Sequence record: NC_019505.1
From: Escherichia phage wV7
Direction: 5' to 3' (one strand)
Length of the DNA stretch: 64,000 nucleotides
Part shown: positions 1 to 64,000 of the stretch, one piece after another
Numbering within the stretch: position 1 is the stretch's first letter
Layout: each line of letters opens with the position of its first letter
The notes under the pieces: model-generated
What the model saw: the letters and a program-made list of their open reading frames with translations, nothing else
Database searches by the model: none
Told to the model about the DNA's origin: nothing
Program-made: the position numbers and the translations under genes

Positions 1-1083
1 AAATTCGCTGCTTTGAAAGCAAGTGATACTCTTGAAGTCGGAACTATTTACACTCACTTCTTCCAGGACACTGGTACTGTGTATCTGCAAGCTACAGAAG
101 TTAAGCAAATTGATACTAGTGCAAATGATGCAGCTAAATTAGATGCTGAAATCAAGAAACAAATGGAAGCTGGTGTACTGGTAGAAATCGCTGAAGGTAT
201 GGCTACTTCTATCGCTGAACTTCAGGAAGGTTTCAATGGTTCTACCGATAACCCATGGAATGAAATGGGCTTCCGTATCGATAAACAAGTTATCGAAGCT
301 AAATCTCGCCAGCTGAAAGCTGCTTACTCTATCGAATTAGCACAAGACCTCCGCGCTGTTCATGGTATGGATGCTGATGCTGAACTGTCTGGTATTCTGG
401 CTACCGAAATTATGCTGGAAATCAACCGTGAAGTTGTTGATTGGATTAACTACTCAGCACAGGTTGGTAAATCTGGTATGACCCTGACTCCGGGTTCTAA
501 AGCTGGTGTATTTGACTTCCAGGACCCAATCGATATTCGTGGTGCTCGCTGGGCTGGTGAATCCTTTAAAGCTCTGTTGTTCCAGATTGATAAAGAAGCA
601 GTTGAAATCGCTCGTCAGACCGGTCGTGGTGAAGGTAACTTCATTATCGCTTCCCGTAACGTAGTTAACGTTCTGGCTTCAGTTGATACCGGCATTTCTT
701 ATGCTGCACAGGGTCTGGCAACTGGCTTTAACACTGATACTACCAAGTCAGTATTTGCTGGTGTTCTGGGTGGTAAATACCGTGTATATATCGACCAGTA
801 TGCTAAACAGGATTATTTCACTGTAGGTTATAAAGGTCCGAACGAAATGGATGCTGGTATTTACTACGCTCCATATGTAGCTCTGACTCCACTGCGTGGT
901 TCTGATCCGAAGAACTTCCAACCAGTAATGGGATTCAAAACTCGTTACGGTATCGGTATCAACCCATTTGCAGAATCCGCTGCTCAGGCTCCGGCTTCTC
1001 GCATTCAGAGCGGTATGCCTTCTATCCTGAACAGCCTTGGTAAGAACGCTTACTTCCGCCGTGTATATGTTAAAGGTATCTAA
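1..1083 (+). CDS. 23: Major capsid protein gp23, C-terminal ~360 codons (5' end lies outside the window)
   Basis: Frame is open from nt 1; protein contains the conserved T4 gp23 stretch DIYTHFFQ.TGTVYLQA and ends ...YFRRVYVKGI; followed by hairpin and late promoter as in T4. Confidence 0.93.
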   Translation, partial: KFAALKASDTLEVGTIYTHFFQDTGTVYLQATEVKQIDTSANDAAKLDAEIKKQMEAGVLVEIAEGMATSIAELQEGFNGSTDNPWNEMGFRIDKQVIEAKSRQLKAAYSIELAQDLRAVHGMDADAELSGILATEIMLEINREVVDWINYSAQVGKSGMTLTPGSKAGVFDFQDPIDIRGARWAGESFKALLFQIDKEAVEIARQTGRGEGNFIIASRNVVNVLASVDTGISYAAQGLATGFNTDTTKSVFAGVLGGKYRVYIDQYAKQDYFTVGYKGPNEMDAGIYYAPYVALTPLRGSDPKNFQPVMGFKTRYGIGINPFAESAAQAPASRIQSGMPSILNSLGKNAYFRRVYVKGI

Positions 1084-1098
1084 TCTTTGACGATTTAA

Positions 1099-1117
1099 GG
1101 GACCTTCGGGTCCCTTT
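1099..1117 (+). terminator. GC-rich hairpin GGGACC-TTCG-GGTCCC plus T-run after gene 23
   Basis: Perfect 6-bp stem with UUCG tetraloop followed by TTT, read directly. Confidence 0.7.
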
Positions 1118-1131
1118 AGTTGTTTTTATGG

Positions 1132-1139
1132 TATAAATA
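1132..1139 (+). promoter_or_regulatory. T4-type late promoter TATAAATA upstream of gene 24
   Basis: Exact TATAAATA about 28 nt upstream of the gene 24 ATG. Confidence 0.7.
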
Positions 1140-1166
1140 AATCATATAAACTGAAAGGAAAGCGCA

Positions 1167-2450
1167 ATGGCTAAAATCAACGAACTTCTGCGCGAATCAA
1201 CCACAACGAATAGCAACTCAATCGGTCGCCCAAATCTCGTTGCTTTGACTCGCGCTACCACTAAATTAATATATTCTGACATTGTAGCAACGCAAAGAAC
1301 TAATCAACCTGTTGCTGCTTTTTATGGTATCAAATACCTTAACCCAGACAATGAATTTACATTTAAAACTGGTGCTACTTACGCTGGCGAAGCTGGATAT
1401 GTAGACCGAGAACAAATCACAGAATTAACAGAAGAGTCTAAATTAACTCTCAATAAAGGCGATTTATTCAAATATAATAATATCGTTTATAAAGTATTAG
1501 AAGATACACCATTTGCTGATATTGAAGAAAGTGATTTAGAATTAGCTCTTCAGATTGCAATTGTTCTTTTAAAGGTTCGTCTATTTTCTGACGCAGCGTC
1601 AACAAGCAAATTTGAAAGCTCTGATAGTGAAATTGCGGATGCTAGATTCCAGATTAATAAATGGCAAACCGCAGTTAAATCTCGTAAACTTAAAACCGGT
1701 ATCACAGTTGAATTAGCACAAGATTTAGAAGCAAATGGATTCGATGCTCCTAATTTCTTGGAAGATTTGCTTGCAACTGAAATGGCAGATGAAATCAATA
1801 AAGATATTCTGCAGTCTTTGATTACAGTATCAAAACGTTATAAAGTTACAGGAATTACTGATACTGGATTCATTGATTTGAGTTATGCATCTGCACCTGA
1901 AGCTGGTCGTTCATTATACCGAATGGTATGTGAAATGGTTTCGCATATCCAAAAAGAATCAACTTATACAGCAACGTTTTGTGTTGCTTCAGCTCGTGCC
2001 GCTGCGATTCTTGCTGCATCTGGTTGGTTAAAACATAAACCAGAAGATGATAAATATCTTTCACAAAATGCCTACGGGTTCTTAGCTAATGGTTTACCGC
2101 TTTATTGCGATACTAACAGCCCATTAGATTATGTAATCGTTGGCGTAGTAGAAAATATCGGTGAAAAAGAAATTGTTGGATCAATTTTCTATGCTCCGTA
2201 TACAGAAGGTCTCGACTTAGATGACCCTGAACATGTAGGTGCATTTAAAGTTGTTGTTGATCCAGAAAGCTTACAACCGTCTATCGGTTTATTAGTTAGA
2301 TATGCTTTATCTGCAAATCCTTATACCGTAGCAAAAGATGAAAAAGAAGCAAGAGTAATTGATGGTGGAGACATGGATAAAATGGCGGGTCGTTCAGATT
2401 TGTCTGTTTTATTAGGTGTTAAATTACCAAAAATTATTATCGATGAATAA
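1167..2450 (+). CDS. 24: Head vertex protein gp24
   Basis: 427 aa ORF directly after gene 23, MAKINELL... start, position and size as T4 gp24. Confidence 0.9.
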   Translation: MAKINELLRESTTTNSNSIGRPNLVALTRATTKLIYSDIVATQRTNQPVAAFYGIKYLNPDNEFTFKTGATYAGEAGYVDREQITELTEESKLTLNKGDLFKYNNIVYKVLEDTPFADIEESDLELALQIAIVLLKVRLFSDAASTSKFESSDSEIADARFQINKWQTAVKSRKLKTGITVELAQDLEANGFDAPNFLEDLLATEMADEINKDILQSLITVSKRYKVTGITDTGFIDLSYASAPEAGRSLYRMVCEMVSHIQKESTYTATFCVASARAAAILAASGWLKHKPEDDKYLSQNAYGFLANGLPLYCDTNSPLDYVIVGVVENIGEKEIVGSIFYAPYTEGLDLDDPEHVGAFKVVVDPESLQPSIGLLVRYALSANPYTVAKDEKEARVIDGGDMDKMAGRSDLSVLLGVKLPKIIIDE

Positions 2451-2453
2451 AAC

Positions 2454-2477
2454 AAAGGGACCTTTCGGTCCCTTTTT
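2454..2477. terminator. Bidirectional hairpin GGGACC-TTTC-GGTCCC between convergent genes 24 and rnlB
   Basis: Stem-loop flanked by A-run and T-run, so it can terminate on both strands. Confidence 0.65.
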
Positions 2478-2479
2478 AT

Positions 2480-3484
2480 TTAGCTCACCAACTCAATCCA
2501 AGCTGGACGAAGTACATCTTGCACCATTTTAACTAATTCCTTTTTAATCAAAGAAGGATTATCTGCTTGAGTTAGAGTAATACCTTCACGAGAAGTTTCT
2601 TCCAAAATATCTTGGACAGTTAGCCCCATCACCTTTCCAAAATCCTTTGGACCAATTTCGCCAATTTTAGAAATAACGTTATTTACTCGGTTCAGTGTAA
2701 CGTAACAAGCTAAAATTCCCACCAATTTGTTATCAGCTTCTGACAATTCAACTTTAGCTTTAATAGGCTTATCAGACTTTTTCTTTTCACTAAATTTAGA
2801 ATTCTTGCATTTGATGGCTACACGATTGCGATTAGGCAGCCAAGAAGGATAACAAGGTTTCAATACATATCCTTCAGCGGTAAATACTTCGCCTTTGGCT
2901 TCGGCATTCCAAACGCATTTATTTGCATCAACTAATCCAGCATGGTCTACTGTAAAATTATAATCTTGGACGACAGAATCTAAATCATTTGGCAATTTAA
3001 TAAGCTCTTCAAATTTACCGCGACCTAAAAGTGGAGCCATTTTAAATTTAAATGTATTGCAGAATGATTCCATCATATAATCATCGACATAAGTCATGTC
3101 ACCACTTTCTGTAGTGACAATAATGTCAAATACATAGAAATCTTTATCACCATAATCAACATTCTTCTGAATGCCAGGTCCAGCGAATTCGCCAAAAACT
3201 TGATAAGATACAACCGCTGAAGTTTCCATAATATCTTGTACTGCTTTAATGGAATCAGCGTAATTCTTTAGAATAATTTCATACCCAAAGAAATCTTCAG
3301 CAGGAAGAATCGGTCCAGTACGTTTAGCGCAAGTTACTTTATCACGCTCAATAATCAATGAGAAATTTGTGCCGTGAATCTTTTCACGAGCTACCCATTC
3401 GCCGCCAGTCAATCCCAAGCTATAAAGTTTTTCAATAAATTTAGAGTTGTAATGATTTTCAAGACTGCTATACTTTTTAAACAT
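2480..3484 (-). CDS. rnlB: RNA ligase 2 (Rnl2)
   Basis: 334 aa, starts [19 protein letters not shown] and contains the KIHGTN adenylylation motif; matches recalled T4 Rnl2. Confidence 0.93.
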
Positions 3485-3493
3485 AATTAATCC

Positions 3494-3772
3494 TCAAAAT
3501 GTAATTTCTAACCAATCACCATCACGCTGATCACTATTGACTTTAAAATTAAATCCTTCTTTTCTCAGCCAATCACCAATTTCTTCAGTAATCAATTTAT
3601 CACGAGCAGTACAATAATAACTAAAATATGTTTTACCTTGTTCAGCTGCTTTATTAGCAAGTTCTGAAAAATCTTTAATAAAACACTCTAGCTTAAACTG
3701 TTTACTTTTTAATGCTTTTTCACGTAATTGATTAGCAAAAGATTCATTTTCATAAAGATCATACTGTTCCAT
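3494..3772 (-). CDS. Hypothetical early protein (24.2 position)
   Basis: 92 aa ORF in the T4 24.2 position; no recognisable motif. Confidence 0.55.
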   Translation of the reverse strand: MEQYDLYENESFANQLREKALKSKQFKLECFIKDFSELANKAAEQGKTYFSYYCTARDKLITEEIGDWLRKEGFNFKVNSDQRDGDWLEITF

Positions 3773-3974
3773 TTTTCACCTTTTTATTAATGTGTCTTTT
3801 TCTATAGACAACTTTTTCTCGAGTCTCAAATTTATTCTTTGCAGTCATAGCTCGAGCCCATAATACAGCCACTTCTTTCGCCTGTAAGTTTAATTCACGA
3901 GCAATTTCAATGAATGACTTTCCAGACTCATGAAGTGTAAACACCACAACTTCAGTTCTCATAATCAATCTCAT
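3759..3974 (-). CDS. Small helix-turn-helix-like protein (24.3 position)
   Basis: 71 aa; segment GKSFIEIARELNLQAKEVAVLWARAM resembles an HTH. Confidence 0.5.
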   Translation of the reverse strand: MRLIMRTEVVVFTLHESGKSFIEIARELNLQAKEVAVLWARAMTAKNKFETREKVVYRKRHINKKVKNGTV

Positions 3975-4043
3975 GTTATCGAGTTGGTGCCATTATATAC
4001 ATCATTTTCTGATTGTGTTTTGTGTGCTTTCAAAATGAAGAAA

Positions 4044-4060
4044 GGGGCCGAAGCCCCTTT
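4044..4060 (-). terminator. Hairpin GGGGC-CGAA-GCCCC 3' of hoc
   Basis: Perfect stem and tetraloop followed by a U-run on the minus strand. Confidence 0.65.
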
Positions 4061-4063
4061 CGA

Positions 4064-5488
4064 TTATGGATAAGTATAGATGATACCAGTTTCTAAAGCA
4101 GTTTTATGGATGATGTATCCATTACGTGATTCTTGAACATCAACTTCTGAATAATCTTTCATCATCTTCTGAAGCGTATAACGATGCAAGTAGTACTTAC
4201 TATCTGGATCTTCAGTTTTCCAATCTTTACCTTCTTCAGTCATTTTTTGGATTTCATCCATAACCCACCAACCGCACCAGATATAAGCTGAAGTACGATG
4301 TGGAAGAGGATGAACATAAGGCAATTCACCTTCTGGTTCCGGAGCAACTTTATCAGTTACCTGAACTTGACCTGTTGTTTTAACTGTTTTACTATCATAG
4401 TCGGTTGCTGTAACGACAGCAGTAACTTCAATAGTTTGACTTCCAATAGATGAGGTGTCAACGGTGTATACGTTAGTTGACCCTTCTACAGGAGAAGAAT
4501 CTTTCTTCCATGAATAAGTAATTTGTGCTGCTTCAGGTGCTCCAGTAACATTAGCCGTAAATGTAGCCGAAGCATCTTGCTGAACGTTAATAGAAGGAGG
4601 AGTCAATGTAACCTGTGGATTCATTGTCTTCTTATTAACTGTCAATGATACTTCATTAGAAGTAACTTCCTTTTCATTGTAATTTTCTGCAGTTACTTGC
4701 GCTACACATTTAATTCTTTTTACTCCACTTGTAGTTGGAGTATAGTTAAATGTAGAGTTAGTTTCTCCACCAATTTGAGAATCATCTACATACCACTTAT
4801 ATGTAGCAGACGCTCCATCAGGTTGAGAAGCTAAGGCAGCAGTAAATTGAACTGGAGTTCCAATTACTCCAGCTGAAGGACTATTAGGAGTTACAACTAA
4901 AGTAGTCGCTTGGGTTTTCTTGTTAACAGTCAGCGACACTTCGTCAGAAGTAACGGTCTTTGTATCATAATCTGTCGCAGTTACTTGAGCTACACACTTA
5001 ATTTTTTTAACTCCGCTTGTGGCAGGAGTATAGTTAAATGTAGCGTCAGTTGCTTCTCCCACAGGAGAACCGTCGACGTGCCATTGATACGTAGCAGATG
5101 CACCTGGCGGCTGTGAATCTAAGGCAGCGGTAAATTGAACAGCTGTTCCGATTACTCCTTCCGAAGGACTATCAGGAGTTACTGTTATTGTAGTAGTCTG
5201 TGTCTTATTTTGAACTGTGATAGTTGTCGTAGCTTCTGCTGTTTCAGGTTCAGATTCAGATTCTGGAACTGTATTTGTTGCAACGACTTTAATAGTCTTT
5301 TGACCGGCAGGTCCTTTTAGTACATAACTAAAAGTTGCTTCAGCTCCATCCTGTGGAACATTATCTACACTCCAAGCATAGGTAATAGTTCCACCTTCAG
5401 TTTGACCACTGGGTGCAGCAGTAAACTGCTTGGTTTCATCAATAACTCCTGTTGGGGTTTTAGGAGTTATATCAACTGTAAAAGTCAT
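4064..5488 (-). CDS. hoc: Highly immunogenic outer capsid protein Hoc, 474 aa with four Ig-like domains
   Basis: N-terminus MTFTVDITPKTPTGVIDETKQF and C-terminus ...IHKTALETGIIYTYP as recalled for T4 Hoc; internal tandem Ig-like repeats. Confidence 0.9.
   Translation of the reverse strand: MTFTVDITPKTPTGVIDETKQFTAAPSGQTEGGTITYAWSVDNVPQDGAEATFSYVLKGPAGQKTIKVVATNTVPESESEPETAEATTTITVQNKTQTTTITVTPDSPSEGVIGTAVQFTAALDSQPPGASATYQWHVDGSPVGEATDATFNYTPATSGVKKIKCVAQVTATDYDTKTVTSDEVSLTVNKKTQATTLVVTPNSPSAGVIGTPVQFTAALASQPDGASATYKWYVDDSQIGGETNSTFNYTPTTSGVKRIKCVAQVTAENYNEKEVTSNEVSLTVNKKTMNPQVTLTPPSINVQQDASATFTANVTGAPEAAQITYSWKKDSSPVEGSTNVYTVDTSSIGSQTIEVTAVVTATDYDSKTVKTTGQVQVTDKVAPEPEGELPYVHPLPHRTSAYIWCGWWVMDEIQKMTEEGKDWKTEDPDSKYYLHRYTLQKMMKDYSEVDVQESRNGYIIHKTALETGIIYTYP
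4643..5182 (-). repeat. Tandem in-frame duplication (~270 nt each) encoding two near-identical Hoc Ig-like domains
   Basis: Protein segments TPDSPSEGVIGTAVQFTAALDSQPPGASATYQWHVDG... and TPNSPSAGVIGTPVQFTAALASQPDGASATYKWYVDD... are near-identical; matching DNA around 4630-4770 and 4920-5060. Confidence 0.8.
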
Positions 5489-5497
5489 AAGTTATCC

Positions 5498-6178
5498 TTA
5501 TTTTAATGTTACGAAAGAAGAATTGCGTGTTTCACGAATTAGAACTGATCCGTCACGATTAATGTAGTAAATTAAGCTAAACAAAGTTTGATGCGCAGAC
5601 GCATGTTCAAAACTGGTTGGGCGAGATTTCCAATCTGGAGTTTCAGCAATCCATTGGTAAATCCACCAAGGAACAGTGCAGAATCCTGGATTTTTTCCAA
5701 TCAGCTGAAGATTCGGGCTAAAGTTTTCCGGAAGAGTAAATACAGACGGCTTTTCAGATTCAATAATCTTATCTACAGCTTGTTCAAACTTTTCTTCAAC
5801 AAAAGGAGTGTCTTCAATCAAAACATCAGTATTTTCAGGAATTTTATCCGTTTCTACCACTTCAATTTTAATATCAGATTTAACTGGAGAATCAATCAGA
5901 AGTGCTGCTTCTGGATTAACTTCTTCATCGTCATATTTTAATCCCTCTGCAGCATCAGCAGCATCAATTAAGTCTTTAATAGATAACCCATCAGTCTCTG
6001 GCATAGGTTCACTAGCGAGCTTCTGGAGGGCTTCTTCAATATCAACAACGATATTATCAAAAGATTTATTCTTTTTGACCTTTATACCAAATTGCTCAGC
6101 ATATTCAGCTAATTTAGCTTTAGCTTCTTTATTATCATCAAGAGCCTTTAACTCTGCAATATAATCTTTATCTATCAT
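5498..6178 (-). CDS. inh: Inh, inhibitor of prohead protease (head protein)
   Basis: 226 aa, located between hoc and uvsW as in T4. Confidence 0.8.
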   Translation of the reverse strand: MIDKDYIAELKALDDNKEAKAKLAEYAEQFGIKVKKNKSFDNIVVDIEEALQKLASEPMPETDGLSIKDLIDAADAAEGLKYDDEEVNPEAALLIDSPVKSDIKIEVVETDKIPENTDVLIEDTPFVEEKFEQAVDKIIESEKPSVFTLPENFSPNLQLIGKNPGFCTVPWWIYQWIAETPDWKSRPTSFEHASAHQTLFSLIYYINRDGSVLIRETRNSSFVTLK

Positions 6179-6191
6179 AATATTTCCTCAG

Positions 6192-6199
6192 TATAAATA
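6192..6199 (+). promoter_or_regulatory. Late promoter TATAAATA upstream of uvsW
   Basis: Exact motif about 30 nt upstream of the uvsW ATG. Confidence 0.6.
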
Positions 6200-6228
6200 T
6201 AGATATATTTATTACATGGTATTTAGAC

Positions 6229-7740
6229 ATGACTGACATTAAAGTACATTTTTATGATTTTAGTCACGTGAGAATTGATTGTGAAGAAAGTACATTTCAT
6301 GAACTCCGTGATTTCTTTAGCTTCGAAGCTGATGGGTATCGTTTTAATCCGAAATACAAATATGGCCACTGGGATGGACGAATCCGTCTTTTAGATTATA
6401 ATCGTCTTCTTCCATTCGGCTTAGTCGGGCAAATTAAAAAGTTCTGTGATAACTTTGGCTATAAAGCCTGGATTGACCCACAAATTAACGAAAAAGAAGA
6501 ATTATCAAGAAAAGATTTTGATGAATGGCTTTCTAAATTAGAAATCTATTCAGGAAATAAAAGAATTGAACCACACTGGTATCAAAAAGATGCAGTGTTC
6601 GAAGGATTAGTTAATCGTCGTAGAATTCTTAATCTTCCAACATCCGCTGGTAAATCTTTAATTCAGGCTCTGCTCGCTCGGTATTATTTGGAAAATTACG
6701 AAGGTAAAATTCTTATCATTGTTCCAACAACTGCTCTAACAACTCAGATGGCTGATGACTTCGTTGACTATCGTTTATTCAGTCATGCAATGATAAAGAA
6801 AATTGGTGGCGGAGCATCAAAAGATGATAAATATAAAAATGATGCACCAGTCGTTGTTGGTACATGGCAAACTGTAGTTAAACAACCAAAAGAATGGTTC
6901 TCACAGTTTGGAATGATGATGAATGATGAATGTCATCTTGCTACAGGAAAAAGTATTTCATCTATCATATCAGGTTTAAATAACTGCATGTTCAAATTTG
7001 GTCTATCTGGTTCATTACGTGATGGCAAAGCCAATATCATGCAGTATGTTGGAATGTTTGGTGAAATATTTAAGCCAGTAACGACTTCTAAGTTAATGGA
7101 AGATGGACAAGTAACTGAGCTAAAAATTAATAGTATTTTTCTTCGCTATCCCGATGAGTTCACTACTAAATTAAAGGGAAAAACTTATCAAGAAGAAATA
7201 AAAATTATTACGGGGCTTAGTAAAAGAAATAAATGGATCGCTAAATTAGCTATTAAGCTTGCGCAAAAAGATGAAAACGCTTTTGTCATGTTTAAACATG
7301 TATCACATGGTAAAGCTATTTTCGATTTAATTAAAAATGAATACGATAAAGTTTATTACGTATCAGGGGAAGTTGATACCGAAACCCGCAATATAATGAA
7401 AACCTTAGCTGAAAATGGTAAAGGAATAATTATAGTAGCTAGTTATGGTGTATTTTCTACTGGTATTTCAGTTAAAAATCTGCATCACGTTGTTTTAGCG
7501 CACGGTGTTAAATCAAAAATCATTGTATTACAAACAATCGGTCGTGTATTACGTAAGCATGGTTCTAAGACAATAGCAACAGTCTGGGACCTCATAGATG
7601 ATTGTGGTGTTAAGCCAAAATCTGCTAATACGAAAAAGAAATATGTTCATTTGAACTATCTTTTAAAACACGGCATTGATCGTATTCAGCGCTACGCAGA
7701 TGAAAAATTTAATTACGTAATGAAAACAGTTAATTTATAA
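6229..7740 (+). CDS. uvsW: UvsW DNA/RNA helicase (SF2), 503 aa
   Basis: Walker A-like TSAGKS, DECH box (MMMNDECHLATG), Q-type motif; size and position as T4 uvsW. Confidence 0.92.
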   Translation: MTDIKVHFYDFSHVRIDCEESTFHELRDFFSFEADGYRFNPKYKYGHWDGRIRLLDYNRLLPFGLVGQIKKFCDNFGYKAWIDPQINEKEELSRKDFDEWLSKLEIYSGNKRIEPHWYQKDAVFEGLVNRRRILNLPTSAGKSLIQALLARYYLENYEGKILIIVPTTALTTQMADDFVDYRLFSHAMIKKIGGGASKDDKYKNDAPVVVGTWQTVVKQPKEWFSQFGMMMNDECHLATGKSISSIISGLNNCMFKFGLSGSLRDGKANIMQYVGMFGEIFKPVTTSKLMEDGQVTELKINSIFLRYPDEFTTKLKGKTYQEEIKIITGLSKRNKWIAKLAIKLAQKDENAFVMFKHVSHGKAIFDLIKNEYDKVYYVSGEVDTETRNIMKTLAENGKGIIIVASYGVFSTGISVKNLHHVVLAHGVKSKIIVLQTIGRVLRKHGSKTIATVWDLIDDCGVKPKSANTKKKYVHLNYLLKHGIDRIQRYADEKFNYVMKTVNL

Positions 7741-7752
7741 GGGCTTCGGCCC
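7741..7752 (+). other. GGGC-TTCG-GCCC tetraloop hairpin at the uvsW/uvsW.1 junction
   Basis: Read directly; sits between the uvsW stop and the uvsW.1 ribosome-binding site. Confidence 0.6.
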
Positions 7753-7765
7753 TTTGGAGAAAAAG

Positions 7766-7999
7766 ATGTTACTAGAATTTAAACAATTTCTTTATGAAGC
7801 TTCTATTGATGAATTTATGGGTAAAATTGCCTCTTGCCAAACGATAGAAGGTTTAGAAGAACTTGAAGCTTATTATAAGAAAAGAGTTAAAGAAACTGAA
7901 TTAAAAGATACTGATGACATCTCTGTGAGAGATGCTTTGGCAGGAAAAAGAGCTGAATTAGAAGATTCAGACGATGATGAAGTAGAAGAAAGCTTTTAA
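7766..7999 (+). CDS. uvsW.1: UvsW.1, small protein with acidic C-terminal tail
   Basis: ATG at about 7766 (track ORF begins at an upstream TTG); ends ...AELEDSDDDEVEESF. Confidence 0.75.
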   Translation: MLLEFKQFLYEASIDEFMGKIASCQTIEGLEELEAYYKKRVKETELKDTDDISVRDALAGKRAELEDSDDDEVEESF

Positions 8000-8055
8000 A
8001 TTAAAAAAGGCCCAACCAAAAAGGAAGGGCCAAAACTATAGACTAAAGGTCACAC

Positions 8056-8223
8056 TATAGCAAAAGTTGTGTTTCATTTAATTGTTCTTCCGAACTTTCT
8101 GAAACTGGTAGTTCTTTAATGTAATTATAGCAAGGCCCAGGATGTACAGGACCTTTGTCTGTTTCAACAACCAATGCAGAATCGATTGGAGTTTTACAGA
8201 CAACACAAATCTTATCTGACATG
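8056..8223 (-). CDS. Small Cys-containing protein (~55 aa), not in the ORF track
   Basis: Hand translation: MSDKICVVCKTPIDSALVVETDKGPVHPGPCYNYIKELPV...; CxxC plus a distal C; uvsY.-2 position. Confidence 0.4.
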
Positions 8224-8345
8224 ATTGTCTCCTCTGAATTATATATCTATTTATAACCCCATCTTAAAGCGCATTTCTTGTACAAGCTTTAAACATGCTT
8301 CCATTTCTGCTAAAAGTCTAAATACTTCTTTATAATTTGTCATAT

Positions 8346-8573
8346 TTACCCCATATCTCTCATATGCATATCAATGCCCATATCTTTAGAATAAAAATAT
8401 TCATCAAGATATCCGGCAAATTTTCCTTTAATATAAAGGACATCTTCACCACACGGGTGGTCGGCCAGGATACGAATATCCTGACGCTTAAGATTATGCT
8501 TTTTCATTAAGAATTGAATTTCCGTTTCAAATTCTTCTTCATAATTAAAAGCGTCATCAATGTTATATCTCAT
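8346..8573 (-). CDS. Hypothetical protein (uvsY.-1 position)
   Basis: 75 aa ORF; its ATG overlaps the uvsY stop. Confidence 0.6.
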   Translation of the reverse strand: MRYNIDDAFNYEEEFETEIQFLMKKHNLKRQDIRILADHPCGEDVLYIKGKFAGYLDEYFYSKDMGIDMHMRDMG

Positions 8574-8986
8574 TATTTTCCAGCCTCAAATGCCCGCATG
8601 TCTTGAATATGCTTAATAGCAAATCCTCGTGATTTGATAGCATCAAGAGCTCCGCTACAGAAATCTAATAAAATTCCCCAATATTGTAATGAAGTATCAA
8701 CCTTTAAAACATCCTTATCAGCTGATAGAACTGTTTTCATTTCTGATTTCTCGTAACGATCCATACTAAATTCATCACCATCTCCTCGTCCCGAGTAGTA
8801 GTCTAATTTAGCTTTAAGAGCAACTTTTTTCTGTGCTTCAATTCTAAGCATTTCCTTTTTAATACTTGAATGCTTATTAAGCCATTTACTATATAACATC
8901 ACATTATTAGCTGCTTCATACTGTAATTTAGTCGAATCTATAAACACATCTTTCTTCAATTCTTCTTGAAGATCTTCTAATCTCAT
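8573..8986 (-). CDS. uvsY: UvsY recombination mediator
   Basis: 137 aa, starts MRLEDLQEELKKDVFIDSTKLQYEAANNV; size and context as T4 UvsY. Confidence 0.9.
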   Translation of the reverse strand: MRLEDLQEELKKDVFIDSTKLQYEAANNVMLYSKWLNKHSSIKKEMLRIEAQKKVALKAKLDYYSGRGDGDEFSMDRYEKSEMKTVLSADKDVLKVDTSLQYWGILLDFCSGALDAIKSRGFAIKHIQDMRAFEAGK

Positions 8987-9026
8987 ATTGTTCTCTATTC
9001 AATTGTTATTGGATGGACTTAGATTC

Positions 9027-9053
9027 ATTATACCACGTTTATACGTGAAGCAT
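9027..9053 (-). promoter_or_regulatory. Middle-mode promoter upstream of uvsY: MotA box ATGCTTCA, 13 nt, -10 TATAAT
   Basis: Minus-strand reading aTGCTTCAcgtataaacgtggTATAAT; matches the MotA-box consensus. Confidence 0.6.
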
Positions 9054-9451
9054 TATACTCTATTACTGGAAGCCAGTTGTAGTTTTATCTGCTCAATATC
9101 ATCAGGGTTATCGATGACTGAAAAGCGTATTTCTACTATCAAAGTATAATCATCATAAACCGGTATTACATTAACTGCTAATTTATCAATACGTGGCTCA
9201 TAGTTTCTTACTGCGCTTTCGATATTACGCTCAACCGTGTCAGCAGTAAGAGGAGTCATATTCTCAAAAAGTTGGTCAGATAAATCGCATCCAAATTCAG
9301 GGTCAAACGGTCTTGAACCTTTTCTTGTTGTAATAATTCCTAAAAGACTATTTTTAATTGACCTTAATCCAAGTGATCTTGAAACGTCTTTGTTCCAATC
9401 CATTTTCATCTCTGGGTCAATATCAGAATAAAGCTTATTAATATTTGCCAT
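9053..9451 (-). CDS. 25: Baseplate wedge protein gp25
   Basis: 132 aa, in the T4 gene 25 position between uvsY and 26. Confidence 0.88.
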   Translation of the reverse strand: MANINKLYSDIDPEMKMDWNKDVSRSLGLRSIKNSLLGIITTRKGSRPFDPEFGCDLSDQLFENMTPLTADTVERNIESAVRNYEPRIDKLAVNVIPVYDDYTLIVEIRFSVIDNPDDIEQIKLQLASSNRV

Positions 9452-10077
9452 TACAATAGCTCAAAGAATTCTTTGAGTCCTCTTATTACATGAGCGTGGG
9501 TTTTTCCACACTCTGGGCACTTAATTGGAACAGCCAAATAAACAGTAGGCTTTAAAAGCATATCTTTTATAGCTACAATATCTGACTCTGTGATGATAGA
9601 ATATAAATCTTCCAATTCTTTTTCATTTAAGTCTTCAACTGGAATGCTTTCACCGTTAGCATGAATCGTTTCTATACATGATACTATCATGTGGGCTATA
9701 TTTTTATCATCAAAAATTTTAGGGTAATGGAATTTAATTTTAATGTCACCCAGTGTATACCAGAGGTCTTCTGGTGCATCTATTTGTGTATGTAATAGAT
9801 TTATATGGGTTGGTATTTCAGTTCCACAGGTGCACTTCCAGGAGTTTTCGTGATTAACTTCTCCAAGAGAATGCGCCCATAAATGAATCAGTAATAGTTC
9901 TGATTCTTGGCGGTTTAAATCTTTTGCATTTGTGCAGTCTTTGATTAGCTTTTTAACAATTACTTCTACGGAACCATTATTTTTGGCAGTAATAAGTTCT
10001 AGATATTCTTTAAGAGTAAATGCGCGACAGTTGATTATTTTAGAACCAACTCTCACGTCAAATTTGTATTCATACAT
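9451..10077 (-). CDS. 26: Baseplate hub protein gp26
   Basis: 208 aa, in the gene 26 position; start overlaps the gene 25 stop. Confidence 0.85.
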
Positions 10078-10098
10078 ATTTAGCTCCTTTATTTATCA

Positions 10099-10110
10099 TA
10101 TTTATAAATA
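10099..10110. promoter_or_regulatory. Overlapping divergent late promoters (TATTTATAAATA) for gene 26 (minus) and gene 51 (plus)
   Basis: The 12-mer contains TATAAATA on both strands, offset by 4 nt. Confidence 0.55.
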
Positions 10111-10127
10111 GAATAAAAGGAGCATCT

Positions 10128-10880
10128 ATGGCAAACATTATTCGTTGTAAATTACCTGATGGTGTTCATCGTTTTAAACCATTTACGGTAGAAGATTATC
10201 GAGATTTTTTGTTAGTTCGAAACGATATAGAACATCGGTCACCACAAGAACAAAAAGAAGTAATTGCTGATTTAATTGCTGATTATTTTGGAGACTATCC
10301 AAAGACTTGGCAACCATTTATATTTTTGCAGGTATTTGTAGGGTCAATAGGTAAAACTAAAGTACCAGTCACATTTGTATGTCCAAAATGTAAAAAAGAA
10401 AAGACAGTTCCATTTGAAATATATCAAAAAGAATTAAAGGAACCTATTTTTGATGTAGCTAATGTTAAAATTAAATTAAATTTTCCTTCTGAGTTTTATG
10501 AAAATAAAGCAAAGATGATTACTGAAAATATTCATTCTGTTCAAGTCGATGAAATGTGGTATGATTGGAAGGAAATTAGTGAATCAAGTCAAATAGAACT
10601 TGTTGACGCCATCGAGATAGAAACATTAGAAAAAATTCTCGATGCAATGAATCCTATTAATTTAACATTGCACATGTCGTGTTGTGATAAGTACATTAAA
10701 AAATACACTGATATAGTAGATGTGTTTAAGCTATTAGTTAATCCAGATGAGATATTTACTTTTTATCAAATTAATCACACGCTTGTAAAAAGTAATTATA
10801 GCTTAAATTCAATAATGAAAATGATTCCTGCCGAGCGCGGATTCGTATTAAAACTGATTGAGAAGGATAAACATCAATGA
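10128..10880 (+). CDS. 51: Baseplate hub assembly protein gp51
   Basis: 250 aa, divergent from gene 26 as in T4. Confidence 0.85.
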
Positions 10881-12049
10881 GTATGTTACAACGTCCTGGA
10901 TATCCAAATCTCAGCGTTAAATTATTTGAGAGTTATGACGCTTGGAGTAATAATAGATTTGTTGAATTAGCTGCTACTATTACCACATTAACTATGCGTG
11001 ACTCTCTTTATGGTCGAAATGAAGGAATGCTACAATTTTATGATTCTAAAAACATTCATACAAAAATGGATGGAAATGAAATAATTCAGATTTCTGTAGC
11101 TAATGCAAACGATATTAATAATGTTAAAACCCGAATTTATGGATGCAAGCATTTTTCCGTGTCAGTAGATTCAAAAGGCGATAACATCATTGCTATTGAA
11201 TTAGGAACTATTCATTCTATAGAAAATCTTAAATTTGGTAGACCATTTTTCCCTGATGCCGGTGAATCTATAAAGGAAATGCTTGGCGTAATTTATCAAG
11301 ATCGTACATTATTAACTCCAGCGATAAATGCTATTAATGCTTATGTTCCTGATATTCCATGGACTAGCACATTTGAAAACTATTTGTCATATGTAAGAGA
11401 AGTTGCTCTAGCGGTAGGAAGCGATAAGTTCGTATTTGTATGGCAAGACATCATGGGAGTTAACATGATGGACTATGATATGATGATAAATCAAGAACCA
11501 TATCCAATGATTGTAGGTGAGCCAACTTTAATAGGTCAATTCGTCCAAGAATTGAAATATCCATTAGCATATGATTTTGTTTGGTTGACTAAATCAAACC
11601 CGCATAAACGCGATCCAATGAAAAATGCTACTATCTATGCTCATTCATTTTTAGATTCTTCATTACCAATGATTACTACAGGAAAGGGTGAAAACTCTAT
11701 TGTAGTGTCAAGGTCAGGTGCTTATTCTGAAATGACTTATAGAAATGGATATGAAGAAGCTATTCGTCTTCAGACTATGGCGCAGTATGATGGTTACGCT
11801 AAATGTTCTACTGTCGGTAATTTTAACTTGACTCCTGGCGTTAAAATTATTTTTAATGATAGTAAAAACCAATTTAAAACAGAATTTTACGTTGATGAAG
11901 TTATTCACGAATTATCAAATAATAATTCCGTAACTCATCTTTATATGTTCACTAATGCAACGAAACTGGAAACAATCGACCCAGTTAAGGTTAAAAATGA
12001 ATTTAAAACTGATACTACCACTGAAGAAAGTAGTTCTTCCGATAAGTAA
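10877..12049 (+). CDS. 27: Baseplate hub protein gp27
   Basis: 390 aa, in the gene 27 position; overlaps the gene 51 stop. Confidence 0.88.
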
Positions 12050-12530
12050 TAAAGAGGTTTCTATTCCTAAGATGGGTCTTAAACATTATAACATTTTAAA
12101 AGATGTTAAAGGTCCTGATGAAAATTTAAAGCTTCTTATTGATTCTATTTGTCCAAATTTATCACCGGCAGAAGTTGATTTCGTTTCTATTCATTTGCTA
12201 GAATTTAATGGAAAGATTAAATCTCGTAAAGAAATAGATGGTTATACTTATGATATTAATGACGTTTATGTATGCCAAAGATTGGAATTTCAATACCAAG
12301 GAAATACATTTTATTTTAGACCTCCTGGAAAATTTGAACAATTTTTAACTGTAAGCGATATGTTATCCAAATGCTTGCTTAAGGTCAATGATGAAGTTAA
12401 AGAAATTAATTTTCTTGAGATGCCAGCATTTGTTTTAAAATGGGCAAATGATATTTCTACAACTTTAGCAATTCCTGGCCCTAATGGTCCAATAACCGGA
12501 ATTGGCAATATTATTGGATTATTTGAATGA
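11997..12530 (+). CDS. 28: Baseplate hub distal protein gp28 (177 aa from ATG at ~11997; track ORF begins at 11955)
   Basis: ORF overlaps the gene 27 3' end; the internal ATG gives the size I recall for T4 gp28. Confidence 0.75.
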
Positions 12531-14299
12531 AAAAGCCACAAGAAATGCAAACGATGCGTAGAAAAGTTATTTCAGATAATAAACCAACACAGGAAGCGGC
12601 TAAATCCGCTTCTAATACTTTATCTGGTCTTAATGACATTTCTACAAAATTAGATGATGCTCAAGCTGCTTCTGAATTAATAGCTCAGACTGTTGAAGAA
12701 AAATCAAATGAAATAGTTGGAGCAATTGATAACGTTGAAAGCGCAGTAAGTGATACTACTGCCGGTTCTGAGTTAATTGCTGAAACTGTTGAAATTGGAA
12801 ACAATATTAATAAAGAAATCGGTGAATCGCTCGGAAGCAAATTAGATAAATTAACAAGTTTACTGGAACAAAAAATTCAGACAGCTGGAATTCAGCAAAC
12901 TGGAACGAGTTTAGCAGTAGTCGAAAATGCTATTCCTGTTAAAGTCGTCGAGGATGATACAGCTGAATCTGTGGGTCCTTTATTACCGGCTCCTGAAGCA
13001 GTTAATAATGATCCTGATGCTGATTTTTTCCCTACTCCTCAGCCAATTGAACCAAAACAAGAGTCTCCAGAAGAGAAGCAAAAAAGAGACGCATTTAACT
13101 TAAAATTATCTCAAGCTTTAGATAAATTAACAAAGACAGTTGATTTCGGATTTAAGAAATCTATTTCAATTACTGATAAAATATCTAGTATGCTATTTAA
13201 GTATACCGTCAGTGCTGCTATTGAAGCTGCTAAAATGGTTGCATTGATAATGGCTGTTGTTATTGGAATAGACCTGCTGATGGTTCATTTTAAATACTGG
13301 TCAGATAAATTTTCAAAAGCCTGGGATTTATTTAGCACTGATTTTACTAAATTCTCTAGCGAAACCGGAACATGGGGTCCTTTATTACAGAGCATCTTTG
13401 ATTCTATTGATGAAATTAAAAAGTTCTGGGAAGCTGGAGATTGGGGCGGATTAACAGTAGCTATTATTGAAGGGCTTGGAAGTGTTCTTTATAATTTAGG
13501 AGAGCTTATTCAATTAGGTATGGCTAAATTATCTGCAGCAATTCTTCGAGTCATTCCTGGCATGAAGGATACTGCTGATGAAGTAGAAGGAAGAGCATTA
13601 GAAAATTTCCAAAATTCTACTGGAGCATCTCTTAATAAAGAAGACCAAGAAAAAGTAGCAAATTATCAAGATAAACGAATGAATGATGATCTTGGCCCAA
13701 TAGCAAAAGGATTAGACAAAATTGCGAACTGGAAAACTCGTGCATCTAACTGGATTCGTGGTGTAGATAATAAAGAAGCATTGACTACTGACGAAGAACG
13801 TGCAGCAGAAGAAGAAAAATTAAAACAACTTTCACCGGAAGAAAGAAAAAATGCTTTAATGAAAGCTAATGAAGCTCGTGCTGCGATGATTCGTTTTGAA
13901 AAATACGCTGATTCAGCTGATATGAGCAAAGACTCGACAGTTAAATCAATTGAAGCTGCTCATGAAGACCTTAAAAAACGAATGAATGATCCGGATTTAA
14001 ATAATTCACCAGCAGTTAAAAAAGAACTTGCTTCTAGATTTGCTAAAATTGATGCCACTTATCAAGAGCTCAAGAAAAATCAACCTGAAGCAAAACCTGA
14101 AACTTCTGCTAAATCACCAGAAGCAAAACAGGTCCAGGTGATTGAAAAGAACAAAGCACAACAAGCTCCTGTTCAACAAGCATCTCCTTCAATCAATAAT
14201 ACTAATAATGTTATTAAGAAAAATACTGTCGTTCATAATATGACACCTGTCACAAGCACAACTGCTCCTGGTGTATTTGGTGCGACGGGAGTTAATTAA
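12527..14299 (+). CDS. 29: Baseplate hub / tail tube length determinator gp29
   Basis: 590 aa, exactly the recalled T4 gp29 length; extended, low-complexity middle region. Confidence 0.88.
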   Translation: MKKPQEMQTMRRKVISDNKPTQEAAKSASNTLSGLNDISTKLDDAQAASELIAQTVEEKSNEIVGAIDNVESAVSDTTAGSELIAETVEIGNNINKEIGESLGSKLDKLTSLLEQKIQTAGIQQTGTSLAVVENAIPVKVVEDDTAESVGPLLPAPEAVNNDPDADFFPTPQPIEPKQESPEEKQKRDAFNLKLSQALDKLTKTVDFGFKKSISITDKISSMLFKYTVSAAIEAAKMVALIMAVVIGIDLLMVHFKYWSDKFSKAWDLFSTDFTKFSSETGTWGPLLQSIFDSIDEIKKFWEAGDWGGLTVAIIEGLGSVLYNLGELIQLGMAKLSAAILRVIPGMKDTADEVEGRALENFQNSTGASLNKEDQEKVANYQDKRMNDDLGPIAKGLDKIANWKTRASNWIRGVDNKEALTTDEERAAEEEKLKQLSPEERKNALMKANEARAAMIRFEKYADSADMSKDSTVKSIEAAHEDLKKRMNDPDLNNSPAVKKELASRFAKIDATYQELKKNQPEAKPETSAKSPEAKQVQVIEKNKAQQAPVQQASPSINNTNNVIKKNTVVHNMTPVTSTTAPGVFGATGVN

Positions 14300-14307
14300 G
14301 GAATAAT

Positions 14308-15402
14308 ATGGCAATTGTTAAAGAAATAACTGCTGATTTAATTAAAAAGTCCGGTGAAACAATTTCAGCCGGACAGAGTACTAAATCAGAAGTAGGAACT
14401 AAAACATACACAGCCCAGTTTCCAACTGGGCGTGCTAGTGGTAATGACACTACAGGGGACTTCCAGGTAACAGATCTATATAAGAATGGATTATTATTTA
14501 CTGCATACAATATGTCATCTAGGGATTCTGGAAGTCTTAGAACGATGAGATCTAACTACTCTTCTTCATCTTCGAGTATTTTACGTACAGCCAGAAACAC
14601 TATCAGTAATACAGTATCAAAACTATCAAATGGACTAATATCAGATAATAATTCAGGAACAATAAGTAAAGTTCCTGTTGCAAATATTCTTTTACCTAGA
14701 TCTAAATCTGACGTCGATACGTCATCACATAGATTTAATGATGTTCAAGATAGTCTTATTACAAAAGGCGGAGGTACTGCTACTGGTGTGCTAAGTAATA
14801 TGGCTTCAACTGCAGTATTTGGTGCGCTTGAAAGTATAACACAAGGAATAATGGCTGATAATAATGAACAGATCTATACAACAGCTAGAAGTATGTATGG
14901 CGGTGCTGAAAATAGAACAAAAGTGTTCACCTGGGATTTGACTCCGCGCTCAACAGAAGATTTAATGGCTATTATTAATATCTATCAGTATTTTAACTAT
15001 TTTTCTTACGGTGAAACTGGTAAATCTCAATATGCTGCTGAAATAAAAGGATATTTAGATGAGTGGTATCGTTCTACATTTATTGAACCATTAACGCCAG
15101 AAGACGCGATTAAAAACAAGACGTTATTTGAAAAAATGACATCGAGTTTAACGAACGTTCTTGTAGTTTCAAACCCGACAATTTGGATGGTGAAAAACTT
15201 TGGTGCAACTTCTAAATTTGATGGAAAGACTGAAGTATTCGGTCCATGCCAAATACAGAGTATTAGATTTGATAAAACACCAAATGGTAACTTTAATGGA
15301 TTAGCTATTGCTCCTAACCTTCCAAGTTCTTTTACACTCGAGATTACTATGAGAGAGATTATTACGTTAAACCGTGCTTCTTTATATACGGGGACTTTCT
15401 AA
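14308..15402 (+). CDS. 48: Baseplate tail tube cap protein gp48
   Basis: 364 aa in the gene 48 position. Confidence 0.88.
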   Translation: MAIVKEITADLIKKSGETISAGQSTKSEVGTKTYTAQFPTGRASGNDTTGDFQVTDLYKNGLLFTAYNMSSRDSGSLRTMRSNYSSSSSSILRTARNTISNTVSKLSNGLISDNNSGTISKVPVANILLPRSKSDVDTSSHRFNDVQDSLITKGGGTATGVLSNMASTAVFGALESITQGIMADNNEQIYTTARSMYGGAENRTKVFTWDLTPRSTEDLMAIINIYQYFNYFSYGETGKSQYAAEIKGYLDEWYRSTFIEPLTPEDAIKNKTLFEKMTSSLTNVLVVSNPTIWMVKNFGATSKFDGKTEVFGPCQIQSIRFDKTPNGNFNGLAIAPNLPSSFTLEITMREIITLNRASLYTGTF

Positions 15403-16367
15403 TGTATTCTTTAGAGGAATTTAATAATCAAGCAATAAACGCAGACTTCCAACGTAATAATATGTTCAGCTGTGTTTTTGCTACAACTCCATCAACTAAA
15501 AGCTCATCGTTAATAAGCTCAATTAGTAACTTTGCTTATAATAACTTGGGTCTAAATTCAGATTGGTTGGGATTAACTCAAGGTGATATTAATCAGGGAA
15601 TTACTACGCTAATTACCGCTGGCACACAAAAACTGATAAGAAAATCAGGGGTTAGTAAATATCTTATTGGTGCCATGAGTCAACGTACAGTTCAAAGTTT
15701 ATTAGGCTCATTTACAGTTGGTACATATTTAATTGACTTCTTTAACATGGCATATAACTCATCTGGATTGATGATATATTCTGTAAAAATGCCAGAGAAT
15801 AGATTATCCTATGAAACTGACTGGAACTATAATTCTCCTAATATTCGTATAACTGGAAGAGAATTAGACCCTTTGGTTATTTCATTTAGAATGGATTCAG
15901 AAGCTTGTAACTATCGTGCAATGCAAGACTGGGTTAACGCTGTTCAAGACCCAGTAACTGGATTGCGTGCTTTACCGCAAGATGTCGAGGCAGATATTCA
16001 GGTCAATCTTCATTCTCGCAATGGATTACCACATACTGCGGTGATGTTCACTGGCTGTATTCCAATATCTGTGAGTGCTCCTGAGTTATCATATGATGGA
16101 GATAACCAAATAACTACATTTGATGTTACTTTCGCTTATAGAGTCATGCAGGCTGGAGCAGTTGATAGACAAGCTGCCCTTGAATGGCTTGAATCTGCTA
16201 CTATAAATGGTATTCAAAGCGTTCTCGGAAATAGTGGAGGTGTTACTGGACTATCTAATTCGCTTTCACGACTTAGTAGATTAGGGGGAACTGCAGGAAG
16301 CATTTCAAATATTAATACTATGACAGGAATTGTCAATTCGCAAAGTAAAATATTAGGAGCAATATAA
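15402..16367 (+). CDS. 54: Baseplate tail tube initiator gp54
   Basis: 321 aa in the gene 54 position. Confidence 0.88.
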   Translation: MYSLEEFNNQAINADFQRNNMFSCVFATTPSTKSSSLISSISNFAYNNLGLNSDWLGLTQGDINQGITTLITAGTQKLIRKSGVSKYLIGAMSQRTVQSLLGSFTVGTYLIDFFNMAYNSSGLMIYSVKMPENRLSYETDWNYNSPNIRITGRELDPLVISFRMDSEACNYRAMQDWVNAVQDPVTGLRALPQDVEADIQVNLHSRNGLPHTAVMFTGCIPISVSAPELSYDGDNQITTFDVTFAYRVMQAGAVDRQAALEWLESATINGIQSVLGNSGGVTGLSNSLSRLSRLGGTAGSISNINTMTGIVNSQSKILGAI

Positions 16368-16371
16368 CAAT

Positions 16372-16389
16372 GGGGACCGAAAGGTCCCC
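16372..16389. terminator. Hairpin GGGGACC-GAAA-GGTCCCC between convergent gene 54 and the alt block
   Basis: Perfect 7-bp stem and GNRA loop with flanking A/T runs. Confidence 0.65.
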
Positions 16390-16395
16390 ATATTT

Positions 16396-16686
16396 TTATT
16401 TACGGAATGAAATAAAAGCAGCAACTGAAGCAACAGAGGTTTCTTCAATATAAACCTCAATTTTTACCGGAGCTTCTGACTCAAATTTACCTGTTACTAC
16501 ACCTTGGAAAATACTTTCAGTCTGTTCTGGCTTTGAAAAATTTTCAGAAGGAAAAATTCCGAACTTTTTATCTGTTCCAAAAATTTTGATAAATTCATCG
16601 TAAACTGCTTCATTGAAAGCGTTATCAGCGGGAATAACGCCTTCAACGACGAGTTCTTGACCTAAAAAGCGCAAAGAAGATTTCAT
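16396..16686 (-). CDS. Hypothetical protein (alt.-3 position)
   Basis: 96 aa ORF with its own upstream early promoter. Confidence 0.6.
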   Translation of the reverse strand: MKSSLRFLGQELVVEGVIPADNAFNEAVYDEFIKIFGTDKKFGIFPSENFSKPEQTESIFQGVVTGKFESEAPVKIEVYIEETSVASVAAFISFRK

Positions 16687-16717
16687 TTTGTGTTCCTCAT
16701 GTTATGTCAGTAAGACT

Positions 16718-16747
16718 ACTATAACACAACATGAGGGACTTGTAAAC
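16718..16747 (-). promoter_or_regulatory. Early promoter (GTTTACA, 17 nt, TATAGT) inside a leader inverted repeat
   Basis: Minus strand: gTTTACAagtccctcatgttgtgtTATAGTAgtcttactgacataacatgaggaacacaaaATG. Confidence 0.6.
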
Positions 16748-18804
16748 TACATTTTGAACTTTTTAGACATTCCGTTGATGTTAACCAAAGAAGCTAAGAT
16801 TTGAGAAACTTCGTTTTCCTCTTCTTTTGATTCTTCTACAAGGAATTGATTAAATCCAGCCATTGGACGAACTTCACCAGTTTCCATTAGATGGTCGCCA
16901 TCATATACTGATTCTTCTAATTGTTCAGAAGGAGGAACGATTGTACCTTCGATTAGATACTTGTTATAAGCAGTTTCTTTCATAAAGTAAGTACTTACTT
17001 TATTAATCTTCAGTAAAATTCCACGTGGTAGAATAACTTCAGCTTCTGATGGAAATCCTGACAAATGACCTGGAACGATAACTTTAACTCGTTCAGCTCC
17101 TTTAATTACCATACCCACGCTAGTTTCAGCATCTTCATTAGCATATGTAGAATGACTACCCATATGCATCAAATCTTCTGCATCAACGGAACCTTCTCCT
17201 TCACCAGAAAATACTGCTCCGGAATTATCTAAGGCCATATAATTTTTACCATACTCACCAAAGATATTTGGTTTAAGTGATGTCGATACGAAGTTCTTGA
17301 AATAGAACATTTTATTTTCAATGTTATGACGCAAAGTTTTAAAAGTAACTTCTTGTCCACGGTAAAGTGTAGTTCCTGGAGGAAGAACTGAACCTTTAGC
17401 GAATGCAGAATCCAGCGTCTCAATATGTTTAATAGCTCGTTCCATATATTCTTCACGTGTAGAATCAGGTTTACCTAAAAGGAATGAGTTCATTTCAACA
17501 TACGAATCTGCGCAATAATCTTCAATTACATCAGACTCAGCCTGAGTCAATCCTTTTGGAGTTACTTCAGTGCTTGCATATTCATACGCCTGAGCAGCGG
17601 ATTCATCAATTAATTTATAAATGCCATTCATGACAAATTGAATAATAGCTGTCTTTTCATCTGGCGTAGCTTTAGAACCTTTAACTAAATCATTGACAAT
17701 TTTCTTAATAACATCAAAGCTATTAGAAATATTAATGTCAGCAAGATCGCTTAAAATTTTATCAGTTTTATAATCAAAAAATTCTTTATTCTTTAAATAT
17801 TCTTGAGAACTTTGATATGTTATATCGCTCTGCAACTTGATAGATGGATCACGTAAACGTGCATGGGCTAATGCAATATGATTTCGGAAGCTTTCTAGTT
17901 CATAATCGTTAGATTTAAAACGAGAAGCACTTCTCATACCACCGATAGCTCCTTTGCTGAAGTTTGAACCAATCTGAATAACGCCAGAGTTCATTGGTCC
18001 TTCTGCTTTATATACCGGAACTTTAGATTCAAACTCTTGATATTTCTTAGCAGCGAAGCTATCACCCTGAAGTGAAGCATCAACAGTAGAATATTGAGCT
18101 TGTGCTGCTAATCGACGGCTAATTTTAGTTTTCTGAATAACAGCTTGATCCGTACGCTTATCATTTTCTAAAGCAATAGAAGCAGCAACTGCGACAGCTT
18201 TAGGAACAGCATTACCTGTTTTAACGTCTACATAAACATCACCAACCTTTGATTCAACTTTTGTGAATAACTCAGTTGAAATAGGAGGTACACCTGGAAT
18301 GTCTTCTAAATTGGCATTTTTACGGTAAACCATAATATATGCATATTTCTTATCATAGTCCCAGATTTCCTTTAAAAGAACATATCGACCTGCTCCTTTA
18401 GTACGTACTAAACGGTCAGCAATAACTTGCATTTGACGAGCAGCGCCGTTTGTTTTACTTTTTAGTACGCGGAATAGGCATGCATCAATTTTATACTGTT
18501 TCATTGTTTGAAGAGCAGTATCAAAAACCGCATTAATGACGCCAATTGGATTTCCACCCAAGTTTTTAAGCTTAACTAACGATAATTTCTCGTTGACGCC
18601 TATCATTACGATATGCATCATTTTGTCGCCTGGCTTAACGTTTTTATTCGTATCACCGCCAGAGGTGTATGTACAAAATCTAAATCCAGGAAGCACGCTT
18701 TCTTCACCGGCTTGAATAGCAAAAATTTGTGGTATTTTATGCTTAGGATTTAAGTTAACAACCGGCGCCGAAGCGCCGTCAAATAATTCTGTAATAAGTT
18801 CCAT
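16747..18804 (-). CDS. Alt-like mono-ADP-ribosyltransferase, second tandem paralog (685 aa)
   Basis: N-terminus MELITELFD..., CTYTSGGDTN, YVLLKE.WDYDKKYAYI; C-terminal R...STS...EAEVILPRG motif set. Confidence 0.8.
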   Translation of the reverse strand: MELITELFDGASAPVVNLNPKHKIPQIFAIQAGEESVLPGFRFCTYTSGGDTNKNVKPGDKMMHIVMIGVNEKLSLVKLKNLGGNPIGVINAVFDTALQTMKQYKIDACLFRVLKSKTNGAARQMQVIADRLVRTKGAGRYVLLKEIWDYDKKYAYIMVYRKNANLEDIPGVPPISTELFTKVESKVGDVYVDVKTGNAVPKAVAVAASIALENDKRTDQAVIQKTKISRRLAAQAQYSTVDASLQGDSFAAKKYQEFESKVPVYKAEGPMNSGVIQIGSNFSKGAIGGMRSASRFKSNDYELESFRNHIALAHARLRDPSIKLQSDITYQSSQEYLKNKEFFDYKTDKILSDLADINISNSFDVIKKIVNDLVKGSKATPDEKTAIIQFVMNGIYKLIDESAAQAYEYASTEVTPKGLTQAESDVIEDYCADSYVEMNSFLLGKPDSTREEYMERAIKHIETLDSAFAKGSVLPPGTTLYRGQEVTFKTLRHNIENKMFYFKNFVSTSLKPNIFGEYGKNYMALDNSGAVFSGEGEGSVDAEDLMHMGSHSTYANEDAETSVGMVIKGAERVKVIVPGHLSGFPSEAEVILPRGILLKINKVSTYFMKETAYNKYLIEGTIVPPSEQLEESVYDGDHLMETGEVRPMAGFNQFLVEESKEEENEVSQILASLVNINGMSKKFKM

Positions 18805-18807
18805 GAT

Positions 18808-20904
18808 TTATCCTTGAACGAACTTGTAAGGCATGTTTGTAATATCTATGCAAGACGCAATAATTCCAAGAGATGATTCTACTTTCTGTTTAACATTTGA
18901 TGAAACAAATGATGCAAAGTCAACTCTGTCTTCTATTTCAATATCACCTGTCATTGCAACCAATTCACCAGTTTCCATTAAATGGTCTCCGTCATAGATT
19001 ACCGATTCGGTGAGCTCTTCCGTGGTCATAACTTCAGCTTGAATGAGTTTTGTATTATTAGATGTTGTTCCGTCATTATTAGAAGCATCAGTTATTTTAT
19101 TAACTTTGACCATCAATCCACGCGGTAGAATAACTTCAGCTTCTGTTGCTATTCCGAGACTTCCTGGATATACAACATTAACTTTATGAGCTCCATCAAT
19201 TGCCCATCCTATTTGAACTTTAACGTATTCAGGATTTTCTTTATACGCTCTTATTTCGTTTGGATTAATAGTTATTCCTTCTTCATTTTTATCAACTGTT
19301 AATTCATTGCGAGCTTCTGGTTCTAAAAGACCAATACCAGCATGTGTGATTCCAAAACGTCCAAAAATGATAGGAGTTAAAGAAGTAGATACAAAATTTC
19401 TGAAGTAGAACACTTTATTTTTAACTAACGCTTCATATATAGGAGCAGTCATACTTTGAGCACGATAAACTGTGATGCCTTCCGGTATGCGGTCACCATT
19501 TTCAAAAGCTGAATCTAAGTTATTTATAGCAGATTCAATTTCTTTTTCACTCATTACATCATATCGTTCTGGATTGTAACGACCTAAAAGAAGATTATTG
19601 ATGTCAGTATATCCTGAACCGCAATATTCTCTAATGCCACGCTTTTGTGATGGAGTATATTTAGAACCATCGCGGGCAATAGTAATATCAATCATTGGAC
19701 CAGCACCAATTCCAGAAAAACTGTAAATCATTCGTTTGAGGAATTTAGTTTTTGCTGCGTTCCAGGAATTTTTAGTTATTTCTTCCCAGACTTCATCTGG
19801 TTGTCCTTTACGATTTTTATTATGATTAGCAAGCCATTTATCTTTATAATCTTCAAAGAATTGATTTACAGCTGCTGCGTATTTCTCTAAACATTTTATT
19901 GAAGTAGTTGGTTCATTTTTAATTGCATTAAAAATTACTTCTTTAATTTTTTCTGAAACTTCACCGACTTGACTCATTGGAAAGAATTTATAATCATAGT
20001 GAAGTTCATCTGCCGTTCCTTCAGCAATAATTTTTGCTGCCTTTGTTTTAGAAGCTAATGAATTAATTCCAATTTTCATTTCTTCTGCTTCGGGAATTAA
20101 AGGTGCAGTAGCTGGTTTATTAAAATTAGCTGCTGTAGATTCATACTTCTGGAATAATTCACTTTCAAATCTAGAAGATTCCAATGACTGACTTTGTGCA
20201 ATTGCTCTACGGGAAATTTTAACTTTAACGATTACGGCTTGGTCAGAACGTTTATCATTTTCTTGTGCAATAGATGCAGCAATTGCCTCATTTTTGGTTA
20301 CTTGAGCTCCAGTATCTTTATTGATATAAACATCACCGACCTTCGATTCAACTTTAGTAAAGAGCTCGGTGCTAATTTCTGGAACTCCTGGAATGTCTTC
20401 TAGTGATACATTTTTACGATGTATAAGAATATATGCATACTTTTTATCGTAATCCCAGAGTTCCTTAAGAAGGACGTATCTGCCACCTGAACGACTACGG
20501 ATAAGTCTATCAGCAATAACTTGAATTTGTCGAGCTTGGCCAGCAGTTTTAGACTTAAGAATACGAAGCATACAAGCATCAATTTTATATTGACGCATTG
20601 TTTGCATTGCAACAGTAAAAACTGAATTGATATAATTAATTGGGCTTGGACCAAGACCTTTTAATTTAGCAATTGAACCTTTAGCAGTTAATGTAAAAGG
20701 AACAATGTGCATCATTTTGTCGCCCATTTTTAAATCGCGATTAGTATCACCTCCAGATGTATATGTACATAAACGAAAGCCTGGTTGTTCAATTGCATCA
20801 TCAACATGAACTGAAAAAATTTGTGGTATTTTCTTCTTTGGATTTAAGTTTGTAATCGGAAGAGTAGTATCTTCGTCAAATAATTCTGTAATAAGTTCCA
20901 TCAT
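18808..20904 (-). CDS. alt: Alt, packaged ADP-ribosyltransferase (698 aa)
   Basis: Same architecture as the downstream paralog, with YRAQ / FVSTSL / TEAEVILPRG; late promoter immediately upstream. Confidence 0.85.
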   Translation of the reverse strand: MMELITELFDEDTTLPITNLNPKKKIPQIFSVHVDDAIEQPGFRLCTYTSGGDTNRDLKMGDKMMHIVPFTLTAKGSIAKLKGLGPSPINYINSVFTVAMQTMRQYKIDACMLRILKSKTAGQARQIQVIADRLIRSRSGGRYVLLKELWDYDKKYAYILIHRKNVSLEDIPGVPEISTELFTKVESKVGDVYINKDTGAQVTKNEAIAASIAQENDKRSDQAVIVKVKISRRAIAQSQSLESSRFESELFQKYESTAANFNKPATAPLIPEAEEMKIGINSLASKTKAAKIIAEGTADELHYDYKFFPMSQVGEVSEKIKEVIFNAIKNEPTTSIKCLEKYAAAVNQFFEDYKDKWLANHNKNRKGQPDEVWEEITKNSWNAAKTKFLKRMIYSFSGIGAGPMIDITIARDGSKYTPSQKRGIREYCGSGYTDINNLLLGRYNPERYDVMSEKEIESAINNLDSAFENGDRIPEGITVYRAQSMTAPIYEALVKNKVFYFRNFVSTSLTPIIFGRFGITHAGIGLLEPEARNELTVDKNEEGITINPNEIRAYKENPEYVKVQIGWAIDGAHKVNVVYPGSLGIATEAEVILPRGLMVKVNKITDASNNDGTTSNNTKLIQAEVMTTEELTESVIYDGDHLMETGELVAMTGDIEIEDRVDFASFVSSNVKQKVESSLGIIASCIDITNMPYKFVQG

Positions 20905-20924
20905 AGCCTCTCTAGTGTTTATTC

Positions 20925-20952
20925 TATTTATAAAATTAAAGGCCCGAAGGCC
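20925..20952 (-). promoter_or_regulatory. Late promoter TATAAATA (minus strand) upstream of alt, adjacent to hairpin GGCC-CGAA-GGCC
   Basis: Plus-strand TATTTATA about 20 nt upstream of the alt start; hairpin just beyond. Confidence 0.55.
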
Positions 20953-20953
20953 T

Positions 20954-21142
20954 TTAGTAATCTAGTGGTAAGAGAGTACGATATATTTCAAACTTTGGTC
21001 CTTTTTCATAGGCATCAAATGTTTCTGTAAATTTATTGTAAGCATATGCATCTACAAATTCGAGAATGACTTGTGATACAGAAGTAGAAACATCTCCACC
21101 TTCTTTTTGAGCAATGACAATTGTTTCTAAGTAAGCTTTCAT
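20954..21142 (-). CDS. Hypothetical small protein between ligase and alt
   Basis: 62 aa ORF; start overlaps the gene 30 stop. Confidence 0.5.
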   Translation of the reverse strand: MKAYLETIVIAQKEGGDVSTSVSQVILEFVDAYAYNKFTETFDAYEKGPKFEIYRTLLPLDY

Positions 21143-22602
21143 AAACCAGTTACCTCATGAAAATCGCCAAATACATCCTCGAATGTATTAGCTTTAGTTT
21201 TATCTTCACGTAAACGAATCGCAATCGGAAGAAATAATTTAACGTAATCAGTGCGGCCATCAGATTTTAACCAACCGTTGCATTCGCACTCTAGAATTTT
21301 TCCAATATAATAATTTTGGTTTTCCATAATGCGAGTACGGTCAAGTTCATGCGATTTTACACCAGCTTTATCTTTTAAGCCTGAACCAGCATTTACTTTA
21401 ATTTTTCCACACTCTGACTCAAGAATAAATCCACCCGCTTTAGTAGGGTCTTTACGGTGAGGATAAATTCCTACAATTTTTAAATCAACATCAATTACTT
21501 CTTTAAATTTATAAAGATTTTTTGAACGAGCATTTTCCCATAATCCATCGATATTTTTGAGAATAATACCTTCAAGACCTTGGTCAATATACTTTTTATA
21601 AATTACCTTAGCTTCATCTAGGTTATTTACTACCTGGTTTTCAATTAAAATTACTTTATCATAACCTGATGTCATTTGTTCTAGTTTAGAAAAACGTACA
21701 TCATATTTCAAACGAAATGCAGGAAGACCGTATATTTCTACCAACGGGACATAATCCCAGACCTGAAACTTCATGCATTGAGCTTCTTTTTCAGAAATGG
21801 TTCCCTTTAAAGATTTATTAGCGATTCCATTAGAAGTAGTACGTGATTCAGCTACTTCGGCGAATTCTTTAGCTTTACTAATTTCAGGATAAGCATCAAA
21901 AAGAAAATCTAGGCCTTCTGGTTCCTTTTCAACTTGCTCATGGTATACCAATTCGCCATCAATTAACACACCTTCTGGATGAATCTGGCGAGCTTCTGCA
22001 GTCATTTTGATTAACTCTTCCTTGAGAAGATCTAATCCTAGATATTCATTACCAGCTCGTGATAAAAGACGAACATCATCTAATTCATCACCTCTGACTT
22101 CAGCAAAGCACCGAGCTCCATCAGCTTTTAACTGCGCAAAAGCTGGAAACTTGATATTCTTACTAATGCCTTTTTCATCATAAGAACTTGCCAGCATTTG
22201 AGGTTGTTCAGGAATTAAACCTGGCCAAACTTTGTTTGCAATAGATACTGAAGCACCGCATTCAAGGTCTCGCATCATCACCCGACGCAAAACTTCAACA
22301 TCATCTTTTTTACCGTCAGCAATATATCCAGTTAATTCCTCAATTGCCGCATTTCCGGTCAATTTCCGAGTAGCTAACGTGAATTCAATGAAGTCAAGCA
22401 TATCGGTAAGAGTCAACATTCCAAAACTCTGGGTAGCAATACCAGGTTTAGGCCATTTCTTGATATAATACTGTAACCCACGAGAATAAGTCAGACGATA
22501 TACTCGTTTAAGCAATTCATTATCTTTATTCTTTTCAAGAATTGCTTGCTTCTGCTTAGTTGAACCAATAGATGCTATTTCGTTCAGAATTTTAAGAATC
22601 AT
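21139..22602 (-). CDS. 30: ATP-dependent DNA ligase gp30
   Basis: 487 aa, the recalled T4 ligase length; adenylation-site lysine context (AFAQLKADGAR). Confidence 0.92.
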   Translation of the reverse strand: MILKILNEIASIGSTKQKQAILEKNKDNELLKRVYRLTYSRGLQYYIKKWPKPGIATQSFGMLTLTDMLDFIEFTLATRKLTGNAAIEELTGYIADGKKDDVEVLRRVMMRDLECGASVSIANKVWPGLIPEQPQMLASSYDEKGISKNIKFPAFAQLKADGARCFAEVRGDELDDVRLLSRAGNEYLGLDLLKEELIKMTAEARQIHPEGVLIDGELVYHEQVEKEPEGLDFLFDAYPEISKAKEFAEVAESRTTSNGIANKSLKGTISEKEAQCMKFQVWDYVPLVEIYGLPAFRLKYDVRFSKLEQMTSGYDKVILIENQVVNNLDEAKVIYKKYIDQGLEGIILKNIDGLWENARSKNLYKFKEVIDVDLKIVGIYPHRKDPTKAGGFILESECGKIKVNAGSGLKDKAGVKSHELDRTRIMENQNYYIGKILECECNGWLKSDGRTDYVKLFLPIAIRLREDKTKANTFEDVFGDFHEVTGL

Positions 22603-22868
22603 TGTTCATCCTTTAGAGTTTGGTTTACAGCTCTATTATAAATCAATTCATCATTAAGCTCAGTCAAAGACTTGTGGTACGTGGTTCTAACTTTATTTCC
22701 TTGCATCCAGTGCTTGACGTAAATGAAACCTTGCTCTACACATTTTTTAAAAATTCGTTCGTCTTTTTGAGCTCGGAATTCTGGATTGCATCTAAAAAAT
22801 TGATTTACGTGACCGTAATCACGTGTAGTATTACCTTCATTTTCATAAATAGTATGAACAACAAACAT
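22599..22868 (-). CDS. Hypothetical protein (30.1 position)
   Basis: 89 aa ORF. Confidence 0.55.
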   Translation of the reverse strand: MFVVHTIYENEGNTTRDYGHVNQFFRCNPEFRAQKDERIFKKCVEQGFIYVKHWMQGNKVRTTYHKSLTELNDELIYNRAVNQTLKDEQ

Positions 22869-23704
22869 TAGAATGCTCCTTGGAAAATATTATCACCACT
22901 AGTAGGTCTATTATACAAATACTCTATGCCACCGGGTTTAATATAGTTCCATGTCTGAAACGGATGCGTCTGATATGGATGATATAGATTATAAGGATTA
23001 AATCCAGGAGTTCTCCAGGTAGTGTTCCAAGGAAAAGAATCGTTTTTAATCATCTTTTCAATTACATCTTTTATAGCTTTTTCACTATCAAAACTTTCTT
23101 TATTTTCCTTCGATGGAAAAAGCTTATTCTCTACATCATTCCATGTATAAACTCGCTGCGCAGTTTTTGGAATACTGTCACGCTCCCCTCGAGCCATCCA
23201 ATAAACAGGAACATTTAATATTTCACTCGCGTGATCGCAGTGGTGAGCGAGATCGTCAATATAACAAATTACGTTATATTTCTCTTTTGCCTTTTTGAAC
23301 AACTCTTCTTTTGAAGAATCATGACCACACATCAATACTTCTGAGAAGGCACCAGGAAAAAGAGCATTCAAATTAAATTGACGATTTAGCAGAGCGTCAA
23401 TAGAATCACCCAATGCTGTAACAGCTACAAAATTATAATCTTCTTTTAATTTGTTAATTACACACAGGGCATCTTTATACGGAGACAAGTAACGAATAAA
23501 ATCTGAACGATTATACTTTTCGATTAATTTAACACCAAGTTCTTCATCGCAATTAAAGAGCTTACCAGGAGAAATAAATTTTTCGTCCTGAATCATTTTT
23601 AAAATATGTTCCAACGGAAGATTATATTTTTGGGCAAAATAAGGAAGGCCCGATTGCCAGCTTAAACACACCCCGTCAATATCAGTCAAAATAGTAGGCT
23701 TCAT
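22868..23704 (-). CDS. HAD-superfamily hydrolase-like protein (30.2 position)
   Basis: N-terminal DIDGV (HAD motif I, DxDG[TV]); 278 aa. Confidence 0.6.
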   Translation of the reverse strand: MKPTILTDIDGVCLSWQSGLPYFAQKYNLPLEHILKMIQDEKFISPGKLFNCDEELGVKLIEKYNRSDFIRYLSPYKDALCVINKLKEDYNFVAVTALGDSIDALLNRQFNLNALFPGAFSEVLMCGHDSSKEELFKKAKEKYNVICYIDDLAHHCDHASEILNVPVYWMARGERDSIPKTAQRVYTWNDVENKLFPSKENKESFDSEKAIKDVIEKMIKNDSFPWNTTWRTPGFNPYNLYHPYQTHPFQTWNYIKPGGIEYLYNRPTSGDNIFQGAF

Positions 23705-24165
23705 AGAGAGTCTCTTAATAGGTTTAACACATCAATAAATTCAGCTTCGGTTAGTATTGTATCATCTTTTGTTAGACCACTAGCCATGCTATGCTTCAAA
23801 ACTTTTCCTTTCGAGGCTAGTAATGCATCACGAAAGCCCTTGTTTTGAATCGCTGCTTCAAAATATGCATTTGTGTACAACTCTTTCCACGCTGGTGAGT
23901 ATCTTGAAAACGGAACTCCAAGCCAGAAGAGGGTCCCACGGTCCTGAGCTCTTGCATAAGACCTTCCAGCTTGTTGGGCGGCAAGTCCGGATAACCCAAA
24001 TATACGTCTTTGCTGCTCAACATTTTTCACCTTGCACCCTTGGAGAAATCCTTCAAGACCTCCAAATTGGATACCATCCATAACAAAAGGCCATTGAGCG
24101 AAATTACTTAATGCACACGATGGCCATCTAAAATTGCTTCTAATCTCTAACTCAGGCATTTTCAA
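23701..24165 (-). CDS. NADAR/YbiA-family protein (30.3 position)
   Basis: LSNFAQWPF...DG...E.F.Q..K and ...GFRDALLASKGKVLKH resemble the E. coli YbiA/NADAR signature FSNFAAWP...EHYFQAQK. Confidence 0.6.
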   Translation of the reverse strand: MKMPELEIRSNFRWPSCALSNFAQWPFVMDGIQFGGLEGFLQGCKVKNVEQQRRIFGLSGLAAQQAGRSYARAQDRGTLFWLGVPFSRYSPAWKELYTNAYFEAAIQNKGFRDALLASKGKVLKHSMASGLTKDDTILTEAEFIDVLNLLRDSL

Positions 24166-24358
24166 TGCTTATAATTTCAACATCAGCCCAATGACCATAG
24201 CAAGGAAGACGAAATTCAACTGGCCAGTTAGGGTCCTTTTCTAATATAATAGACTTAACTTGTGGTTCTTCATGTTCATCAGTATATGGATTTTTATCTG
24301 TTACTTTATATGTGACCTTAATGTACTGAATTCCAAAAATCTTATTAATTATATTCAT
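24152..24358 (-). CDS. Hypothetical small protein
   Basis: 68 aa ORF in the 30.x cluster. Confidence 0.5.
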   Translation of the reverse strand: MNIINKIFGIQYIKVTYKVTDKNPYTDEHEEPQVKSIILEKDPNWPVEFRLPCYGHWADVEIISIENA

Positions 24359-24552
24359 ACTAATTCCTTTAATCCGTAAATAGGAGATAATTCATCACCC
24401 ATACGAAGGTCTTCATTTCCATCTACCCAGGAAACAATATAAGCCTCTTTTATTTGAACACCACTCCATTTAAATGGAGGTAGAACCTTAGAAATTAATC
24501 CAGGTATACCAACTCCCTTTAATTCAACAGTTTGACCTAAAAAGAATTTCAT
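24355..24552 (-). CDS. Hypothetical small protein
   Basis: 65 aa ORF, overlapping stop/start with neighbours. Confidence 0.5.
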   Translation of the reverse strand: MKFFLGQTVELKGVGIPGLISKVLPPFKWSGVQIKEAYIVSWVDGNEDLRMGDELSPIYGLKELV

Positions 24553-24840
24553 CAGAACCTCATCTGAAAGCCATGTGATTTAACATTACCGCCGCCAATA
24601 TCAGAAATATTAATTTCACGCGCAATTGAAGGGTCAATGTCAATTTCACGATTAAGTTTAGCGATAGCTAAAGTATCACGCCCATTTACTGTACGGAATT
24701 CTAAAGGACAAACCACATCAACATAATTTTTAATCGATTCACTGGTAGGTTGCAAATGAGCAGGAAGGTCTTTAGGCGCCTTAGAGAAAACAACTTCACA
24801 GAAATTTTTGCGGGTATCAAAATAAGTAGTCATAAACATA
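24552..24840 (-). CDS. Hypothetical protein (start moved to an internal ATG downstream of the hairpin)
   Basis: Track ORF 24552..24890 runs through hairpin GGGGC-CGAA-GCCCC (24858-24871); a ribosome-binding site and ATG follow at about 24840. Confidence 0.5.
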
Positions 24841-24879
24841 GTATTTTCCTCAGTAAGGGGCCGAAGCCCCTGTTTTATT

Positions 24880-25245
24880 TTAAATATCAAATTCGTTAAG
24901 AACTACATCAAAGATTGCTTCAAGATGCTCAGGTTTAGCTCTGTTACTCAGAATATGACGAATCCAAGTTTTAACCAAAAGCTTGCGATTATCACCATTC
25001 CAGCAAGGATGAGTCCCTAAATCGCGTTGACGAAAATCATCATCCAGAGCGATTTTGAAGTTTGAACCTTCCATTGTGATTGAAACCGTGATGCCATTTT
25101 CAAATCGCATATAAACGTAGTTAGGAGTCATATACTGTTCAATTTCGCATACTGATCCATTTTGATGTTTCCAAAGGCAGATAGTATCAATAGAACCTGC
25201 AATACCATTAGAAACATATTTACGTTCAAAGTTGATGTAGTTCAT
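24880..25245 (-). CDS. Hypothetical protein
   Basis: 121 aa ORF. Confidence 0.55.
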   Translation of the reverse strand: MNYINFERKYVSNGIAGSIDTICLWKHQNGSVCEIEQYMTPNYVYMRFENGITVSITMEGSNFKIALDDDFRQRDLGTHPCWNGDNRKLLVKTWIRHILSNRAKPEHLEAIFDVVLNEFDI

Positions 25246-25313
25246 TTTTATTCTCCGAGATGTTTAATTGCGGTACAGGTATATAATATCATATCCTGTA
25301 CCAAAGTAAACAA

Positions 25314-25646
25314 TTATTTTACTACTTTCCAGTGCTTCATGTCAAGTTTACCAACTTTTTTCATCTTCTCAATCAAACGTTCGGCACGTTGGCGAGCTGT
25401 AACATAATACCATTCGCCTAATTCATTTTGTTCAATTTTTCCAACGATTACTGTATTCAATTCATAAATCCAACCAGTAAAGAAATTATGAACTTGAATT
25501 GTAAAGGTGAAATCTGTTCCCATACCTTCTGTTGTTTCTACTTCAATAATATCACCTTCAACTGCCATTAAGAACCACATAGTTTCATCATATTTACCAT
25601 TGAAGCATTTAGTTTTAACTGCAGCGTTCAGATTAATCGTTTTCAT
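25314..25646 (-). CDS. Hypothetical protein
   Basis: 110 aa ORF preceded by an early promoter and ribosome-binding site. Confidence 0.55.
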   Translation of the reverse strand: MKTINLNAAVKTKCFNGKYDETMWFLMAVEGDIIEVETTEGMGTDFTFTIQVHNFFTGWIYELNTVIVGKIEQNELGEWYYVTARQRAERLIEKMKKVGKLDMKHWKVVK

Positions 25647-25673
25647 TTTATTCTCCTTTGTTTGTGTAAGATA

Positions 25674-25751
25674 ATACTATCACAAAGGAACCATACTGTA
25701 AACAACTTTGTGCAATCTTTGGAAAATAAAAAAGGACTCCCGAAGGAGTCC
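25674..25751 (-). promoter_or_regulatory. Terminator hairpin GGACTCC-CGAA-GGAGTCC followed by an early promoter (GTTTACA, 17 nt, TAGTAT)
   Basis: Minus strand: hairpin, ttttttattttcc..., gTTTACAgtatggttcctttgtgaTAGTAT, then the ribosome-binding site of ORF 25314..25646. Confidence 0.55.
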
Positions 25752-25756
25752 TCAAC

Positions 25757-25933
25757 TTATGCTTTCTGCTTACCAAAACGAGAAGCATCATCTCGAAGAA
25801 CCGCACGTGCTCGGCGCATGATCTTCTCAACAGTTTGATTGATACGAGAGTTCGACCCACGCTTGTAACCAGCGCGTTTAGAATCACCAACTTTCTTTTC
25901 AACTGCTTTCTTTGCTTTAACTTGTTTTGCCAT
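25757..25933 (-). CDS. Small highly basic protein (~58 aa)
   Basis: MAKQVKAKKAVEKKVGDSKRAGYKRGSNSRINQTVEKIMRRARAVLRDD...; stop immediately followed by the hairpin terminator. Confidence 0.55.
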   Translation of the reverse strand: MAKQVKAKKAVEKKVGDSKRAGYKRGSNSRINQTVEKIMRRARAVLRDDASRFGKQKA

Positions 25934-25965
25934 TATAAATTCTCTTTTAAATGAAAATGCAGGAC

Positions 25966-26154
25966 TTATTGGCATTGCCTGCGCAAGCCCTCAAGGGGGA
26001 ACATAGGTTTTGTATATTTACCGACAGGATAACCATAAACCTCGTCAACATACCACCAAGACTTACACAGATAACACTTTTCTGACGCATGATAGTAACA
26101 TTCAAGAGGTACACCATAAAACTGCCGGGGTCTTAAAACTATAATGATTCGCAA
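25966..26154 (-). CDS. Hypothetical Cys-containing small protein (TTG start in track)
   Basis: 62 aa ORF with four Cys; non-ATG start lowers confidence. Confidence 0.35.
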   Translation of the reverse strand: MRIIIVLRPRQFYGVPLECYYHASEKCYLCKSWWYVDEVYGYPVGKYTKPMFPLEGLRRQCQ

Positions 26155-26222
26155 ATCATTAATCAGACAGTTCGATGGCTCCTCGATTTTAGCTCACACT
26201 AAGGCAGTGAATCTCCAATAAA

Positions 26223-26471
26223 TTACTTCAGTGTTACCACAAAGTGACGAACTGCTTTTCGTGCAGCAGAAGCCAGAGGCTTAGCATACTTAAGTTCATC
26301 TTTTTCCTGAAGCTCAGCAGCTAATGCAGTTTGAGCAGGATTTAGATGTTTGAAATAACGCAGGATTTCAAGAGCTTCGGCTTCAACATCAATAGATGCG
26401 CCATAGTTTTCGTGACCATTATTCCATGCGTTTCGTTGCAGTTCAAGAGCGTGTTGTAATTGTTTAATCAT
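26223..26471 (-). CDS. rIII: rIII lysis-inhibition accessory protein
   Basis: 82 aa, MIKQLQHALELQRNAWNNGHENYG...; matches recalled T4 rIII; located next to gene 31. Confidence 0.85.
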   Translation of the reverse strand: MIKQLQHALELQRNAWNNGHENYGASIDVEAEALEILRYFKHLNPAQTALAAELQEKDELKYAKPLASAARKAVRHFVVTLK

Positions 26472-26618
26472 TTAAAAATTCTCGTTAGAGATTAAAACTC
26501 GGTAGTCACGTTCTTCTGAATTTCATCTTCTTTCGACAGATCTCTCAGTTGTAGACTACCACATAGAATTGTTCGGTTAACTTATTATTCCGACACCCAA
26601 TTCATATTATTATTTATA

Positions 26619-26954
26619 TCACTTATAAAGACACGGAATAGCTTTATAGTGACAGGTAACGAATTTTTGTTTAATTTCTTTTGGCTGCTTAAGACCCAGA
26701 GCTACAAAAGGATGCGGAACGTTTCGAATTTGACCAACTGGAAGAGAAGTCAAATCACCAACTTCGCAGAAACCTTCAGGAACATCAGGACCGACAGAGT
26801 GAACTACACATAGTTCAGGAACTTCACCTTGAACACGTTTACCGATAATAAGTCCTGATTCTGTAACTTCTTCATCACCGGCTTGTGCAGGTTCAGAAAC
26901 TAAAATAACATATTCACCGACAGCACGAATTGGTAGCTGTTGTACTTCAGACAT
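26619..26954 (-). CDS. 31: Co-chaperonin gp31 (GroES functional analogue)
   Basis: 111 aa, [26 protein letters not shown]...; size and context as T4 gp31. Confidence 0.9.
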
Positions 26955-27010
26955 CGTTTTTCCTTTTTGTTAACAGATGAATTAATAATAACAAATAATT
27001 CTTAAAGCAT

Positions 27011-27319
27011 TTATTTACCAATAAATTGGAGTAAATGCTCAACTTTCATACCATTAACAGAAATCAATTTGTCAATAGAAAAACCTCGCCACTCGCCAAG
27101 CTCAACATCAAATACTGGAATCATATCAGTAGATTCTTTCCGAGCAGATTCAGTCAATTTACCAGTTTGCATGGTTGGCATAAAGTCAGCATCGCGAGTA
27201 CCTTTCATAGTACGAATAGTACCATCAGACTTTTCAAAAACTACGTTTGAAATACCCATGGACAATTTAGTTTTCAAAATTTCACGAATTGCTACTTTCT
27301 GTTCAGTTATCAGTTTCAT
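27011..27319 (-). CDS. Hypothetical protein (31.1 position)
   Basis: 102 aa ORF. Confidence 0.55.
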   Translation of the reverse strand: MKLITEQKVAIREILKTKLSMGISNVVFEKSDGTIRTMKGTRDADFMPTMQTGKLTESARKESTDMIPVFDVELGEWRGFSIDKLISVNGMKVEHLLQFIGK

Positions 27320-27556
27320 TTATTTACCTATTACAGTTTTAATATGAGTTATTCCACGTTCTTTAAGGGTGGAAAGTAATTTTTGACATTTTTCTAAATC
27401 AGATTTCCAACTATATGGTCTATCTATACTAGTCCAATCAGTTTTATAATACTGTTTCCATTTAGAGAAAAAATATTTCTTATACTCTACAGCAAACGAG
27501 ATGTTCTCGTTAGAATAAGAACTAATTGCTGTAAGCTTTACCAAACGAAATTTCAT
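27320..27556 (-). CDS. Hypothetical protein (31.2 position)
   Basis: 78 aa ORF. Confidence 0.55.
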   Translation of the reverse strand: MKFRLVKLTAISSYSNENISFAVEYKKYFFSKWKQYYKTDWTSIDRPYSWKSDLEKCQKLLSTLKERGITHIKTVIGK

Positions 27557-28137
27557 TATTCACCACAGAATTCGTTGATATTTTCCCAGTTTAACTTATT
27601 CAAGTTTTTCTTAGGAACATTAAACACTTCAATACCTGCATTTCGCAGAATATCATCCCAGCCAGGTTTATTTTTATCGTATGTTTCGCAATAAACCAGT
27701 TTTTTAATACCAGATTGAGCTATCGCTTTTGCACAATCTGGACAAGGAGAAAGTGTTACATACATAGTAGCACCTTCAATAGAAGAACCATTTCGTGCAG
27801 CAAACAAAATTGCATTTAGTTCAGCATGAATTTCATTTTTAGACGACCATTCAGAGTGAGCGCTCCGGTGTTCTTTTGCCAAGACAAAACGATCAGTTGA
27901 ACCAAATGATACACATTCGGGCTTATGACCTTGGATGATAGTATGTTTAGGCTTATTCAGCAACCAACCTTGCTCAGCAGCATAATCACAACAGTTCACA
28001 CCACCAGCAGGTGAACCATTATATCCGGTAGAAATAATACGTCCATTCTTTTCAATTACTGCTCCTACCTTCCAGGAGCAACATTTTGATTCCTGCGATA
28101 CTAAATATGCAATTTGAAGTACTGTACTCGCTTTCAT
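27556..28137 (-). CDS. cd: dCMP deaminase
   Basis: 193 aa; zinc-binding deaminase motifs HAELNAI and PCPDCAKAI. Confidence 0.92.
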   Translation of the reverse strand: MKASTVLQIAYLVSQESKCCSWKVGAVIEKNGRIISTGYNGSPAGGVNCCDYAAEQGWLLNKPKHTIIQGHKPECVSFGSTDRFVLAKEHRSAHSEWSSKNEIHAELNAILFAARNGSSIEGATMYVTLSPCPDCAKAIAQSGIKKLVYCETYDKNKPGWDDILRNAGIEVFNVPKKNLNKLNWENINEFCGE

Positions 28138-28472
28138 TTCATAATCACCAGATAAGCAGATTTAGCAGTTTCAACACGATAAATTTCGTGACGAAGTTTA
28201 GTTATACTTTTAATAACAGAACTAATTATATTCTGCCCATCTTTAAAGCGGTTTTTCTTATCAATAAAAATTGCGCCAACCATCTTTTTGTGAAGCTCAA
28301 CTGGATACTTCGTCACAATAATAGCATCATATACGGAAGGATGAATACTATTTACTAGAGTGTCATTCATTAAAGTTATTCTAATGAACTGTGCTGTTTC
28401 AGAGTCAAGCGCTCTATGATCGCCAGTATCATTTTCAAGACAATTATCAATTATATCAGTTAAATTCATCAT
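28134..28472 (-). CDS. Hypothetical protein (cd.1 position)
   Basis: 112 aa ORF. Confidence 0.5.
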   Translation of the reverse strand: MMNLTDIIDNCLENDTGDHRALDSETAQFIRITLMNDTLVNSIHPSVYDAIIVTKYPVELHKKMVGAIFIDKKNRFKDGQNIISSVIKSITKLRHEIYRVETAKSAYLVIMK

Positions 28473-28708
28473 AGTACGCCATACACCCTTTGTGCTTCAA
28501 CTAATCCATCAAAATCTAATTTAAGATGCGATATTTGATCGCCATCACCTGGATTCACAATTACTAATACTGAACGAGGAGTTTCAGTAATAACACGAAC
28601 CGATGTTTCAGGAAATCGTTCAGAAACCTTATTTACCAATTCCTGTGCAAATAGCTTAACTTTTTCTTGGAATTCTTTAACAGTAATCGGTTTTTCACTT
28701 AGCAGCAT
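28469..28708 (-). CDS. Hypothetical protein (cd.2 position)
   Basis: 79 aa ORF. Confidence 0.5.
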   Translation of the reverse strand: MLLSEKPITVKEFQEKVKLFAQELVNKVSERFPETSVRVITETPRSVLVIVNPGDGDQISHLKLDFDGLVEAQRVYGVL

Positions 28709-28770
28709 TTTGTTTTCCTCATTTGTTTTGGTAGAGCTATAATATCACAACTCTACCGTAAAGTAAACTA

Positions 28771-29076
28771 TTAAATTGCTTTGAATTCTGATGTCTGTGA
28801 TTCAAAACGAATGTCGCCTTTGATAACTAGCTCAGCATCAAGACCGAATACAACAATGATATGCGCGGAACCTGGATACAACGTGATGGCAACAGAATCC
28901 ACCTGGTCTGGAAGCAAAGTGTTCAATACATGAGTCACTTGAGCATGAATTCGAAGCTCGGCTGCGTTATCAAGCTTTTCAAACATATTATTAGCGATAA
29001 TTTGACTAAACACTACTTCTACAATTTTAGAATAAGTCGGAAACATATTTACCTCACATAATTTTCTTCGAGCCAA
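28771..29076 (-). CDS. Hypothetical protein (cd.3 position)
   Basis: 101 aa ORF. Confidence 0.5.
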   Translation of the reverse strand: MARRKLCEVNMFPTYSKIVEVVFSQIIANNMFEKLDNAAELRIHAQVTHVLNTLLPDQVDSVAITLYPGSAHIIVVFGLDAELVIKGDIRFESQTSEFKAI

Positions 29077-29241
29077 TCAATAACATCCAACGCATTATCA
29101 AAAGTTGAACCATCTACTTTGTCTTCTGTTTCATAATCAAGAACATCTAAACCTACTCTTCCATCAACAATAGGCCATAAACAAAATAGATATTTCTTTT
29201 CTTTTTCAATTTTATCACAAAGACGATAAATCTTTTCTATG

Positions 29242-29249
<8 letters not shown>
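29049..29249 (-). CDS. Hypothetical protein (cd.4 position)
   Basis: 66 aa ORF. Confidence 0.45.
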
Positions 29250-30639
<1,390 letters not shown>

Positions 30640-30643
<4 letters not shown>

Positions 30644-30870
30644 TTATTTTTCTCAACCAATGATTGAATATAATCATGCAGGTCTTTAGATGCTTTACCC
30701 CACTTATTTTGATATTCATTTTTGAGATTAGCGCGTGATTGAGCTAATAAAACATCATTAGTTGGAGGTAAAGATTCTAATCGTTGAATCTGTCGTCCAT
30801 AAATCATTGCAGCCATCTCGGATTCATAAATTAATCCTTTTAGATGTTCAAATTGATACCATGAAATCAT
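30640..30870 (-). CDS. Hypothetical protein
   Basis: 76 aa ORF. Confidence 0.5.
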
Positions 30871-31166
30871 TTACATTTATCCTCTTTTAGCTCTTGACGA
30901 TAATAACATATCATAGTTTTCTGGTCATGTACATATCGTTTTACATCATTAAGCCAAATACGAAATTCCTGAGAATCTTCAAATGGCATACCTACCCAAG
31001 CTTTACCATCAATAACTTTAACTTGCCAAGATAGTTTAGCTTCGTCATATGACTTTATTTGCACAGGCCAATTAGGATGAACTGTTTCTTTCTTTACTTC
31101 TAGAGGCTTTGTCGAACAACCAACTAGAAGACCAATAGATAATATTACTGCAGATAATTTAATCAT
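30867..31166 (-). CDS. Outer-membrane lipoprotein, probable o-spanin (pseT.2 position)
   Basis: Signal peptide plus lipobox (LLVGCST); start overlaps the upstream gene. Confidence 0.65.
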   Translation of the reverse strand: MIKLSAVILSIGLLVGCSTKPLEVKKETVHPNWPVQIKSYDEAKLSWQVKVIDGKAWVGMPFEDSQEFRIWLNDVKRYVHDQKTMICYYRQELKEDKCK

Positions 31167-31516
31167 TTAGAAAGGTCCTGGATGTCTTCTGCGAACTTGT
31201 TGAAGGAGTTGTTGATTTGTTTTTCAACCAATCCTGGCTTACGAGCCACCACATCCGCCTTCTTTGCATCTTTGCGCAGTTTTTCATTTTCACGCTCAAT
31301 AGCAGCAATCGCCTCACGATTTTTATTATTCATCGCATCAATATAATTATACTGAATTCGCAAATTATTTAATGCTAAGGCGTTTTCATTGGCCGTTTTT
31401 GTAATTTCTACAACAGACGTTTCTAATCTTTCTACCTTATTTTTTAAAATAATAGATGTTCCGCCAAATGCTATTACAAGTAATAGCAATCCAGCTGTAA
31501 AATTACTTACATGCAT
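31163..31516 (-). CDS. Probable i-spanin (pseT.3 position)
   Basis: N-terminal transmembrane helix followed by a coiled-coil-like periplasmic domain. Confidence 0.65.
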   Translation of the reverse strand: MHVSNFTAGLLLLVIAFGGTSIILKNKVERLETSVVEITKTANENALALNNLRIQYNYIDAMNNKNREAIAAIERENEKLRKDAKKADVVARKPGLVEKQINNSFNKFAEDIQDLSK

Positions 31517-32013
31517 AAAGTTTTAATAACCTCTATAATATCGTCTTGAGAAAGACCGTTAATTAAAATATGATGTTCAGCCGGAGATTTAGAAATTTTA
31601 AAGCACGCCGCAACATCTTCTGCCATATCCGATGCGCTACGATTTGGATTACTAATTCCAAGACGATGCTTTCCTGTCAAAGGATTAACGATGATATAGC
31701 ATTTGCAGCTATTGATATGAACATTAGGTTGAGTCTGATTAATAAACACTTCACAATCATACTTAGCGAGTTGATTTTCTAAAAAGACTTTCATCTCCTC
31801 AACCGCATCAGGAAGCATATCACGGGCTTGCTCAAGACGACGATTTCGATATTCTTTAATGGTCGTTTTCCGCTTGACTTGCTTAGCTAAATCTTTCTTA
31901 AGATCGGTGATATATCCAACTCGACGATTTCCTTTGAATACAGAAATCCCATCTGTAGTATCACCGTATGCTTCAACGACCATTTCAGTAGTAATAAGCT
32001 GCAAATCCATCAT
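31507..32013 (-). CDS. alc: Alc, inhibitor of host transcription on cytosine-containing DNA
   Basis: 168 aa, MMDLQLITTEMVVEAYGDTTDG...; size and position as T4 alc. Confidence 0.8.
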   Translation of the reverse strand: MMDLQLITTEMVVEAYGDTTDGISVFKGNRRVGYITDLKKDLAKQVKRKTTIKEYRNRRLEQARDMLPDAVEEMKVFLENQLAKYDCEVFINQTQPNVHINSCKCYIIVNPLTGKHRLGISNPNRSASDMAEDVAACFKISKSPAEHHILINGLSQDDIIEVIKTLCM

Positions 32014-32041
32014 AAAGTCCTCATGTTATGTCAGTAAGATT

Positions 32042-32071
32042 ACTATAACACAACACGAGGGACTTGTAAAC
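32042..32071 (-). promoter_or_regulatory. Early promoter (GTTTACA, 17 nt, TATAGT); near-identical copy of the 16718-16747 element
   Basis: Minus strand: gTTTACAagtccctcgtgttgtgtTATAGTAatcttactgacataacatgaggactttATG. Confidence 0.6.
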
Positions 32072-32074
32072 AGC

Positions 32075-33686
<1,612 letters not shown>

Positions 33687-33689
33687 TCC

Positions 33690-34868
33690 TTAAAAGTATT
33701 TTTTAAAACTCATCATAACTTTATCATCAACATCATTATCAATCTGTGCAACAAGATAAGATGACAGTTCTACTTCTTGCGGCGCGGATTGAACATTATC
33801 AGAATTAAGGTATTCACGAATCCAAGGATATGGATGTTTAACCGGAGCATCGGTAATCGGGCATGGAAGACCACACTGTTTCATACGAGATACAGTTAAG
33901 TAATCAATAAAGCTCCACATGCTATTTGTATTTAATCCAGGAACATCGCCATCTTTAAATAAATGAACTGCCCAATCTTTTTCTTGGCGGTTAACTTCCA
34001 TGAAAATATCAACTGCTTCTTGTTCACACTCTTTGGCAATTTTAACCCATTCATCACCATCAGTGCCAAGTTGAAGTTGACGAATAATATATTGTGTACC
34101 TTTAAGATGAAGCTGCTCATCACGTGCAATGAACTTCATAATCTTGGCATTACCTTCCATGATTTCCATGTTTTTATGGAAGTTAAAGGTACACGCAAAT
34201 GATACATAAAAACGAATAGCTTCTAATGCATTAATAACGTGCAGACAGAGATAAAGCGACTTCATCAGGTCTCGTTTACATTCTTCCAAATGAGTGAGAC
34301 TGTTTGAATATGCTTCTAAATCATATTCATTTTCAGCAAAATAACTAAAGTTTTCTTTGGCGTTTTCCCAAATACGTGTCTTGTCCAGAACATCATCATA
34401 ATAACGACCAATAGATTCAGCACGTTTCATGATAGCTTTATCTAATACAATCTCATCAAATACCTTTGACGGATCAGCATAAAGATTTCGCATAATATGA
34501 GTGTATGAACGACTGTGAATAGTTTCACTAAAAGTCCATGTAGCAACCCATGTATCAAGGCTTGGGTCTGAAATCAATGACATAAGTACAGCAGACGGTG
34601 CACGACCCTGAATGCTATCTAGAAGTGATTGATACTTCAGATTATTAGTAAAAATATTCTGCTGATATTGAGGAAGCTTATTAAACTGTGCAGCATCCAT
34701 CATTAAGTTTACTTCTTCAGGACGCCAGAAAAATGACAACTGCTTTTCGGTTAAATCTTCAAAAACTTTATGACGTTGAATATCATAACGCGCAATACCA
34801 AGACCTGAACCAAAAAACATAGGTTCTTTTAAAACATCAACTGGATTTGTATTAAAAACTGTGCTCAT
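33690..34868 (-). CDS. nrdB: Ribonucleotide reductase small subunit, uninterrupted
   Basis: 392 aa continuous ORF with ferritin-like motifs; no intervening sequence. Confidence 0.92.
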   Translation of the reverse strand: MSTVFNTNPVDVLKEPMFFGSGLGIARYDIQRHKVFEDLTEKQLSFFWRPEEVNLMMDAAQFNKLPQYQQNIFTNNLKYQSLLDSIQGRAPSAVLMSLISDPSLDTWVATWTFSETIHSRSYTHIMRNLYADPSKVFDEIVLDKAIMKRAESIGRYYDDVLDKTRIWENAKENFSYFAENEYDLEAYSNSLTHLEECKRDLMKSLYLCLHVINALEAIRFYVSFACTFNFHKNMEIMEGNAKIMKFIARDEQLHLKGTQYIIRQLQLGTDGDEWVKIAKECEQEAVDIFMEVNRQEKDWAVHLFKDGDVPGLNTNSMWSFIDYLTVSRMKQCGLPCPITDAPVKHPYPWIREYLNSDNVQSAPQEVELSSYLVAQIDNDVDDKVMMSFKKYF

Positions 34869-34920
34869 AAATTTTCCGCTTAGTTAATAGTTTGGTGACT
34901 CGTCCGTGAGTCAAATTATA

Positions 34921-37185
34921 TCATAATTTACAGGATGAACAATCTTCAGCTTTTGGAGTTTCTATTTCATAATCATCAGTACCAGAACCATCACGGGTAT
35001 TATGATAATAGAAATTTTTTCCGCCAAAATACCAAAAATACAAAAGGTCATCAATCATTATTGACATTGGAACCTTTCCTTTTGGAAAAATCTGCGGGTC
35101 ATAATATGTATTCGCTGAAGCTGATTGACATACCCATTTCAGCATAATAGCTACCTGCGTAAGATAAGGTTTATTACCTTTCTTAGCTAATTTCCATGTA
35201 TAATCATATAGGTCTATGTTATGTTCAATATTGGGCACGACTTGATTAAAGGAACCCTCTTTTGATTCTTTAACAGAGACTGGTCCACGTGGAGGCTCGA
35301 TACCGTTTGTACTGTTAGAAACTTGGGAAGATGACTCACATGGCATAAGTGCTGATAATGTGCTATTACGGATGCCAAAGAGCTTAAGGTCTTCCCGCAG
35401 CGACGACCAGTCACAAACGTATTTTGGAGATGCGATTTGGTCAATCTTTTTATTGTACCAGTCGATAGGTAATTCGCCTCGAGACCAACGAGTGTCTGAA
35501 TAATATTCACAAGGTCCTTTTTCTTTGGCGAGTTTAATGGATGCTTTAATGAGTCCATACTGTAATCTCTCAAATAGTTCATGTGTTAAATCGTTAGCAT
35601 CTTCATAAGAAGCAAAGTTACTTGCCAACCAAGCTGCATAGTTAGTAACACCTACACCGAGGTTACGACGCTTTTTAGCTTTTTCTGCTTCAGGAACTGG
35701 ATATCCTTGGTAATCCAAAAGATTATCAAGAGCACGAACCTGGACTTCTGCCAATTCATTAATTTTATCTTGGTCTTGCCAGTCAAAATTATCCAGTACG
35801 AATGCAGAGAGAGTACACAATCCAATTTCAGCATCAGGACTATTCACATCATTTGTTGGAATAGCAATTTCACAGCACAAGTTACTCTGACGAATAGGTG
35901 CCTTTTCACGAATAAACGGAGTATAGTTATTCGTATTATCAATGAACTGTACATAAATCCTTGCTGTTCCTGAGCGTTCAGTCATGAGCAATTCAAATAG
36001 TTCACGAGCTTTAATACGCTTTTTACGAATATTAGGGTCTTTTTCTGCGGCTTCATACAATTCACGGAAACGGTCTTGGTCTTTAAAATAAGAATAATAA
36101 AGCTCTCCGCCCATTTCATGGGGACTGAACAAAGTAATGTAATCGTTCTTTCCAAAACGTTCCATCATCAAATCATTCAGTTGAACACCATAATCCATAT
36201 GACGAATGCGGTTTTCTTCTACGCCTTTGTTATTTTTCAAAACAAGAAGATTTTCAACTTCCAAATGCCAAATAGGATAATAAGCAGTAGCAGCGCCGCC
36301 ACGAATTCCACCCTGTGAGCATGATTTAACAGCAGTCTGAAAATGTTTCCAAAAAGGAATAACACCAGTATGGCGTACTTCACCCATGCCAATCTTAGAA
36401 CCTTCAGCACGAATCATACCAACGTTAATACCAATTCCAGCGCGTTTAGAGATATATTCAACAATTGAAGCGGAAGCCTTATTGATAGACTTTAATGAAT
36501 CACCTGCCTCAATAACAACGCATGAACTAAACTGCCGGGTTGGAGTACGGCAACCAGCCATAATAGGAGTTGGCAATGAAATCTGTCGAGTAGATACTGC
36601 TTCATAAAAACGGATAACGTGTTTTAATCTATCAACAGGTTCATCTTGATGCAATGCCATTCCAATAGTCATAAATGCAAACTGTGGAGTTTCATAAATT
36701 TGACCAGTGGTTTTATCTTTAACTAGATATTTTTCTTTTAATTGCATCGCCCCGGAATAAGTAAATTCCATATCCCGCTCGTGCTTAATTTTTGATTCTA
36801 AAAATGTAATTTCTTCTGCAGAATATTTTGACAACAATTCAGGGTCGTATTTACCTTCATTTACACAGTAAGAAATATGGTCAATAAATGAACGTGGTTC
36901 ATACTGCCCATAAACATGCTTACGAAGAGCAAACATTAAACAGCGTGCAGCTACATATTGATAATCAGGTTCTTCAACCGAAATAGAATTCGCAGCGGCC
37001 TTAATGACAATAGTCTGAATATCATCAGTTGTCATTCCATCACGGAGATAAGATTTAATATTTTCATATAATTCATAAGGATCTACTGATGTTCCTTCAG
37101 CTGCCCAAGATAAAACTTTAATAATTTTTTGTGGGTCAAAGCTCTGAGAAACACCACTACTTTTGATAACATTAATTAATTGCAT
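34921..37185 (-). CDS. nrdA: Ribonucleotide reductase large subunit
   Basis: 754 aa; class Ia catalytic motifs (NLCCEI, C-terminal Cys pair CSSCKL). Confidence 0.93.
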   Translation of the reverse strand: MQLINVIKSSGVSQSFDPQKIIKVLSWAAEGTSVDPYELYENIKSYLRDGMTTDDIQTIVIKAAANSISVEEPDYQYVAARCLMFALRKHVYGQYEPRSFIDHISYCVNEGKYDPELLSKYSAEEITFLESKIKHERDMEFTYSGAMQLKEKYLVKDKTTGQIYETPQFAFMTIGMALHQDEPVDRLKHVIRFYEAVSTRQISLPTPIMAGCRTPTRQFSSCVVIEAGDSLKSINKASASIVEYISKRAGIGINVGMIRAEGSKIGMGEVRHTGVIPFWKHFQTAVKSCSQGGIRGGAATAYYPIWHLEVENLLVLKNNKGVEENRIRHMDYGVQLNDLMMERFGKNDYITLFSPHEMGGELYYSYFKDQDRFRELYEAAEKDPNIRKKRIKARELFELLMTERSGTARIYVQFIDNTNNYTPFIREKAPIRQSNLCCEIAIPTNDVNSPDAEIGLCTLSAFVLDNFDWQDQDKINELAEVQVRALDNLLDYQGYPVPEAEKAKKRRNLGVGVTNYAAWLASNFASYEDANDLTHELFERLQYGLIKASIKLAKEKGPCEYYSDTRWSRGELPIDWYNKKIDQIASPKYVCDWSSLREDLKLFGIRNSTLSALMPCESSSQVSNSTNGIEPPRGPVSVKESKEGSFNQVVPNIEHNIDLYDYTWKLAKKGNKPYLTQVAIMLKWVCQSASANTYYDPQIFPKGKVPMSIMIDDLLYFWYFGGKNFYYHNTRDGSGTDDYEIETPKAEDCSSCKL

Positions 37186-37502
37186 AAGTCCTCAACTTGA
37201 AAATCGTCTTTAAACAATCGGTTAACTATATGAGCTATTATATCACCATGACACGGCTTTGGTTTACATGTGCATCCTAGCCTCATTCCACGTAAAGGCT
37301 CTAAATGTGCTTTAGTTATTTCTCCGGATTTAATTCGACGTATAAAATCTTTTTTGAATAATTCAATGGCAGCCTCCCGGCTGCCAGCATCTTTACCGAC
37401 GTAATTTCCCCAAAATGTACCACGGTGAATATTAACATCAAAGTCGGATTTATATTTATTCACTACTCGGCATATACGGCCTGCGCGGTTGTAAGTGTTC
37501 AT
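37176..37502 (-). CDS. Hypothetical protein (nrdA.1 position)
   Basis: 108 aa ORF. Confidence 0.5.
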
Positions 37503-37731
37503 ATTGTTCTTCCGTTAAAACAGTAATATCGTAGTAACAGTCAGAAGAAGTTTTAACTGTGGAAATTTTATTATCAAAATACTCACGAGTCATTTTATGA
37601 GTATAATATTTTTTGCCATAAATGATAATAGGCTGATTTGGTCCTGGAACTTCTAACTCACTTGGATTAGGAAGTGTAAAAAGAACTACACCAGAAGTAT
37701 CTTTAAATCGTAAAATCATATATCCTCGCAA
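37456..37731 (-). CDS. Hypothetical protein (nrdA.2 position)
   Basis: 91 aa ORF. Confidence 0.5.
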
Positions 37732-37739
37732 TAATAAAA

Positions 37740-38600
37740 TTACACCGCCATCTTTCCTTTAATAGGAGGATGTGATTCATAGTTGTTAAGAACAAAATTA
37801 TGAGGCTTTGCAAATTGACTCAACCAAAATACCTGCGATTCTGTGTCCCATTCATCAAATTCATCTGGAAATTTTAATTGTAATTCGCATAAATCCATAG
37901 GTTCACGACATAAAATTTCTTTACATTGTTCTACGTGATTCATATAGATATGAGTATTACCACCAGAAAATATCAAATCTCCCGGAATAAGATTACACAT
38001 CTTAGCTACAATATGAACTAACGTAGCATATGATGCAATATTAAATGGAAGACCGAGGAAAACATCTACCGAACGTTGATACCACTGAAGGTCAAGGTAT
38101 CCATTACGCACATTAAACTGATAGAACATATGACAAGGCGGTAATGCCATATATTTAAGTTCAGCTGGATTCCACGCAGAAACAATTTGACGCCTATCAT
38201 TTGGCAGTTTTTTAATACGATCAATAACTTCTATAATTTGATCTACACCGCCAAAATCACGCCACTGTTTTCCATAAATTGGACCAAGTTCACCGCTATG
38301 GTATCCTAAATCTTTTGCTTGATTTTCGTAATTTTCATCCCAGACTGTTTTGCCTTGAATTAATGAATCATGTTGAATTAATCGCAAATCATTGACATTT
38401 GTGCTTCCTGATAAAAACCATATTAGCTCAGCAATGCATGCATTCCAGGCGAGCTTTTTAGTTGTTACTGCAGGAAAACCTTTGGTTAAATCCCAACGCA
38501 ATTTAGTACCGAACAAAGCAATTGTTCCTGTGCCCGTTCGGTCATCGGTTTCATAGCCATTTTCAAAAATGTCTTTAATTAAATCTTGGTATTGTTTCAT
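37740..38600 (-). CDS. td: Thymidylate synthase, uninterrupted
   Basis: 286 aa continuous [29 protein letters not shown]...; active-site region PPCH present. Confidence 0.93.
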
Positions 38601-38645
38601 TTAGTACCTTATATAAATTATAATACATTTTATGAAGCTAAATAA

Positions 38646-38993
38646 TCAATACGGTTTAGCATCAAATTTTCTCTCAATTTCAGGCGTGAAATATAATTCT
38701 TTACCGCGTTTGGAAAAGCGACCAATAATATGATAATTATTCTCATCAAACGTGATATTACCAATATCCATAGCTTTCAACCAAATATCGATATTTCTAT
38801 CCAGCTTTATGTCAAAATTCCAATACGGAGAACTATTACCGAAAATACTACAAGCGGATTCAGTGAAACAACTGCTATAAATCTTGTCTTTAGGAACTAC
38901 TAATTGATAGACACCTTTAATAAACTGAGGACCCTGCCACTTTGGCTGTTTCTCATCTTTTTCTAATAGAATAGGGTAATAATTAAAATTCAT
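38646..38993 (-). CDS. Hypothetical protein between frd and td
   Basis: 115 aa ORF with intergenic spacing on both sides. Confidence 0.55.
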   Translation of the reverse strand: MNFNYYPILLEKDEKQPKWQGPQFIKGVYQLVVPKDKIYSSCFTESACSIFGNSSPYWNFDIKLDRNIDIWLKAMDIGNITFDENNYHIIGRFSKRGKELYFTPEIERKFDAKPY

Positions 38994-39012
38994 ATTTCCG
39001 CCGCGCGTTATT

Positions 39013-39971
<959 letters not shown>

Positions 39972-40024
39972 TTTTTAAAGCATTGCATAATAGAATTCAT
40001 CATTCATAAACTCAAATACAAAAA

Positions 40025-40384
40025 TTATATTATCTCCCATCGAAAAGGGTCAGGAGCATATCCGATAGAGTTAATCATTTTAACTAAAGTTACCATTCCT
40101 TTGTTAACTGCTTGTGCGATTTCATCAAAAACTTCATCGCTATCATCATAAAGGTCATTAAAAAGTTCTAACACGTTCTTCTGAACTTTTAATTTATGAC
40201 CAACAATCTCGCCTACAGTAAATTCGTTTCCGCCGATTCCAGTGTAAAACGTAATTACACCAGTTAACAGACTTTCGCGAGAATCTAGGTCATGTGATAA
40301 ATTAATATAAGCCATCCCGGGTGCAGTTTTAAGTTGGCAACGAATTCTTACTTGGGTAATTCCGGTTACATGAATGTCGGACAT
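40025..40384 (-). CDS. Hypothetical early protein (start set at internal ATG with ribosome-binding site)
   Basis: Track ORF 40025..40549 overlaps the upstream gene; gaggaaaataatATG at about 40384. Confidence 0.5.
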   Translation of the reverse strand: MSDIHVTGITQVRIRCQLKTAPGMAYINLSHDLDSRESLLTGVITFYTGIGGNEFTVGEIVGHKLKVQKNVLELFNDLYDDSDEVFDEIAQAVNKGMVTLVKMINSIGYAPDPFRWEII

Positions 40385-40394
40385 ATTATTTTCC

Positions 40395-40634
40395 TCACGC
40401 TTTCTTAGCGACTTTCCAGTCAGCTTTAAATTGGTCAACGTCAGAGTGATGAATCCAGAAACCAGATGAGCTACCATCTTCATAAAGAGGACAACCATCA
40501 CACTCATCTTCCCATCCCATATCACGTAAAAGATGTTCAGCTTTTTCAATGAGTTCAGAATCTTTACCGATGATATTAAAATACCATTTACCTCTAACTT
40601 CTGAATCTTTGATGCTCTGGCGTTGTAATCTCAT
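40395..40634 (-). CDS. Hypothetical early protein (start at ATG after promoter)
   Basis: Track ORF 40395..40724 reads through the promoter; ribosome-binding site plus ATG at about 40634. Confidence 0.5.
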   Translation of the reverse strand: MRLQRQSIKDSEVRGKWYFNIIGKDSELIEKAEHLLRDMGWEDECDGCPLYEDGSSSGFWIHHSDVDQFKADWKVAKKA

Positions 40635-40660
40635 TTTATTCTCCTCAAGTTGATAGGGTA

Positions 40661-40690
40661 ATAGTATCACACTACTACCCTGTTGTAAAC
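40661..40690 (-). promoter_or_regulatory. Early promoter (GTTTACA, 17 nt, TACTAT)
   Basis: Minus strand: tTTTACAacagggtagtagtgtgaTACTATTaccctatcaacttgaggagaataaaATG. Confidence 0.55.
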
Positions 40691-40692
40691 AA

Positions 40693-40953
40693 TTATTTTT
40701 GAATTTTATCGAGCCACTTACCAAGCTTAATCATTTCTTTAGTAGCCTTTTCCATACTTCTGAACTTAACCAATAGAGGATAGGTATCGACACCCATAAC
40801 TAAACTGGTTACAAGACTGTGTTCACCCACAAGCCATAACGAATACGTTTGAATATCGAGTCCGTAATTTCTGTCTTTATGGACCCGTACACCCATCACT
40901 TCAAATTTCTCACTAGCTTTTTCTACCGCATCCAGGAAATCATCTTTAGTCAT
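40693..40953 (-). CDS. Hypothetical early protein
   Basis: Track ORF 40693..40995; internal ATG at ~40953 forms an ATGA overlap with the upstream stop. Confidence 0.45.
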   Translation of the reverse strand: MTKDDFLDAVEKASEKFEVMGVRVHKDRNYGLDIQTYSLWLVGEHSLVTSLVMGVDTYPLLVKFRSMEKATKEMIKLGKWLDKIQK

Positions 40954-40954
40954 A

Positions 40955-41341
40955 TTAGGCCTTAAAAGTTTTTCGCAAAAGTTCAATGATTTCATCTACA
41001 TTGTTTTCGTCAACAATGCAGTGAATTTTTGTTACGCCAGAAACTATACCTTCATTAGCGGATTGAGGCTTTTCTAAAGTTACCTCAGTAAAGTATTTGA
41101 ATTCTTCAGAGTAAATCTCAAAATACGTCTCAAGTGGGCCACCCGCCATGTATTCAGTGCCGTCTTCCATAGTTACACGTACCACACAGTCACCAGCACA
41201 ATCATCACTTTCCATTTCATCTACAACAAAACTAGGTCCGTGCTTCTCTATTAAATTTAGCATCATTACATTGCAACGGCACTCGTTAGCAAAGTCATTT
41301 TTAAATAAAGGGTTAATGATATAAGTTTTTCCAACTTCCAC
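40955..41341 (-). CDS. Hypothetical early protein
   Basis: 128 aa ORF. Confidence 0.5.
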   Translation of the reverse strand: MEVGKTYIINPLFKNDFANECRCNVMMLNLIEKHGPSFVVDEMESDDCAGDCVVRVTMEDGTEYMAGGPLETYFEIYSEEFKYFTEVTLEKPQSANEGIVSGVTKIHCIVDENNVDEIIELLRKTFKA

Positions 41342-41387
41342 TTTGATTTCCTCATTTTAACGGGGCTATCAAATAGCCCCTTGATAA

Positions 41388-41618
41388 TTATTGTTCAATC
41401 AGTCCCATGTAAAATTCTGCGTCTTCAGAATCCATGCCATCGCAATATTCATTAGCCATAAAGCGGGTAAGGTCTTCAAGAGGACCTTCAATGACAATAG
41501 AAAAATTGCAATAATTGGGATCATCATGAATACTTGTGATACTAAGTTCAGGATAACGATTACGAATAATCTCTTCAATATATTCAAAATCAACGATGTC
41601 AATATCAACTTTAGCCAT
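41388..41618 (-). CDS. Hypothetical early protein (frd.3 position), ~76 aa
   Basis: Track ORF reads through the promoter; real start [16 protein letters not shown] after ribosome-binding site gaggaaaataatATG. Confidence 0.5.
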
Positions 41619-41661
41619 ATTATTTTCCTCTTTAATCATCAGCAGTATTGCCGATAGTTGT

Positions 41662-41691
41662 ATAGTACCATGGAAGGACAAGGATGTAAAC
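41662..41691 (-). promoter_or_regulatory. Early promoter (GTTTACA, 17 nt, TACTAT) directly downstream of the gene 32 terminator
   Basis: Minus strand: ttttttattttcaaaaattttttcacaaaactgTTTACAtccttgtccttccatggTACTATAcaactatc. Confidence 0.6.
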
Positions 41692-41723
41692 AGTTTTGTG
41701 AAAAAATTTTTGAAAATAAAAAA

Positions 41724-41742
41724 GGGGACCTCTAGGGTCCCC
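41724..41742 (-). terminator. Gene 32 terminator hairpin GGGGACC-loop-GGTCCCC
   Basis: 7-bp perfect stem followed by a U-run on the minus strand, just 3' of the gene 32 stop. Confidence 0.65.
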
Positions 41743-41765
41743 AATTAATTAGTAATTATAATCTA

Positions 41766-42674
41766 TTAAAGGTCATTCAAAAGGTCATCCAGGTCCGTGT
41801 CATCAGCACTAGATGAACTACCAGAGCTTGAGCTCATAAAATCATCTTCAGTTTTTGTATTGAAGTCATCAACATTGAATGCATCCAAATCATCAGCAAC
41901 TTTATCAGCTTTCTTAGCAGCAGTTGCAGCGGCACCGCCCATCACAGCAGTTCCCATAACTTGACCGAATTTAGTATTCAGTTCTTCAAACGATTTGAAT
42001 TTATCTTTAGAAGTCATTTCAGAAAGGTCAACCATTTGTTCGAACAGTTCTTTCTGGAAAGATTCATCGTCAATGTTTGGAATCGCAGATTGATTCAGGA
42101 ATTTAGATTCGTCGTAGTTACTAAAACCAGAAACTTGTTTAACTTTCAGTACAAAGTTAGCACCTTCCCACGGACAAGTTACATCAACCGGAGTTTCACC
42201 CATTTCAACATCAACTGCAATCATTGCATTGATTTTATCCCAGATTTTCTTACCGAAACGGTATTTAAATACTTTACCTTCATTTTCTGGAGCAGCTGGG
42301 TCTTTTACTACAAGAATGTTAGCCCAGTAAGAAGTTTTACGTTTAACAAGACCGTACTCTTTATTGTCAGTGTTGTATAAATCATTTTTACTGATGTATT
42401 GACATACTGGGCAAGAATCGTAATCACCGTGGGTAGATGAACAGTTTTCAATATACCATTTACCATTTTTCTTGAAACCGTGATTTACAAGAATTGCGAA
42501 TGGTGCTTGTTCATCATTTTTAGACGGAAGAAAACGAATTACTGCTTGACCGTTACCCGCATTGTCGAGTTTCAGTTTCCACTCGCCTTTATCTTCAGAA
42601 GAAAAACCACCTTTATTTCCAGCCAGTTTAGCCATTTGTGCAGCGAGTTCAGCAGTAGATTTACGTTTAAACAT
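41766..42674 (-). CDS. 32: Single-stranded DNA-binding protein gp32
   Basis: 302 aa, [52 protein letters not shown]...; acidic C-terminal tail. Confidence 0.95.
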
Positions 42675-42773
42675 TTTTATTTCCTTTTTAATTTAATTAA
42701 CAGTTGGTGCTATGACGATGTATGACCTCATAGCTGGTCAGTGAGATAATTATAATCTATTTATAATAAGCAA

Positions 42774-43427
42774 TTAATACTTGCAAGATTTCACAGTTTC
42801 AATGAAAACATTTTTAGCTTTCTGTGAATCAATATTTAAAATTTTTCTATAAGCCTTTAACTTTATAGAATAATTATTCCAGACTAAATTATCAGTCTGT
42901 TCATCATGTTTATCAATTATATTTAAAAATGAATCAAGCAAGATAAACGTTTCAAACGAAATTATGTTCGACTGAAGCAGTTTAAAAATATAACTTGATT
43001 GAACCTTTGGATTATATTCAAAGATTTCTTTAAAAGCAGAAACTTCAACTTTTTTACTAAAATAATAAATGTTGCGAATATCTTCTTCAAACTTAAATTT
43101 AATTTGCTTTAAGCGTCCGATATATTCACGATAAAACACAAGTGCATCAGCGTCAGAGATGTCACCAATCCAAGCATCTTGGTTAGCAACCAAATTGCTT
43201 ATAAAGATTAAAGCAAGTTCCTTTAATTTATATTTTTCTGATAACTTCTGGAAAAAATACTTATCCCTTCGCTTTTGATAAGCGGCATCAGACACCCGCA
43301 TGCACCAATTATACTTAATAACATCATACTTTCCATTCATATGTTGTTTTATCATTAAGTATAATTTATAAACTGATTTACCATCAATGTATCTTTCACC
43401 ACCAGCAGGCATGCGGAGTTTAATCAT
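42774..43427 (-). CDS. 59: Helicase loader gp59
   Basis: 217 aa in the gene 59 position next to gene 32. Confidence 0.85.
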   Translation of the reverse strand: MIKLRMPAGGERYIDGKSVYKLYLMIKQHMNGKYDVIKYNWCMRVSDAAYQKRRDKYFFQKLSEKYKLKELALIFISNLVANQDAWIGDISDADALVFYREYIGRLKQIKFKFEEDIRNIYYFSKKVEVSAFKEIFEYNPKVQSSYIFKLLQSNIISFETFILLDSFLNIIDKHDEQTDNLVWNNYSIKLKAYRKILNIDSQKAKNVFIETVKSCKY

Positions 43428-43762
43428 AGTAGAAAATCTAATGTATTAGTTTTTTCACAACGAACAACAGAAGGACGTAAAAGATTTTCGTCAATAGCTT
43501 CTGACTGAATTTTTTCAATTATACCCGAAGGAATAAATTTAGCAAATTGAGTTTCAGGAATAGAATTTTCTTCCAAGAATGCTGTCGTAGCTTCAAGATA
43601 ACTCATTCCAAACTCTTCTACCATTTTTTCAATAATAAATCCATTTTCTTGGCGGTCAAGAAGCTTTGCAATTTCATCCTTTTCTTTCTTAATTGAAAGT
43701 TCTTTTTCTGAAAGCCCGGCCTCATCGACCGGGCGAATATCATTTAGAGAAAACTGTGTCAT
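43424..43762 (-). CDS. 33: Late transcription co-activator gp33 (112 aa from MTQFSLND)
   Basis: Sequence MTQFSLNDIRPVDE...RCEKTNTLDFLL as recalled for T4 gp33. Confidence 0.85.
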   Translation of the reverse strand: MTQFSLNDIRPVDEAGLSEKELSIKKEKDEIAKLLDRQENGFIIEKMVEEFGMSYLEATTAFLEENSIPETQFAKFIPSGIIEKIQSEAIDENLLRPSVVRCEKTNTLDFLL

Positions 43763-44009
43763 AAAGTTCAACTACCTCTTCAGTTTCAGCTTCAAACACA
43801 TCACGGTTATCTTTATGATATAGAGCCAAAAGACGATTAAACATCTTGCCATCAACACCAAGTTCATCTTTGGCACGAATTCGAATATCTTTAATCAATT
43901 CATTATAACCGGAAATTTTCAGTTTATGATCAGATGCTTCTTTAATAAATTTAGCCAAGTCTTCGCCGTGGATAGCTTCATCAAATTCAACCATTTCTTT
44001 TTTAGCCAT
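43740..44009 (-). CDS. dsbA: DsbA, dsDNA-binding late-transcription enhancer
   Basis: 89 aa ORF between rnh and gene 33. Confidence 0.8.
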   Translation of the reverse strand: MAKKEMVEFDEAIHGEDLAKFIKEASDHKLKISGYNELIKDIRIRAKDELGVDGKMFNRLLALYHKDNRDVFEAETEEVVELYDTVFSK

Positions 44010-44017
44010 TATTCACC

Positions 44018-44935
44018 TCAAAATTCATTAATGCTATTAGTTAATTTAGAAAGACCCGCTTTTACAAAATATGAATAAATTTTGCCACGCGGTGGTAATT
44101 TATATGAATTATAGTAATTCACAATGTTTGAAGCAATATTATCAGGAATATAATCAAAATCAATTAGAACTAAATTTTCTTTATAACGATTATATTCAGA
44201 TTCTGTTAGAAGCACCTTAGCTTGCTCACGGTCATTAGCAATAGCTTCAACGATTGAAGTTTTCATTGAAGGGGTTCGTTCACCTTCAACTTTGGTAAAC
44301 CAAAAGTCAGATCGTACTTTAACTGAAGCAACGTTATCCTTTTTGTCGCCTTTAAGGATTTTAGTCATACAGTCAATTTCAGCAGAACCGCTTTTAATTT
44401 TAACCCATTTCTTGTGCATCGGTGACCATTGCTTAACATTTGGATATTTGTGAAGTTGAGTAAAGTCACCATCAGATGAAATGATTAAAATCTTGTGTCC
44501 TTCTAAAGAGAACTTTTTAACAAGAACAGCAATGTGGTCATCTGCTTCATACTTATCGATATCCATAACAATGTATGGCATATAAGCTTTCAATTCATCT
44601 ATAACTTTATGACTGGATTCAAAATAACCTTCCCAGTCCCAAGTAGATTCTTCTCGTGCTTTTCCACGGTTTTTCTTATAATAATACGCGAAATCACGAC
44701 GCCAATATCCAGATTTCGCATTATCAATACACAGTACAATTTTAGTGTATCCAAGAGTTTTTGCTTTTTTGACATTAAACTTAATTGAGTTCAATATCAA
44801 ATGACGAACCATTGATAAATTAATTTTTTCTTTATCTGGAAAGTTTACCAAAGCAGTTGAAAGCGCAATTTGACTAAAGTCAATAAAGCAAATTCCTTCT
44901 TTGTAATCTTCATCCAGCATCATTTCTAAATCCAT
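44018..44935 (-). CDS. rnh: RNase H / 5'-3' exonuclease (FEN family)
   Basis: Starts MDLEMMLDEDYKEG... at an internal ATG (305 aa); the track ORF adds 5 upstream codons. Confidence 0.9.
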   Translation of the reverse strand: MDLEMMLDEDYKEGICFIDFSQIALSTALVNFPDKEKINLSMVRHLILNSIKFNVKKAKTLGYTKIVLCIDNAKSGYWRRDFAYYYKKNRGKAREESTWDWEGYFESSHKVIDELKAYMPYIVMDIDKYEADDHIAVLVKKFSLEGHKILIISSDGDFTQLHKYPNVKQWSPMHKKWVKIKSGSAEIDCMTKILKGDKKDNVASVKVRSDFWFTKVEGERTPSMKTSIVEAIANDREQAKVLLTESEYNRYKENLVLIDFDYIPDNIASNIVNYYNSYKLPPRGKIYSYFVKAGLSKLTNSINEF

Positions 44936-45006
44936 ATGAACCTCGTTCAATTAGTGAGATTTCTATTATATACCATCCAAATCTTAAAGTAAACAAGTAT
45001 AAATAC

Positions 45007-45014
45007 TTATTATT
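45007..45014 (+). promoter_or_regulatory. Late promoter TATAAATA upstream of gene 34
   Basis: Exact motif about 25 nt upstream of the gene 34 ATG. Confidence 0.65.
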
Positions 45015-45039
45015 GAAAACACAATAGGAGCCCGGGAGA

Positions 45040-48000
45040 ATGGCCGAGATTAAAAGAAAGTTCAGAGCAGAAGACGGTCTGGACGCAGGTGGTGATAAAA
45101 TAATCAACGTAGCTTTAGCTGATCGTACCGTAGGAACTGACGGTGTAAACGTTGATTACTTAATTCAAGAAAACACAGTTCAACAATATGATCCAACTCG
45201 TGGATATTTAAAAGATTTTGTAATCATTTATGATAACCGCTTTTGGGCTGCTATAAATGATATTCCAAAACCAGCAGGAGCTTTTAATAGCGTACGATGG
45301 AGAGCGTTACGCACTGATGCAAACTGGACAACTGTTTCGTCAGGACCCTATCAATTAAAATCAGGCGAATCGATTTCAGTTAACACCGCAGCGGGTAATG
45401 ACATTACATTTACTTTGCCATCTTCTCCAATTGATGGTGATACTATCGTTCTCCAAGATATTGGAGGAAAACCTGGAGTTAACCAGGTTTTAATTACAGC
45501 TCCGGTACAAAGCATTGTAAACTTTAGAGGTCAACAAGTACGCTCAGTACTAATGACTCATCCAAAATCACAGATAGTTTTAATTTTTAGTAATCGTCTG
45601 TGGCAAATGTATGTTGCTGATTATAGCAGAGAAGCGGCAGTTGTAACACCGGCAAGTCTTTATCAAGCGCAATCAAACGATTTTATCGTGCGTAGATTTA
45701 CTTCTGCTTCAGCAATTAATATTAAACTTCCTAGATTTGCTAATCATGGGGATATTATTAATTTTGTTGATTTAGATAAATTAAATCCGTTATATCATAC
45801 TATCGTTACTACATACGATGAAACTACTTCTGTACAAGAAGTTGGAACTCATTCCATTGAAGGTCGTACATCTATTGATGGTTTCTTGATGTTTGATGAT
45901 AATGAGAAATTGTGGAGATTGTTTGACGGGGATAGTAAAGCACGTTTACGCATTATAACGACTAATTCTAATATTCGTCCAAATGAAGAAGTCATGGTAT
46001 TTGGCGCGAATAATGGAACAACCCAAACAATTGAACTTCAGCTTCCAACTGATATTTCTATCGGTGATACTGTTAAGATTTCCATGAATTATATGAGAAA
46101 AGGACAAACAGTTAAAATCAAAGCTGCCGGTGAAGATAAAATTGCTTCTTCAGTTCAATTGCTGCAATTTCCAAAACGTTCAGAATACCCACCTGAAACT
46201 AAATGGGTGACTGTTCAAGAATTAGTTTTTAATGGCGAAACCAATTATGTTCCAGTTTTACAGCTTGCTTATATCGAAGATTCTGACGGAAAATATTGGG
46301 TTGTACAGCAAAACGTTCCAACTGTAGAAAGAGTAGACTCTTTAAATAATTCTACTAGAGCAAGATTAGGGGTAATTGCTTTAGCTACACAAGCTCAAGC
46401 TAATGCTGATTTAGAAAATTCTCCACAAAAAGAATTGGCAATTACTCCAGAAACGTTAGCTAATCGTACTGCTACAGAAACTCGTAGAGGTATTGCAAGA
46501 ATAGCAACTACTGCTCAAGTTAACCAGGATACTACATTCTCTTTTGCTGATGATATTATCATCACTCCTAAAAAGCTGAATGAAAGAACAGCTACTGAAA
46601 CTCGTAGGGGTGTCGCTGAAATTGCTACGCAACAGGAAACTAATACAGGTACTGATGATACGACAATCATCACTCCTAAAAAGCTTCAAGCTCGCCAAGG
46701 TTCTGAATCATTATCTGGTATTGTAACTTTTGTATCTACTGCAGGTGCTACTCCAGCTTCTAGCCGTGAATTAAATGGTACGAATGTTTATAATAAAAAC
46801 ACTAATAATTTAGTTGTTTCACCTAAAGCTTTGGATCAGTATAAAGCTACTCCAACACAGCAAGGTGCAGTAATTTTAGCAGTTGAAAGTGAAGTAATTG
46901 CTGGTCAAAGTCAAGAAGGATGGGCAAATGCTGTTGTAACTCCAGAAACGTTACACAAAAAGACATCAACTGATGGAAGAATTGGATTAATTGAAATTGC
47001 TACGCAAAGTGAAGTTAATACAGGAACTGATTATACTCGTGCAGTCACTCCTAAAACTTTAAATGACCGTAGAGCAACTGAAAGTTTAAGTGGTATAGCT
47101 GAAATTGCTACACAAGTTGAATTCGACGCGGGCGTCGACGATACTCGTATCTCTACACCATTAAAAATTAAAACCAGATTTAATAGTACTGATCGTACTT
47201 CTGTTGTTGCTCTATCTGGATTAGTTGAATCAGGAACTCTCTGGGACCATTATACCCTTAATATTCTTGAAGCAAACGAGACACAACGTGGTACACTTCG
47301 TGTAGCTACACAAGTCGAAGCTGCTGCAGGAACATTAGATAATGTTTTAATAACTCCTAAAAAGCTTTTAGGTACTAAATCTACTGAAGCGCAAGAAGGT
47401 GTTATTAAAGTTGCAACACAAACCGAAACTGTTGCTGGTACATCATCTAATACTGCTGTATCTCCAAAGAATTTAAAATGGATCGTGCAGAGTGAACCTA
47501 CTTGGGCAGCTACTACTACAGTAAGAGGCTTTGTTAAAACTTCATCTGGTTCAATTACATTCGTTGGTAATGATACAGCCGGTTCTACTCAGGACTTAGA
47601 GCTATACGAGAAAAATAGCTATGCAGTATCACCATACGAATTAAACCGTGTATTAGCAAATTATTTGCCATTAAAAGCAAAAGCTGCAGATAGTAATTTA
47701 TTGGATGGTCTAGATTCATCTCAGTTCATTCGTAGGGATATTGCACAGACGGTTAATGGTTCACTAACCTTAACCCAACAAACGAATCTGAGTGCCCCTC
47801 TTGTATCATCTAGTACTGCTACGTTTGGTGGATCAGTTTCGGCAAATAGTACATTAACTATTTCTAATACTGGAACGGCAACTCGTCTGATTTTTGAGAA
47901 AGGACCTCAAACTGGAACAAACCCAGCCCAAACGATGACTGTTAGAGTGTGGGGAAATCAATTTAGTGGGGAATTAGATACAACACGTTCTACCGTATTT

Positions 48001-48909
48001 GAAGTTAGTGATGAAACATCTAGTCATTTTTATTCTCAGCGCAATAAAGCTGGAAATATAACATTTAATATCAACGGTACAGTAACACCTATAAATGTTA
48101 ATGCTTCAGGAACATTGAATGCAAATGGTGTAGCAACATTTGGTAATTCAGTCACTGCAACTGGTGAAATTATTTCTCGAAGCGCAAATGCTTTCCGTGC
48201 TATTAACGGAAATTACGGTTTCATTGTTCGCAATGATGGATCAGTAACGAATTTTATGCTTACTGCATCGGGTGATCAGACTGGTGGATTTAATGGATTA
48301 CGCCCATTAGCTATTAATAATGCATCTGGCCAAGTAACGATTGGTGAAAGCTTAATCATTGCCAAAGGTGCTACTATAAATTCAGGTGGTTTGACTGTTA
48401 ACTCGAGAATTCGTTCTCAAGGTACTAAAACATCTGACTTATATACACGTGCGCCAACATCTGATACTGTAGGATTCTGGTCAATTGATATTAACGATTC
48501 AGCTACTTATAACCAGTTCCCAGGTTATTTTAAAATGGTTGAAAAAACTAATGAAGTGACTGGTCTTCCATATTTAGAACGTGGCGAAGAAGTTAAATCT
48601 CCTGGTACACTGACTCAGTTTGGTAACACACTTGATTCGCTTTACCAAGATTGGATTACTTATCCAACGACACCAGAAGCGCGTACCACTCGCTGGACAC
48701 GTACATGGCAGAAAACCAAAAACTCTTGGTCAAGTTTTGTTCAGGTATTTGATGGAGGTAACCCTCCTCAGCCATCTGATATTGGTGCTTTACCATCTGA
48801 TAATGCTATAATGGGGAATCTTACTATTCGTGATTTCTTACGAATTGGTAATGTTCGCATTATTCCTGACCCAGTGAATAAAACTGTTAAATTTGAATGG
48901 GTTGAATAA
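45040..48909 (+). CDS. 34: Long tail fibre proximal subunit gp34
   Basis: 1289 aa; repeated (T/E)ATETRRG...ATQ...ITPKKL motif units; first gene of the tail-fibre operon. Confidence 0.92.
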   Translation: MAEIKRKFRAEDGLDAGGDKIINVALADRTVGTDGVNVDYLIQENTVQQYDPTRGYLKDFVIIYDNRFWAAINDIPKPAGAFNSVRWRALRTDANWTTVSSGPYQLKSGESISVNTAAGNDITFTLPSSPIDGDTIVLQDIGGKPGVNQVLITAPVQSIVNFRGQQVRSVLMTHPKSQIVLIFSNRLWQMYVADYSREAAVVTPASLYQAQSNDFIVRRFTSASAINIKLPRFANHGDIINFVDLDKLNPLYHTIVTTYDETTSVQEVGTHSIEGRTSIDGFLMFDDNEKLWRLFDGDSKARLRIITTNSNIRPNEEVMVFGANNGTTQTIELQLPTDISIGDTVKISMNYMRKGQTVKIKAAGEDKIASSVQLLQFPKRSEYPPETKWVTVQELVFNGETNYVPVLQLAYIEDSDGKYWVVQQNVPTVERVDSLNNSTRARLGVIALATQAQANADLENSPQKELAITPETLANRTATETRRGIARIATTAQVNQDTTFSFADDIIITPKKLNERTATETRRGVAEIATQQETNTGTDDTTIITPKKLQARQGSESLSGIVTFVSTAGATPASSRELNGTNVYNKNTNNLVVSPKALDQYKATPTQQGAVILAVESEVIAGQSQEGWANAVVTPETLHKKTSTDGRIGLIEIATQSEVNTGTDYTRAVTPKTLNDRRATESLSGIAEIATQVEFDAGVDDTRISTPLKIKTRFNSTDRTSVVALSGLVESGTLWDHYTLNILEANETQRGTLRVATQVEAAAGTLDNVLITPKKLLGTKSTEAQEGVIKVATQTETVAGTSSNTAVSPKNLKWIVQSEPTWAATTTVRGFVKTSSGSITFVGNDTAGSTQDLELYEKNSYAVSPYELNRVLANYLPLKAKAADSNLLDGLDSSQFIRRDIAQTVNGSLTLTQQTNLSAPLVSSSTATFGGSVSANSTLTISNTGTATRLIFEKGPQTGTNPAQTMTVRVWGNQFSGELDTTRSTVFEVSDETSSHFYSQRNKAGNITFNINGTVTPINVNASGTLNANGVATFGNSVTATGEIISRSANAFRAINGNYGFIVRNDGSVTNFMLTASGDQTGGFNGLRPLAINNASGQVTIGESLIIAKGATINSGGLTVNSRIRSQGTKTSDLYTRAPTSDTVGFWSIDINDSATYNQFPGYFKMVEKTNEVTGLPYLERGEEVKSPGTLTQFGNTLDSLYQDWITYPTTPEARTTRWTRTWQKTKNSWSSFVQVFDGGNPPQPSDIGALPSDNAIMGNLTIRDFLRIGNVRIIPDPVNKTVKFEWVE

Positions 48910-48917
48910 GAGGTATT

Positions 48918-50033
48918 ATGGAAAAATTTATGGCAAAGTTTGGACAAGGATATGTCCAAACGCCATTTTTATCGGAAAGTAATTCAGTAAGATATAAAAT
49001 AAGTATAGCGGGTTCTTGCCCGCTTTCTACAGCAGGACCATATGTCAAATTTCAGGATAATCCTATCGGAAGTCAAACATTTAACGCAGGTCTTCATTTA
49101 AGAGTTTTTGACCCTTCTACAGGAGCATTGGTTGATAGTAAGTCATATGTTTTTTCTACTTCAAATGATACAACATCTGCTGCTTTTGTTAGTTTCATGA
49201 ACTCTTTGACGAATAATAGACTTGTTGCTATATTAACTAGCGGAAAGGTTAATTTTCCTCCTGAGGTAGTATCTTGGCTAAGAGTTGCGGGAACGTCTGC
49301 TTTTCCATCTGATTCTATATTGTCAAGATTTGACGTATCATATGCTGCCTTTTATACTTCTTCTAAAAGAGCTATTGCATTAGAACATGTTAAACTGAGT
49401 AATAGAAAAAGCACAGATGATTATCAAACTATTTTAGATGTTGTATTTGACAGTTTAGAAGACGTTGGAGCTACCGGGTTTCCAAGAAGAACATATGAAA
49501 GCGTTGAGCAGTTTATGTCAGCGGTTGGTGGAACTAATAACGAAATTGCACGTCTACCAACTTCATCCGCGATAAGTAAACTTTCTGACTACAATTTAAT
49601 TCCTGGCGATGTTCTTTATCTTAAAGCACAACTATATGCTGATGCCGATTTACTTGCTCTTGGAACTACAAATATATCCATCCGTTTTTATGATGAATCG
49701 GATGGATATATTTCTTCAACACATGCTGAGTTTACTGGACAAGCTGAGTCATGGGAATTAAAGGAAGACTATGTAGTTGTTCCTGAAAATGCAGTAGGAT
49801 TTACGATATATGCACAAAGAACTGCACAAGCAGGTCAAGGTGGCATGAGGAATTTAAGTTTTTCTGAAGTATCAAGAAATGGCGGAATTTCAAAACCTGC
49901 AGAATTTGGCGTCAATGGTATTCGAGTTAATTATGTCTGTGAATCTGCTTCACCTCCAGATATAATGGTATTTCCTACACAAGCATCGTCTAAAACTGGT
50001 AAAGTGTTTGGACAAGAATTTAGAGAAGTTTAA
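48918..50033 (+). CDS. 35: Long tail fibre hinge protein gp35
   Basis: 371 aa in the gene 35 position. Confidence 0.85.
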   Translation: MEKFMAKFGQGYVQTPFLSESNSVRYKISIAGSCPLSTAGPYVKFQDNPIGSQTFNAGLHLRVFDPSTGALVDSKSYVFSTSNDTTSAAFVSFMNSLTNNRLVAILTSGKVNFPPEVVSWLRVAGTSAFPSDSILSRFDVSYAAFYTSSKRAIALEHVKLSNRKSTDDYQTILDVVFDSLEDVGATGFPRRTYESVEQFMSAVGGTNNEIARLPTSSAISKLSDYNLIPGDVLYLKAQLYADADLLALGTTNISIRFYDESDGYISSTHAEFTGQAESWELKEDYVVVPENAVGFTIYAQRTAQAGQGGMRNLSFSEVSRNGGISKPAEFGVNGIRVNYVCESASPPDIMVFPTQASSKTGKVFGQEFREV

Positions 50034-50038
50034 ATTGA

Positions 50039-50061
50039 GGGAGCCTTCGGGTTCCCTTTTT
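50039..50061 (+). terminator. Hairpin GGGAGCC-TTCG-GGTTCCC plus T-run after gene 35
   Basis: Stem with one G-U pair, UUCG loop, T5 run. Confidence 0.6.
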
Positions 50062-50064
50062 CTT

Positions 50065-50072
50065 TATAAATA
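50065..50072 (+). promoter_or_regulatory. Late promoter TATAAATA upstream of gene 36
   Basis: Exact motif about 24 nt upstream of the gene 36 ATG. Confidence 0.65.
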
Positions 50073-50095
50073 CTATTAAAATAAAGGGGCATACA

Positions 50096-50752
50096 ATGGC
50101 TGATTTAAAAGTAGGTTCAACAACCGGAGGCTCTGTCATTTGGCATCAAGGAAATTTTCCATTGAATCCAGCCGGTGACGATGTACTCTATAAATCATTT
50201 AAAATATATTCAGAATATAATAAACCACAAGCTGCTGATAACGATTTCGTTTCTAAAGCTAATGGCGGTACTTATTTAAATAAAGTAATTTTTAATAAAG
50301 GAATGACTGTTCCTGGCGCAGGGTCAGGTGATAATGGTATTTTTGCTGGTCCTGGTGATAGTGCCACGTATGATACTACAAATATGGATATTGTTTCGTG
50401 GTATGGTATTGGTTTTAAATCATCACAAGGAACAGCAGGTAGAACTGTAGTAATTAACACACGAAATGGAGATATTAGCTCAAAGGGCGTAATTGAAGCA
50501 TCACAAATCCGTGTAACTTCGTTATCACCAGTAAATAATTATGACCTTACGCGGAAAGATTATGTTGATGGAGCAATAAATATTGTTACAGCAAACGCAA
50601 ACTCTAGGGTATTACGCTCTGGAGACACTATGACAGGAAATTTAACTGCGCCAAACCTTTTTTCACAGAATCCTGCATCTCAACCCTCGCATGTTCCACG
50701 ATTTGACCAAATTGTTATTAAGGATTCTGTTCAAGATTTCGGCTATTATTAA
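50096..50752 (+). CDS. 36: Long tail fibre distal connector gp36
   Basis: 218 aa in the gene 36 position. Confidence 0.85.
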   Translation: MADLKVGSTTGGSVIWHQGNFPLNPAGDDVLYKSFKIYSEYNKPQAADNDFVSKANGGTYLNKVIFNKGMTVPGAGSGDNGIFAGPGDSATYDTTNMDIVSWYGIGFKSSQGTAGRTVVINTRNGDISSKGVIEASQIRVTSLSPVNNYDLTRKDYVDGAINIVTANANSRVLRSGDTMTGNLTAPNLFSQNPASQPSHVPRFDQIVIKDSVQDFGYY

Positions 50753-50760
50753 GAGGACTT

Positions 50761-53700
50761 ATGGCTACTTTAAAACAAATACAATTTAAAAGAAGCAAAA
50801 CTGCAGGAGCACGTCCTGCCGCTTCAGTATTAGCCGAAGGTGAATTGGCTATAAACTTAAAAGACCGTGTACTTTTTACTAAAGATGACCAAGGAAATAT
50901 TATTGATCTGGGTTTTGCTAAAGGCGGTAGTATTGACGGGAATGTTATTCATACAGGCAATTATAACCAAACTGGCGATTATACTTTAAATGGCACATTC
51001 ACTCAGACAGGTAATTTTAATTTAACTGGTATTGCTCGAGTAACTCGTGATATTATTGCCGCCGGGCAGATTATGACTGAAGGCGGAGAACTTATTACAA
51101 AAAGTTCAGGTACAGCGCATGTTCGTTTTTTCGATGGCAATAGTCGCGAACGTGGAATCATTTATGCCCCGGCTAATGATGGTTTAACTACACAAGTACT
51201 TAATATCAGGGTTCAAGACTACGCCGCTGGTAGCGAAAGCACTTATGCATTTTCAGGCAGTGGCCTATTTACTTCACCTGAAGTATCAGCATGGAAATCT
51301 ATTTCGTCTCCACAAATTCTGACCGATAAAGTTATTACAAATGGGAAGAAGACAGGCGATTATGACATCTATTCATTAGCAAATAACACCCCATTATCTG
51401 AAAGCACTACTGCTATTAATCATCTTCGTGTCATGCGTAATGCCGTTGGTTCTGGTATTTTCCATGAAGTTAAAGATAATGATGGGATAACCTGGTATGC
51501 CGGTGACGGGTTGGAGGCTTATCTTTGGTCGTTTACGTGGTCCGGTGGGTTGAAAGCGGGTCATTCTATTTCTATAGGTACCCCAGGCGGTCCAAAAGGA
51601 TATTCTGAATTAGGAACTGCTTCGATTGCTCTTGGTGATAATGACACCGGGTTAAAATGGCACCATGATGGATATTATTTCAGCGTCAATAATGGAACGA
51701 AAACATTTTTATTTAGTCCTAGCGAAACAACTAGCCTAAGAAAATTTGTAGCTGGATATTCTACTAACGGAACCGATTTAACTACTCCTCCGACTGAAAA
51801 CTATGCTCTTGCTACTGTCGTGACATATCACGATAATAACGCGTTTGGAGATGGTCAAACTCTTTTAGGATATTATCAAGGCGGTAACTATCATCACTAT
51901 TTCCGCGGTAAGGGTACCACAAACATTAATACTCATGGCGGTTTGTTAGTTACTCCAGGTAATATTGACGTTATTGGTGGTTCTGTTAATATCGATGGTA
52001 GAAATAATTCTTCTACACTGATGTTTAGAGGTAACACAACTGGTAGTAGTTCAGTTGATAATATGACAATTTCCGTTTGGGGCAATACGTTTACTAATCC
52101 TAGTGAAGGTACCCGTAAAAATGTTATGGAAATTTCTGATGCAACTAGCTGGATGAGCTATATTCAACGAACAACTGCAGGTAAAGTTGAATCGGTTATA
52201 AATGGCACCCAGATTGTTAATGAAAACTTGACCGTAGTAAAAAATGCTACATTTGATGGTACAATCAGCGCAGCAGGTGAAATTTCATCTGGTGCAGTGA
52301 ATGCGCTTCGCATTTGGAACGCAGATTATGGAGCCATTTTTAGACGTTCAGAAGGTAGTCTTCATATTATTCCAACTGCTTATGGTGAAGGCAAAAATGG
52401 TGATATCGGTCCACTTCGCCCGTTTAGTATGGCTTTAGATACTGGTAAAGTTACTATTCCAGATTTACAATCAAGTTACAATACGTTTGCTGCTAACGGT
52501 TATATTAAATTTGTTGGTCATGGAGCGGGTGCAGGTGGTTATGATATTCAGTATTCACAAGCTGCTCCTATTTTCCAAGAAATCGATGATGCTGCTGTAA
52601 GCAAATATTATCCTATTGTTAAACAGAAGTTTTTAAATGGTAAAGCTGTCTGGTCTTTGGGTACTGAAATTAATTCAGGTACATTTGTTTTACATCATTT
52701 GAAAGAAGATGGTTCACAAGGCCATACATCAAGATTTAATGCTGATGGTACAGTTAATTTCCCCGATAATGTTCAAGTCGGCGGCGGTGAAGCTACTATT
52801 GCTAGAAACGGTAATATCTTCTCTGATATTTGGAAAACATTTACTTCTGCCGGAGATACTACAAATATTCACGATGCGATAGCTACTCGTGTTGCCAAAG
52901 AAGGCGATACGATGACTGGCAAATTAATCGTTAGAAGAGGCTCTGACGCTATTAACATTGCTGCCGATGAAAATGATTCTTGCTATTTACTTGGAACATC
53001 GGGTGGAGCGAATTCATGGTACATCGGTAAAGGAGGAGCAGATGACACTGCTTCATTTTATAATTTCAAAACTACCGCAGGAATTACTCTTAATAGTGTT
53101 GGTGATATTGATTTTAACGTCAAAAATCAAGCTACTGCAGCTTCATTAAATTTTTATCGTTTATATTTAAATGGAAGACAATGGACAGCTACACAAGGTC
53201 ACGGCTATAATAATCAATGGCAAACAGAAGCCCCATTCTTCGTTGACTTTGGTGAATCTGTTCCGAAAGATAGTTATATGCCTATAATTAAAGGAAGAAG
53301 CCAAATCATTAACGAAGGATATGCCACAAAGGCAGATTTTGGTATTATTCGATTGGGTGGAAATGCTACTTGGGGAAATGCAGTAATTCGTGTTGGTTCT
53401 GCGGAAAGCGGAGATAGCAGTCATCCTAATGCAATATTTGTGTTTCAGGCTAATGGTGATTTTAAAGCTCCGGTTGGCCTTCGTGCTGGTGTTAACTTGG
53501 GCGTCGGCACAATTCCAGTATGGGGCGGAGCATCTATCGCCATCGGGGATGATGATACCGGTTTAGTTCATGGCGGCGATGGTCGAATTAATATGTATGC
53601 TAACTCGCAGCATATAGCATCATGGGGCACGATGTATCAATCTCATCCAGGCCTTTGGGATTCAAATGGAGCTTTTTGGACAGAAGTTGGCAAAGCAATT

Positions 53701-54105
53701 ATTTCTCATGGCCATTTAGTTCAGGCGAATGACAGCTATTCAACGTATGTCCGCGATGTTTATGTCCGCTCTGATATTCGTGTTAAAAAGGACCTAGTTA
53801 AATTTGAAAATGCTTCTGAGAAGCTTTCAAAAATTAATGGTTACACTTATATGCAGAAGCGAGGCCTAGATGAAGAAGGTAATCAGAAATGGGAACCAAA
53901 CGCTGGGTTAATTGCTCAAGAAGTTCAAGCTATTTTACCTGAATTGGTTGAAGGCGATCAGGATAGTGAAGCTTTACTTCGTTTGAACTATAACGGTGTA
54001 ATTGGTTTAAATACAGCTGCAATCAATGAGCATACTGCAGAAATTGCAGAACTTAAGTCAGAGATTGAAGAGCTTAAAAAATTAGTTAAATCATTGTTAA
54101 AATAA
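50761..54105 (+). CDS. 37: Long tail fibre distal subunit gp37 with C-terminal chaperone-like module
   Basis: 1114 aa; N-terminus shares motifs with gp34; C-terminus ...[15 protein letters not shown]...[22 protein letters not shown]. Confidence 0.9.
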
Positions 54106-54110
54106 AATGA

Positions 54111-54124
54111 GGGGCTTCGGCCCC
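54111..54124 (+). other. GGGGC-TTCG-GCCCC hairpin between genes 37 and 38
   Basis: Perfect stem and UUCG loop, followed by ribosome-binding site GGAG and the gene 38 ATG. Confidence 0.6.
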
Positions 54125-54136
54125 TTGGAGGTTTAT

Positions 54137-54931
54137 ATGGCAGTTGAAGGACCGTGGGTAGGATGGTCTGCGAGGGTACAAACTGGAGACCCTTGGATGG
54201 GTGGTGCCGCGCTGAGATTGAGAATGGGAATTCCGTTTTGGATGAGTAATATGATAGGTCGATCTGTTGAAGTAATTCACACCCTTGGAGCGGACCATAA
54301 CTTCAATGGTCAATGGTTCCGAGATAGATGTTTTGAGGCAGGTAGTGCACCTATAGTGTTTAATATTACCGGAAATTTGGTATCATATTCTAGAGACGTT
54401 CCTTTATTCTTCATGTACGGAGATACACCTAATGAATATGTTCAGTTGAATATTGGTGGCGGCGTCCATATGTGGGGTAGAGGTGGACAAGGTGGATGGA
54501 CTCATTCCGGCGGAGATGGTAATGGTCAACAAGGTGGTCATTGTATTCAAAATGACATCGGTGGACGATTAAGAATTAATAACGGTGGAGTAATTTGTGG
54601 TGGAGGTGGAGGTGGAGGTGGTATCGCTTATCGTCCTCACTCTGGTGCAAAATGGCAAGATATTGGTGGTGGTGGAGGAAGACCATTTGGCCCAGGAGGA
54701 GGCGGAGGTTATTCCGGCGGCGCAGCTTCTTATGATGGCCCAGGAGGTGGTTATAATTATGGTAATGCTCACTCTGGCCAGGGTGGTGATGCTGGCGCAA
54801 ATGGACAAAATGCCTGGCATGATGGCGGTAAAGTTCTAAAAGTTGGAGCTGGTGGCGCTGCCGGATATGCTGTTATAGGATCAGCTCCAACATGGCAAAA
54901 TGTTGGAGTAATATATGGTCCAAGGGTATAA
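54137..54931 (+). CDS. 38: gp38 receptor-recognising adhesin (T2-type, glycine-rich motifs)
   Basis: [10 protein letters not shown]... start after a ribosome-binding site (track ORF starts at 54107); conserved N-terminal block [32 protein letters not shown]; poly-Gly islands separating variable segments. Confidence 0.88.
54597..54625 (+). repeat. GGT/GGA trinucleotide tract encoding poly-glycine in gp38
   Basis: ggtggaggtggaggtggaggtggt read directly; further GGN runs at about 54660-54740. Confidence 0.8.
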
Positions 54932-54962
54932 TTTTGAATAAATATCCTTAAAAGGAGGGTCT

Positions 54963-55625
54963 ATGGCAGCACCTAGAATATCATTTTCGCCCTCTGATAT
55001 TCTATTTGGTGTTCTAGATCGCTTGTTCAAAGATAACGCTACCGGGAAAGTTCTTGCTTCCCGGGTAGCTGTCGTAATTCTTTTATTTATGATGGCGATT
55101 GTTTGGTATAGGGGAGATAGTTTCTTTGAGTACTATAAGCAATCAAAGTATGAAACATACAGTGAAATTATTGAAAAGGAAAGAAACGCACGCTTTGAAT
55201 CTGTCGCCCTGGAACAACTCCAGATAGTTCACATATCATCTGAGGCAGACTTTAGTGCGGTGTATTCTTTCCGCCCTAAAAACTTAAACTATTTTGTTGA
55301 TATTATAGCATATGAAGGAAAATTACCTTCAACAATAAGTGAAAAATCACTTGGAGGATATCCTGTTGATAAAACTATGGATGAATATACAGTTCATTTA
55401 AATGGACGTCATTATTATTCCAACTCAAAATTTGCTTTTTTACCAACTAAAAAGCCTACTCCCGAAATAAACTACATGTACAGTTGTCCATATTTTAATT
55501 TGGATAACATCTATGCTGGAACAATAACCATGTACTGGTATAGAAATGATCATATAAGTAATGACCGCCTTGAATCAATATGTTCTCAATTCGTCGATGA
55601 GGGTTTTCTTATCTTCTTGGGTTAA
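54963..55625 (+). CDS. t: Holin t
   Basis: 220 aa; MAAPRISFSPSDILFGVLDRLFKDNATGKVLASRVAVVILLFMMAIVWY, single transmembrane segment, large C-terminal domain. Confidence 0.9.
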   Translation: MAAPRISFSPSDILFGVLDRLFKDNATGKVLASRVAVVILLFMMAIVWYRGDSFFEYYKQSKYETYSEIIEKERNARFESVALEQLQIVHISSEADFSAVYSFRPKNLNYFVDIIAYEGKLPSTISEKSLGGYPVDKTMDEYTVHLNGRHYYSNSKFAFLPTKKPTPEINYMYSCPYFNLDNIYAGTITMYWYRNDHISNDRLESICSQFVDEGFLIFLG

Positions 55626-55805
55626 TTCAGAAACAATTTTACGGAATGAATTCTGATTTAATTTTCTACCTTCATGCGTTACTCCAATCTCATTCAGAAA
55701 TGCAATAAAATTAGCACGATTCTCAACAATATCTTCTCTGGAAAATTTAATCAAAATAGACGCAACAGTAATAATTTCACGAACTGTATCAATATTTTTA
55801 TTCAT
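55575..55805 (-). CDS. asiA: AsiA anti-sigma-70 factor (76 aa, C-terminus differs from recalled T4 AsiA)
   Basis: MNKNIDTVREIITVASILIKFSREDIVENRANFIAFLNEIGVTHEGRKLNQNSFRKIVSELTQEDKKTLIDE, then LRTY*. Confidence 0.85.
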   Translation of the reverse strand: MNKNIDTVREIITVASILIKFSREDIVENRANFIAFLNEIGVTHEGRKLNQNSFRKIVSELTQEDKKTLIDELRTY

Positions 55806-55817
55806 TAACTATACCAC

Positions 55818-55970
55818 TCAATTAGTTGACTTTGTTATAATATCATCAGACGCTTGATTTGTAAACTGGTCTGTGTTATTTTCTTCAAAAATTTTTTCTA
55901 CGAATTCCTTGAACGACTCACGTTCCTGAGCTACATTATGCTCGATTACCATTTCAAGATTATGACTCAT
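55818..55970 (-). CDS. Small acidic protein (~50 aa), not in the ORF track
   Basis: Hand translation MSHNLEMVIEHNVAQERESFKEFVEKIFEENNTDQF...; ATG overlaps the arn stop (ATGA). Confidence 0.35.
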   Translation of the reverse strand: MSHNLEMVIEHNVAQERESFKEFVEKIFEENNTDQFTNQASDDIITKSTN

Positions 55971-56245
55971 TCGAAATAATCTTCAATTTCGTAATCATGG
56001 ACGTAAATCATTATAGTTTTTAATACATCATCAATACTTTTTCCTGGAGCTGGAATTACATAAAAATATCCTGCTTTTGAGAGGTCTTTATAAGTTCCAA
56101 CCAAGAAATCGTTATTCTCAAGATGTAGTTCTTCAACTAATTCATTGACAATTGAGTGGTATAAATTTGGTAGAAACTTATATAGCTTTTCTAGAATATC
56201 AATTTTGATTGTATATTGAACCACGGATTGAGAATCAATAATCAT
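55967..56245 (-). CDS. arn: Arn, anti-restriction (McrBC inhibitor) protein
   Basis: 92 aa acidic protein, position next to asiA. Confidence 0.75.
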   Translation of the reverse strand: MIIDSQSVVQYTIKIDILEKLYKFLPNLYHSIVNELVEELHLENNDFLVGTYKDLSKAGYFYVIPAPGKSIDDVLKTIMIYVHDYEIEDYFE

Positions 56246-56328
56246 AGACCTTCCCCTTATGTTTCTGTTTGCGATTAGATTCTTTAAACGCTTTCTTCTT
56301 ATCCTTATGAACAGAAGCTTTATTAAAA

Positions 56329-56547
56329 TTATGTTTTGCGACTAAATTGTTCATAGTGCTGAATTACCTCTCTTAAACATTTGCATGTGAATGAAAACTT
56401 TTTAGCTACACCACATTCAAATATATGTTCTCTTAAATCACGTGTATCGGTATATCCCATCTCAACAATAAAATGCCGTATTAAATTTTTATCTTTATCA
56501 TTGAGAGAATTAAAATAGTCAGATTTTGAATTAATTTCCCTGGCCAA
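56329..56547 (-). CDS. Hypothetical protein (arn.x position)
   Basis: 72 aa ORF. Confidence 0.45.
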   Translation of the reverse strand: MAREINSKSDYFNSLNDKDKNLIRHFIVEMGYTDTRDLREHIFECGVAKKFSFTCKCLREVIQHYEQFSRKT

Positions 56548-56827
56548 ATTGAATCACCTTCAGTTGACGTTTTAATTCTTTTATCATTTCTTCGTTCATC
56601 GCAATATAAAGATCGCGTAAAGCAGGTTTTAGCATTCCATTTATTGGAGAACTAAATGGACATACATAATCTTTTCCTACGAGCTTTTTGGTGAATTCCA
56701 TATCACAGAACTTAAATCCCGGCTCATTGGTATAAATTCCCCAATTAGTTGACATCATTTTATTAGCATATTCCAGTGCCTGGATTTGATTCATAATTCC
56801 ATCAATTTGAAACTTTTTAATATTCAT
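56531..56827 (-). CDS. Hypothetical protein (arn.x position)
   Basis: 98 aa ORF. Confidence 0.5.
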   Translation of the reverse strand: MNIKKFQIDGIMNQIQALEYANKMMSTNWGIYTNEPGFKFCDMEFTKKLVGKDYVCPFSSPINGMLKPALRDLYIAMNEEMIKELKRQLKVIQFGQGN

Positions 56828-57288
56828 TAGTAAAGGTCCTCAGAGTAAAGTTCTTTTTCACTACCACCACGTTCAATACGTACTTGTCCAGCGTAAGTTG
56901 CAATAATCATTGCTTCTTCACGTGTCCAATAATTACTATATTGGTCAATAAACCCTTGGTCATCATCACAAACTTGCTGAGTAACTAATTGAGGTTTAAC
57001 TACATCTAAAACTTCTGCCATATCTTTAGAATAATGACGAGCACCTGGAATAACAAGAGTTCGTCCATCTTTTAATTTAAAACGATTAGCTGCACAGACA
57101 ATTCGTCGTTGATACTTTTGGTTTTCATCCCAGTACGCAGTCTGCCAACAGATTTCAGGAACTTCTTTCAGAATATCTTCTTCTGTGCATTTATAACCAT
57201 GCGCTTTAAATTTTTGAACAAGACTCTCCGGAGTCTCACGAGATAAAGGCACATTCAGCATTTTTAAACGATTAATAAATGGGTTCAT
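56827..57288 (-). CDS. Hypothetical protein (arn.x position)
   Basis: 153 aa ORF. Confidence 0.55.
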
Positions 57289-57614
57289 TTAAACCATCCT
57301 TTAATACGTTGCCACAAAGTTTTCTGCTGAGCTTTGTTAACACCAATTGAACGAATAACCGGTTGAGATTCCTGGAATTCTTTATAATCGGCAAGGTAAA
57401 TTTCGTAAGCTGCATCCGTAAATGAACTTATCGCTGCCATAAAATTATTGCGAATACCTACTGGAGCATCTTTACTTTCACGAATAATCATGTATTTACC
57501 AGTCTTAATCTTTACAATAGTTCCAAGATAAGCTCCATGGTACCAAATATCCCAACCCTCTTGAGTAGGTTCTGCGCAACGACGAAGTTCATTGACAATT
57601 TCTAACTTGTTCAT
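57285..57614 (-). CDS. Hypothetical protein immediately downstream of motA
   Basis: 109 aa ORF; start overlaps the upstream gene. Confidence 0.55.
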
Positions 57615-57624
57615 TATTTATTCC

Positions 57625-58260
57625 TCACAGTTCAGATGCTACAGTGATTACAGCTTCAATGTTTTCTACCGAGCGTTTAATGTCAAGATACACATTGCCG
57701 TTTTTAGCGATTTTACAAGACATTCCGATGTCAGTAAATTTCTGAATATGATGTTCCATCATTTTATATCCAAAAATTCGCATATTTCCATTGTTGTTAA
57801 TTTCAAAATTACGAATTCCGTGAGTGCGTTTTTCTAAAATAGCAAGATAGTTACTGCGATAAGTTTCAACCTTTTTAAGAACAAATCCATTTTCATCCAA
57901 AAGTTTTAACATGAGGTCTTTATCTTCTTCCATATCAGAAGTAATCTCGCGAGCTTTACGAGTTGCTCGTTTTTTCAGCAGTTCCGGAGCATTTTCCTGT
58001 GCGTATAAAGTTGCTGCGTTTGAAATAATATCCTGAGCTTCACCTGTAATGATTAATCCATCACCAGATTTCTCCACCAGGCCTTTTTTAATCAATACCC
58101 CAATATTACTATTAACTACTGCGTTACCTAAATCTGGATGCACCTCACGAACTTCTGCAGCTGTAATGAAATCTTTCTTAGCAATGGTAATTAAAATCGC
58201 AGCAGTTTTTTCATTCAGAACATCGTTAGAAGCTTTGATGATGTAAGTTACTTTAGACAT
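57625..58260 (-). CDS. motA: MotA, middle-promoter transcription activator
   Basis: 211 aa, MSKVTYIIKASNDVLNEKTAAILITIAKKDFITAAEVREVHPDLGNAVVNSNIGVLIKKGLVEKSGDGL... Confidence 0.92.
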   Translation of the reverse strand: MSKVTYIIKASNDVLNEKTAAILITIAKKDFITAAEVREVHPDLGNAVVNSNIGVLIKKGLVEKSGDGLIITGEAQDIISNAATLYAQENAPELLKKRATRKAREITSDMEEDKDLMLKLLDENGFVLKKVETYRSNYLAILEKRTHGIRNFEINNNGNMRIFGYKMMEHHIQKFTDIGMSCKIAKNGNVYLDIKRSVENIEAVITVASEL

Positions 58261-58301
58261 TTTCTAATCTCCGTAATTCTGTATCAGTAGTTGATAGTTG
58301 T

Positions 58302-58331
58302 ATAGTACCATAGAATGCTTTGGTTGTAAAC
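58302..58331 (-). promoter_or_regulatory. Early promoter for motA (GTTTACA, 17 nt, TACTAT)
   Basis: Minus strand: ttttttatttcaaaaattttttcacaaaacggTTTACAaccaaagcattctatggTACTATAcaactatcaactac. Confidence 0.65.
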
Positions 58332-58362
58332 CGTTTTGTGAAAAAATTTTTGAAATAAAAAA

Positions 58363-58382
58363 GGGAGAGCCTCGGCTCTCCC
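58363..58382 (-). terminator. Hairpin GGGAGAGC-CTCG-GCTCTCCC upstream of the motA promoter
   Basis: 8-bp perfect stem, then a U-run on the minus strand. Confidence 0.6.
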
Positions 58383-58387
58383 TAAAA

Positions 58388-58537
58388 TTACTGCATGACT
58401 GTGATAACTGTCATGATAACACGTTGAATTCCGAACGCAAGAAGACCTCCTGCTACGGCTGGAACAACACCTAAACCCGCCAGTAAAATGCTACCAGATA
58501 CTAATGCAGCGCTTGTAATACCTATGAATGGACTCAT
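58388..58537 (-). CDS. Small hydrophobic peptide (49 aa), not in the ORF track
   Basis: MSPFIGITSAALVSGSILLAGLGVVPAVAGGLLAFGIQRVIMTVITVMQ; ATG overlaps the gene 52 stop. Confidence 0.45.
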   Translation of the reverse strand: MSPFIGITSAALVSGSILLAGLGVVPAVAGGLLAFGIQRVIMTVITVMQ

Positions 58538-59862
58538 TTGATTTCCTCTAAATCTTTGGTGTATTCTGTAACTACATCAGTAGTTTTCCAATATTCGTTT
58601 TCTTCTTTTTTGGCTTTAGCTTCTTCAGCAAGTTTCTTCGCTTCATCGGAAGTCATATGAAAAATATTCATTCCGACTAGTTTATCAACATAAGAAGAAT
58701 ACATCTCAATTTTAGAAAGTTCTTCGGTCAGTTCTTTGCGAGTTTTACCCTGTACAACAATTTCACCTGAAATTACTTTCTTAATGAAATGCGCCTTGGC
58801 AAAGGCTAAACGAAATGCTGACTCAGTTTCTTTGATTTTGTTATCAATTCGTTTTTGGACATAAGTTTTACGAACTTCAACAAAGTCTTTAATTAAATCG
58901 ACTACGTTATCGTAAACTTGTAGTTTTCCTTTCTCATTAATAACCGTAATATTCTGAGAACGACGCTCAATCAACCCGAAGTCTTTCATAATTTTTGCAT
59001 GACGTTCTTCTTCATTATCGCTCAAAGAATATTCTTTGCGGAATTTAACTTTGAATCCAAAACCATGCTCACCACAAGCATCATCCCATGTAATGAAGCC
59101 TTTATCTTCAAGTGGGTCTAAGATTTTACTCACATAAGTTTCACGATCATACTTATACGGAATCTCAGTGATATGCATTTGAGTTCGTGAAGTAAACTTA
59201 TATGTTCCACGAATTTCATATTGCCCATCAATTTCAACGACTTCACCACGAAATTCTGGGAATTCTACCTTCGGTTTAGTTACTTTCTTTCCTTGAAGAG
59301 CTTGTAGTACAGCTTTCTTGACAGAAGAAACGCTATGAGGAAGAATGTAAGTTGCATAACCAGTTGCAATACCGGAAACGCCATTAAGAAGAACAGTAGG
59401 AATAATAGGCAAATAGAAAGCAGGCGGAATGTGTTCTTTATCTTGATGTACCGGAGCATATTCAGTATCTTTATATACGTTATAGAAATTTTTACTTACA
59501 CGAGCAAAAATATAACGACTTGCTGCTGCCTTTTGGACAGTACGAGAACCAAAGTTTCCTTGACCATCTAACAGAGGAAAGTTATTATTCCAAGTGTTAG
59601 CCATCAAAGCACCTGCGTCTTGTGCAGAGTTTTCGCCATGATGATATCCAAGGTCCGCTACACCGCCTGCGATAGAAGCGAGTTTGTGAAACTTATCTTT
59701 ATTTCCTCGTGCCAAATCAAGAGCTCGAGCAATAACAAATCGTTGAACTGGCTTAAATCCATCAATCATATTTGGAATAGCACGATTTTCAACCGTGTAC
59801 ATAGCATAAGCCAATGCTTCATTATCAATGATACTTTTTAAATCGCGATTATTCAGTTGCAT
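58534..59862 (-). CDS. 52: DNA topoisomerase II medium subunit gp52
   Basis: 442 aa; gyrase A-like N-terminal region with catalytic-tyrosine context (AASRYIF). Confidence 0.9.
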   Translation of the reverse strand: MQLNNRDLKSIIDNEALAYAMYTVENRAIPNMIDGFKPVQRFVIARALDLARGNKDKFHKLASIAGGVADLGYHHGENSAQDAGALMANTWNNNFPLLDGQGNFGSRTVQKAAASRYIFARVSKNFYNVYKDTEYAPVHQDKEHIPPAFYLPIIPTVLLNGVSGIATGYATYILPHSVSSVKKAVLQALQGKKVTKPKVEFPEFRGEVVEIDGQYEIRGTYKFTSRTQMHITEIPYKYDRETYVSKILDPLEDKGFITWDDACGEHGFGFKVKFRKEYSLSDNEEERHAKIMKDFGLIERRSQNITVINEKGKLQVYDNVVDLIKDFVEVRKTYVQKRIDNKIKETESAFRLAFAKAHFIKKVISGEIVVQGKTRKELTEELSKIEMYSSYVDKLVGMNIFHMTSDEAKKLAEEAKAKKEENEYWKTTDVVTEYTKDLEEIK

Positions 59863-59866
59863 AAAT

Positions 59867-60007
59867 TTACCATACTAGTGAATGTAGTGCCATAATAACA
59901 TCAGAAATGAAAAGCACGACTTGAATTAATCCGAACATTACTCCATAATATAGTGCTACTAATAAAGCAGCAAGGGCTAATGAATAGCCCAAGATTTTCT
60001 TAATCAT
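59867..60007 (-). CDS. Small hydrophobic peptide (46 aa), Ac-like position
   Basis: MIKKILGYSLALAALLVALYYGVMFGLIQVVLFISDVIMALHSLVW, hand translation. Confidence 0.4.
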   Translation of the reverse strand: MIKKILGYSLALAALLVALYYGVMFGLIQVVLFISDVIMALHSLVW

Positions 60008-60152
60008 TTTTATTTAATAGCCAAAACAATAATAAAATTGCTAATACGCCTTGAGCTGTTGCTTGTAAAAATACTGAAGTTTCTCCAGTTATTACTGTTC
60101 CGGCGAATAAAAAGGACCAGCAGAAAAAGGCTATACCATAAACAAATTTCAT
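60000..60152 (-). CDS. Small hydrophobic peptide (50 aa)
   Basis: MKFVYGIAFFCWSFLFAGTVITGETSVFLQATAQGVLAILLLFWLLNKND, hand translation; overlaps the next ORF. Confidence 0.4.
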   Translation of the reverse strand: MKFVYGIAFFCWSFLFAGTVITGETSVFLQATAQGVLAILLLFWLLNKND

Positions 60153-60162
60153 ATTTTCCTCA

Positions 60163-60240
60163 TTAGCGTCCGAAGACGCCTTTAGTTTTAAAATTATTAC
60201 GATAGAACTGCATCACATGTTCGTTATGGAAATTACTCAT
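60163..60240 (-). CDS. stp: Stp peptide (25 aa), activator of host PrrC anticodon nuclease
   Basis: [25 protein letters not shown] closely matches the recalled T4 Stp; TAATG overlap with the ndd stop. Confidence 0.7.
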
Positions 60241-60683
60241 TAATATGCCTGCAAAACGAATTTAAAGTTATCAGCCAACATACGGTTCATTTCTTCAAGT
60301 GTTTGATACTCAGAATGATGATTACGAGTAAACGCTAAAGCTAACTGACCTTTACCAAATCCCGTCGTCAGAGGTTTCATCTTAGAAGCAGGCAGATAAA
60401 ATACTGTGTATGCCATATTGTTATTTGCAATAGTACGCGCAAGCTGAGACCGGCGTTGACGAATATGACTTAGAACTGCGCTGAATCCTTGCTTAGAACG
60501 CTGATTACCAACATAAAATCGTGCAGACACACATGAACCATCGAATTCACTTACTAAAAAGTAAAATCCAGGTTTAGACAAAATGTCTTTATGCGGAGTT
60601 CCCAAAAACCACTCACCGCCCTTGATTGTACCAATAACAGTAGCGCCTGCATTATTTAGATCAGTAACAGTCATATATTTCAT
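60240..60683 (-). CDS. ndd: Ndd nucleoid disruption protein (147 aa from MKYMTVTD)
   Basis: [33 protein letters not shown]...; the track ORF extends upstream through a hairpin. Confidence 0.85.
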
Positions 60684-60716
60684 ATTAATTTCCTCTAAAT
60701 TATTTTCTACTCCAAG

Positions 60717-60736
60717 GCCGCATGAATACGCGGCCA
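60717..60736 (-). other. Hairpin GGCCGC-(8 nt)-GCGGCC upstream of ndd
   Basis: Inverted repeat read directly between ORF 60742..60957 and the ndd ribosome-binding site. Confidence 0.5.
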
Positions 60737-60741
60737 TTAAA

Positions 60742-60957
60742 TTAATCGTCGCAGTCGACGCTCAATTCCCAAAACTCTTCTACGGTATAAGTTTCAGTAT
60801 CATTTTCAATACAGAAACGTTCATTACTGTTATTTGCTAAAGTAGCGTTAACTGTCGGTTTCTCGCTAGTGCTCTTAAGAGGTGAAATACGAATTAACTG
60901 ATCACCGTTATCTAAACAGAAAATTTCACCAACTTTTACATCTTTAAAACTTTTCAT
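60742..60957 (-). CDS. Hypothetical protein (ndd.x position)
   Basis: 71 aa ORF. Confidence 0.5.
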
Positions 60958-61072
60958 AATTCACCTCAAGGAGTATAAAATCCAAATGCAGTTGTTGACC
61001 ATCCCATCCAATATGGAAAATTTGCACCAATGTAAAACATAAGAATATAAAACCAACCGCTCAACAAATTCA

Positions 61073-61291
61073 TCATTTTACACCATTCCAAATTGTTTCA
61101 ACTACGGATTTTAAACCATTTTGATGAATATCCATTCCGACTACTGCCATCAAATAGATTCCAACTACAACTGAACCTAAGGCAAAAATCAGCATGAAAA
61201 TGAATAAAGCCGGAAAAATATTATCGAAAAACCATTCAATAAATGTAAAAGCACTGCGTTTACGCTTCATATTTTCCTCACATAAATCCAA
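61073..61291 (-). CDS. Small membrane protein (ndd.x position)
   Basis: 72 aa with a central hydrophobic helix. Confidence 0.5.
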   Translation of the reverse strand: MDLCEENMKRKRSAFTFIEWFFDNIFPALFIFMLIFALGSVVVGIYLMAVVGMDIHQNGLKSVVETIWNGVK

Positions 61292-61391
61292 AGTAAACGT
61301 TTAATACATCAATCATTAAAACGATTGGGAATATACTCAAAACTATTAGTATTATAACTACATTCCATATAGCTTTAACAATCTTTTTCAT
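61278..61391 (-). CDS. Small membrane peptide (~37 aa from MKKIVKAIW)
   Basis: Track ORF reads through the promoter; real start follows ribosome-binding site ggaggaacagaaaATG. Confidence 0.45.
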   Translation of the reverse strand: MKKIVKAIWNVVIILIVLSIFPIVLMIDVLNVYFGFM

Positions 61392-61419
61392 TTTCTGTTC
61401 CTCCGTAGTTGATAGGGTA

Positions 61420-61449
61420 ATAGTACCACGGAAGAACAGTCTTGTAAAC
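61420..61449 (-). promoter_or_regulatory. Early promoter (GTTTACA, 17 nt, TACTAT)
   Basis: Minus strand: gTTTACAagactgttcttccgtggTACTATTaccctatcaactacggaggaacagaaaATG. Confidence 0.55.
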
Positions 61450-61633
61450 AACTTTTTAAAAATATTCGTAATAAATGTGAATACCAATCACCACTGCTGA
61501 AACCTGTGCAACCCACCACGCACAAGCAATAAGTACAGAATTCAAAATTTTCATAATAACCTCATCACAAAAGTAAATGTTAAACAAATTAATGGAATAC
61601 TAATTAACCAAACGAAACACCACCATAATGAAC

Positions 61634-61897
61634 TCATAGCTCAATCTCAGCGATTTTCATTTCATTACTATTAATAGCCGCTTTAAGACTATCTGAAAGA
61701 ATTACATTCCAGTGGTCATTCATATGACCATTAACTAAGCGTGTAATTTCTTCGGGAGTTGAAAAATAAGGCGTATCAGACTCCCAATGCGATAATCCTA
61801 AGCGAGTATAAATCATACCTTCATCATCGCTAGAATATTCAACTGACACAAACTCATCAGTTATTTTATGTTTAGCGTAATAAAATTTAAATTTCAT
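61634..61897 (-). CDS. Hypothetical protein (~87 aa from MKFKFYYAKH)
   Basis: Track ORF reads through the promoter; real start follows ggaggagcggaaaATG. Confidence 0.5.
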   Translation of the reverse strand: MKFKFYYAKHKITDEFVSVEYSSDDEGMIYTRLGLSHWESDTPYFSTPEEITRLVNGHMNDHWNVILSDSLKAAINSNEMKIAEIEL

Positions 61898-61925
61898 TTT
61901 CCGCTCCTCCGTAGTTGATAGTTGT

Positions 61926-61955
61926 ATATTACCACGGTCCTTGTGGTATGTAAAC
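61926..61955 (-). promoter_or_regulatory. Early promoter (GTTTACA, 17 nt, TAATAT)
   Basis: Minus strand: aaaattttcacaaaacggTTTACAtaccacaaggaccgtggTAATATAcaactatcaactacggagga. Confidence 0.55.
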
Positions 61956-61971
61956 CGTTTTGTGAAAATTT

Positions 61972-62529
61972 TTAAATGGAAAGATACCATCCGCTGTAGT
62001 TGCTTTTTCTTACAACTTTACGAAGGTCTTCTCTGTCACCGATGAACTTCGGAGTGTACTGGATGACACCTGGATGAATTTCTTTAGTGTTGAATATAAT
62101 TATACAGTCAGCGACTTGATGATTTAGAATGGGCCCTAGATTTATTCCAGAACCATATGGATACTCTCCGCTGCATCCCGTTGTTACCGAAATCCAACGC
62201 GAGTCAGTTTGATGTGTCTTAACTTCTACACGAAGCCCGCAGTATCTTGGATGCGCCAATACATCCCATGCGTATGTATACGGGTCATTAACGTCCTCTT
62301 GGCCTTTGTTAACATACCCGCTTAGCCAATCTGCTACAAAAAACTCTGCGTACACCGCGATACGGCATCTTTCGATAACTTCTGCTTTATCCTGGTTCGG
62401 GTTTTGTTTTAAAGAGTATCTTGCTGTATCAGCAATTTTGACCTTCATTTCACTAGTCAAATCACTGTTCGATAGGGTAAATGTCGGAATCTGAAATAGT
62501 CTCTGTAAACCCGGATTCGTTTTCTGCAT
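61972..62529 (-). CDS. denB: Endonuclease IV
   Basis: 185 aa in the denB position between rIIB and ndd. Confidence 0.8.
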   Translation of the reverse strand: MQKTNPGLQRLFQIPTFTLSNSDLTSEMKVKIADTARYSLKQNPNQDKAEVIERCRIAVYAEFFVADWLSGYVNKGQEDVNDPYTYAWDVLAHPRYCGLRVEVKTHQTDSRWISVTTGCSGEYPYGSGINLGPILNHQVADCIIIFNTKEIHPGVIQYTPKFIGDREDLRKVVRKSNYSGWYLSI

Positions 62530-62791
62530 TTAGACTTTCCTTTTTACCGCTGAGATAAGCGTTATATACTTTAAGAGTGCCGTAATAAATTCGGTCATTT
62601 TCATCTAAAGACTCACGGTCAAGTTCATCGAGTTCCTTTTTATCCATGACTATAACATCATTGCAATAAAGAAACCCAAGTTTTTTGTGTCCAAACTCAA
62701 ATTTATTACAGTACACAATATTAGCGTGATGATTACCATGTAGAGAAATTTCTTTTATGTCGGAATCACCGATATTCATACAATAAATCAT
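62462..62791 (-). CDS. Hypothetical protein (denB.1 position)
   Basis: 109 aa ORF; 3' end overlaps the denB 5' end. Confidence 0.5.
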   Translation of the reverse strand: MIYCMNIGDSDIKEISLHGNHHANIVYCNKFEFGHKKLGFLYCNDVIVMDKKELDELDRESLDENDRIYYGTLKVYNAYLSGKKESLNAENESGFTETISDSDIYPIEQ

Positions 62792-62810
62792 AATTCACCT
62801 TAAAACAAAA

Positions 62811-62822
62811 GGGCCGAAGCCC
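62811..62822 (-). other. GGGC-TTCG-GCCC hairpin (minus-strand reading) upstream of ORF 62462..62791
   Basis: Same 22-nt element as at 63039-63050. Confidence 0.55.
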
Positions 62823-62827
62823 TTATT

Positions 62828-63022
62828 TTATTTGAATTGTGCAATTCTTTTCTCTAAACAATCTGCATAAGATTTCATTGAGATGAACTGTGAAAGCAGC
62901 AGTTCTTGCTCAACTGCACTAACCGTTAGAAACTTTGCGCTTTCTAAAAATTTGCTCAGTGCATTAATTTTGAGCATTAATTGATCGTATTCTTCTTTTA
63001 CTCGTGCTTGATAACCTAACAT
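62828..63022 (-). CDS. Hypothetical small protein bracketed by identical hairpins
   Basis: 64 aa ORF with ribosome-binding site. Confidence 0.5.
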   Translation of the reverse strand: MLGYQARVKEEYDQLMLKINALSKFLESAKFLTVSAVEQELLLSQFISMKSYADCLEKRIAQFK

Positions 63023-63038
63023 AATTTTCCTTAGTTAA

Positions 63039-63050
63039 GGGCCGAAGCCC
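63039..63050 (-). other. GGGC-TTCG-GCCC hairpin immediately 3' of rIIB
   Basis: Abuts the rIIB stop codon. Confidence 0.55.
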
Positions 63051-63989
63051 TTATTTAAATTGTTCAGTAACGTCTTCAATTACTTCGTATTGGCAGGTAC
63101 GCATTTTAGCGTCGTTGTAATCAATCGGAATTGATACTACATCACGAGGATGAACTTTAACTTTTACAACTCGGCTGGTTGAACCACCGAAGTGACGAAT
63201 ATAAGATTTAGAACACACATGCAGACCACGAGAACAAGTTTGTGTATCATCGTCATTCACACGAGTACGCGGCATTTTAACTACTTTACCAGGACTGTTA
63301 TCAAAGGTATTTGAGTGACAGTCAAAGTAATTATTGCGAACTACTTTCCAAGCATAGAAGTAACCATCTTCTGTAATTTCAATATCGTTTGCTACCAAGA
63401 AATCAAAAAGTCGAGATACCGCTTTCTGGCTTGGGTTTTCCAGCAGATTTTCCAAGAACGGAAAATAAAATTCAAAGTTTTCGCCTTTTTCCATCGAATC
63501 AAGAATACGATCAACCAAACCAGACCGCAATTCAATATTTTGATAGAATAAGCTTCCACCTTCAATTCGAACATCGCCGGAAATATATTTTTCAACAGCG
63601 CGACGAACATTAATTTTTTGTGCCGCTTCTTCCAGCTTATCCGCTACAAGCAGATTGAGAATTTCCTGGAAGTTTGAATGAGTATTAGGTGTTGCATTAT
63701 AAGTTACACCATCGACAGTAATCGAAATGAATTTTTTAGATGCATTCCAAATAATGTCAGATTTAGTAACTGGAGCAATAACTGCATCGCTATTAACTTT
63801 AACTGTAATATCACCGCTAATAGTAACTTTAGAGCGTTTAGCTTCTTCAGCATTTTTCAAAACACGACGGATTGTATCAACCGATACACCTTGCCAATCA
63901 GCCAATTCCTGCTGAGTATAATTACCGCTTGAATACAGTTTAACAATTTCAGCTTGTTCGTTTTTGGTCAGGCATTTAATATTGTACAT
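63051..63989 (-). CDS. rIIB: rIIB protein
   Basis: 312 aa, MYNIKCLTKNEQAEIVKLYSSGNYTQQELADWQGVSVDTIRR...; size as recalled for T4 rIIB. Confidence 0.9.
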   Translation of the reverse strand: MYNIKCLTKNEQAEIVKLYSSGNYTQQELADWQGVSVDTIRRVLKNAEEAKRSKVTISGDITVKVNSDAVIAPVTKSDIIWNASKKFISITVDGVTYNATPNTHSNFQEILNLLVADKLEEAAQKINVRRAVEKYISGDVRIEGGSLFYQNIELRSGLVDRILDSMEKGENFEFYFPFLENLLENPSQKAVSRLFDFLVANDIEITEDGYFYAWKVVRNNYFDCHSNTFDNSPGKVVKMPRTRVNDDDTQTCSRGLHVCSKSYIRHFGGSTSRVVKVKVHPRDVVSIPIDYNDAKMRTCQYEVIEDVTEQFK

Positions 63990-64000
63990 AATTTTCCTTA

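Follow-up and report, generated by a model that had tools for sequence, protein, structure and literature searches.

The hoc gene of Escherichia phage wV7 is longer than its T4 counterpart, which raises the question of what the additional sequence encodes, how old it is and whether the length of the gene differs among related phages. The locus was studied within a stretch of 64,000 nt from sequence record NC_019505.1 (the window). The original prediction, made from this sequence, was that a recent in-frame tandem duplication has provided Hoc with a fourth immunoglobulin (Ig)-like domain.

The identity of the gene is supported by several comparisons. It is 100% identical to the gene of a 'PKD domain protein' in E. 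coli O157 typing phage 7 (KP869105.1), and hoc of phage AR1 shows 99.6% identity to it. A phmmer search of the PDB sequences retrieves the T4 Hoc chains 5vf3/8t1x with E = 3.5e-216. The ORF order rnlB, 24.2, 24.3, hoc, inh, uvsW matches the T4 annotation, which places the gene between inh and 24.3/24.2/rnlB, the position of hoc in T4. Domain 1 has 97% amino acid identity to T4 across aa 1-73, and the last 93 residues are 97% identical to T4 Hoc 284-376. Residues 291-358, within the last Ig-like domain, match Pfam Ig_3 and I-set. The features of the gene are collected in Table 1.

Table 1. Features of the hoc locus in the window (positions are those of the window; residues are those of the window Hoc).
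Feature	Position	Strand	Basis
hoc coding sequence, 474 aa + stop codon	4064..5488	(-)	ORF list
Ig-like domain 1, aa 1-95, fibre distal tip	5204..5488	(-)	HMM domain 1-95; AF2 beta-sandwich, pLDDT ~90
u2, aa 96-191, first copy of the 96-aa Ig module	4916..5203	(-)	Repeat, HMM, T4 alignment
u3, aa 192-287, second copy of the 96-aa Ig module	4628..4915	(-)	Repeat, T4 alignment
Last Ig-like domain, aa 288-381, orthologue of T4 domain 3	4346..4627	(-)	Alignment, HMM, AF2
C-terminal capsid-binding domain, aa 382-474	4067..4345	(-)	T4 alignment
Intrinsic-terminator-like hairpin GAAAGGGGCTTCGGCCCCTTTC + T-rich tail, directly after the hoc stop	4040..4061	(-)	Sequence

Several further observations concern the surroundings of the gene. 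In phage OE5505 a terminator is annotated at the place corresponding to the hairpin. Two antisense ORFs lie inside hoc on the opposite strand, at 4910-5116 (+) and 5135-5320 (+). The window contains 12 exact T4 late-promoter motifs (TATAAATA) vs 9 expected, which is no enrichment, and the minus strand has none immediately upstream of either inh or hoc; sigma-70-like matches inside hoc are at background (9 found vs 6.9 expected). The homing endonuclease gene segE sits between inh and uvsW in T4 (7058-7675 of the T4 locus, L001) and in ESh25 (144-761 of L002). It is absent from the window, where inh ends at 6178 and uvsW starts at 6229, leaving a gap of ~50 nt (6179-6228). The 24.3 homologue of the window (3759-3974 (-)) encodes 71 aa (216 nt); that of ESh25 also has 216 nt, and that of T4 encodes 56 aa (171 nt). 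In the databases hoc is found under the labels 'endonuclease', 'baseplate wedge subunit', 'capsid vertex protein', 'capsid whiskers protein' and 'capsid and scaffold protein', and in AR1 a hypothetical ORF, ar1_183, is annotated under the hoc match. Both the mixed labels and ar1_183 look like annotation noise.

A repeat search reveals a single direct tandem repeat, with copies of 288 nt at 4626-4913 and 4914-5201 that align without gaps at 75% identity. When phased to codons, its copies are the two adjacent, in-frame units u2 and u3. They share 217/288 nt (75.3%), and shuffled sequences reach 26.1% +/- 2.6% with a maximum of 35% (2000 shuffles). Thus the similarity goes beyond chance, and the clear DNA similarity of two consecutive segments that had been anticipated is confirmed over the whole 288 nt. 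The segments had been located at 4643-5182, with 4630-4770 compared to 4920-5060; these positions are right to within ~20 nt, but their offset of 290 should be 288. The description of the segments as nearly identical at protein level does not stand, since 71/96 residues (74%) are equal, without gaps, and the identity at third codon positions is 58%. The longest run common to u2 and u3 is 19 nt. Tandem Repeats Finder did not report the 288-nt pair, giving only a 6-nt microrepeat at 5243-5263.

Each of the two copies corresponds to one Ig-like module. A unit HMM recognizes four Ig-type units in the window Hoc, three in T4, two in KIT06 and five in UGKSEcP2 and CCU7. The Ig string is also detected by Pfam PKD (38.6 bits, cut-off 23.5) and Ig_3 (30.4 bits, cut-off 30). 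An AlphaFold2 (AF2) model built on 31 four-Ig homologues contains four beta-sandwich domains in residues 1-380 with pLDDT of ~90, and is poor for the C-terminal domain (pLDDT <60). The best PDB matches of Foldseek are four-Ig chains as well, namely Dscam1 Ig1-4, Sidekick Ig1-4 and ICAM-5 D1-D4.

Among the closest known relatives is T4 Hoc (5vf3, 8t1x), whose gene has the same position. T4 hoc comprises 1131 nt and 376 aa, and its alignment with the window gene has a single gap of exactly one 96-aa unit, the additional Ig module at aa 96-191; T4 aa 94-376 align with window aa 192-474, and the parts outside the gap show 87-97% protein identity. The ORF of 474 aa is thus one Ig-like domain longer than T4 Hoc, as had been proposed, and a T4 Hoc of ~474 aa with the same repeat, which would have made the window gene unremarkable, is not what is found. 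The unit without a T4 counterpart is u2, which bears a variable patch that we call A-type (HVDGSPVGEATDATF), and u3 bears a B-type patch (YVDDSQIGGETNSTF). The T4 middle domain is nearer to u3 (86% aa identity, dS 0.31) than to u2 (77%, dS 0.87). The in-frame tandem duplication of one Ig-like module, giving a fourth Ig-like domain relative to T4, is therefore supported by the T4 alignment, the unit HMM, the AF2 model and Foldseek.

The four-Ig form is not restricted to wV7. The gene is matched by 677 phage records, from a collection biased towards E. coli phages, and 60 evenly spaced ones were sampled. The four-Ig form (1419/1425 nt, matching in one piece) is found in 19 of them and the three-Ig form (1116-1134 nt, nearly all 1131, matching in two pieces) in 31, and the other 10 have a shorter, longer or partial hoc. 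A second set of 125 proteins adds the window Hoc and four fetched loci to the 120 top-ranking cluster representatives. Three Ig domains are present in 83 of these (375-378 aa), four in 31 (468-474 aa), five in 10 (567-570 aa) and two in a single protein (283 aa). Four-Ig Hoc is thus a common allele class in Tequatrovirus, carried by roughly a third of related phages, and this form sets wV7 apart from T4 but not from many other Tequatroviruses.

Some of the other forms deserve a separate description. A second kind of five-Ig protein, with 567 aa, occurs in CCU7 (L003 1501-3204) and in protein P0045. It has two strongly divergent extra units with HMM scores of 89 and 68, compared to >160 for the A, B and C types, which suggests a separate source for these modules. 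The two-Ig Hoc of KIT06 (L004 1501-2352; 283 aa) has the architecture of the published PhiPNJ-9 variant. Its middle unit joins the end of the last Ig domain directly (…SLTV|TDK…), as if a whole domain had been deleted at a short shared motif. In several UFV phage records hoc is split into pieces.

On a neighbour-joining tree of the flanking domains of 124 Hocs, Ig number requires at least 28 changes, compared to 37 for shuffled labels, whose minimum is 32. The flanks are thus poor predictors of copy number, and three-, four- and five-Ig genes are all observed among the nearest flank neighbours of the window. In particular, six hoc genes of 1137 nt (ESh25, OE5505, P0070, P0072, P0083 and P0096) have flanks 95-100% identical to the window and a single middle unit, which is of u2 type up to a junction and of u3 type after it. 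This pattern is contradicted at 0-2 of the 71 informative sites per gene. The junctions are at unit nt 21-31 (ESh25), 31-42 (P0096), 54-60 (OE5505), 75-86 (P0083), 160-180 (P0072) and 216-229 (P0070), each within a stretch of 5-19 nt common to u2 and u3. Six different junctions imply at least six collapse events. The head of the first copy is joined to the tail of the second in 10/10 proteins of 378 aa and the reverse is seen in 0/10, a polarity that would be expected of unequal crossover or slippage removing exactly 288 nt. A site of domain-number variation, as suggested originally, is hence recognized between phages by the two-, three-, four- and five-Ig forms and by these six independent collapses. 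No recent expansion product of a window-like gene is present among the ten five-Ig genes sampled.

Of the six chimeras, four were taken from metagenomic or draft assemblies, and the ESh25 record is flagged UNVERIFIED. Collapse by the assembler is nevertheless unlikely because the run common to u2 and u3 is at most 19 nt. The three-Ig hoc of OE5505 (L005 1001-2137) is interrupted by a stop codon and split into two annotated CDS, which might reflect a pseudogene or a sequencing error. The T4 middle domain (hoc at L001 5188-6318) combines a B-type C'-E patch with an A-type F-G loop (TATDYDALSV). Since the polarity of these patches is opposite to that of a simple deletion product, T4 Hoc is itself a mosaic.

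The two copies also differ in a regular way across the four-Ig Hocs (n = 31), where first and second copies are consistently distinguished at unit positions 47, 50, 51 and 54. The full A-type pattern in all four columns is found in 29/31 first copies and the full B-type pattern in 21/31 second copies. In 172 units, variability peaks at positions 45-54 and 77-83, which the AF2 model places in the C'-E and F-G loops, and it is chiefly in these predicted loops that u2 and u3 differ. From the strand order of Ig domains, these variable loops are probably CDR-like and ligand-facing, located at one end of the domain like CDR2 and CDR3 of an antibody. Among the three-Ig Hocs the A-type patch is carried by about 58/83 and the B-type patch by 17/83, T4 included.

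We consider it very likely that the window encodes a four-Ig capsid fibre with an old and widespread two-copy module, whose number shifts by unequal recombination or slippage and which would give the fibre extra length and a second patch. The T4-type C-terminal domain would plug into the centre of each major-capsid hexamer and bear the four Ig-like domains; binding of the window Hoc at this place is inferred because its anchor domain is 97% identical to that of T4. The Ig string would project outwards as in T4, and with the extra module the fibre would gain about the length of one Ig domain (roughly 4-5 nm). This module may also offer mucin glycans or cell surfaces a second patch to bind, one that differs in sequence. 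Among phages, module number is polymorphic with one to three closely related copies, and it would change when the copies recombine unequally through their homology or slip. At least six separate times, a four-Ig gene in the lineage of the window has turned into a three-Ig gene.

A more far-reaching version is conceivable, but we regard it as doubtful. The middle of hoc might be a recombination-driven cassette system with one to three modules of a few old types (A, B and C), in which modules would be gained, lost and hybridised all the time through unequal crossover, whether the infection is mixed or single. If this were true, it would tune the length of the fibre together with the range of ligands, glycan or surface, that the capsid can hold, and collapses and expansions should be detectable at low frequency in clonal lysates and selectable on mucus.

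The tandem arrangement might also be younger than its units. Two single-unit alleles, one of A type and one of B type, could have been joined by unequal crossover in a mixed infection. The two patches do occur as alternative alleles in three-Ig Hocs, and the closest neighbours of the window depart from it much more strongly in the middle units than in the flanks; the five-Ig protein P0001 has a flank distance of 0.018, yet its unit identity is only 73-82%. Base composition may hint in the same direction, at different histories of the units. The G+C content of u2 is 44.4% compared to 36.5% for u3, with GC3 of 28% and 15% (96 codons), and 36 of the 71 differing sites pair G or C in u2 with A or T in u3. 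However, these single-unit alleles may in turn derive from a two-copy ancestor by loss, as do the six chimeras in this lineage, and no pair of donors is identified. Such a joining event is unlikely in our opinion. A foreign origin of u2 was considered separately on account of its higher G+C and was rejected, the difference being within the range of other hoc segments.

The age of the copies was evaluated by the Nei-Gojobori method. Between u2 and u3, dN is 0.17 and dS is about 0.96, with 29 synonymous and 25 non-synonymous codon differences. The corresponding dS between window and T4 is 0.19 for domain 1 and 0.44 for both the last Ig domain and the C-terminal domain. Because the value for the two units exceeds these, the unit types split before the window phage and T4 did; dS dates this split and not necessarily the event of tandem placement. 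Both copies are under purifying selection, by which they are maintained, as the dN/dS of 0.17 indicates. The 71 differing sites, 38 transitions and 33 transversions, are spread over the whole unit; u2 has A at 21 of them, C at 21, G at 20 and T at 9.

These values weigh heavily against the claim that the duplication is recent, having occurred in this phage or its immediate ancestors. Units that are adjacent, in frame, of equal length and gapless would fit such an event. However, the divergence of u2 and u3 exceeds that between window and T4 anywhere else in the gene, and the first-copy and second-copy types recur in about 30 distinct clusters (90% identity) of four-Ig Hocs. By extrapolation from 19/60 of 677, some 200 phage records hold both types. 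Targeted hypermutation of young copies, which might simulate age, is argued against by transitions and transversions over all four bases. A recently duplicated or contingency locus should have near-identical copies, and here the identity is 75% at the nucleotide level with a longest run of 19 nt and the dS given above; it should also differ in copy number among close genomes, as the three-, four- and five-Ig genes and the six collapses do. In summary, the word 'recent' has to be dropped from the original prediction, and a duplication of such recent date is highly improbable. A target of a diversity-generating retroelement was also considered and is rejected, since the differences are not confined to adenines and involve all four bases. 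Finally, although tandem repeats are a classic source of misassembly and some of the comparison sequences are draft or metagenomic, a false duplication in the window or a false collapse in its relatives is hardly conceivable, because assemblers with longer k-mers (e.g. k=119, from the contig name of L010) should neither merge nor duplicate copies with 75% identity and a longest run of 19 nt, the identical 1425-nt gene is found in the independent records of typing phage 7, AR1, Sf21, PYps32T, REP2 and EPIMAM01, and the reading frame is kept in all forms.

Fokine et al. (2023) describe Hoc as a conserved capsid-binding anchor with a variable string of one to ten Ig-like domains (PMC10385173). 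In T4 the Hoc fibre is 180 A long, its C-terminal domain binds the centre of the gp23* hexamer with one monomer each, and the protein is dispensable for growth (PMC10385173). The Hoc Ig domains bind MUC2 and fucose (PMC11853027), and their number varies widely among T4-like phages (PMC13435897). By its description, the Hoc-like protein of Klebsiella phage PMBT63 is similar to that of the window; it has an additional fourth Ig-like domain after domain 1 compared to T4, and its global alignment with T4 Hoc spans 472 positions (PMC13435897, 2026). It differs in being only ~46% identical to T4 Hoc and in belonging to a different genus, and the same paper neither describes the extra domain as a tandem copy nor gives a recombination analysis (PMC13435897). 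The 'variant Hoc' of PhiPNJ-9, with two Ig domains in 283 aa, shows that Ig number varies among E. coli T4-like phages, and its middle module binds MUC2 (PMC11853027). In that protein the last Ig domain was lost, rather than the middle one gained. The Hoc of Serratia phage Muldoon likewise combines the conserved anchor with a variable string, here 10 Ig domains in 1174 aa (PMC10385173), but it is much larger and distant, whereas the window belongs to a polymorphism of one to three copies among near-identical genes.

That the number of Ig domains in Hoc varies is thus already published, as is a four-Ig Hoc-like protein, and the window sequence is already in GenBank. The window Hoc is an ordinary case of the known variable-Ig Hoc, and the discovery is modest. 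In the openly accessible literature we found no description of the one-to-three-copy polymorphism or of chimeric junctions in Tequatrovirus Hoc, and the recurrent loss of a module by unequal recombination is a clean and apparently undescribed example.

Hoc is the main display platform on T4 nanoparticles, and for engineers the locus carries a warning, namely that recombination can remove tandem Ig modules from hoc. Hoc also underlies the 'bacteriophage adherence to mucus' model. Close relatives that differ by a clean deletion of one module are ready-made, nearly isogenic sets, with which the relation of fibre length and module type to mucus binding and to phage persistence can be addressed.

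Follow-up and report, generated by a model that had tools for sequence, protein, structure and literature searches.

Sequence comparison points to uvsW and uvsW.1 of Escherichia phage wV7 as two separate genes with a T4-type hairpin between them

Results

The uvsW/uvsW.1 junction of phage wV7

The helicase gene uvsW of Escherichia phage wV7 (record NC_019505.1) is followed at a short distance, in another reading frame, by the small gene uvsW.1, and the question is whether these are two genes or the parts of one. The window, i.e. the whole stretch of DNA that was analysed, comprises 64,000 nucleotides. An earlier note on the window left three options for the junction, namely a gene that is really split, an error in base calling or translational frameshifting; the comparative data described below uphold the first and speak against the other two. 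Judged by these data, uvsW and uvsW.1 are, with very high probability, two correctly sequenced and separately translated genes on one transcript. The features of the junction are the following:

6229..7740, plus strand: uvsW (SF2 DNA helicase, 503 aa), from reading of the ORF; stop codon TAA at 7738–7740
7739..7754, plus strand: intercistronic C(UUCG)G tetraloop hairpin AAGGGCTTCGGCCCTT, with the core GGGCTTCGGCCC at 7741–7752; includes the final two bases of the uvsW stop codon
7756..7759, plus strand: Shine-Dalgarno sequence GGAG, from the sequence; 6 nt 5' of the uvsW.1 ATG and 1 nt past the hairpin
7766..7999, plus strand: uvsW.1 (77 aa; UvsW.1 domain followed by an acidic, Phe-ending tail), ATG at 7766 and stop codon at 7997–7999

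Reading of the sequence bears out what the earlier note had described as two separate ORFs in different frames with a GC hairpin between them. The TAA is where it had been placed, and the start given as about 26 nt further on in the +1 frame is the ATG at 7766, which follows a spacer of 25 nt (A-GGGCTTCGGCCC-TTT-GGAG-AAAAAG); UvsW.1 also has the reported acidic end ...DSDDDEVEESF. One statement had to be corrected. The uvsW.1 frame had been taken to be open from about position 7706, but it contains a TAA at 7718–7720 and a TGA at 7721–7723 and is open only from 7724. Fusion of the two ORFs therefore needs the deletion of one base within 7724–7737, and the proposed single-base fusion is thus possible, not anywhere in the 32 nt of 7706–7737 but in a stretch of 14 nt.

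The translated ORF 6229–7740 ends in ...KFNYVMKTVNL and matched the Pfam families UvsW_N, ResIII, DEAD and Helicase_C. Residues 3–503 aligned with residues 2–502 of the crystal structure of T4 UvsW (2OCA) with E = 0; the protein has the N-terminal domain and the helicase core of this SF2 helicase and terminates at the corresponding position (around residue 502–503). The second ORF, translated as MLLEFKQFLYEAS...ELEDSDDDEVEESF (77 aa), scored 98.6 bits against the UvsW.1 domain of Pfam (PF11637; cutoff 25, E = 2.2e-28) and has the properties of a stand-alone ORF, that is, a length of about 75–80 aa, a position directly 3' of uvsW and a start codon of its own. It aligned end to end with the NMR entry of T4 UvsW.1 (2JPN); both begin with MLLEFK, and they differ by a single I/L substitution and an additional Asp in the tail. 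The two T4 structures, 2OCA (UvsW 1–502) and 2JPN (UvsW.1 from MLLEFK), were solved as separate proteins. The corrected T4 pair (Sickmier et al. 2004, Kerr et al. 2007; 2OCA, 2JPN) has the same arrangement as the window, with two ORFs, a 25-nt spacer containing GGGCTTCGGCCC and GGAG, and a UvsW.1 that starts with MLLEFK. Since the GGAG begins 1 nt after the hairpin stem, the ribosome-binding site is not sequestered. It is kept in the junctions of Tequatrovirus, and relatives with other types of junction also have a site of the GGAG/GGA/AGG type.

The T4 reference record and the possibility of a base-call error

The statement in the earlier note that UvsW and UvsW.1 of T4 are one polypeptide, the acidic tail of which contacts gp32, is the reverse of what the literature reports. 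According to Nolan et al. (PMC1524935), T4 uvsW was originally taken to encode a single polypeptide, a reading that was later revised to two ORFs; by crystallography and resequencing, two distinct ORFs were shown for T4 (Sickmier et al. 2004), the uvsW.1 region is absent from the T4 crystal form, and all five other T4-like genomes studied have two ORFs. PMC6486255 describes the split as conserved among T4-like phages and, with reference to Kerr et al. 2007, attributes the single-gene uvsW of NC_000866 to a likely error of sequencing. As for Perumal et al. 2013, the acidic tail named in its title is that at the C-terminus of gp32 itself and not of UvsW (review PMC5314882). The same review, of 2014, gives UniProt entry P20703 at 587 residues, and the erroneous fusion therefore persisted in databases. 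Because this 587-residue entry persisted and the tail in the title belongs to gp32, the statement is a merger of a stale database entry with a misread title; it was by a discrepancy of this kind, the fused T4 record, that the earlier note was misled.

The T4 reference record (AF158101.6 and NC_000866.4, identical in sequence) contains a single uvsW CDS of 1764 nt, encoding 587 aa. Its flanks are as in the window and its downstream frame encodes the same UvsW.1 residues, with the record net one base shorter than the window. At the junction TTTA-ATAAGCTTCGGCCC is found in the T4 record versus TTTATAAGGGCTTCGGCCC in the window (over a longer extent, TTAATTTA-ATAAGCTTCGGCCC versus TTAATTTATAAGGGCTTCGGCCC). 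The hairpin's 5' arm reads AATAAGC in the record in place of ATAAGGGC, by which the stop codon and the hairpin are both lost. All of the junction differences, net one base fewer, are confined to this GC hairpin arm, which is the signature expected from gel compression.

The distribution of the two versions was determined among 495 Tequatrovirus records. The 67-nt junction of the window was present at an identity of at least 99% in 445 of them, including four independent resequencings of T4 (among them T4 strain GT7, KJ477686, and OZ035787). A 66-nt query of the T4-record version matched exactly only in AF158101.6 and NC_000866.4. In two resequenced T4 genomes (OZ209023 and KJ477686) the uvsW CDS departs from that of the reference at only three places, i.e. 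nt 1369–1370 (AG to GA), nt 1330 in one of the two, and the uvsW/uvsW.1 junction; in OZ209023 two CDSs are annotated, of 1509 and 231 nt and 25 nt apart. Close relatives of wV7 have the same junction as the window: E. coli O157 typing phage 7 (KP869105.1) has an identity of 100% with positions 5000–9000, and a segment of 651 nt around the junction is shared without a difference by phage AR1 and Shigella phage SfPhi01, the identity with AR1 being 100% over 7400–8050 and 98.1% over 4 kb, where AR1 has segE.

If the window contained a base-call error, the true sequence would have one base fewer in 7724–7737 and encode a single protein of 580-odd residues, much as the 1764-nt CDS of NC_000866.4 does, and GC hairpins are indeed a typical place for sequencing artefacts. 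However, the same artefact would have to be present in 445 independently sequenced phage genomes, whereas the fused version is confined to two copies of an old T4 record, is contradicted by resequenced T4 genomes and is regarded as the erroneous one in the literature (PMC1524935, PMC6486255). The probability of an error in the window is thus regarded as negligible. Because the window junction is widespread and present in resequenced T4, with the fused version found only in the reference record, the window sequence is judged to be correct and the old T4 record wrong. The 587-aa, one-polypeptide UvsW is attributed to a misreading of the hairpin 5' arm in the original T4 record, which left it net one base short.

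Another difference within the reference uvsW gene was noted at nt 1369–1370 of NC_000866.4 (3046–3047 of the locus that was compared), where AG in the reference is GA in both resequenced T4 genomes and one codon is changed; this transposition of neighbouring bases is probably a further early misreading. It is common for the 77-aa UvsW.1 to carry the label 'DNA helicase' or 'ATP-dependent DNA helicase uvsW' (e.g. AR1_188), although it matches no helicase domain; in ECML-363 uvsW.1 is unannotated, and in T4 GT7 (KJ477686) both genes are. These mislabelled or missing annotations probably stem from the fused T4 reference. The matter is one of annotation only, with the label 'DNA helicase' placed on UvsW.1 in hundreds of phage records via the uncorrected T4 record; the junction itself brings no new biology, the split gene being ordinary, conserved and already documented.

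Junction arrangements in relatives and the possibility of recoding

The comparison with the corrected T4 uvsW and with relatives, which the earlier note had proposed as a check, comprised 49 IMG/VR loci with informative UvsW.1 homologues (49–97% identity), three annotated phage records and the window; for each locus the uvsW stop and the uvsW.1 start were located. Apart from the T4 reference record, which is represented by two copies and is the sole exception, all 52 informative loci had separate ORFs. The arrangement varied widely. Relative frames of 0, +1 and +2 are all present; some genes overlap, as ATGA (-4), TAATG (-1) or, in one case, by 7 nt (-7), and others are separated by short gaps of 6–10 nt with a ribosome-binding site (frame 0 or +1), by the 25-nt hairpin spacer, by 43–66 nt with unrelated hairpins, or by 352 or 714 nt. 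The 352-nt spacer belongs to one lineage (locus L052, about 2149–2500). In locus L011, the UvsW.1 of which is 92% identical, the uvsW.1 frame is closed by a stop codon 9 nt before the ATG.

The 714-nt gap is that of Yersinia phage PST (locus L005), in which a 693-nt homing-endonuclease gene (3326–4018; annotated mobD, matching phrog_655) lies between uvsW and uvsW.1, so that fusion is impossible across the insert. Hairpin, ribosome-binding site and ATG are still present downstream of it. The endonuclease gene overlaps the uvsW stop (ATGA), with a break point that corresponds to position 7723 of the window. The 3' end of uvsW is recoded (...EVKL* versus ...TVNL*), and the original last 18 or so nt of uvsW, together with the hairpin and the ribosome-binding site, now make up the endonuclease ORF's 3' end. 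In as many as 46 other Tequatrovirus records the match to the junction query begins only at base 20; they break off at the same query position and may carry an insert of the PST type.

Proteins were also inspected for a helicase-UvsW.1 fusion, i.e. a protein of helicase length that has a UvsW.1 domain at its C-terminus. None was present among the 34 matches obtained when 1.84 billion protein cluster representatives were searched exhaustively with a profile, and in a 5.8-billion-protein index all 74 clusters of UvsW.1 homologues are 52–96 aa long. Strong UvsW.1 homologues across both libraries are all 40–145 aa, with the reservation that both are clustered, so that a shorter representative may conceal a fused sequence; the 587-aa entry of T4 is absent from the matches.

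A functional UvsW-UvsW.1 fusion, beside or instead of the separate proteins, would require a programmed +1 frameshift or other recoding near the uvsW stop. The position of uvsW.1 in the +1 frame would suit such a mechanism, as would the stable hairpin downstream and the opening of the frame at 7724, right at an A-AAA-A run (7723–7726) where tRNA-Lys could slip. The frame relation is, however, not conserved: with gaps from -7 to +714 nt and all frames represented, no frameshift mechanism could be conserved across the relatives, and the geometry is broken in closely related loci, by the stop codon between hairpin and ATG in L011 and by the endonuclease gene in PST-type phages. The sequence at the site (AAT TTA TAA G) contains no prfB-like motif, and a slip there would require the last sense codon, UUA, to re-pair on UAU; an internal Shine-Dalgarno sequence is absent upstream, which leaves the run of four A at 7723–7726. 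With sites of the prfB type the junction has in common only the +1 frame relation and the stop codon that ends the upstream frame. It lacks the slippery stop context similar to CUU-UGA-C and the upstream internal Shine-Dalgarno sequence, and it differs in that the frame geometry is not conserved and that the downstream ORF has initiation signals of its own (GGAG, a 6-nt spacer and ATG). Moreover, the hairpin starts inside the stop codon and not at the 5–9-nt spacing typical of stimulatory structures, such structures are known for -1 and not for +1 frameshifting, and the same hairpin module occurs 3' of many unrelated genes. Programmed recoding is therefore considered highly improbable. There is an equally slight chance of low-level +1 slippage on A-AAA-A, which would yield a minor fused UvsW-UvsW.1 in Tequatrovirus only, beside both separate proteins. 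As far as comparison of sequences can refute them, a base-call error and frameshifting are refuted. A fusion would give a UvsW species of about 68 kDa with the junction peptide ...NYVMKQLIYKGFGPLEKKMLLEFK and no free UvsW.1 of 8.9 kDa. In terms of peptides, ...NYVMKQLIYKGFGPLEKK across the junction would mean fusion, and the UvsW end ...TVNL together with the UvsW.1 start (M)LLEFK would mean two proteins.

The intercistronic hairpin

UUCG tetraloops were originally discovered in the mRNA of T4 (PMC4371310). The T4 intercistronic hairpins of the C(UUCG)G class (Tuerk et al. 1988, in PMC4371310) have a UUCG loop closed by C:G and a GC-rich stem of 4–6 bp, and lie after a stop codon and ahead of the next ribosome-binding site; the hairpin of the junction agrees in all of these properties, and nothing sets this copy apart from the class. 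As RNA, the 19-nt segment of the hairpin has a folding energy of -9.3 kcal/mol (z = -2.69), which was equalled by 2 of 200 shuffled sequences. A larger structure was rejected; the 76-nt context (z = -0.31) is not unusually stable, so that only the local hairpin stands out.

Hairpins with a TTCG loop are over-represented in the window as a whole, with 17 (stems of 4 bp or more) against 2.4 ± 1.3 expected from shuffled sequences. Eleven are GC-rich C(TTCG)G hairpins, nearly all of which start between -3 and +13 nt from a stop codon, and for six or seven of these 11 the ATG of the next gene, preceded by a ribosome-binding site, follows within 11–17 nt. The order of stop codon, hairpin, ribosome-binding site and ATG recurs at 24856, 54110, 60166, 62809 and 63036. 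The exact 16-mer AAGGGCTTCGGCCCTT is found again at 62809–62824 and inside 63036–63053, on the minus strand. The uvsW/uvsW.1 junction is one copy of the standard T4 intercistronic module. C(TTCG)G hairpins after stop codons were located at 1097–1116, 4040–4061, 20937–20956, 24856–24871, 25733–25752, 54110–54125, 60166–60179, 62809–62824 and 63036–63053; they often sit directly before the next ribosome-binding site.

The hairpin could also lower the transcription of uvsW.1 relative to uvsW, as a partial intrinsic terminator or weak attenuator. Some depositors annotate a 'terminator' at the junction (KT184308, MZ726795, OL960581), and in more distant relatives, with gaps of 43–66 nt, different hairpins are followed by T-rich tails (e.g. 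GGGGCTTTAATGCCCCTTTATT). A rho-independent terminator has a GC-rich stem followed by at least five T in 8 nt, whereas only three T residues come after the stem here (tail TTTGGAGA), and a consensus terminator scan does not call the junction hairpin. Many relatives, moreover, lack the hairpin altogether and have their genes coupled by ATGA or TAATG overlaps, which imply co-expression. Attenuation is consequently thought unlikely, though much less so than recoding. The hairpin would most likely act as a local RNA-stability or insulating element and not as a recoding signal.

A further hairpin lies beyond uvsW.1:

8009..8031, no strand assigned: hairpin GGCCC...GGGCC between the converging uvsW.1 and uvsY.-2; -12.6 kcal/mol, z = -2.74

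Its position coincides with that given in the literature for a conserved bidirectional terminator downstream of uvsW.1 (Nolan 2006, PMC1524935).

Expression of uvsW and uvsW.1

Upstream of uvsW a candidate promoter was found by pattern search:

6192..6199, plus strand: match to the T4 late-promoter consensus, TATAAATA; 30 nt 5' of the uvsW ATG

The motif is likely the promoter of a joint uvsW-uvsW.1 transcript. Between the two genes, pattern search and a scan of the spacer yielded neither a TATAAATA motif nor a convincing sigma-70-like site, and a promoter of its own for uvsW.1 was therefore rejected. With a late-promoter-like motif before uvsW and none before uvsW.1, the two genes are probably co-transcribed. 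In the sequence of events that we propose, transcription would probably begin at the late-promoter-like TATAAATA at 6192. Ribosomes on uvsW then meet the TAA at 7738–7740; in the 25-nt spacer the very stable C(UUCG)G hairpin is followed directly by the GGAG ribosome-binding site, and uvsW.1, with its own ATG at 7766, encodes the 77-aa protein. The hairpin would serve here as one copy of the module of stop codon, hairpin and ribosome-binding site that phages of the T4 type appear to use between many genes.

The region 5' of uvsW differs from that of T4. In the window (6179–6365) segE is absent between inh and uvsW, where AR1 and T4 have a segE of 618 nt, and uvsW diverges strongly from T4 over its 5' 136 nt, which hold about 38 of the 80 differences across uvsW-uvsW.1. 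This 5' divergence looks like a segE-associated recoding or co-conversion tract.

The UvsW.1 protein and its homologues

UvsW.1 is said to bind UvsW physically, as a small accessory subunit, and reportedly modulates its annealing activity. The C-terminal acidic run of UvsW.1 (window 7955–7996) ends in a Phe that is invariant in 15 of 15 aligned homologues (...DDEVEESF, ...EEEDF). The tail of bacterial SSB is likewise acidic and Phe-terminated (DDDIPF), and this likeness suggests that the acidic, Phe-ended tail of UvsW.1 is a putative docking peptide.

Two variants of the protein were noted among the homologues. The UvsW.1 of Enterobacteria phage vB_EcoM_IME339 (96 aa) contains an internal tandem duplication of about 20 aa, with CQTLEGLEELEAYYKKRVK present twice. 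Metagenomic proteins of 260–301 aa (P0094–P0103; locus L058, 727–1632) have the UvsW.1 domain at the N-terminus (Pfam, 62–83 bits). One of these (P0094) also matches the PHROG cytidyltransferase families phrog_3041 and phrog_395, and another (P0096) has a weak Pfam cytidylyltransferase-like match under the cutoff. P0094 matches in addition phrog_14207, the label of which, 'DNA helicase', is probably an annotation carry-over. On one short contig with a protein of this 260–301-aa type, the upstream gene bears no similarity to UvsW.

Follow-up and report, generated by a model that had tools for sequence, protein, structure and literature searches.

An early promoter nested in a Shine-Dalgarno-masking hairpin before alt.-3 and alc of a T4-like phage: a candidate for promoter-dependent translation

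Background

Why should an early promoter of a T4-like phage lie inside an inverted repeat, one arm of which carries the Shine-Dalgarno (SD) sequence of the gene served by that promoter, and why should almost the same arrangement precede two genes of one genome? The question arises from an earlier note on the stretch of DNA analysed here (64 kb, below called the window). It described two near-identical promoter and leader copies and suggested that RNA reading in from upstream would fold the ribosome-binding site (RBS) into a hairpin, whereas RNA started at the promoter itself would not.

For temporal gene control T4 serves as the reference system, and a translational control with the promoter placed inside a hairpin was reportedly described for it by McPheeters in 1986. 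Two reviews from 2010 report RBS-sequestering hairpins for e, soc, 49, 25/26, I-TevI-III, segB, and mobE (PMC3014915, PMC2988022), and the hairpin of gene e is known to cut lysozyme synthesis 100-fold (PMC3014915). In T4 reviews RBS-masking hairpins are listed only for late genes and homing endonucleases, and the shut-down of early protein synthesis in T4 is described as incompletely understood (PMC3014915). The earlier note regarded the promoter-in-hairpin logic as known for a few T4 genes and was not aware of it for the two genes considered here. This agrees with the sources consulted: the reviews list other genes, and the searchable literature yielded neither an earlier statement on alc or alt.-3 hairpins, nor experiments on translation, start sites, or read-through RNA for this pair, nor a T4 start-site map.

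Cassette copies and their anatomy

Over the 1 kb around the cassette, identity amounts to 100% with E. coli O157 typing phage 7 and to 99.5% with RB51 and RB68, which places the window in Tequatrovirus, as a close relative of T4. All relevant genes of this T4-like phage lie on the minus strand, so the plus-strand coordinates of the earlier note have to be taken as the reverse complement; all cassette and gene features below are on the minus strand.

According to a pattern search, a 54-nt cassette occurs twice in the window, at 16694-16747 (copy A) and at 32018-32071 (copy B), with 2 mismatches in 54 positions (96% identity), while the number of matches expected by chance is 0. No third copy is present in the 64 kb at up to 3 mismatches. 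Copy A is situated between the stop of the 685-aa alt gene and the 96-aa alt.-3 ORF (16396-16686, ATG at 16686-16684), and copy B between rnlA (gene 63) and the 168-aa alc ORF (31507-32013), for which the first ATG is at 32013 and the T4 annotation uses the second one, at 32010. These gene identities (alt, alt.-3, rnlA, and alc) are given consistently by the T4 annotation and tblastn. alc is the host transcription shut-off gene. T4 also has both copies of the cassette, and its pair differs by 1 nt. The identity between copies A and B has sharp borders, formed by GTTTACA at one end and by GAGGA at the opposite end. As for the three or four differences over about 60 nt that had been reported before, this count stands only if the unrelated spacers between SD and ATG are included, and does not stand for the 54-nt core with its 2 mismatches.

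Read along the minus strand, copy A consists of GTTTACA AGTCCCTCATGTTGTGT TATAGT AGTCTTACTGACATAACATGAGGA, followed by ACACAAA ATG, and copy B of GTTTACA AGTCCCTCGTGTTGTGT TATAGT AATCTTACTGACATAACATGAGGA, followed by CTTT ATG. Scanning for promoters identifies TTTACA and TATAGT at both sites, 17 nt apart and with a TG-extended −10 box; the promoter score equals 10/12 in both cases and is among the best matches per region scanned. The sequence upstream of the promoter is AT-rich (AAAAAGTTCAAAATGTA in copy A and TTTTTTGAAAAATTATAAAAAATTTAT in copy B). In copy A the −35 element GTTTACA occupies 16741-16747 (TTTACA at 16746-16741), with its G also closing the alt stop codon TAG (16749-16747), and the −10 box TATAGT occupies 16718-16723, preceded by TGT. 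In copy B the −35 element lies at 32065-32071, next to the rnlA stop codon TAA at 32077-32075, and the TG-extended −10 box at 32042-32047. Under the sigma-70 spacing rule a transcript starts 7 nt after the −10 box, which predicts the A at 16711 (copy A) and the A at 32035 (copy B) as start sites. The late-promoter motif TATAAATA is absent from both cassettes, and the promoter found there is of the sigma-70 early type.

The inverted repeat is formed by CCUCAUGUUGUGUU and GACAUAACAUGAGG, which pair over 14 bp; beyond these lie a 2-nt bulge and an inner helix of 4 bp. Its 5′ arm (CCTCATGTTGTGTT at 16723-16736 in copy A, CCTCGTGTTGTGTT at 32047-32060 in copy B) falls within the promoter spacer, which is not transcribed from the promoter itself, and the last base of this arm is the first T of the −10 box. 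Its 3′ arm is GACATAACATGAGG in both copies (16695-16708 and 32019-32032, respectively) and ends in the SD sequence GAGG (16698-16695 and 32022-32019), located 8 nt from the ATG of alt.-3 and 5 nt from that of alc. The −10 box and the predicted start are placed between the two arms; in copy A the −10 box coincides with the bulge and the inner helix. CCTC within the 5′ arm of copy A mimics an anti-SD sequence. The corresponding CCUCGUG of copy B contains a G that forms a G.U pair in place of the A-U pair of copy A, so that the pairing is preserved. In T4, the alt.-2 ORF spans the 5′ arm and has its stop codon inside the −10 box; if translated, it would open the hairpin.

The anatomy claimed before is confirmed here: two near-identical copies, the promoter elements and their spacing, and a downstream arm that holds the SD of alt.-3 and of alc. 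The inverted repeat across the −10 box and the SD proved longer than had been stated.

Transcription units around the cassettes

Copy A belongs to a minus-strand unit in which a late promoter (TATAAATA, 20925-20932), located directly after a terminator at 20937-20956, is followed by alt paralog 1 (20904-18808), alt paralog 2 (18804-16747), cassette A, and alt.-3. The first terminator downstream of this promoter is a bidirectional one at 16391-16370, past alt.-3. The terminator scan, which detected these two sites (16370-16391 and 20937-20956), reports no terminator-like site at or before either cassette and, for copy B, none anywhere in 30500-34500. Such a layout leaves little alternative to RNA that reads through copy A, and the late promoter unit of alt at 20932-20925 would be its source; both the existence and the abundance of read-through RNA are judged here from the arrangement of the units.

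In T4 omics data alt.-3 and alc are classified as early-RNA/early-protein, alt as late, and rnlA as early-RNA/late-protein (PMC9697503 and its supplement). These classes fit an own early promoter for alt.-3 and alc with no co-expression with the upstream gene, although they do not by themselves prove a translational block.

Predicted folding of read-through and promoter-started RNA

The folding comparison proposed in the earlier note was run for both cassettes. In RNA that carries both arms, the hairpin alone has a predicted energy of −22.4 kcal/mol for copy A and −22.0 kcal/mol for copy B (z-scores −5.5 and −6.5, respectively), and none of 300 shuffled sequences is equally stable. The SD is paired in the predicted hairpins of both cassettes and the AUG remains outside the stem. 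When read-through contexts of about 170 nt are folded, the hairpin is kept and the SD stays fully paired, with a probability of being unpaired close to 0. The absence of a stable fold in read-through RNA had been named as the outcome that would speak against the idea; a stable fold is what is predicted.

RNA started 7 nt past the −10 box lacks the 5′ arm and shows no significant predicted structure (z-scores +1.5 for copy A and +1.0 for copy B). Its SD is unpaired with a probability of 0.3-0.7 in copy A and 0.6-0.7 in copy B. The predicted cost of opening the ribosome site amounts to 16.7 kcal/mol (copy A) and 21.4 kcal/mol (copy B) in read-through RNA vs 6.5 and 3.9 kcal/mol, respectively, in promoter-started RNA. 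Both halves of the suggestion, burial of the SD in one RNA and escape from the fold in the other, are therefore borne out at the level of prediction.

As a benchmark, validated T4 cases were folded in the same way, which gives −14.9 kcal/mol for e, −10.9 for soc, −20.7 for I-TevI, −19.5 for 49, and −25.5 for segB. The values for the cassette genes are −26.9 (alc) and −23.3 (alt.-3). In predicted stability the cassette hairpins therefore match or exceed the validated ones (−23 to −27 kcal/mol vs −11 to −25 kcal/mol). A search against Rfam 15 at the gathering threshold reports 0 matches in the whole window.

Comparison upstream of alc

To compare the cassette across lineages, 32 distinct rnlA-alc junction sequences from about 8 Tevenvirinae genera were collected from GenBank phages and IMG/VR, covering Tequatro-, Gelderland-, Karam-, Jiaoda-, Dhaka-, Kanagawa-, Winkler-, Mosig- and other viruses. 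GTTTACA follows immediately past the rnlA stop in nearly all of them. In 22 of the 32 junctions the SD is fully paired to bases before the start site in the minimum free energy structure, with probability 1.0. The arms themselves are lineage-specific, for example CCUCAUGUUGUG/CAUAACAUGAGG, UCUCCAUUUGGUU/AACCAAAUGGAGA, UCCUCAUCAAGGUG/CACCAACUGAUGAGGA, and CCUCUCAUUUUU/AAAAAUGAGAGG.

RNAalifold applied to 23 alc-upstream sequences pooled from all lineages yields no consensus structure, because the register of the stem varies between genera. The pooled alignment was replaced by a sub-alignment of 11 sequences that share one register and by an alignment-free test of cognate vs non-cognate duplexes. 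In the sub-alignment 93.5% of the cells are paired, compared with 39-46% when the partners are displaced by 1-3 columns. Compensatory double changes occur in four pairs (UA/CG, CG/UA, AU/GC, and GC/UA/CG; 13 cells), and 0 of 500 shuffles match the observed pairing and covariation values. Two of the covarying pairs are the SD itself, with CUCC opposite GGAG and CCUC opposite GAGG. According to the duplex test, spacer and cognate leader form a duplex of −16.7 kcal/mol on average, vs −8.6 kcal/mol for leaders from other lineages, and for 22 of the 32 junction sequences no foreign leader is as good as the own one. These comparisons indicate that the pairing upstream of alc is under selection and that spacer and leader co-evolve across genera.

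Masking of the SD at alc is not universal. Mosigvirus and two further lineages have just a small spacer hairpin with an unmasked SD, in three lineages the stem stops 3-5 nt short of the SD, and the VR25 group, with an additional ORF, lacks the promoter. The feature is thus dispensable in some lineages.

Two further candidates were considered for the arms. An operator for a sequence-specific repressor was rejected, since the arms differ in every promoter and lineage and would offer a repressor no common recognition sequence. A target of RegB seemed less likely, the SD of the cassette being GAGG and not GGAG.

The same design at other early promoters

In the window, 12 promoters of the GTTTAC type precede an ORF. 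Apart from the two cassette copies, an SD-masking stem is present at the promoter at 61449 (15 bp, −22.7 kcal/mol) and, in weaker form, at the one at 25703. For T4, 37 promoter-gene pairs were analysed by scoring the untranscribed part of each promoter against the 18 nt before the start codon. A duplex of −12 kcal/mol or below between promoter and SD is found for 7 of the 37 pairs vs 1.2 expected from permuted partners, and 0 of 20000 permutations reach 7 pairs (p below 5e-5). These 7 genes are motB.2, denV, regB, nrdC.8, alc, alt.-3, and ndd.4, with modB, 30.8, and e.8 being borderline in the same scoring. When the sequence before the start site is paired with the whole leader, the 7 strongest duplexes in T4 belong to exactly the 7 SD-masking genes.

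As for regB, Mosigvirus and Dhakavirus keep the SD masking with other arm sequences, and the regB of Dhakavirus carries a cassette of the T4 denV type. In Karamvirus and Jiaodavirus the regB structure is composite: outer CUCC/GGAG pairs enclose a second, inner hairpin that spans the −10 box.

About half of the T4 early promoters have hairpins that span the −10 box. At dmd, mobD.2, ipI, motB, 30.7, and ipII such stems do not reach the SD, which weakens RBS masking as the sole reason for promoter hairpins. Since these hairpins leave the SD untouched, promoter hairpins may serve another, more general role.

Comparison at alt.-3 and origin of the second copy

Six other genera likewise have an early promoter past the alt stop, but it is different from the cassette: it has a small spacer hairpin (CAC-AAGGA-GTG) and the SD is untouched. 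The SD-masking design at alt.-3 is found in Tequatrovirus only, which makes copy A look like a transferred cassette. Within the phage collection the 54-nt cassette is restricted to close T4 relatives and occupies at most 2 places per genome. In Tequatrovirus the same A/G polymorphism of the 5′ arm (A-U or G.U) is observed at either locus, and in one metagenomic contig the two copies are 100% identical. Copy A also adjoins the variable alt / alt.-1 / alt.-2 region.

The near-identity of the copies is proposed to result from copying of the cassette between the loci, by recombination or gene conversion. We infer that the alt.-3 copy is a transferred alc-type cassette kept similar by gene conversion; copying from alc to alt.-3 within the Tequatrovirus lineage would be the most likely direction.

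Relation to known systems and alternative explanations

The cassette resembles the hairpins of T4 e, soc, 49, I-TevI, and segB in that a hairpin in upstream-initiated RNA pairs the SD, while an internal promoter between the arms drops the 5′ arm. In contrast, the e-type promoters are late (TATAAATA, gp55) and serve late genes, whereas the cassettes have a sigma-70 early promoter in front of early genes; the RNA to be silenced here would be a late or read-through one, and the effect on translation is a predicted one. According to the folding models the cassette would thus work like the e, soc, and I-TevI hairpins but lacks their combination of a late promoter with a late gene.

Structurally, the cassette belongs with promoter-stem-loop cassettes that were annotated in 1986 and named PeSL (promoter-early stem-loop) in 2010. 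PeSL cassettes are reported for T4-like phages, including the PST/T4 pair (Arbiol 2010, PMC2839356; Comeau 2014, PMC4122927). [quoted passage not shown] Unlike in PeSL, where the SD is a separate 3′ element, the SD of the cassette lies inside the 3′ arm of the stem, and while the RB49 stems consist of G/C tracts, the cassette stem is AU-rich and has no U-tail. In GenBank record X04567 (1986, T4 58.3-65.5 kb), inverted repeats C/C′ (denV) and D/D′ (ORF 61.9, i.e., regB) are labelled ‘put. stem-loop structure; pot. transcription terminator’. These share the imperfect inverted repeat around a potential −10 box and the RBS within the downstream repeat, but concern other genes with other arm sequences and are annotated as potential terminators of the upstream gene. 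Since their anatomy is identical, the architecture itself is old knowledge; the T4 scan performed here also puts denV and regB in one class with alc and alt.-3. As far as the searchable literature goes, what is new is the occurrence at alc and alt.-3 and the reading as promoter-dependent translation for early genes. The 1986 putative-terminator annotation, the presence of the design at no fewer than 7 T4 early promoters, and the apparent transfer of the alt.-3 copy had all been missed by the earlier note.

This history points to the best surviving alternative, in which the stem-loop acts on transcription or RNA ends (it terminates, attenuates, or protects upstream 3′ ends) and the SD falls into an arm through tight spacing. 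The X04567 labels for denV and regB favour it, as does the interpretation of the PeSL stem-loop as a terminator/attenuator and recombination site (PMC2839356, PMC4122927); the 2010 PeSL paper (PMC2839356) nowhere uses the word ‘translation’. A stem-loop from RB49 is reported to have lowered lacZ as much as the rrnB T1 terminator (PMC2839356, PMC4122927), and the many T4 early promoters with −10-spanning hairpins that exclude the SD fit this explanation too. An intrinsic terminator, however, was rejected: no U-tract follows the 3′ arm at either cassette, where the tail is AACACAAAAUG or ACUUUAUG, the stems are rich in AU and not in GC, and the scan that detected the real terminators at 16370-16391 and 20937-20956 has no match at either site. 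Compact spacing, moreover, leaves the covariation of 5′ arm and SD (CUCC-GGAG, CCUC-GAGG) unexplained, and among the long-range duplexes the strongest are precisely the SD-containing ones. An effect on transcription or RNA ends is thus considered unlikely as the main explanation, though it is the alternative to be taken most seriously.

A second alternative is that the inverted repeat acts as DNA, either as a substrate for recombination or gene conversion or as a modulator of promoter melting, with the RNA fold as a by-product. Movement or homogenisation of the cassette between the two loci is evident, cassettes have been exchanged between genes elsewhere (the Dhakavirus regB with the T4 denV-type cassette), and PeSL mini-circles have been shown in RB49. 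Strand asymmetry gives a divided picture. In T4-type stems 2-3 G.U pairs stabilise the sense RNA by up to 9 kcal/mol relative to the antisense one; the sense-vs-antisense stability test over all lineages is not significant (p 0.19), so that a DNA-level or strand-neutral constraint could operate outside Tequatrovirus. The strand test was therefore used to separate RNA-level from DNA-level selection for the T4-type cassette only, in which three G.U pairs would correspond to A.C mismatches in a cruciform or on the opposite strand. Recombination, in turn, requires identity between copies and not self-complementarity, whereas the alc arms vary by genus and yet stay complementary, as expected under selection for pairing; nor is there a DNA-level reason for consistent inclusion of the SD. 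A purely DNA-level role appears improbable on these grounds.

Slightly less probable again is translational coupling, in which a ribosome finishing alt or rnlA would melt the base of the stem or be placed by the SD, so that read-through RNA would yield the downstream protein only under translation of the upstream gene. In many lineages the upstream stop adjoins or overlaps the −35 box (TAG-TTTACA), CUCC/CCUC there lies 9-13 nt past the stop, under the footprint of the terminating ribosome, and T4 alt.-2 reads through the entire 5′ arm. In the window, however, the anti-SD of copy A begins 13 nt and that of copy B 18 nt past the first base of the stop codon, i.e., at or past the leading edge of a terminating ribosome, so the 14 + 4 bp would stay in place. 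The stop-to-arm distances in Karamvirus, Gelderlandvirus, and Jiaodavirus (14-17 nt) are likewise out of reach, and the combination of a late alt with an early alt.-3 protein speaks against co-expression. Finally, absence of any selected function, i.e., recent duplication of a promoter with a chance palindrome, is very hard to credit: two copies indeed give no independent evidence, being one sequence seen twice, but the z-scores (−5.5 and −6.5), the compensatory evolution at alc and regB, and the T4 enrichment (p below 5e-5) all speak against it.

Promoter-dependent translation as the preferred reading

The best reading of these results, held with moderate confidence and probably correct on the sequence evidence, is promoter-dependent translation of alt.-3 and alc through an SD-masking hairpin. 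Its support comes from the anatomy of the sequence and the folds predicted for it, from arms that co-evolve, and from the arrangement of the transcription units. Each cassette would represent a sigma-70 early promoter nested in an RNA hairpin. RNA initiated upstream, i.e., the late alt transcript in the case of alt.-3 and read-through from nrdB, denA, and rnlA in the case of alc, would carry both arms and fold into a hairpin of about 20 bp that buries the SD, leaving alt.-3 or alc untranslated. RNA from the own promoter would start in the loop, without the 5′ arm, and its open leader would be translated. As a result, alt.-3 and alc would be made only while early promoters fire and would be translationally insulated from the surrounding units. 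The logic would be that of e, soc, 49, and I-TevI with the temporal sign reversed.

A broader proposal can be put forward more tentatively. T4-like phages may possess a conserved ‘early-only’ class of genes (in T4 alc, alt.-3, regB, denV, motB.2, nrdC.8, and ndd.4), whose promoters hold the SD in a hairpin, whose read-through RNA, middle or late, is silent, and whose cassettes are mobile. If so, this class would mirror the hairpins of late genes and help to account for the abrupt drop in early protein synthesis; each unit, a promoter combined with a translational insulator, would be complete in itself and pass as a cassette from gene to gene.

Significance

Mutations in alt.-3, the gene downstream of copy A, let T4 evade the CmdTAC defence (PMC11618068). 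The inverted temporal sense, the covariation across genera, and the class of about 7 T4 genes together provide a clean, testable hypothesis, even though the logic is familiar and the sequence is present in T4 itself. If the block is real, the 54 nt would serve phage engineering as a compact part by which translation is tied to a single promoter, and the structures called terminators since 1986, along with part of the PeSL concept, would need reinterpretation. For the phages themselves, a real block would mean that immediate-early genes located inside longer middle or late units could remain early.

Other early promoters with inverted repeats

Besides the promoters of alc and alt.-3, a third early promoter whose hairpin would mask the Shine-Dalgarno (SD) sequence in read-through RNA is located at 61391-61449 (minus strand). 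Its 15-bp stem, in which CUGUUCUUCCGUGGU pairs with ACUACGGAGGAACAG, has a folding energy of −22.7 kcal/mol, and its arm sequences bear no relation to the alc cassette (the 54-nt promoter hairpin shared by alc and alt.-3). The gene behind it is a 37-aa ORF at the position of T4 ndd.4. Among the further early promoters of the GTTTAC type, the one at 25646-25703 (minus strand) also has an inverted repeat spanning the -10 box that masks its AAGGAG (−12 kcal/mol). Three others on the same strand (25245-25311, 28708-28768, and 40634-40690) carry -10-spanning inverted repeats with stems that stop short of the SD, and similar SD-free stems are present in the T4 promoters of dmd, mobD.2, ipI, motB, 30.7, and ipII.

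A small hairpin, CAC(C)-AAGGA(A/C/T)-(G)GTG, lies entirely within the promoter spacer and is common to many early promoters of several genera. Its instances include window 61926-61955 (minus strand), T4 positions 2458 and 50973, and comparison sequences L056-L061 at about 340-375; among its carriers are non-Tequatrovirus alt.-3 promoters, the Mosigvirus alc promoter, and the T4 rIIA.1 and nrdC.4 promoters. This hairpin looks like a conserved promoter-spacer motif.

Outside Tequatrovirus, cassettes appear to have been swapped from gene to gene. Dhakavirus CLBP2 (L076, 135-195) has upstream of regB the cassette found before denV in T4 (UCUCCUGUAG...CUACAGGAGA), and a Dhakavirus-like alc leader (L038) matches the leader of alt.-3 in Dhakavirus IME341 (L057) at all but the terminal bases of the compared stretches.

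Other repeats and structured elements

Direct-repeat families of 25-71 nt, spaced 108-681 nt apart, occupy 46382-47421 on the plus strand (TCACTCCTAAAAAGCT..., ...GAAATTGCTACGCAA) and resemble repeats within the coding sequence of a tail-fibre gene, which sits where T4 has gene 34. The GC-rich hairpin (A/G)GGGCCGAAGCCC(C/T), followed by T-rich sequence, occurs at 24843-24897, 62796-62850, and 63024-63061, and these sites look like copies of a single terminator. Rfam at the gathering threshold reports no match in the entire window (1-64000). Since td and nrdB, which have group I introns in T4, are both presumably located within this span, wV7 probably lacks introns in these genes.

The alt region

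Two full-length alt paralogs are arranged in tandem on the minus strand, at 20904-18808 (698 aa) and 18804-16747 (685 aa), whereas T4 has a single alt with remnants alt.-1 and alt.-2. Their identity is patchy, varying from 71 to 97%, with a repeat spacing of ~2094 nt (16747-20904). A late promoter, TATAAATA (20925-20932, minus strand), adjoins a terminator at 20937-20956.

In T4, the annotated alt.-2 ORF (L001 3066-3269, equal to T4 123065-123268) overlaps the alt.-3 cassette: it crosses the -35 box and the 5' arm, and its stop codon is the TAG within the -10 box (TA-TAG-T). Any translation of alt.-2 in T4 would therefore cause ribosomes to unwind the alt.-3 cassette hairpin.

Follow-up and report, generated by a model that had tools for sequence, protein, structure and literature searches.

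In phage T4 the dihydrofolate reductase gene frd and the thymidylate synthase gene td overlap by 4 nt (ATGA), with no ORF between them. In Escherichia phage wV7 (NC_019505.1) a 115-aa ORF lies between the two genes, and the question is whether it was inserted in this phage or lost from T4. We analysed the locus within a stretch of 64,000 nucleotides (the window). An earlier note on this DNA had described the ORF as lying between frd and td with spacing on both sides, and had stated that the two genes abut or overlap in T4. Coordinates, translation (starting with MNFNYYPILLEKDEKQPKWQGPQFIKGVYQ) and spacers of 19 nt and 45 nt agreed with this description, and the T4 overlap was confirmed.

Layout of the frd-td junction

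All elements of the junction lie on the minus strand and are given here in coding-strand order.

39013..39594, minus strand: frd (dihydrofolate reductase), upstream neighbour of the ORF on the coding strand (Pfam DHFR_1, E 3.7e-19)
38994..39012, minus strand: left spacer from frd stop to ORF start, 19 nt, AATAACGCGCGGCGGAAAT (read from the sequence)
38646..38993, minus strand: 115-aa accessory gene of the RB32ORF229c / PHROG 1928 family, ATG start, 13.7 kDa, pI 7.7
38601..38645, minus strand: right spacer from ORF stop to td start, 45 nt (read from the sequence)
37740..38600, minus strand: td (thymidylate synthase), downstream neighbour of the ORF (Thymidylat_synt, E 3.9e-94)

Over 2 kb around the junction, wV7 matched E. 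coli O157 typing phage 7 at 100% identity; against RB51, RB68 and Ac3 the identity was 99.8%. The wV7 td gene is contiguous (286 aa) and contains neither the group I intron nor I-TevI. The GC-rich left spacer includes a weak GGA-type ribosome-binding site and differs between Tequatrovirus alleles; a test for RNA structure in it gave nothing significant (z = +1.19). This spacer is missing in phage NHEP29 and in the outgroups, where the ATG of the ORF overlaps the TGA of frd.

Several further small ORFs that are absent from T4 were seen in the interval between frd and gene 32. A 126-aa ORF (39591-39971, minus strand; PHROG 8592, RB51ncORF236c) overlaps the start of frd, and ncORF237c and ncORF239c are also annotated in this interval in RB51; T4 has none of them. 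Within the nearby pair nrdA.1 (37176-37502, minus strand) and nrdA.2 (37456-37731, minus strand), which encode a DUF4326 and a DUF5496 protein respectively, the frames overlap by 47 nt when counted from the first possible start codons.

The ORF is an annotated gene under purifying selection

In GenBank, the RB51 and RB32 records list the ORF under the name 'RB32ORF229c hypothetical protein' and remark that it is 'flanked by 9 bp repeat'. RB32ORF229c / RB51ORF234 (PHROG 1928) is the same gene, with 97-100% identity at the same position and no difference. The protein and structure searches proposed in the earlier note recovered PHROG 1928, a family of unknown function (E 3.1e-36, residues 4-111 of 115, profile positions 2-125 of 126), but no characterised protein or solved fold. 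All 154 members of the 90% cluster of the ORF are called 'hypothetical protein'. Pfam and NCBIfam contained no matching family at E <= 0.1-1, the PADLOC defence models gave 0 families at E <= 10, and no mention of the gene names, accessions or PHROG identifier was found in the searchable literature; in a review of T4 genomes, frd and td figure only as auxiliary metabolism genes.

Strong purifying selection acts on the ORF. Comparison of the alleles of the window, RB32 and T2, all Tequatrovirus, and of NHEP29 gave dN/dS of 0.012-0.127. By tblastn an intact ORF was found, one apparent frameshift aside, in 562 phage records; identity was >=90% in 361 of them and <60% in the other 201. In an alignment of 15 family members, with identity down to 29%, 11 columns were invariant (Q16, W19, G27, R66, G78, G91, F93, K95, G97, F102 and P104). 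When 1.84 billion representative proteins were searched exhaustively with a profile, 42 clusters matched; the family is phage-only and consists of stand-alone proteins of ~95-140 aa, apart from two spurious matches. The latter were long proteins with Ig-like repeats, in which weak matches had been summed, and we rejected them.

That the ORF arose by chance, or is a decaying remnant, could be argued from the lack of a Pfam or NCBIfam family and from a T2 record in which it is unannotated. Set against a dN/dS of 0.01-0.13, intact reading frames in all but one of these phage records, motifs kept across genera and a confident structure prediction, this explanation has next to no probability, and we consider it refuted by the selection and conservation data.

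The T2 record in question (LC348380.1) also labels td as 'hypothetical protein T2_235', so that annotation gaps exist in a reference genome.

The ORF is already annotated and conserved, and it is largely ordinary, T4 being the exception. The new points are modest: a tandem paralogue in other genera, an alternative cargo in JS98 and a lateral patch in NHEP29 resolved to the base.

Distribution among Tevenvirinae

The ORF was present in about 350 Tequatrovirus-level records out of ~395 with a Tequatrovirus-type Frd, while a 39-mer spanning the T4-type junction was found in 59 records (~36 Tequatrovirus and 23 Dhakavirus-type), all counts including redundant GenBank/RefSeq duplicates and many laboratory T4 stocks. 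The ~36 Tequatrovirus records come from T4 stocks and closely related phages (RB55, RB59, vB_EcoM_112, HY03, SG1 and G28 among them); the Dhakavirus-type phages include Bp7 and IME08. Allowing for database redundancy, the ORF is the majority state in Tequatrovirus, at roughly nine in ten. According to the earlier note, an insertion would be refuted if both T4 and most of its relatives had an orthologue here: most relatives carry one, but T4 does not.

Homologues outside the genus were found in Kanagawavirus (Entb_45, PEi20), Klebsiella phage Mexia, Moonvirus Merlin, Gelderlandvirus UTK0003 and three metagenomic contigs, spanning at least five other Tevenvirinae lineages. Their identity to the window ORF is 30-66%, and each one examined immediately follows frd, as the ORF does in RB51, RB32, T2 and NHEP29; in the outgroups the ORF start mostly overlaps the frd stop. 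Divergence of the two genes runs in parallel, with Frd 44-48% and the ORF 32-48% identical to these outside lineages. In Mosigvirus APCEc01 the frd-td junction is empty and overlapping, and most other Mosigviruses also do not have the ORF.

A second ORF of ~115 aa precedes td in Kanagawa-, Moon- and Gelderlandviruses and in metagenomic T4-like contigs. At the six loci it was found at the following positions.

2317-2673, 2317-2676, 2287-2634, 2309-2659, 4332-4673 and 4308-4658 (local numbering of each locus): second ORF, preceding td

Profile-profile comparison (hhalign probability 98.3%, E 1.5e-14) identifies it as a paralogue of the window ORF; it has the same size and slot, and the motifs QxKW, G[IVF]Y and GRFxKxGxE are common to both. 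Unlike the window ORF, it has an insertion of ~20 residues after QxKW. An HMM search of all six frames of the 64-kb window detected no further paralogues. Tequatrovirus retains only the frd-proximal copy of the tandem pair.

The junction of JS98 (EF469154.1) holds a different ORF.

2582-2788, plus strand (JS98): 68-aa ORF (MSNKLKVKDVPNAMALF...) in the frd-td slot, unannotated and unrelated to the window ORF

This ORF overlaps both the frd stop and the td start (ATGA / TAATG) and had no match in NCBIfam. With other cargo in JS98, one or two paralogues elsewhere and the lateral gain in NHEP29 described below, the junction behaves as the variable slot that the earlier note had suspected.

During these searches we also came across a 195-aa protein on a 100-kb NCBI contig, which shares its last ~35 residues, without a difference, with the C-terminal end of the homologue from the Klebsiella phage (GNVMVKDDVVSIIGRFEKRGDQLFFTPLQEKFNA). 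Its N-terminal part is unrelated, and the protein is probably either a product of recombination or a chimera created in assembly or annotation.

A resident gene missing from T4

Synonymous divergence of the ORF among Tequatrovirus alleles was 0.08-0.29. For the same allele pairs the first 345 nt of td gave dS of 0.12-0.31, and the T4 flanks differed from the window by dS of 0.20-0.27; the flank values are from td for all pairs and from frd only for window, T2 and T4, since frd of RB32 and KMB39 has an indel. As the synonymous divergence of the ORF falls in the same range as that of td, the ORF is as old as the genus at this locus. Its base composition (GC 0.325, GC3 0.293) also resembles that of its neighbours. 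T4 is the outlier, because the ORF is in the majority in the genus, its dS equals that of td and syntenic homologues occur in at least five other lineages. The description of an "extra ORF inserted" between frd and td therefore holds in that the ORF is accessory and extra relative to T4; it does not hold as a gain in this phage, where the ORF is the resident majority state of the genus. We favour the view that this is a genuine small accessory gene of T4-like phages with its home slot directly after frd, and that it has probably been lost from T4.

Pairwise alignment showed that the T4 junction equals the window junction minus exactly 416 bp. The search for short flanking repeats that had been suggested earlier gave a 9-bp direct repeat at both ends of this segment.

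39011..39019, minus strand: left copy of the 9-bp direct repeat TAAATGAAA (coding strand; repeat search and T4 alignment)
38595..39010, minus strand: 416-bp segment missing in T4 (T4 alignment and repeat spacing of 416 nt); its ends are ambiguous by 9 nt, and 38604-39019 fits equally
38595..38603, minus strand: right copy of the 9-bp direct repeat TAAATGAAA (repeat search and T4 alignment)

The left copy includes the frd stop (TAT AAA TGA) plus a vestigial ATG-AAA-TAA, and the right copy includes the td start (TAA ATG AAA). If one mismatch is allowed the repeat lengthens to 12 nt. Six direct-repeat families were found in the AT-rich 541-bp stretch, so short repeats are common here; TAAATGAAA is distinguished by sitting exactly on the boundaries of the 416-bp indel. 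The repeat arises naturally, because the frd-stop and td-start signals both read (T)AAATGAA.

T4 would have lost the ORF by a precise 416-bp deletion, through recombination or slippage between the two repeat copies, and such a deletion would restore the translationally coupled ATGA junction. In T4, loss of the sequence between short direct repeats is a mutational mechanism known from the classical rII deletion studies. The T4 junction has the form expected of these events, as one 9-bp copy is kept and everything between the copies is gone. It differs from the classical deletions in that the repeat is formed by functional stop and start signals, and in that the event is deduced from sequence comparison, while the rII deletions come from experimental studies. 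A deletion in T4 appears to be the most economical reading of the indel, and it is from this that we infer the direction of change. The overlapping stop/start signals (TAAATGAA) may thus offer microhomology both for precise gene deletion and for cassette-like exchange between genera. At this junction the T4 reference genome is atypical, and the common T-even state is frd-ORF-td.

The same repeat is also what would be expected if a foreign or mobile accessory gene had been inserted into a T4-like abutting frd/td junction in the lineage of this phage, with duplication of a 9-bp target. Its copies lie exactly on the indel boundaries, and the left one keeps a td-like ATGAAA at the frd stop (ATG AAA TAA, resembling a td start that was retained). 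The ORF is surrounded here by non-coding spacers that are absent from the outgroups, an empty overlapping junction is shared by T4, Dhakavirus Bp7 and most Mosigviruses, and the same ORF did enter an empty Mosigvirus junction. We nevertheless regard such an insertion as unlikely. The ORF is the ~90% state in Tequatrovirus with td-like synonymous divergence, its base composition agrees with that of its neighbours, no endonuclease, transposase or integrase domain was found in it, and at least five other lineages have homologues at this position whose divergence tracks frd. Any insertion would predate diversification of the genus and would not be specific to this phage. It may still be envisaged that the ORF entered an empty junction long ago, at the base of Tequatrovirus, because the junction is mostly empty in Mosigvirus and Dhakavirus and the window-type spacers are absent in the outgroups.

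Lateral exchange into a Mosigvirus

NHEP29 (PQ511150.1) is a Mosigvirus, and both flanks of its junction are 95-97% identical to APCEc01. It carries the ORF at the following position.

3786-4133 (NHEP29): ORF, overlapping the frd stop and ending 15 nt before td

The NHEP29 ORF is 89.9% identical to the window in nucleotide sequence (dS 0.56), whereas identity is 61% for its frd, 74% for its td and 78% for its nrdA, and the dS of these genes is saturated (>2). A four-way alignment placed the change from Mosigvirus-like to Tequatrovirus-like sequence in the last ~8 nt of frd and the return to Mosigvirus-like sequence ~30 nt into td. As judged from this alignment, a Tequatrovirus-like patch of ~400 bp was recombined into the Mosigvirus backbone of NHEP29. 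Blastn identity of ~80% over ORF plus td had suggested purely vertical inheritance in Tequatrovirus and Mosigvirus; the identity and dS of the individual genes overturned this. The combination of Mosigvirus flanks with the ORF was seen in only 4 records, and for most Mosigviruses the match was split in two, the ORF being absent between the parts. Insertion, as claimed in the earlier note, is therefore the right description for the NHEP29 lineage but not for the window phage. JQD51 (PV204681.1) and JoYop (OR769032.1) look like further mosaics at the frd-td locus.

Through conserved sequences at the gene boundaries, ordinary recombination during co-infection would allow related phages to exchange the ORF as a cassette. 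Spread by this route, and not as a mobile element, is indicated because the protein has no nuclease or transposase domain.

The suggestion that the junction had received a mobile gene did not hold up: an endonuclease or transposase domain was not found in the ORF, and its GC and GC3 are like those of its neighbours. An autonomous mobile element was rejected on the same lack of nuclease and transposase domains and on inverted repeats at chance level, the sole candidate in 541 bp being a 9-nt AT-only pair, one of eight pairs at chance level. With transposable elements, IS elements or MITEs the segment has in common a repeat resembling a target-site duplication (TAAATGAAA at both ends), which is also explained by the stop and start signals; it differs from IS elements and MITEs in the absence of a transposase domain and of terminal inverted repeats. 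Like the T-even homing endonuclease genes (I-TevI in td, mobE by nrdA, segG by gene 32), the ORF is optional and located at nucleotide-metabolism genes, and both are polymorphic among T-even phages and spread laterally, the homing endonuclease genes doing so in mixed infections. Unlike them, the ORF has no GIY-YIG, HNH or LAGLIDADG domain and at 115 aa is too small, and no nuclease was found among its fold matches. Lambdoid-phage morons offer another likeness, being extra, dispensable genes between genes that abut in a close relative. In contrast to morons, the ORF has no terminator or evident upstream promoter, is embedded in an operon and is the majority state rather than sporadic.

We also considered whether the empty junction had hitchhiked with the td intron, ~550 bp away, through co-conversion by I-TevI. 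The td group I intron (I-TevI) was found in ~197 phage records, many of them ORF carriers (RB7, IME340, SHFML-11, NBG2, ECO4 and Pu-Krd-SF4 among them). As the intron occurs in so many ORF-carrying records, presence of the ORF and of the intron is unlinked, and hitchhiking was rejected as a general explanation.

Expression signals around the ORF and td

No terminator-like sites were detected in 37600-40200; one transcript therefore presumably covers frd, the ORF and td, and the ORF may be an early/middle gene. The 45-nt right spacer is identical in window, RB32, KMB39 and T2, though the ORFs of these phages differ at dS 0.08-0.29. Promoter-like sites were found downstream of the ORF, directed at td.

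38649..38620, minus strand: sigma-70-like site, promoter-like, facing td
38615..38638, minus strand: MotA-box-like GCTTCA, 12 nt, TAATTT (pattern scan)
38607-38610: AAGG ribosome-binding site for td, in the right spacer

We infer from the sequence pattern that GCTTCA-12 nt-TAATTT is a candidate T4-type middle promoter for td. It falls in 30 nt of the window-type spacer that are absent from NHEP29. The pattern GCTTYA-N11-13-TANNNT had 15 matches in the 64-kb window against 6.7 +/- 2.7 expected (~2-fold enrichment), 11 of them on the minus strand, which is consistent with T4-type middle promoters in a region transcribed leftward. The window-type cassette would thereby exchange the translational coupling of frd and td for a 45-nt spacer of its own, with a ribosome-binding site and a MotA-type promoter-like site.

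Predicted structure and possible functions

The AlphaFold model of the ORF (pLDDT 82.2, pTM 0.77) is beta-rich, with strands at 6-12, 27-34, 62-64, 80-82, 86-96 and 99-104 and a helix at 68-76. The predicted order of elements, b1-b2-b3-helix-b4-b5, is that of OB folds. Comparison of the model with solved structures gave no significant match, and it did not superpose significantly on OB-fold domains. The weak tails of both fold searches consisted mostly of OB-fold ssDNA binders, and single-stranded nucleic-acid binders of this fold (SSB, RPA, Teb1, HIN), which have the same order of elements, dominated them. The invariant Q16-x-K18-W19 and G91-R-F93-x-K95-x-G97 would sit in the ligand-gripping loops of an OB fold.

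A match to TagH/TarH (E 9e-4, 22 bits) was judged to be chance, since it covers only the stretch from ABC signature to H-loop, including Walker B. An ABC-transporter ATPase was rejected, as Walker A is missing from this beta-rich protein of 115 aa.

From the model we tentatively suggest, with low confidence, that the protein is a dispensable, non-enzymatic, beta-rich binder of ~14 kDa that recognises nucleic acid or a protein partner and acts early in infection. Such a binder may serve host takeover, counter-defence or nucleotide metabolism as an accessory factor.

With similarly low probability, the protein may counter host defences or aid host takeover, with an effect on some hosts only. The protein is small, dispensable, restricted to certain lineages and encoded in an early operon, it is polymorphic for presence and absence in two genera and has spread laterally, and it belongs to a tiny phage-only family (42 representatives among the 1.84 billion proteins searched). 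Many such small early ORFs of T-even phages turn out to be host-specific modulators. Its patchy presence and lateral exchange therefore make a host-specific counter-defence role possible, although neither similarity to a characterised protein nor mention of the ORF in the searchable literature was found, which speaks against it.

The constant linkage to frd makes a role in dNTP synthesis possible as well. The protein could work together with dihydrofolate reductase and thymidylate synthase, perhaps as an adaptor or regulator of the T4-type dNTP-synthesising complex. In every lineage examined the ORF is immediately 3' of frd and upstream of td, usually with translational coupling (ATGA/TAATG), and this position is retained even after lateral transfer. 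T4, most Mosigviruses and Dhakaviruses, however, live without it, an unrelated ORF occupies the same slot in JS98, and the searches detected no nucleotide- or folate-binding domain; gene order is generally conserved in T4-like phages, which makes adjacency alone a weak argument. We regard this partnership as improbable, more so than counter-defence. As a conserved, selected and always frd-linked early protein, the ORF product is a reasonable, though not urgent, candidate for functional study.

A bolder proposal, to which we give a very small probability, is that PHROG 1928 and its tandem paralogues represent a new lineage-specific OB-like fold that would work in physical association with the phage dihydrofolate reductase and thymidylate synthase, or would shield the dNTP supply from nucleotide-depleting defences of the host. 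If this is true, loss of the ORF from T4 hid the component from sixty years of T4 genetics.

Follow-up and report, generated by a model that had tools for sequence, protein, structure and literature searches.

Why several unrelated early genes of a T4-like phage should be preceded by the same hairpin, promoter and start region is the question raised by the interval between gene 32 (single-strand DNA-binding protein) and frd.3 in Escherichia phage wV7 (NC_019505.1). The window, that is, the whole stretch of DNA analysed, comprised 64,000 nt. In an initial annotation, modules consisting of a hairpin and an early-type promoter had been placed at 25674-25751, 41662-41742 and 58302-58382, and a conserved transcribed sequence had been read as a common 5' untranslated region. 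The three sets of coordinates were right. All three modules lie on the minus strand, as do the other motifs of that annotation; this is the strand of the early genes. The module at 41662-41742 is situated between gene 32 and frd.3, that at 58302-58382 between motA.1 (a small membrane ORF) and motA, and that at 25674-25751 between homologues of 30.9 and 30.8.

A 4-kb segment around the 41662 module matched E. coli O157 typing phage 7 (KP869105) at 100% identity and both RB68 and RB51 at 99.3%; approximately 925 T4-like records gave matches. The segment from 54 to 64 kb had the same relatives. Judged by these matches, the window is a Tequatrovirus genome and T4 is a close relative. The protein encoded 3' of the 58302 module begins MSKVTYIIKASNDV and is 97.6% identical to T4 MotA, and the 30.8 product is 98% identical to T4 30.8. 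T4 counterparts of the modules are found at the orthologous sites 5' of frd.3, motA and 30.8.

Both strands of the window were searched with the promoter pattern GTTTAC-N16-19-TANNNT, using 100 shuffles as a control. Fourteen matches were obtained where 3.4 were expected; 13 of them are on the minus strand, and none of the 100 shuffles reached 14. All six sites named previously were among them, namely the three modules, with GTTTACA, a 17-nt spacer and a -10 box as described, and the related promoters lacking a hairpin at 40661, 61420 and 61926. Approximately 12 early-type promoters are present in the window, rather than the eight counted before. Early promoters precede frd.3, motA, 30.8, frd.1, ndd.4, asiA, alc and cd.2, in each case in the orientation of the gene. 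A repeat search blind to promoters aligned 41653-41728 with 58293-58368 (84% identity over 76 nt, ungapped) and returned a six-copy, 60-nt family at 25661, 28726, 40648, 58289, 61407 and 61913; the repeat families D3, D4 and D13 of the window include cassette copies. The motif excess and the promoter-blind recovery together show that recurrence of the module is real and far beyond chance.

The order of elements within a module is a GC-rich hairpin with a T-run, an A/T-rich block, GTTTACA, a 17-nt spacer and a TGn-extended -10. After gene 32, the hairpin GGGGACC-ctaga-GGTCCCC (41724-41742, minus strand; 7 pairs, 6 of them GC; -14.3 kcal/mol) is directly followed by a T-run at 41714-41723 on the same strand. 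After motA.1, the minus-strand hairpin AGGGAGAGC-cgag-GCTCTCCCT (58362-58383; 9 pairs, -17.6 kcal/mol, z = -4.5) precedes a T-run, and the same holds for GAGGACTCC-ttcg-GGAGTCCTT after the 30.9 homologue (25732-25753, minus strand; 9 pairs, -15.9 kcal/mol, z = -4.5). Each hairpin was the top-ranked minus-strand terminator-like site of its own region, and the stems end 5-22 nt past the stop codons of 32, motA.1 and 30.9. In 10 Tequatrovirus orthologues of the motA.1 hairpin the stem was invariant and the loop alone varied. A predicted terminator 3' of gene 32 is kept in five of six T4-like genomes (Nolan et al., PMC1524935). By analogy with T4, the three hairpins are predicted to be intrinsic (Rho-independent) terminators at which the transcript would be released.

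The frd.3 UP element occupies 41695-41711 (minus strand). Its sequence, AAAAATTTTTTCACAAA, contains an exact AAAWWTWTTTTNNNAAA and stands 4 nt before TTTACA. AAAWWTWTTTTNNNAAA is the E. coli UP-element SELEX consensus of Estrem et al. 1998, in the form quoted in PMC2412878. Against this quoted form, the blocks AAAAATTTTTTCACAAA at 41695-41711 and 58335-58351 agreed at 17 of 17 UP consensus positions and were canonically spaced from the -35, and exact AAAWWTWTTTTNNNAAA was found twice in the window versus 0.05 expected. The T-rich block quoted in the initial annotation was exact at 58302, but has one extra T at 41662 and is replaced by a different sequence at 25674. Since the UP block adjoins the T-run, terminator tail and UP element form a single continuous A/T tract. 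In a T4-wide profile, A stood out near -42 and T near -48 to -50.

GTTTAC(A/T) was present at -36 to -31 at every named site. In the core frd.3 promoter (41662-41691, minus strand), GTTTAC(A) at 41686-41691 is the -35; TGG closes the 17-nt spacer, and TACTAT at 41662-41667 is the -10. The motA promoter (58302-58351, minus strand) comprises a UP element at 58335-58351, a GTTTAC -35 at 58326-58331 and the extended -10 TGGTACTAT at 58302-58310, the -10 again being TACTAT. At the 30.8 promoter and leader (25646-25703, minus strand) the -35 is at 25698-25703 and the -10, TAGTAT, at 25674-25679; here the spacer sequence TCCTTTGT and the leader sequence ACAAAGGA are complementary. TG precedes the -10 at 41662, 40661, 58302, 61420 and 61926, and TGATAGTAT is found at 25674. 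The three promoters without an upstream hairpin, also on the minus strand, are those of frd.1 (40661-40690; leader TACCCT followed by ATCAACTTGAGGAGAATAAA), ndd.4 (61420-61449; TACCCT followed by ATCAACTACGGAGGAACAGAAA) and the ndd.6 locus (61926-61955; ACAACT followed by ATCAACTACGGAGGA), the last driving an 87-aa ORF with its ATG at 61897.

Between T4 and the window, the frd.3, motA, 30.8, frd.1 and ndd.4 promoters were 69-99% identical over -65 to +15, with 96% for motA and 99% for 30.8. The record of Yersinia phage fPS-90 annotates a 'terminator' and then a 'predicted early promoter' upstream of motA. The T4 orthologues and this annotation uphold the earlier suggestion of standard T4-type early promoters behind intrinsic terminators. 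On the T4 literature, these promoters would be active from the very beginning of infection, with unmodified host polymerase.

The position of the transcription start was derived from the T4 record, in which the cd.2 promoter is named Pe133295, a coordinate that follows the G of its GTTTAC by exactly 36 nt. This places +1 at the seventh base after the -10. By the same spacing, transcripts would start at the A at 41655 (frd.3), 58295 (motA) and 25667 (30.8), and the RNA would begin AUCAAC.... Approximately six bases, ACAACT, of the block previously described as transcribed would then probably be an untranscribed discriminator upstream of +1. At frd.3 the discriminator and leader span 41619-41661 (minus strand), with ACAACT at 41656-41661, the putative start A at 41655, the Shine-Dalgarno GAGG and the ATG at 41618. 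At motA they span 58261-58301 (minus strand); here ACAACT is followed, from the putative +1 at 58295, by the 35-nt leader ATCAACTACTGATACAG... and the ATG at 58260.

The conserved transcribed sequence caactatcaactacggagga attributed to the three hairpin modules was exact at the 61926 promoter only, a site without a hairpin. Its overlap with the leaders was 14 nt at motA, 8 nt at frd.3 and nil at the 30.8 site, so a shared leader of approximately 20 nt had been overstated. At 58302 (motA) the sequence reads caactatcaactac and then tgatacagaatta...; at 41662 (frd.3) caactatc alone is present and is followed by ggcaatactg...; at 25674 (30.8) the leader tatcttacacaaac is unrelated to the ACAACTATC block. 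The general feature is a start-site block, ACAACT followed by ATCAACTAC, with the core TATCA at -1 to +4 and a constant spacing to the -10. Roughly one early promoter in three carries it, in T4 and RB69 alike.

ATCA placed exactly 6 nt after the -10 (+1 to +4) was counted in 12 of 35 T4 promoters (0.22 expected), 4 of 11 in the window (0.07 expected) and 10 of 26 in RB69, genus Mosigvirus (0.13 expected). The distance from +1 to the ATG in those promoters ranged from 19 to 37 nt. Given the fixed spacing to the -10 and the variable spacing to the ATG, the motif has its anchor in the promoter rather than in the ribosome-binding site. An information profile built from 33 T4 early promoters gave 0.4-0.7 bit for each position from -3 to +7 (c-t-A-t-c-a-a-n-t-a), below the -35 and -10 and clearly above background. 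In T4, TACTAT-ACAACTATCAACTAC was found 5' of motA, e.8, nrdC.8, nrdC.10, imm.1 and ndd.6, and TACTAT-TACCCTATCAAC 5' of ndd.4 and trna.4, with a shorter TACCCTATCAA at frd.1. Past +5 the commonest variant differs by genus, being ATCAACTAC in T4 and ATCAAAACAA in RB69; the e.8 promoters of the two phages are approximately equal base for base.

Retrieval from IMG/VR on the basis of MotA gave 13 loci, a sample suited to a cross-genus look and too small for population statistics. The motA promoters of relatives with 67-69% or 51% MotA identity read GTTTAC...TAYYAT...(c)cTATCAA or CATACCAA...GGAG, and the relatives with 51% identity keep the GC hairpin, the T-run and ttttctcacaaaacaGTTTACA. Judging by these alignments, the start-site motif is old and has been kept across genera. 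For any additional constraint on the leader, 10 orthologues of the motA cassette were aligned, and conservation was high throughout. As the cassette is conserved everywhere in this set, selection on the leader is inseparable from recent common ancestry.

The presence of the TATCA core in approximately a third of T4 and RB69 early promoters, and at motA of relatives with 51% identity, is an observation that prompts a reading as a cis-element. Given its retention in several genera, the motif may have a role in addition to initiation by the polymerase.

Two candidate roles for the start region were tried and rejected. For sigma-70-dependent promoter-proximal pausing, inspection of the hexamers from +1 to +20 of ATCAACTACTGATACAG gave none with the A2 and T6 of a -10-like element. 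The consensus for NAD-capping preference is HRRASWW, and the start context, AACT followed by ATCA, is unlike it.

The primary T4 early-promoter alignments are reportedly those of Liebig & Ruger 1989, Wilkens & Ruger 1994 and Miller et al. 2003. In the open-access texts on T4 early promoters, a scope that leaves these 1989-2003 alignments aside, the start-site block is not spelled out. No functional explanation for the motif was found in the open-access literature, and a literature search for a modern T4 start-site map returned nothing relevant. In the logos of Nolan et al. (PMC1524935) the start site is nucleotide 0; near the start, the text mentions just a preference for C at -3 to -1, in RB69, RB49 and 44RR early promoters.

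The initial annotation had suggested that a shared 5' untranslated region could be the target of a regulator or nuclease, and had advised a search for RegB motifs in it. The strong RegB site consensus of T4 early mRNAs is GG*AGRAYARAA (Uzan & Miller 2010, PMC3014915). GGAG was found within the Shine-Dalgarno of five of six examined leaders, frd.3 (GAGG) being the exception, and to this extent the suggestion stands; the shared block itself is anchored to the promoter and mosaic, and does not fit it. Exact GGAGRAYARAA occurred three times in the window, each time in an early leader, versus 0.38 expected: in the 30.8 leader (25646-25656, minus strand; GGAGAATAAAA), in an early leader at 25246-25256, and in the frd.1 leader (40634-40644, minus strand). 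The motA leader has a RegB-type site, GGAGATTAGAA, at 58262-58272 (minus strand) that fits 10 of 11 consensus positions. The fit was weak at 61420 and 61926, and with up to one mismatch allowed the consensus was not enriched in the window (13 versus 10.5 expected). The RegB sites lie at the 3' end of leaders, and frd.3 has none. For the same reason, GGAG being at the leader 3' end and missing at frd.3, RegB was rejected as the cause of the whole shared block. On the T4 literature, early leaders with GGAG would be RegB cleavage sites.

Cassettes were compared segment by segment (UP block, spacer, leader) between the window and T4. The 14-nt frd.3 spacer segment of the window scored 0.93 to that of T4 e.8 and at most 0.57 to the orthologous T4 frd.3, while the frd.3 leaders of the two phages were the same (1.00). 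The 61955 promoter of the window matched its T4 orthologue at 167086 in the UP block (0.93) and spacer (1.00), with a leader equal to that of T4 nrdC.8 (1.00); tblastn of the 87-aa ORF behind it gave no match in T4. T4 frd.3 and nrdC.10 have identical spacers. Four spacer and leader pairings were found: an e.8-type spacer with the e.8 or the frd.3 leader, and a T4-frd.3-type spacer with the frd.3 or the nrdC.10 leader. The occurrence of spacer and leader types in all four combinations requires recombination. Further pairs of copies share longer segments. T4 ndd.6 and imm.1 are near-identical into their first codons, through ATGAAAATCGCT, and in the repeat search the alt.-3 and alc promoters were 96% identical over 54 nt.

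Probes for the two frd.3 junctions, at a coverage of at least 80%, matched 318 phage records for the window type and 85 for the T4 type; both promoter alleles circulate among sequenced phages. The motA cassette had 7-8 matching places per Tequatrovirus genome (541 records). At the motA locus of phage W143 the promoter is duplicated in tandem, with the junction right after ATCAACTA. In phage Maryam, the motA terminator, UP block, -35 and spacer are followed by the TACCCTATCAAC leader and a different ORF. In RB69, frd.3 is found between e.6 and e.8 and not beside gene 32. At frd.3 the breakpoint separates spacer from leader, at the ndd.6 locus it follows +9, in W143 it comes after ATCAACTA, and in Maryam it is within the discriminator; junctions fall in or beside an 18-nt core, TGGTACTATACAACTATC. 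Cassettes are thus located at borders of gene replacement or rearrangement in each of these cases (the ndd.6 locus, the frd.3 alleles, Maryam, W143 and RB69 frd.3).

The modules are very probably composite terminator/early-promoter cassettes of the PeSL (promoter-early stem-loop) type, whose shared start region would reflect promoter function and recombination between copies. The GC hairpin and U-run would stop transcripts arriving from the upstream gene (32, motA.1 or 30.9). Approximately 30 nt downstream of the hairpin, a maximal set of contacts would recruit host sigma-70 polymerase: its alpha C-terminal domains would meet a consensus UP element, and the T4-specific -35 GTTTACA would be combined, across a 17-nt spacer, with TGn and the -10 TAnnnT. 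Transcription would start at an A seven bases after the -10, giving an RNA with the 5' end AUCAAC.... Most of the short leaders end in a GGAG Shine-Dalgarno, by which the RegB endoribonuclease would later inactivate these early mRNAs. The promoter-anchored motif (c)TATCA(A) at -2 to +5 is general to T4-type early promoters of different genera and most probably serves start-site selection and initiation. Ectopic homologous recombination or gene conversion would spread promoter and leader segments to unrelated genes and swap the genes downstream; the longer identical runs (TGGTACTATACAACTATCAACTAC...) would result from cassettes recombining with one another.

Other readings of the shared region were weighed. 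The leader segment that copies have in common at the 5' end (AUCAACUAC..., with AUCAACUACUGAUAC in certain copies) could be a dedicated RNA element by which a subset of early genes is co-regulated through a phage or host factor other than RegB; it might, for example, let RNase E/G enter, form a structure that protects the 5' end, or act as a translational operator. Unrelated genes do have an identical block in their leaders, ATCAACTAC is kept at the orthologous RB69 promoters of e.8, denV and nrdC.8, and leaders of the motA/e.8 type have a short inverted repeat, TATCA...TGATA, at their extreme 5' end. The possible hairpin, however, amounts to 4-5 A-U-rich pairs and is missing in leaders of the GGAGGA and frd.3 types. 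The block keeps its spacing to the -10 and not to the Shine-Dalgarno or ATG, approximately six of its bases would lie upstream of +1, and past +9 several unrelated leader types are joined to it as a mosaic. The majority type in RB69, ATCAAAACAA, leaves ATCAA alone as general. Scanning the entire window against Rfam, with gathering thresholds, gave no match, placing the leaders in no described RNA family. A block that is promoter-anchored and mosaic points to promoter or start-site function with recombination, and a dedicated RNA operator is considered distinctly unlikely. A related proposal is that the start-site block, ACAACT followed by ATCAACTAC, is a dedicated cis-element, recognised in the shut-off that early promoters undergo some minutes into infection, a mechanism described as not completely understood (PMC3014915), or serving as a 5' mark by which a defined subset of early mRNAs is sent to common processing; this is regarded as unlikely.

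The two remaining readings concern how the copies came to be alike. If cassettes were autonomous mobile elements, PeSL mini-circles would be moved by a dedicated recombinase or nuclease with the conserved core as its recognition site. Circular DNAs between neighbouring PeSLs have been described, with the choice between homologous and site-specific recombination left open (Arbiol et al., PMC2839356; PMC4122927), and the junctions found here do fall in or beside TGGTACTATACAACTATC. They are nevertheless scattered rather than at a single fixed position, no recombinase was associated with the cassettes, and general recombination in T4 is very active on short homologies (PMC9391042), all of which makes a dedicated mobility system very unlikely. 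Pure convergence, in which each promoter was optimised independently for polymerase contacts and nothing was exchanged between copies, would accommodate the UP element, -35, TGn and -10, which are all polymerase contacts, the exact match of the two best modules to the quoted SELEX UP consensus, and the recurrence of the start-site motif in distant relatives. It is very unlikely in view of identity that runs through a 14-nt part of the spacer without consensus (T4 frd.3 with nrdC.10; window frd.3 with T4 e.8) and enters leaders and first codons (T4 ndd.6 and imm.1), of the near-identical alt.-3 and alc promoters, and of orthologous loci that carry different paralogous variants. Composite cassettes exchanged by recombination are the preferred reading.

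The arrangement, early promoters behind intrinsic terminators (PeSL) with RegB-sensitive leaders, is already known. The present finding re-identifies textbook T4 signals and the published PeSL concept, and so adds no new biology. Its use is mainly in annotation: for frd.3, motA and 30.8 of this phage it gives the strand, the likely starts and the limits of the transcription units. It also provides clean cases of cassette-mediated gene replacement, at the ndd.6 locus and among the promoter alleles of frd.3. The point that might repay experiment is the start-site motif TATCA(A) conserved across genera.

The modules were compared with four known systems. PeSL cassettes comprise a terminator stem-loop, an AT-rich region, a sigma-70-type early promoter, a Shine-Dalgarno and a start codon, all of which are present here, and no essential difference was found. 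PeSLs number approximately 50 per genome, their promoter and terminator parts are both active, and they mark the edges of insertions, deletions and replacements (Arbiol et al. 2010, PMC2839356); many copies per genome and a link to gene replacements are likewise seen in the window. For the T4/PST pair, Comeau et al. 2014 (PMC4122927) give the PeSL consensus TTTACW-N17-TAYWAT and place the stem-loop immediately upstream of the promoter; the ndd.4/.5 exchange that they illustrate concerns the locus at 61.4-62.0 kb of the window. Two of the three window modules differ in adjoining well-conserved genes (32 and motA) and not hyperplastic ORFan regions.

Compared with RegB targets, of which motA is a classical substrate, the window leaders have GGAG in the Shine-Dalgarno with an A-rich 3' context as in T4, and the motA leader shows the near-complete fit given above; the RegB site, however, is at the 3' end of the leader, whereas the shared block is at the 5' end. 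Compared with the E. coli UP element (rrnB P1 type), as far as the quoted consensus describes it, the 30.8 module at 25703 has a more degenerate version, and in the modules the block directly follows a terminator T-run. With T4 early promoters the window sites have in common GTTTAC at -36 to -31, a TGn-extended -10 and a UP element. The T4 'Uber' early promoters have been described as combining UP, -35, TGn and -10 with "additional regions of consensus" (Hinton 2010, PMC2988021); relative to such texts, the start-site block is quantified here in T4, the window and RB69.

Early promoters in the window and in the genomes of T4 and RB69 were searched for complementarity between the -35/-10 spacer and the leader, with a perfect match of at least 6 nt as the threshold and cross-paired spacers and leaders as the control. 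In many of these promoters an inverted repeat straddles the -10 box: its first arm falls within the spacer and its second within the leader, where it frequently overlaps the Shine-Dalgarno sequence. Perfect complements were present at 8/11 promoters in the window, 19/35 in T4 and 10/26 in RB69, against 14-22% for the cross-paired controls. Window sites, all on the minus strand, were 25646-25703, 25246-25311, 28700-28768 and 40634-40690, together with 16690-16747, 32010-32071 and 44940-44994; those in T4 and RB69 fell in comparison loci L003-L006 and L022-L023. At the denV promoter, the arms are TCTCCTGTAG/CTACAGGAGA in T4 and TTCCTCCAAG/CTTGGAGGAA in RB69, so that the sequences differ but complementarity is kept. 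The two ACAACTATC modules with upstream terminators are without the repeat. Because the 5' arm precedes the start site, only read-through RNA can fold into the hairpin, which would then hide the ribosome-binding site.

Ahead of the alt.-3 and alc homologues, the promoter and leader regions (16694-16747 and 32018-32071) are 96% identical across 54 nt. This shared stretch contains a long spacer/leader inverted repeat whose 3' end is the Shine-Dalgarno GAGGA. The same promoter pair is present in T4, at 123093 and 136336.

Searches for terminator-like sites and repeats also recovered a second set of recurrent hairpins, AAGGGGCCGAAGCCCCT / AAGGGCCGAAGCCCTT, at 24843-24880, 54110-54125, 62796-62833 and 63024-63061; their loop is GAAG/TTCG, and T-runs flank them on both sides. 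The hairpins look like bidirectional terminators, and a reversed Shine-Dalgarno, TTTTCCTCA, lies directly next to several of them. Other direct repeats in the window include a tandem pair of 288 nt with 75% identity (4626-5201), a set of blocks with 71-97% identity spaced at approximately 2094 nt (16856-20904), and 71-nt periodic repeats (46442-47421). The last lie just 3' of the start of what we take, by position, to be gene 34 (proximal tail fibre).

At the ndd.6 locus, the early promoter at 61955 drives an 87-aa ORF (MKFKFYYAKHKITDEF...; 61634-61897, minus strand) for which no T4 homologue was found by tblastn. Behind the orthologous promoter, T4 has a different short ORF (ATGAAAATCGCT...), apparently ndd.6.

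In RB69, frd.3 sits between e.6 and e.8 (L023 22055-22282, equivalent to 72055-72282 of the RB69 record) and does not adjoin gene 32. The frd.3 promoter of the window has a spacer of the e.8 type, which would fit with the frd.3 cassette having moved between the gene 32 and e.8 loci. In an alignment of ten motA upstream regions, the entire motA promoter cassette of Escherichia phage W143, from the UP block to ATCAACTA, is tandemly duplicated (columns 57-125), placing two serial promoters ahead of the motA position. In the same alignment, Escherichia phage vB_EcoM_Maryam shares its terminator, UP block, -35 and spacer with motA, followed from the discriminator on by a TACCCTATCAAC-type leader and then a different small ORF; this arrangement is an insertion or replacement bounded by the cassette. 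Among the promoter-early stem-loop (PeSL) cassettes of T4-like phages, the subclasses with a stem-loop over the -10 are probably the counterpart of the -10-spanning inverted repeats.
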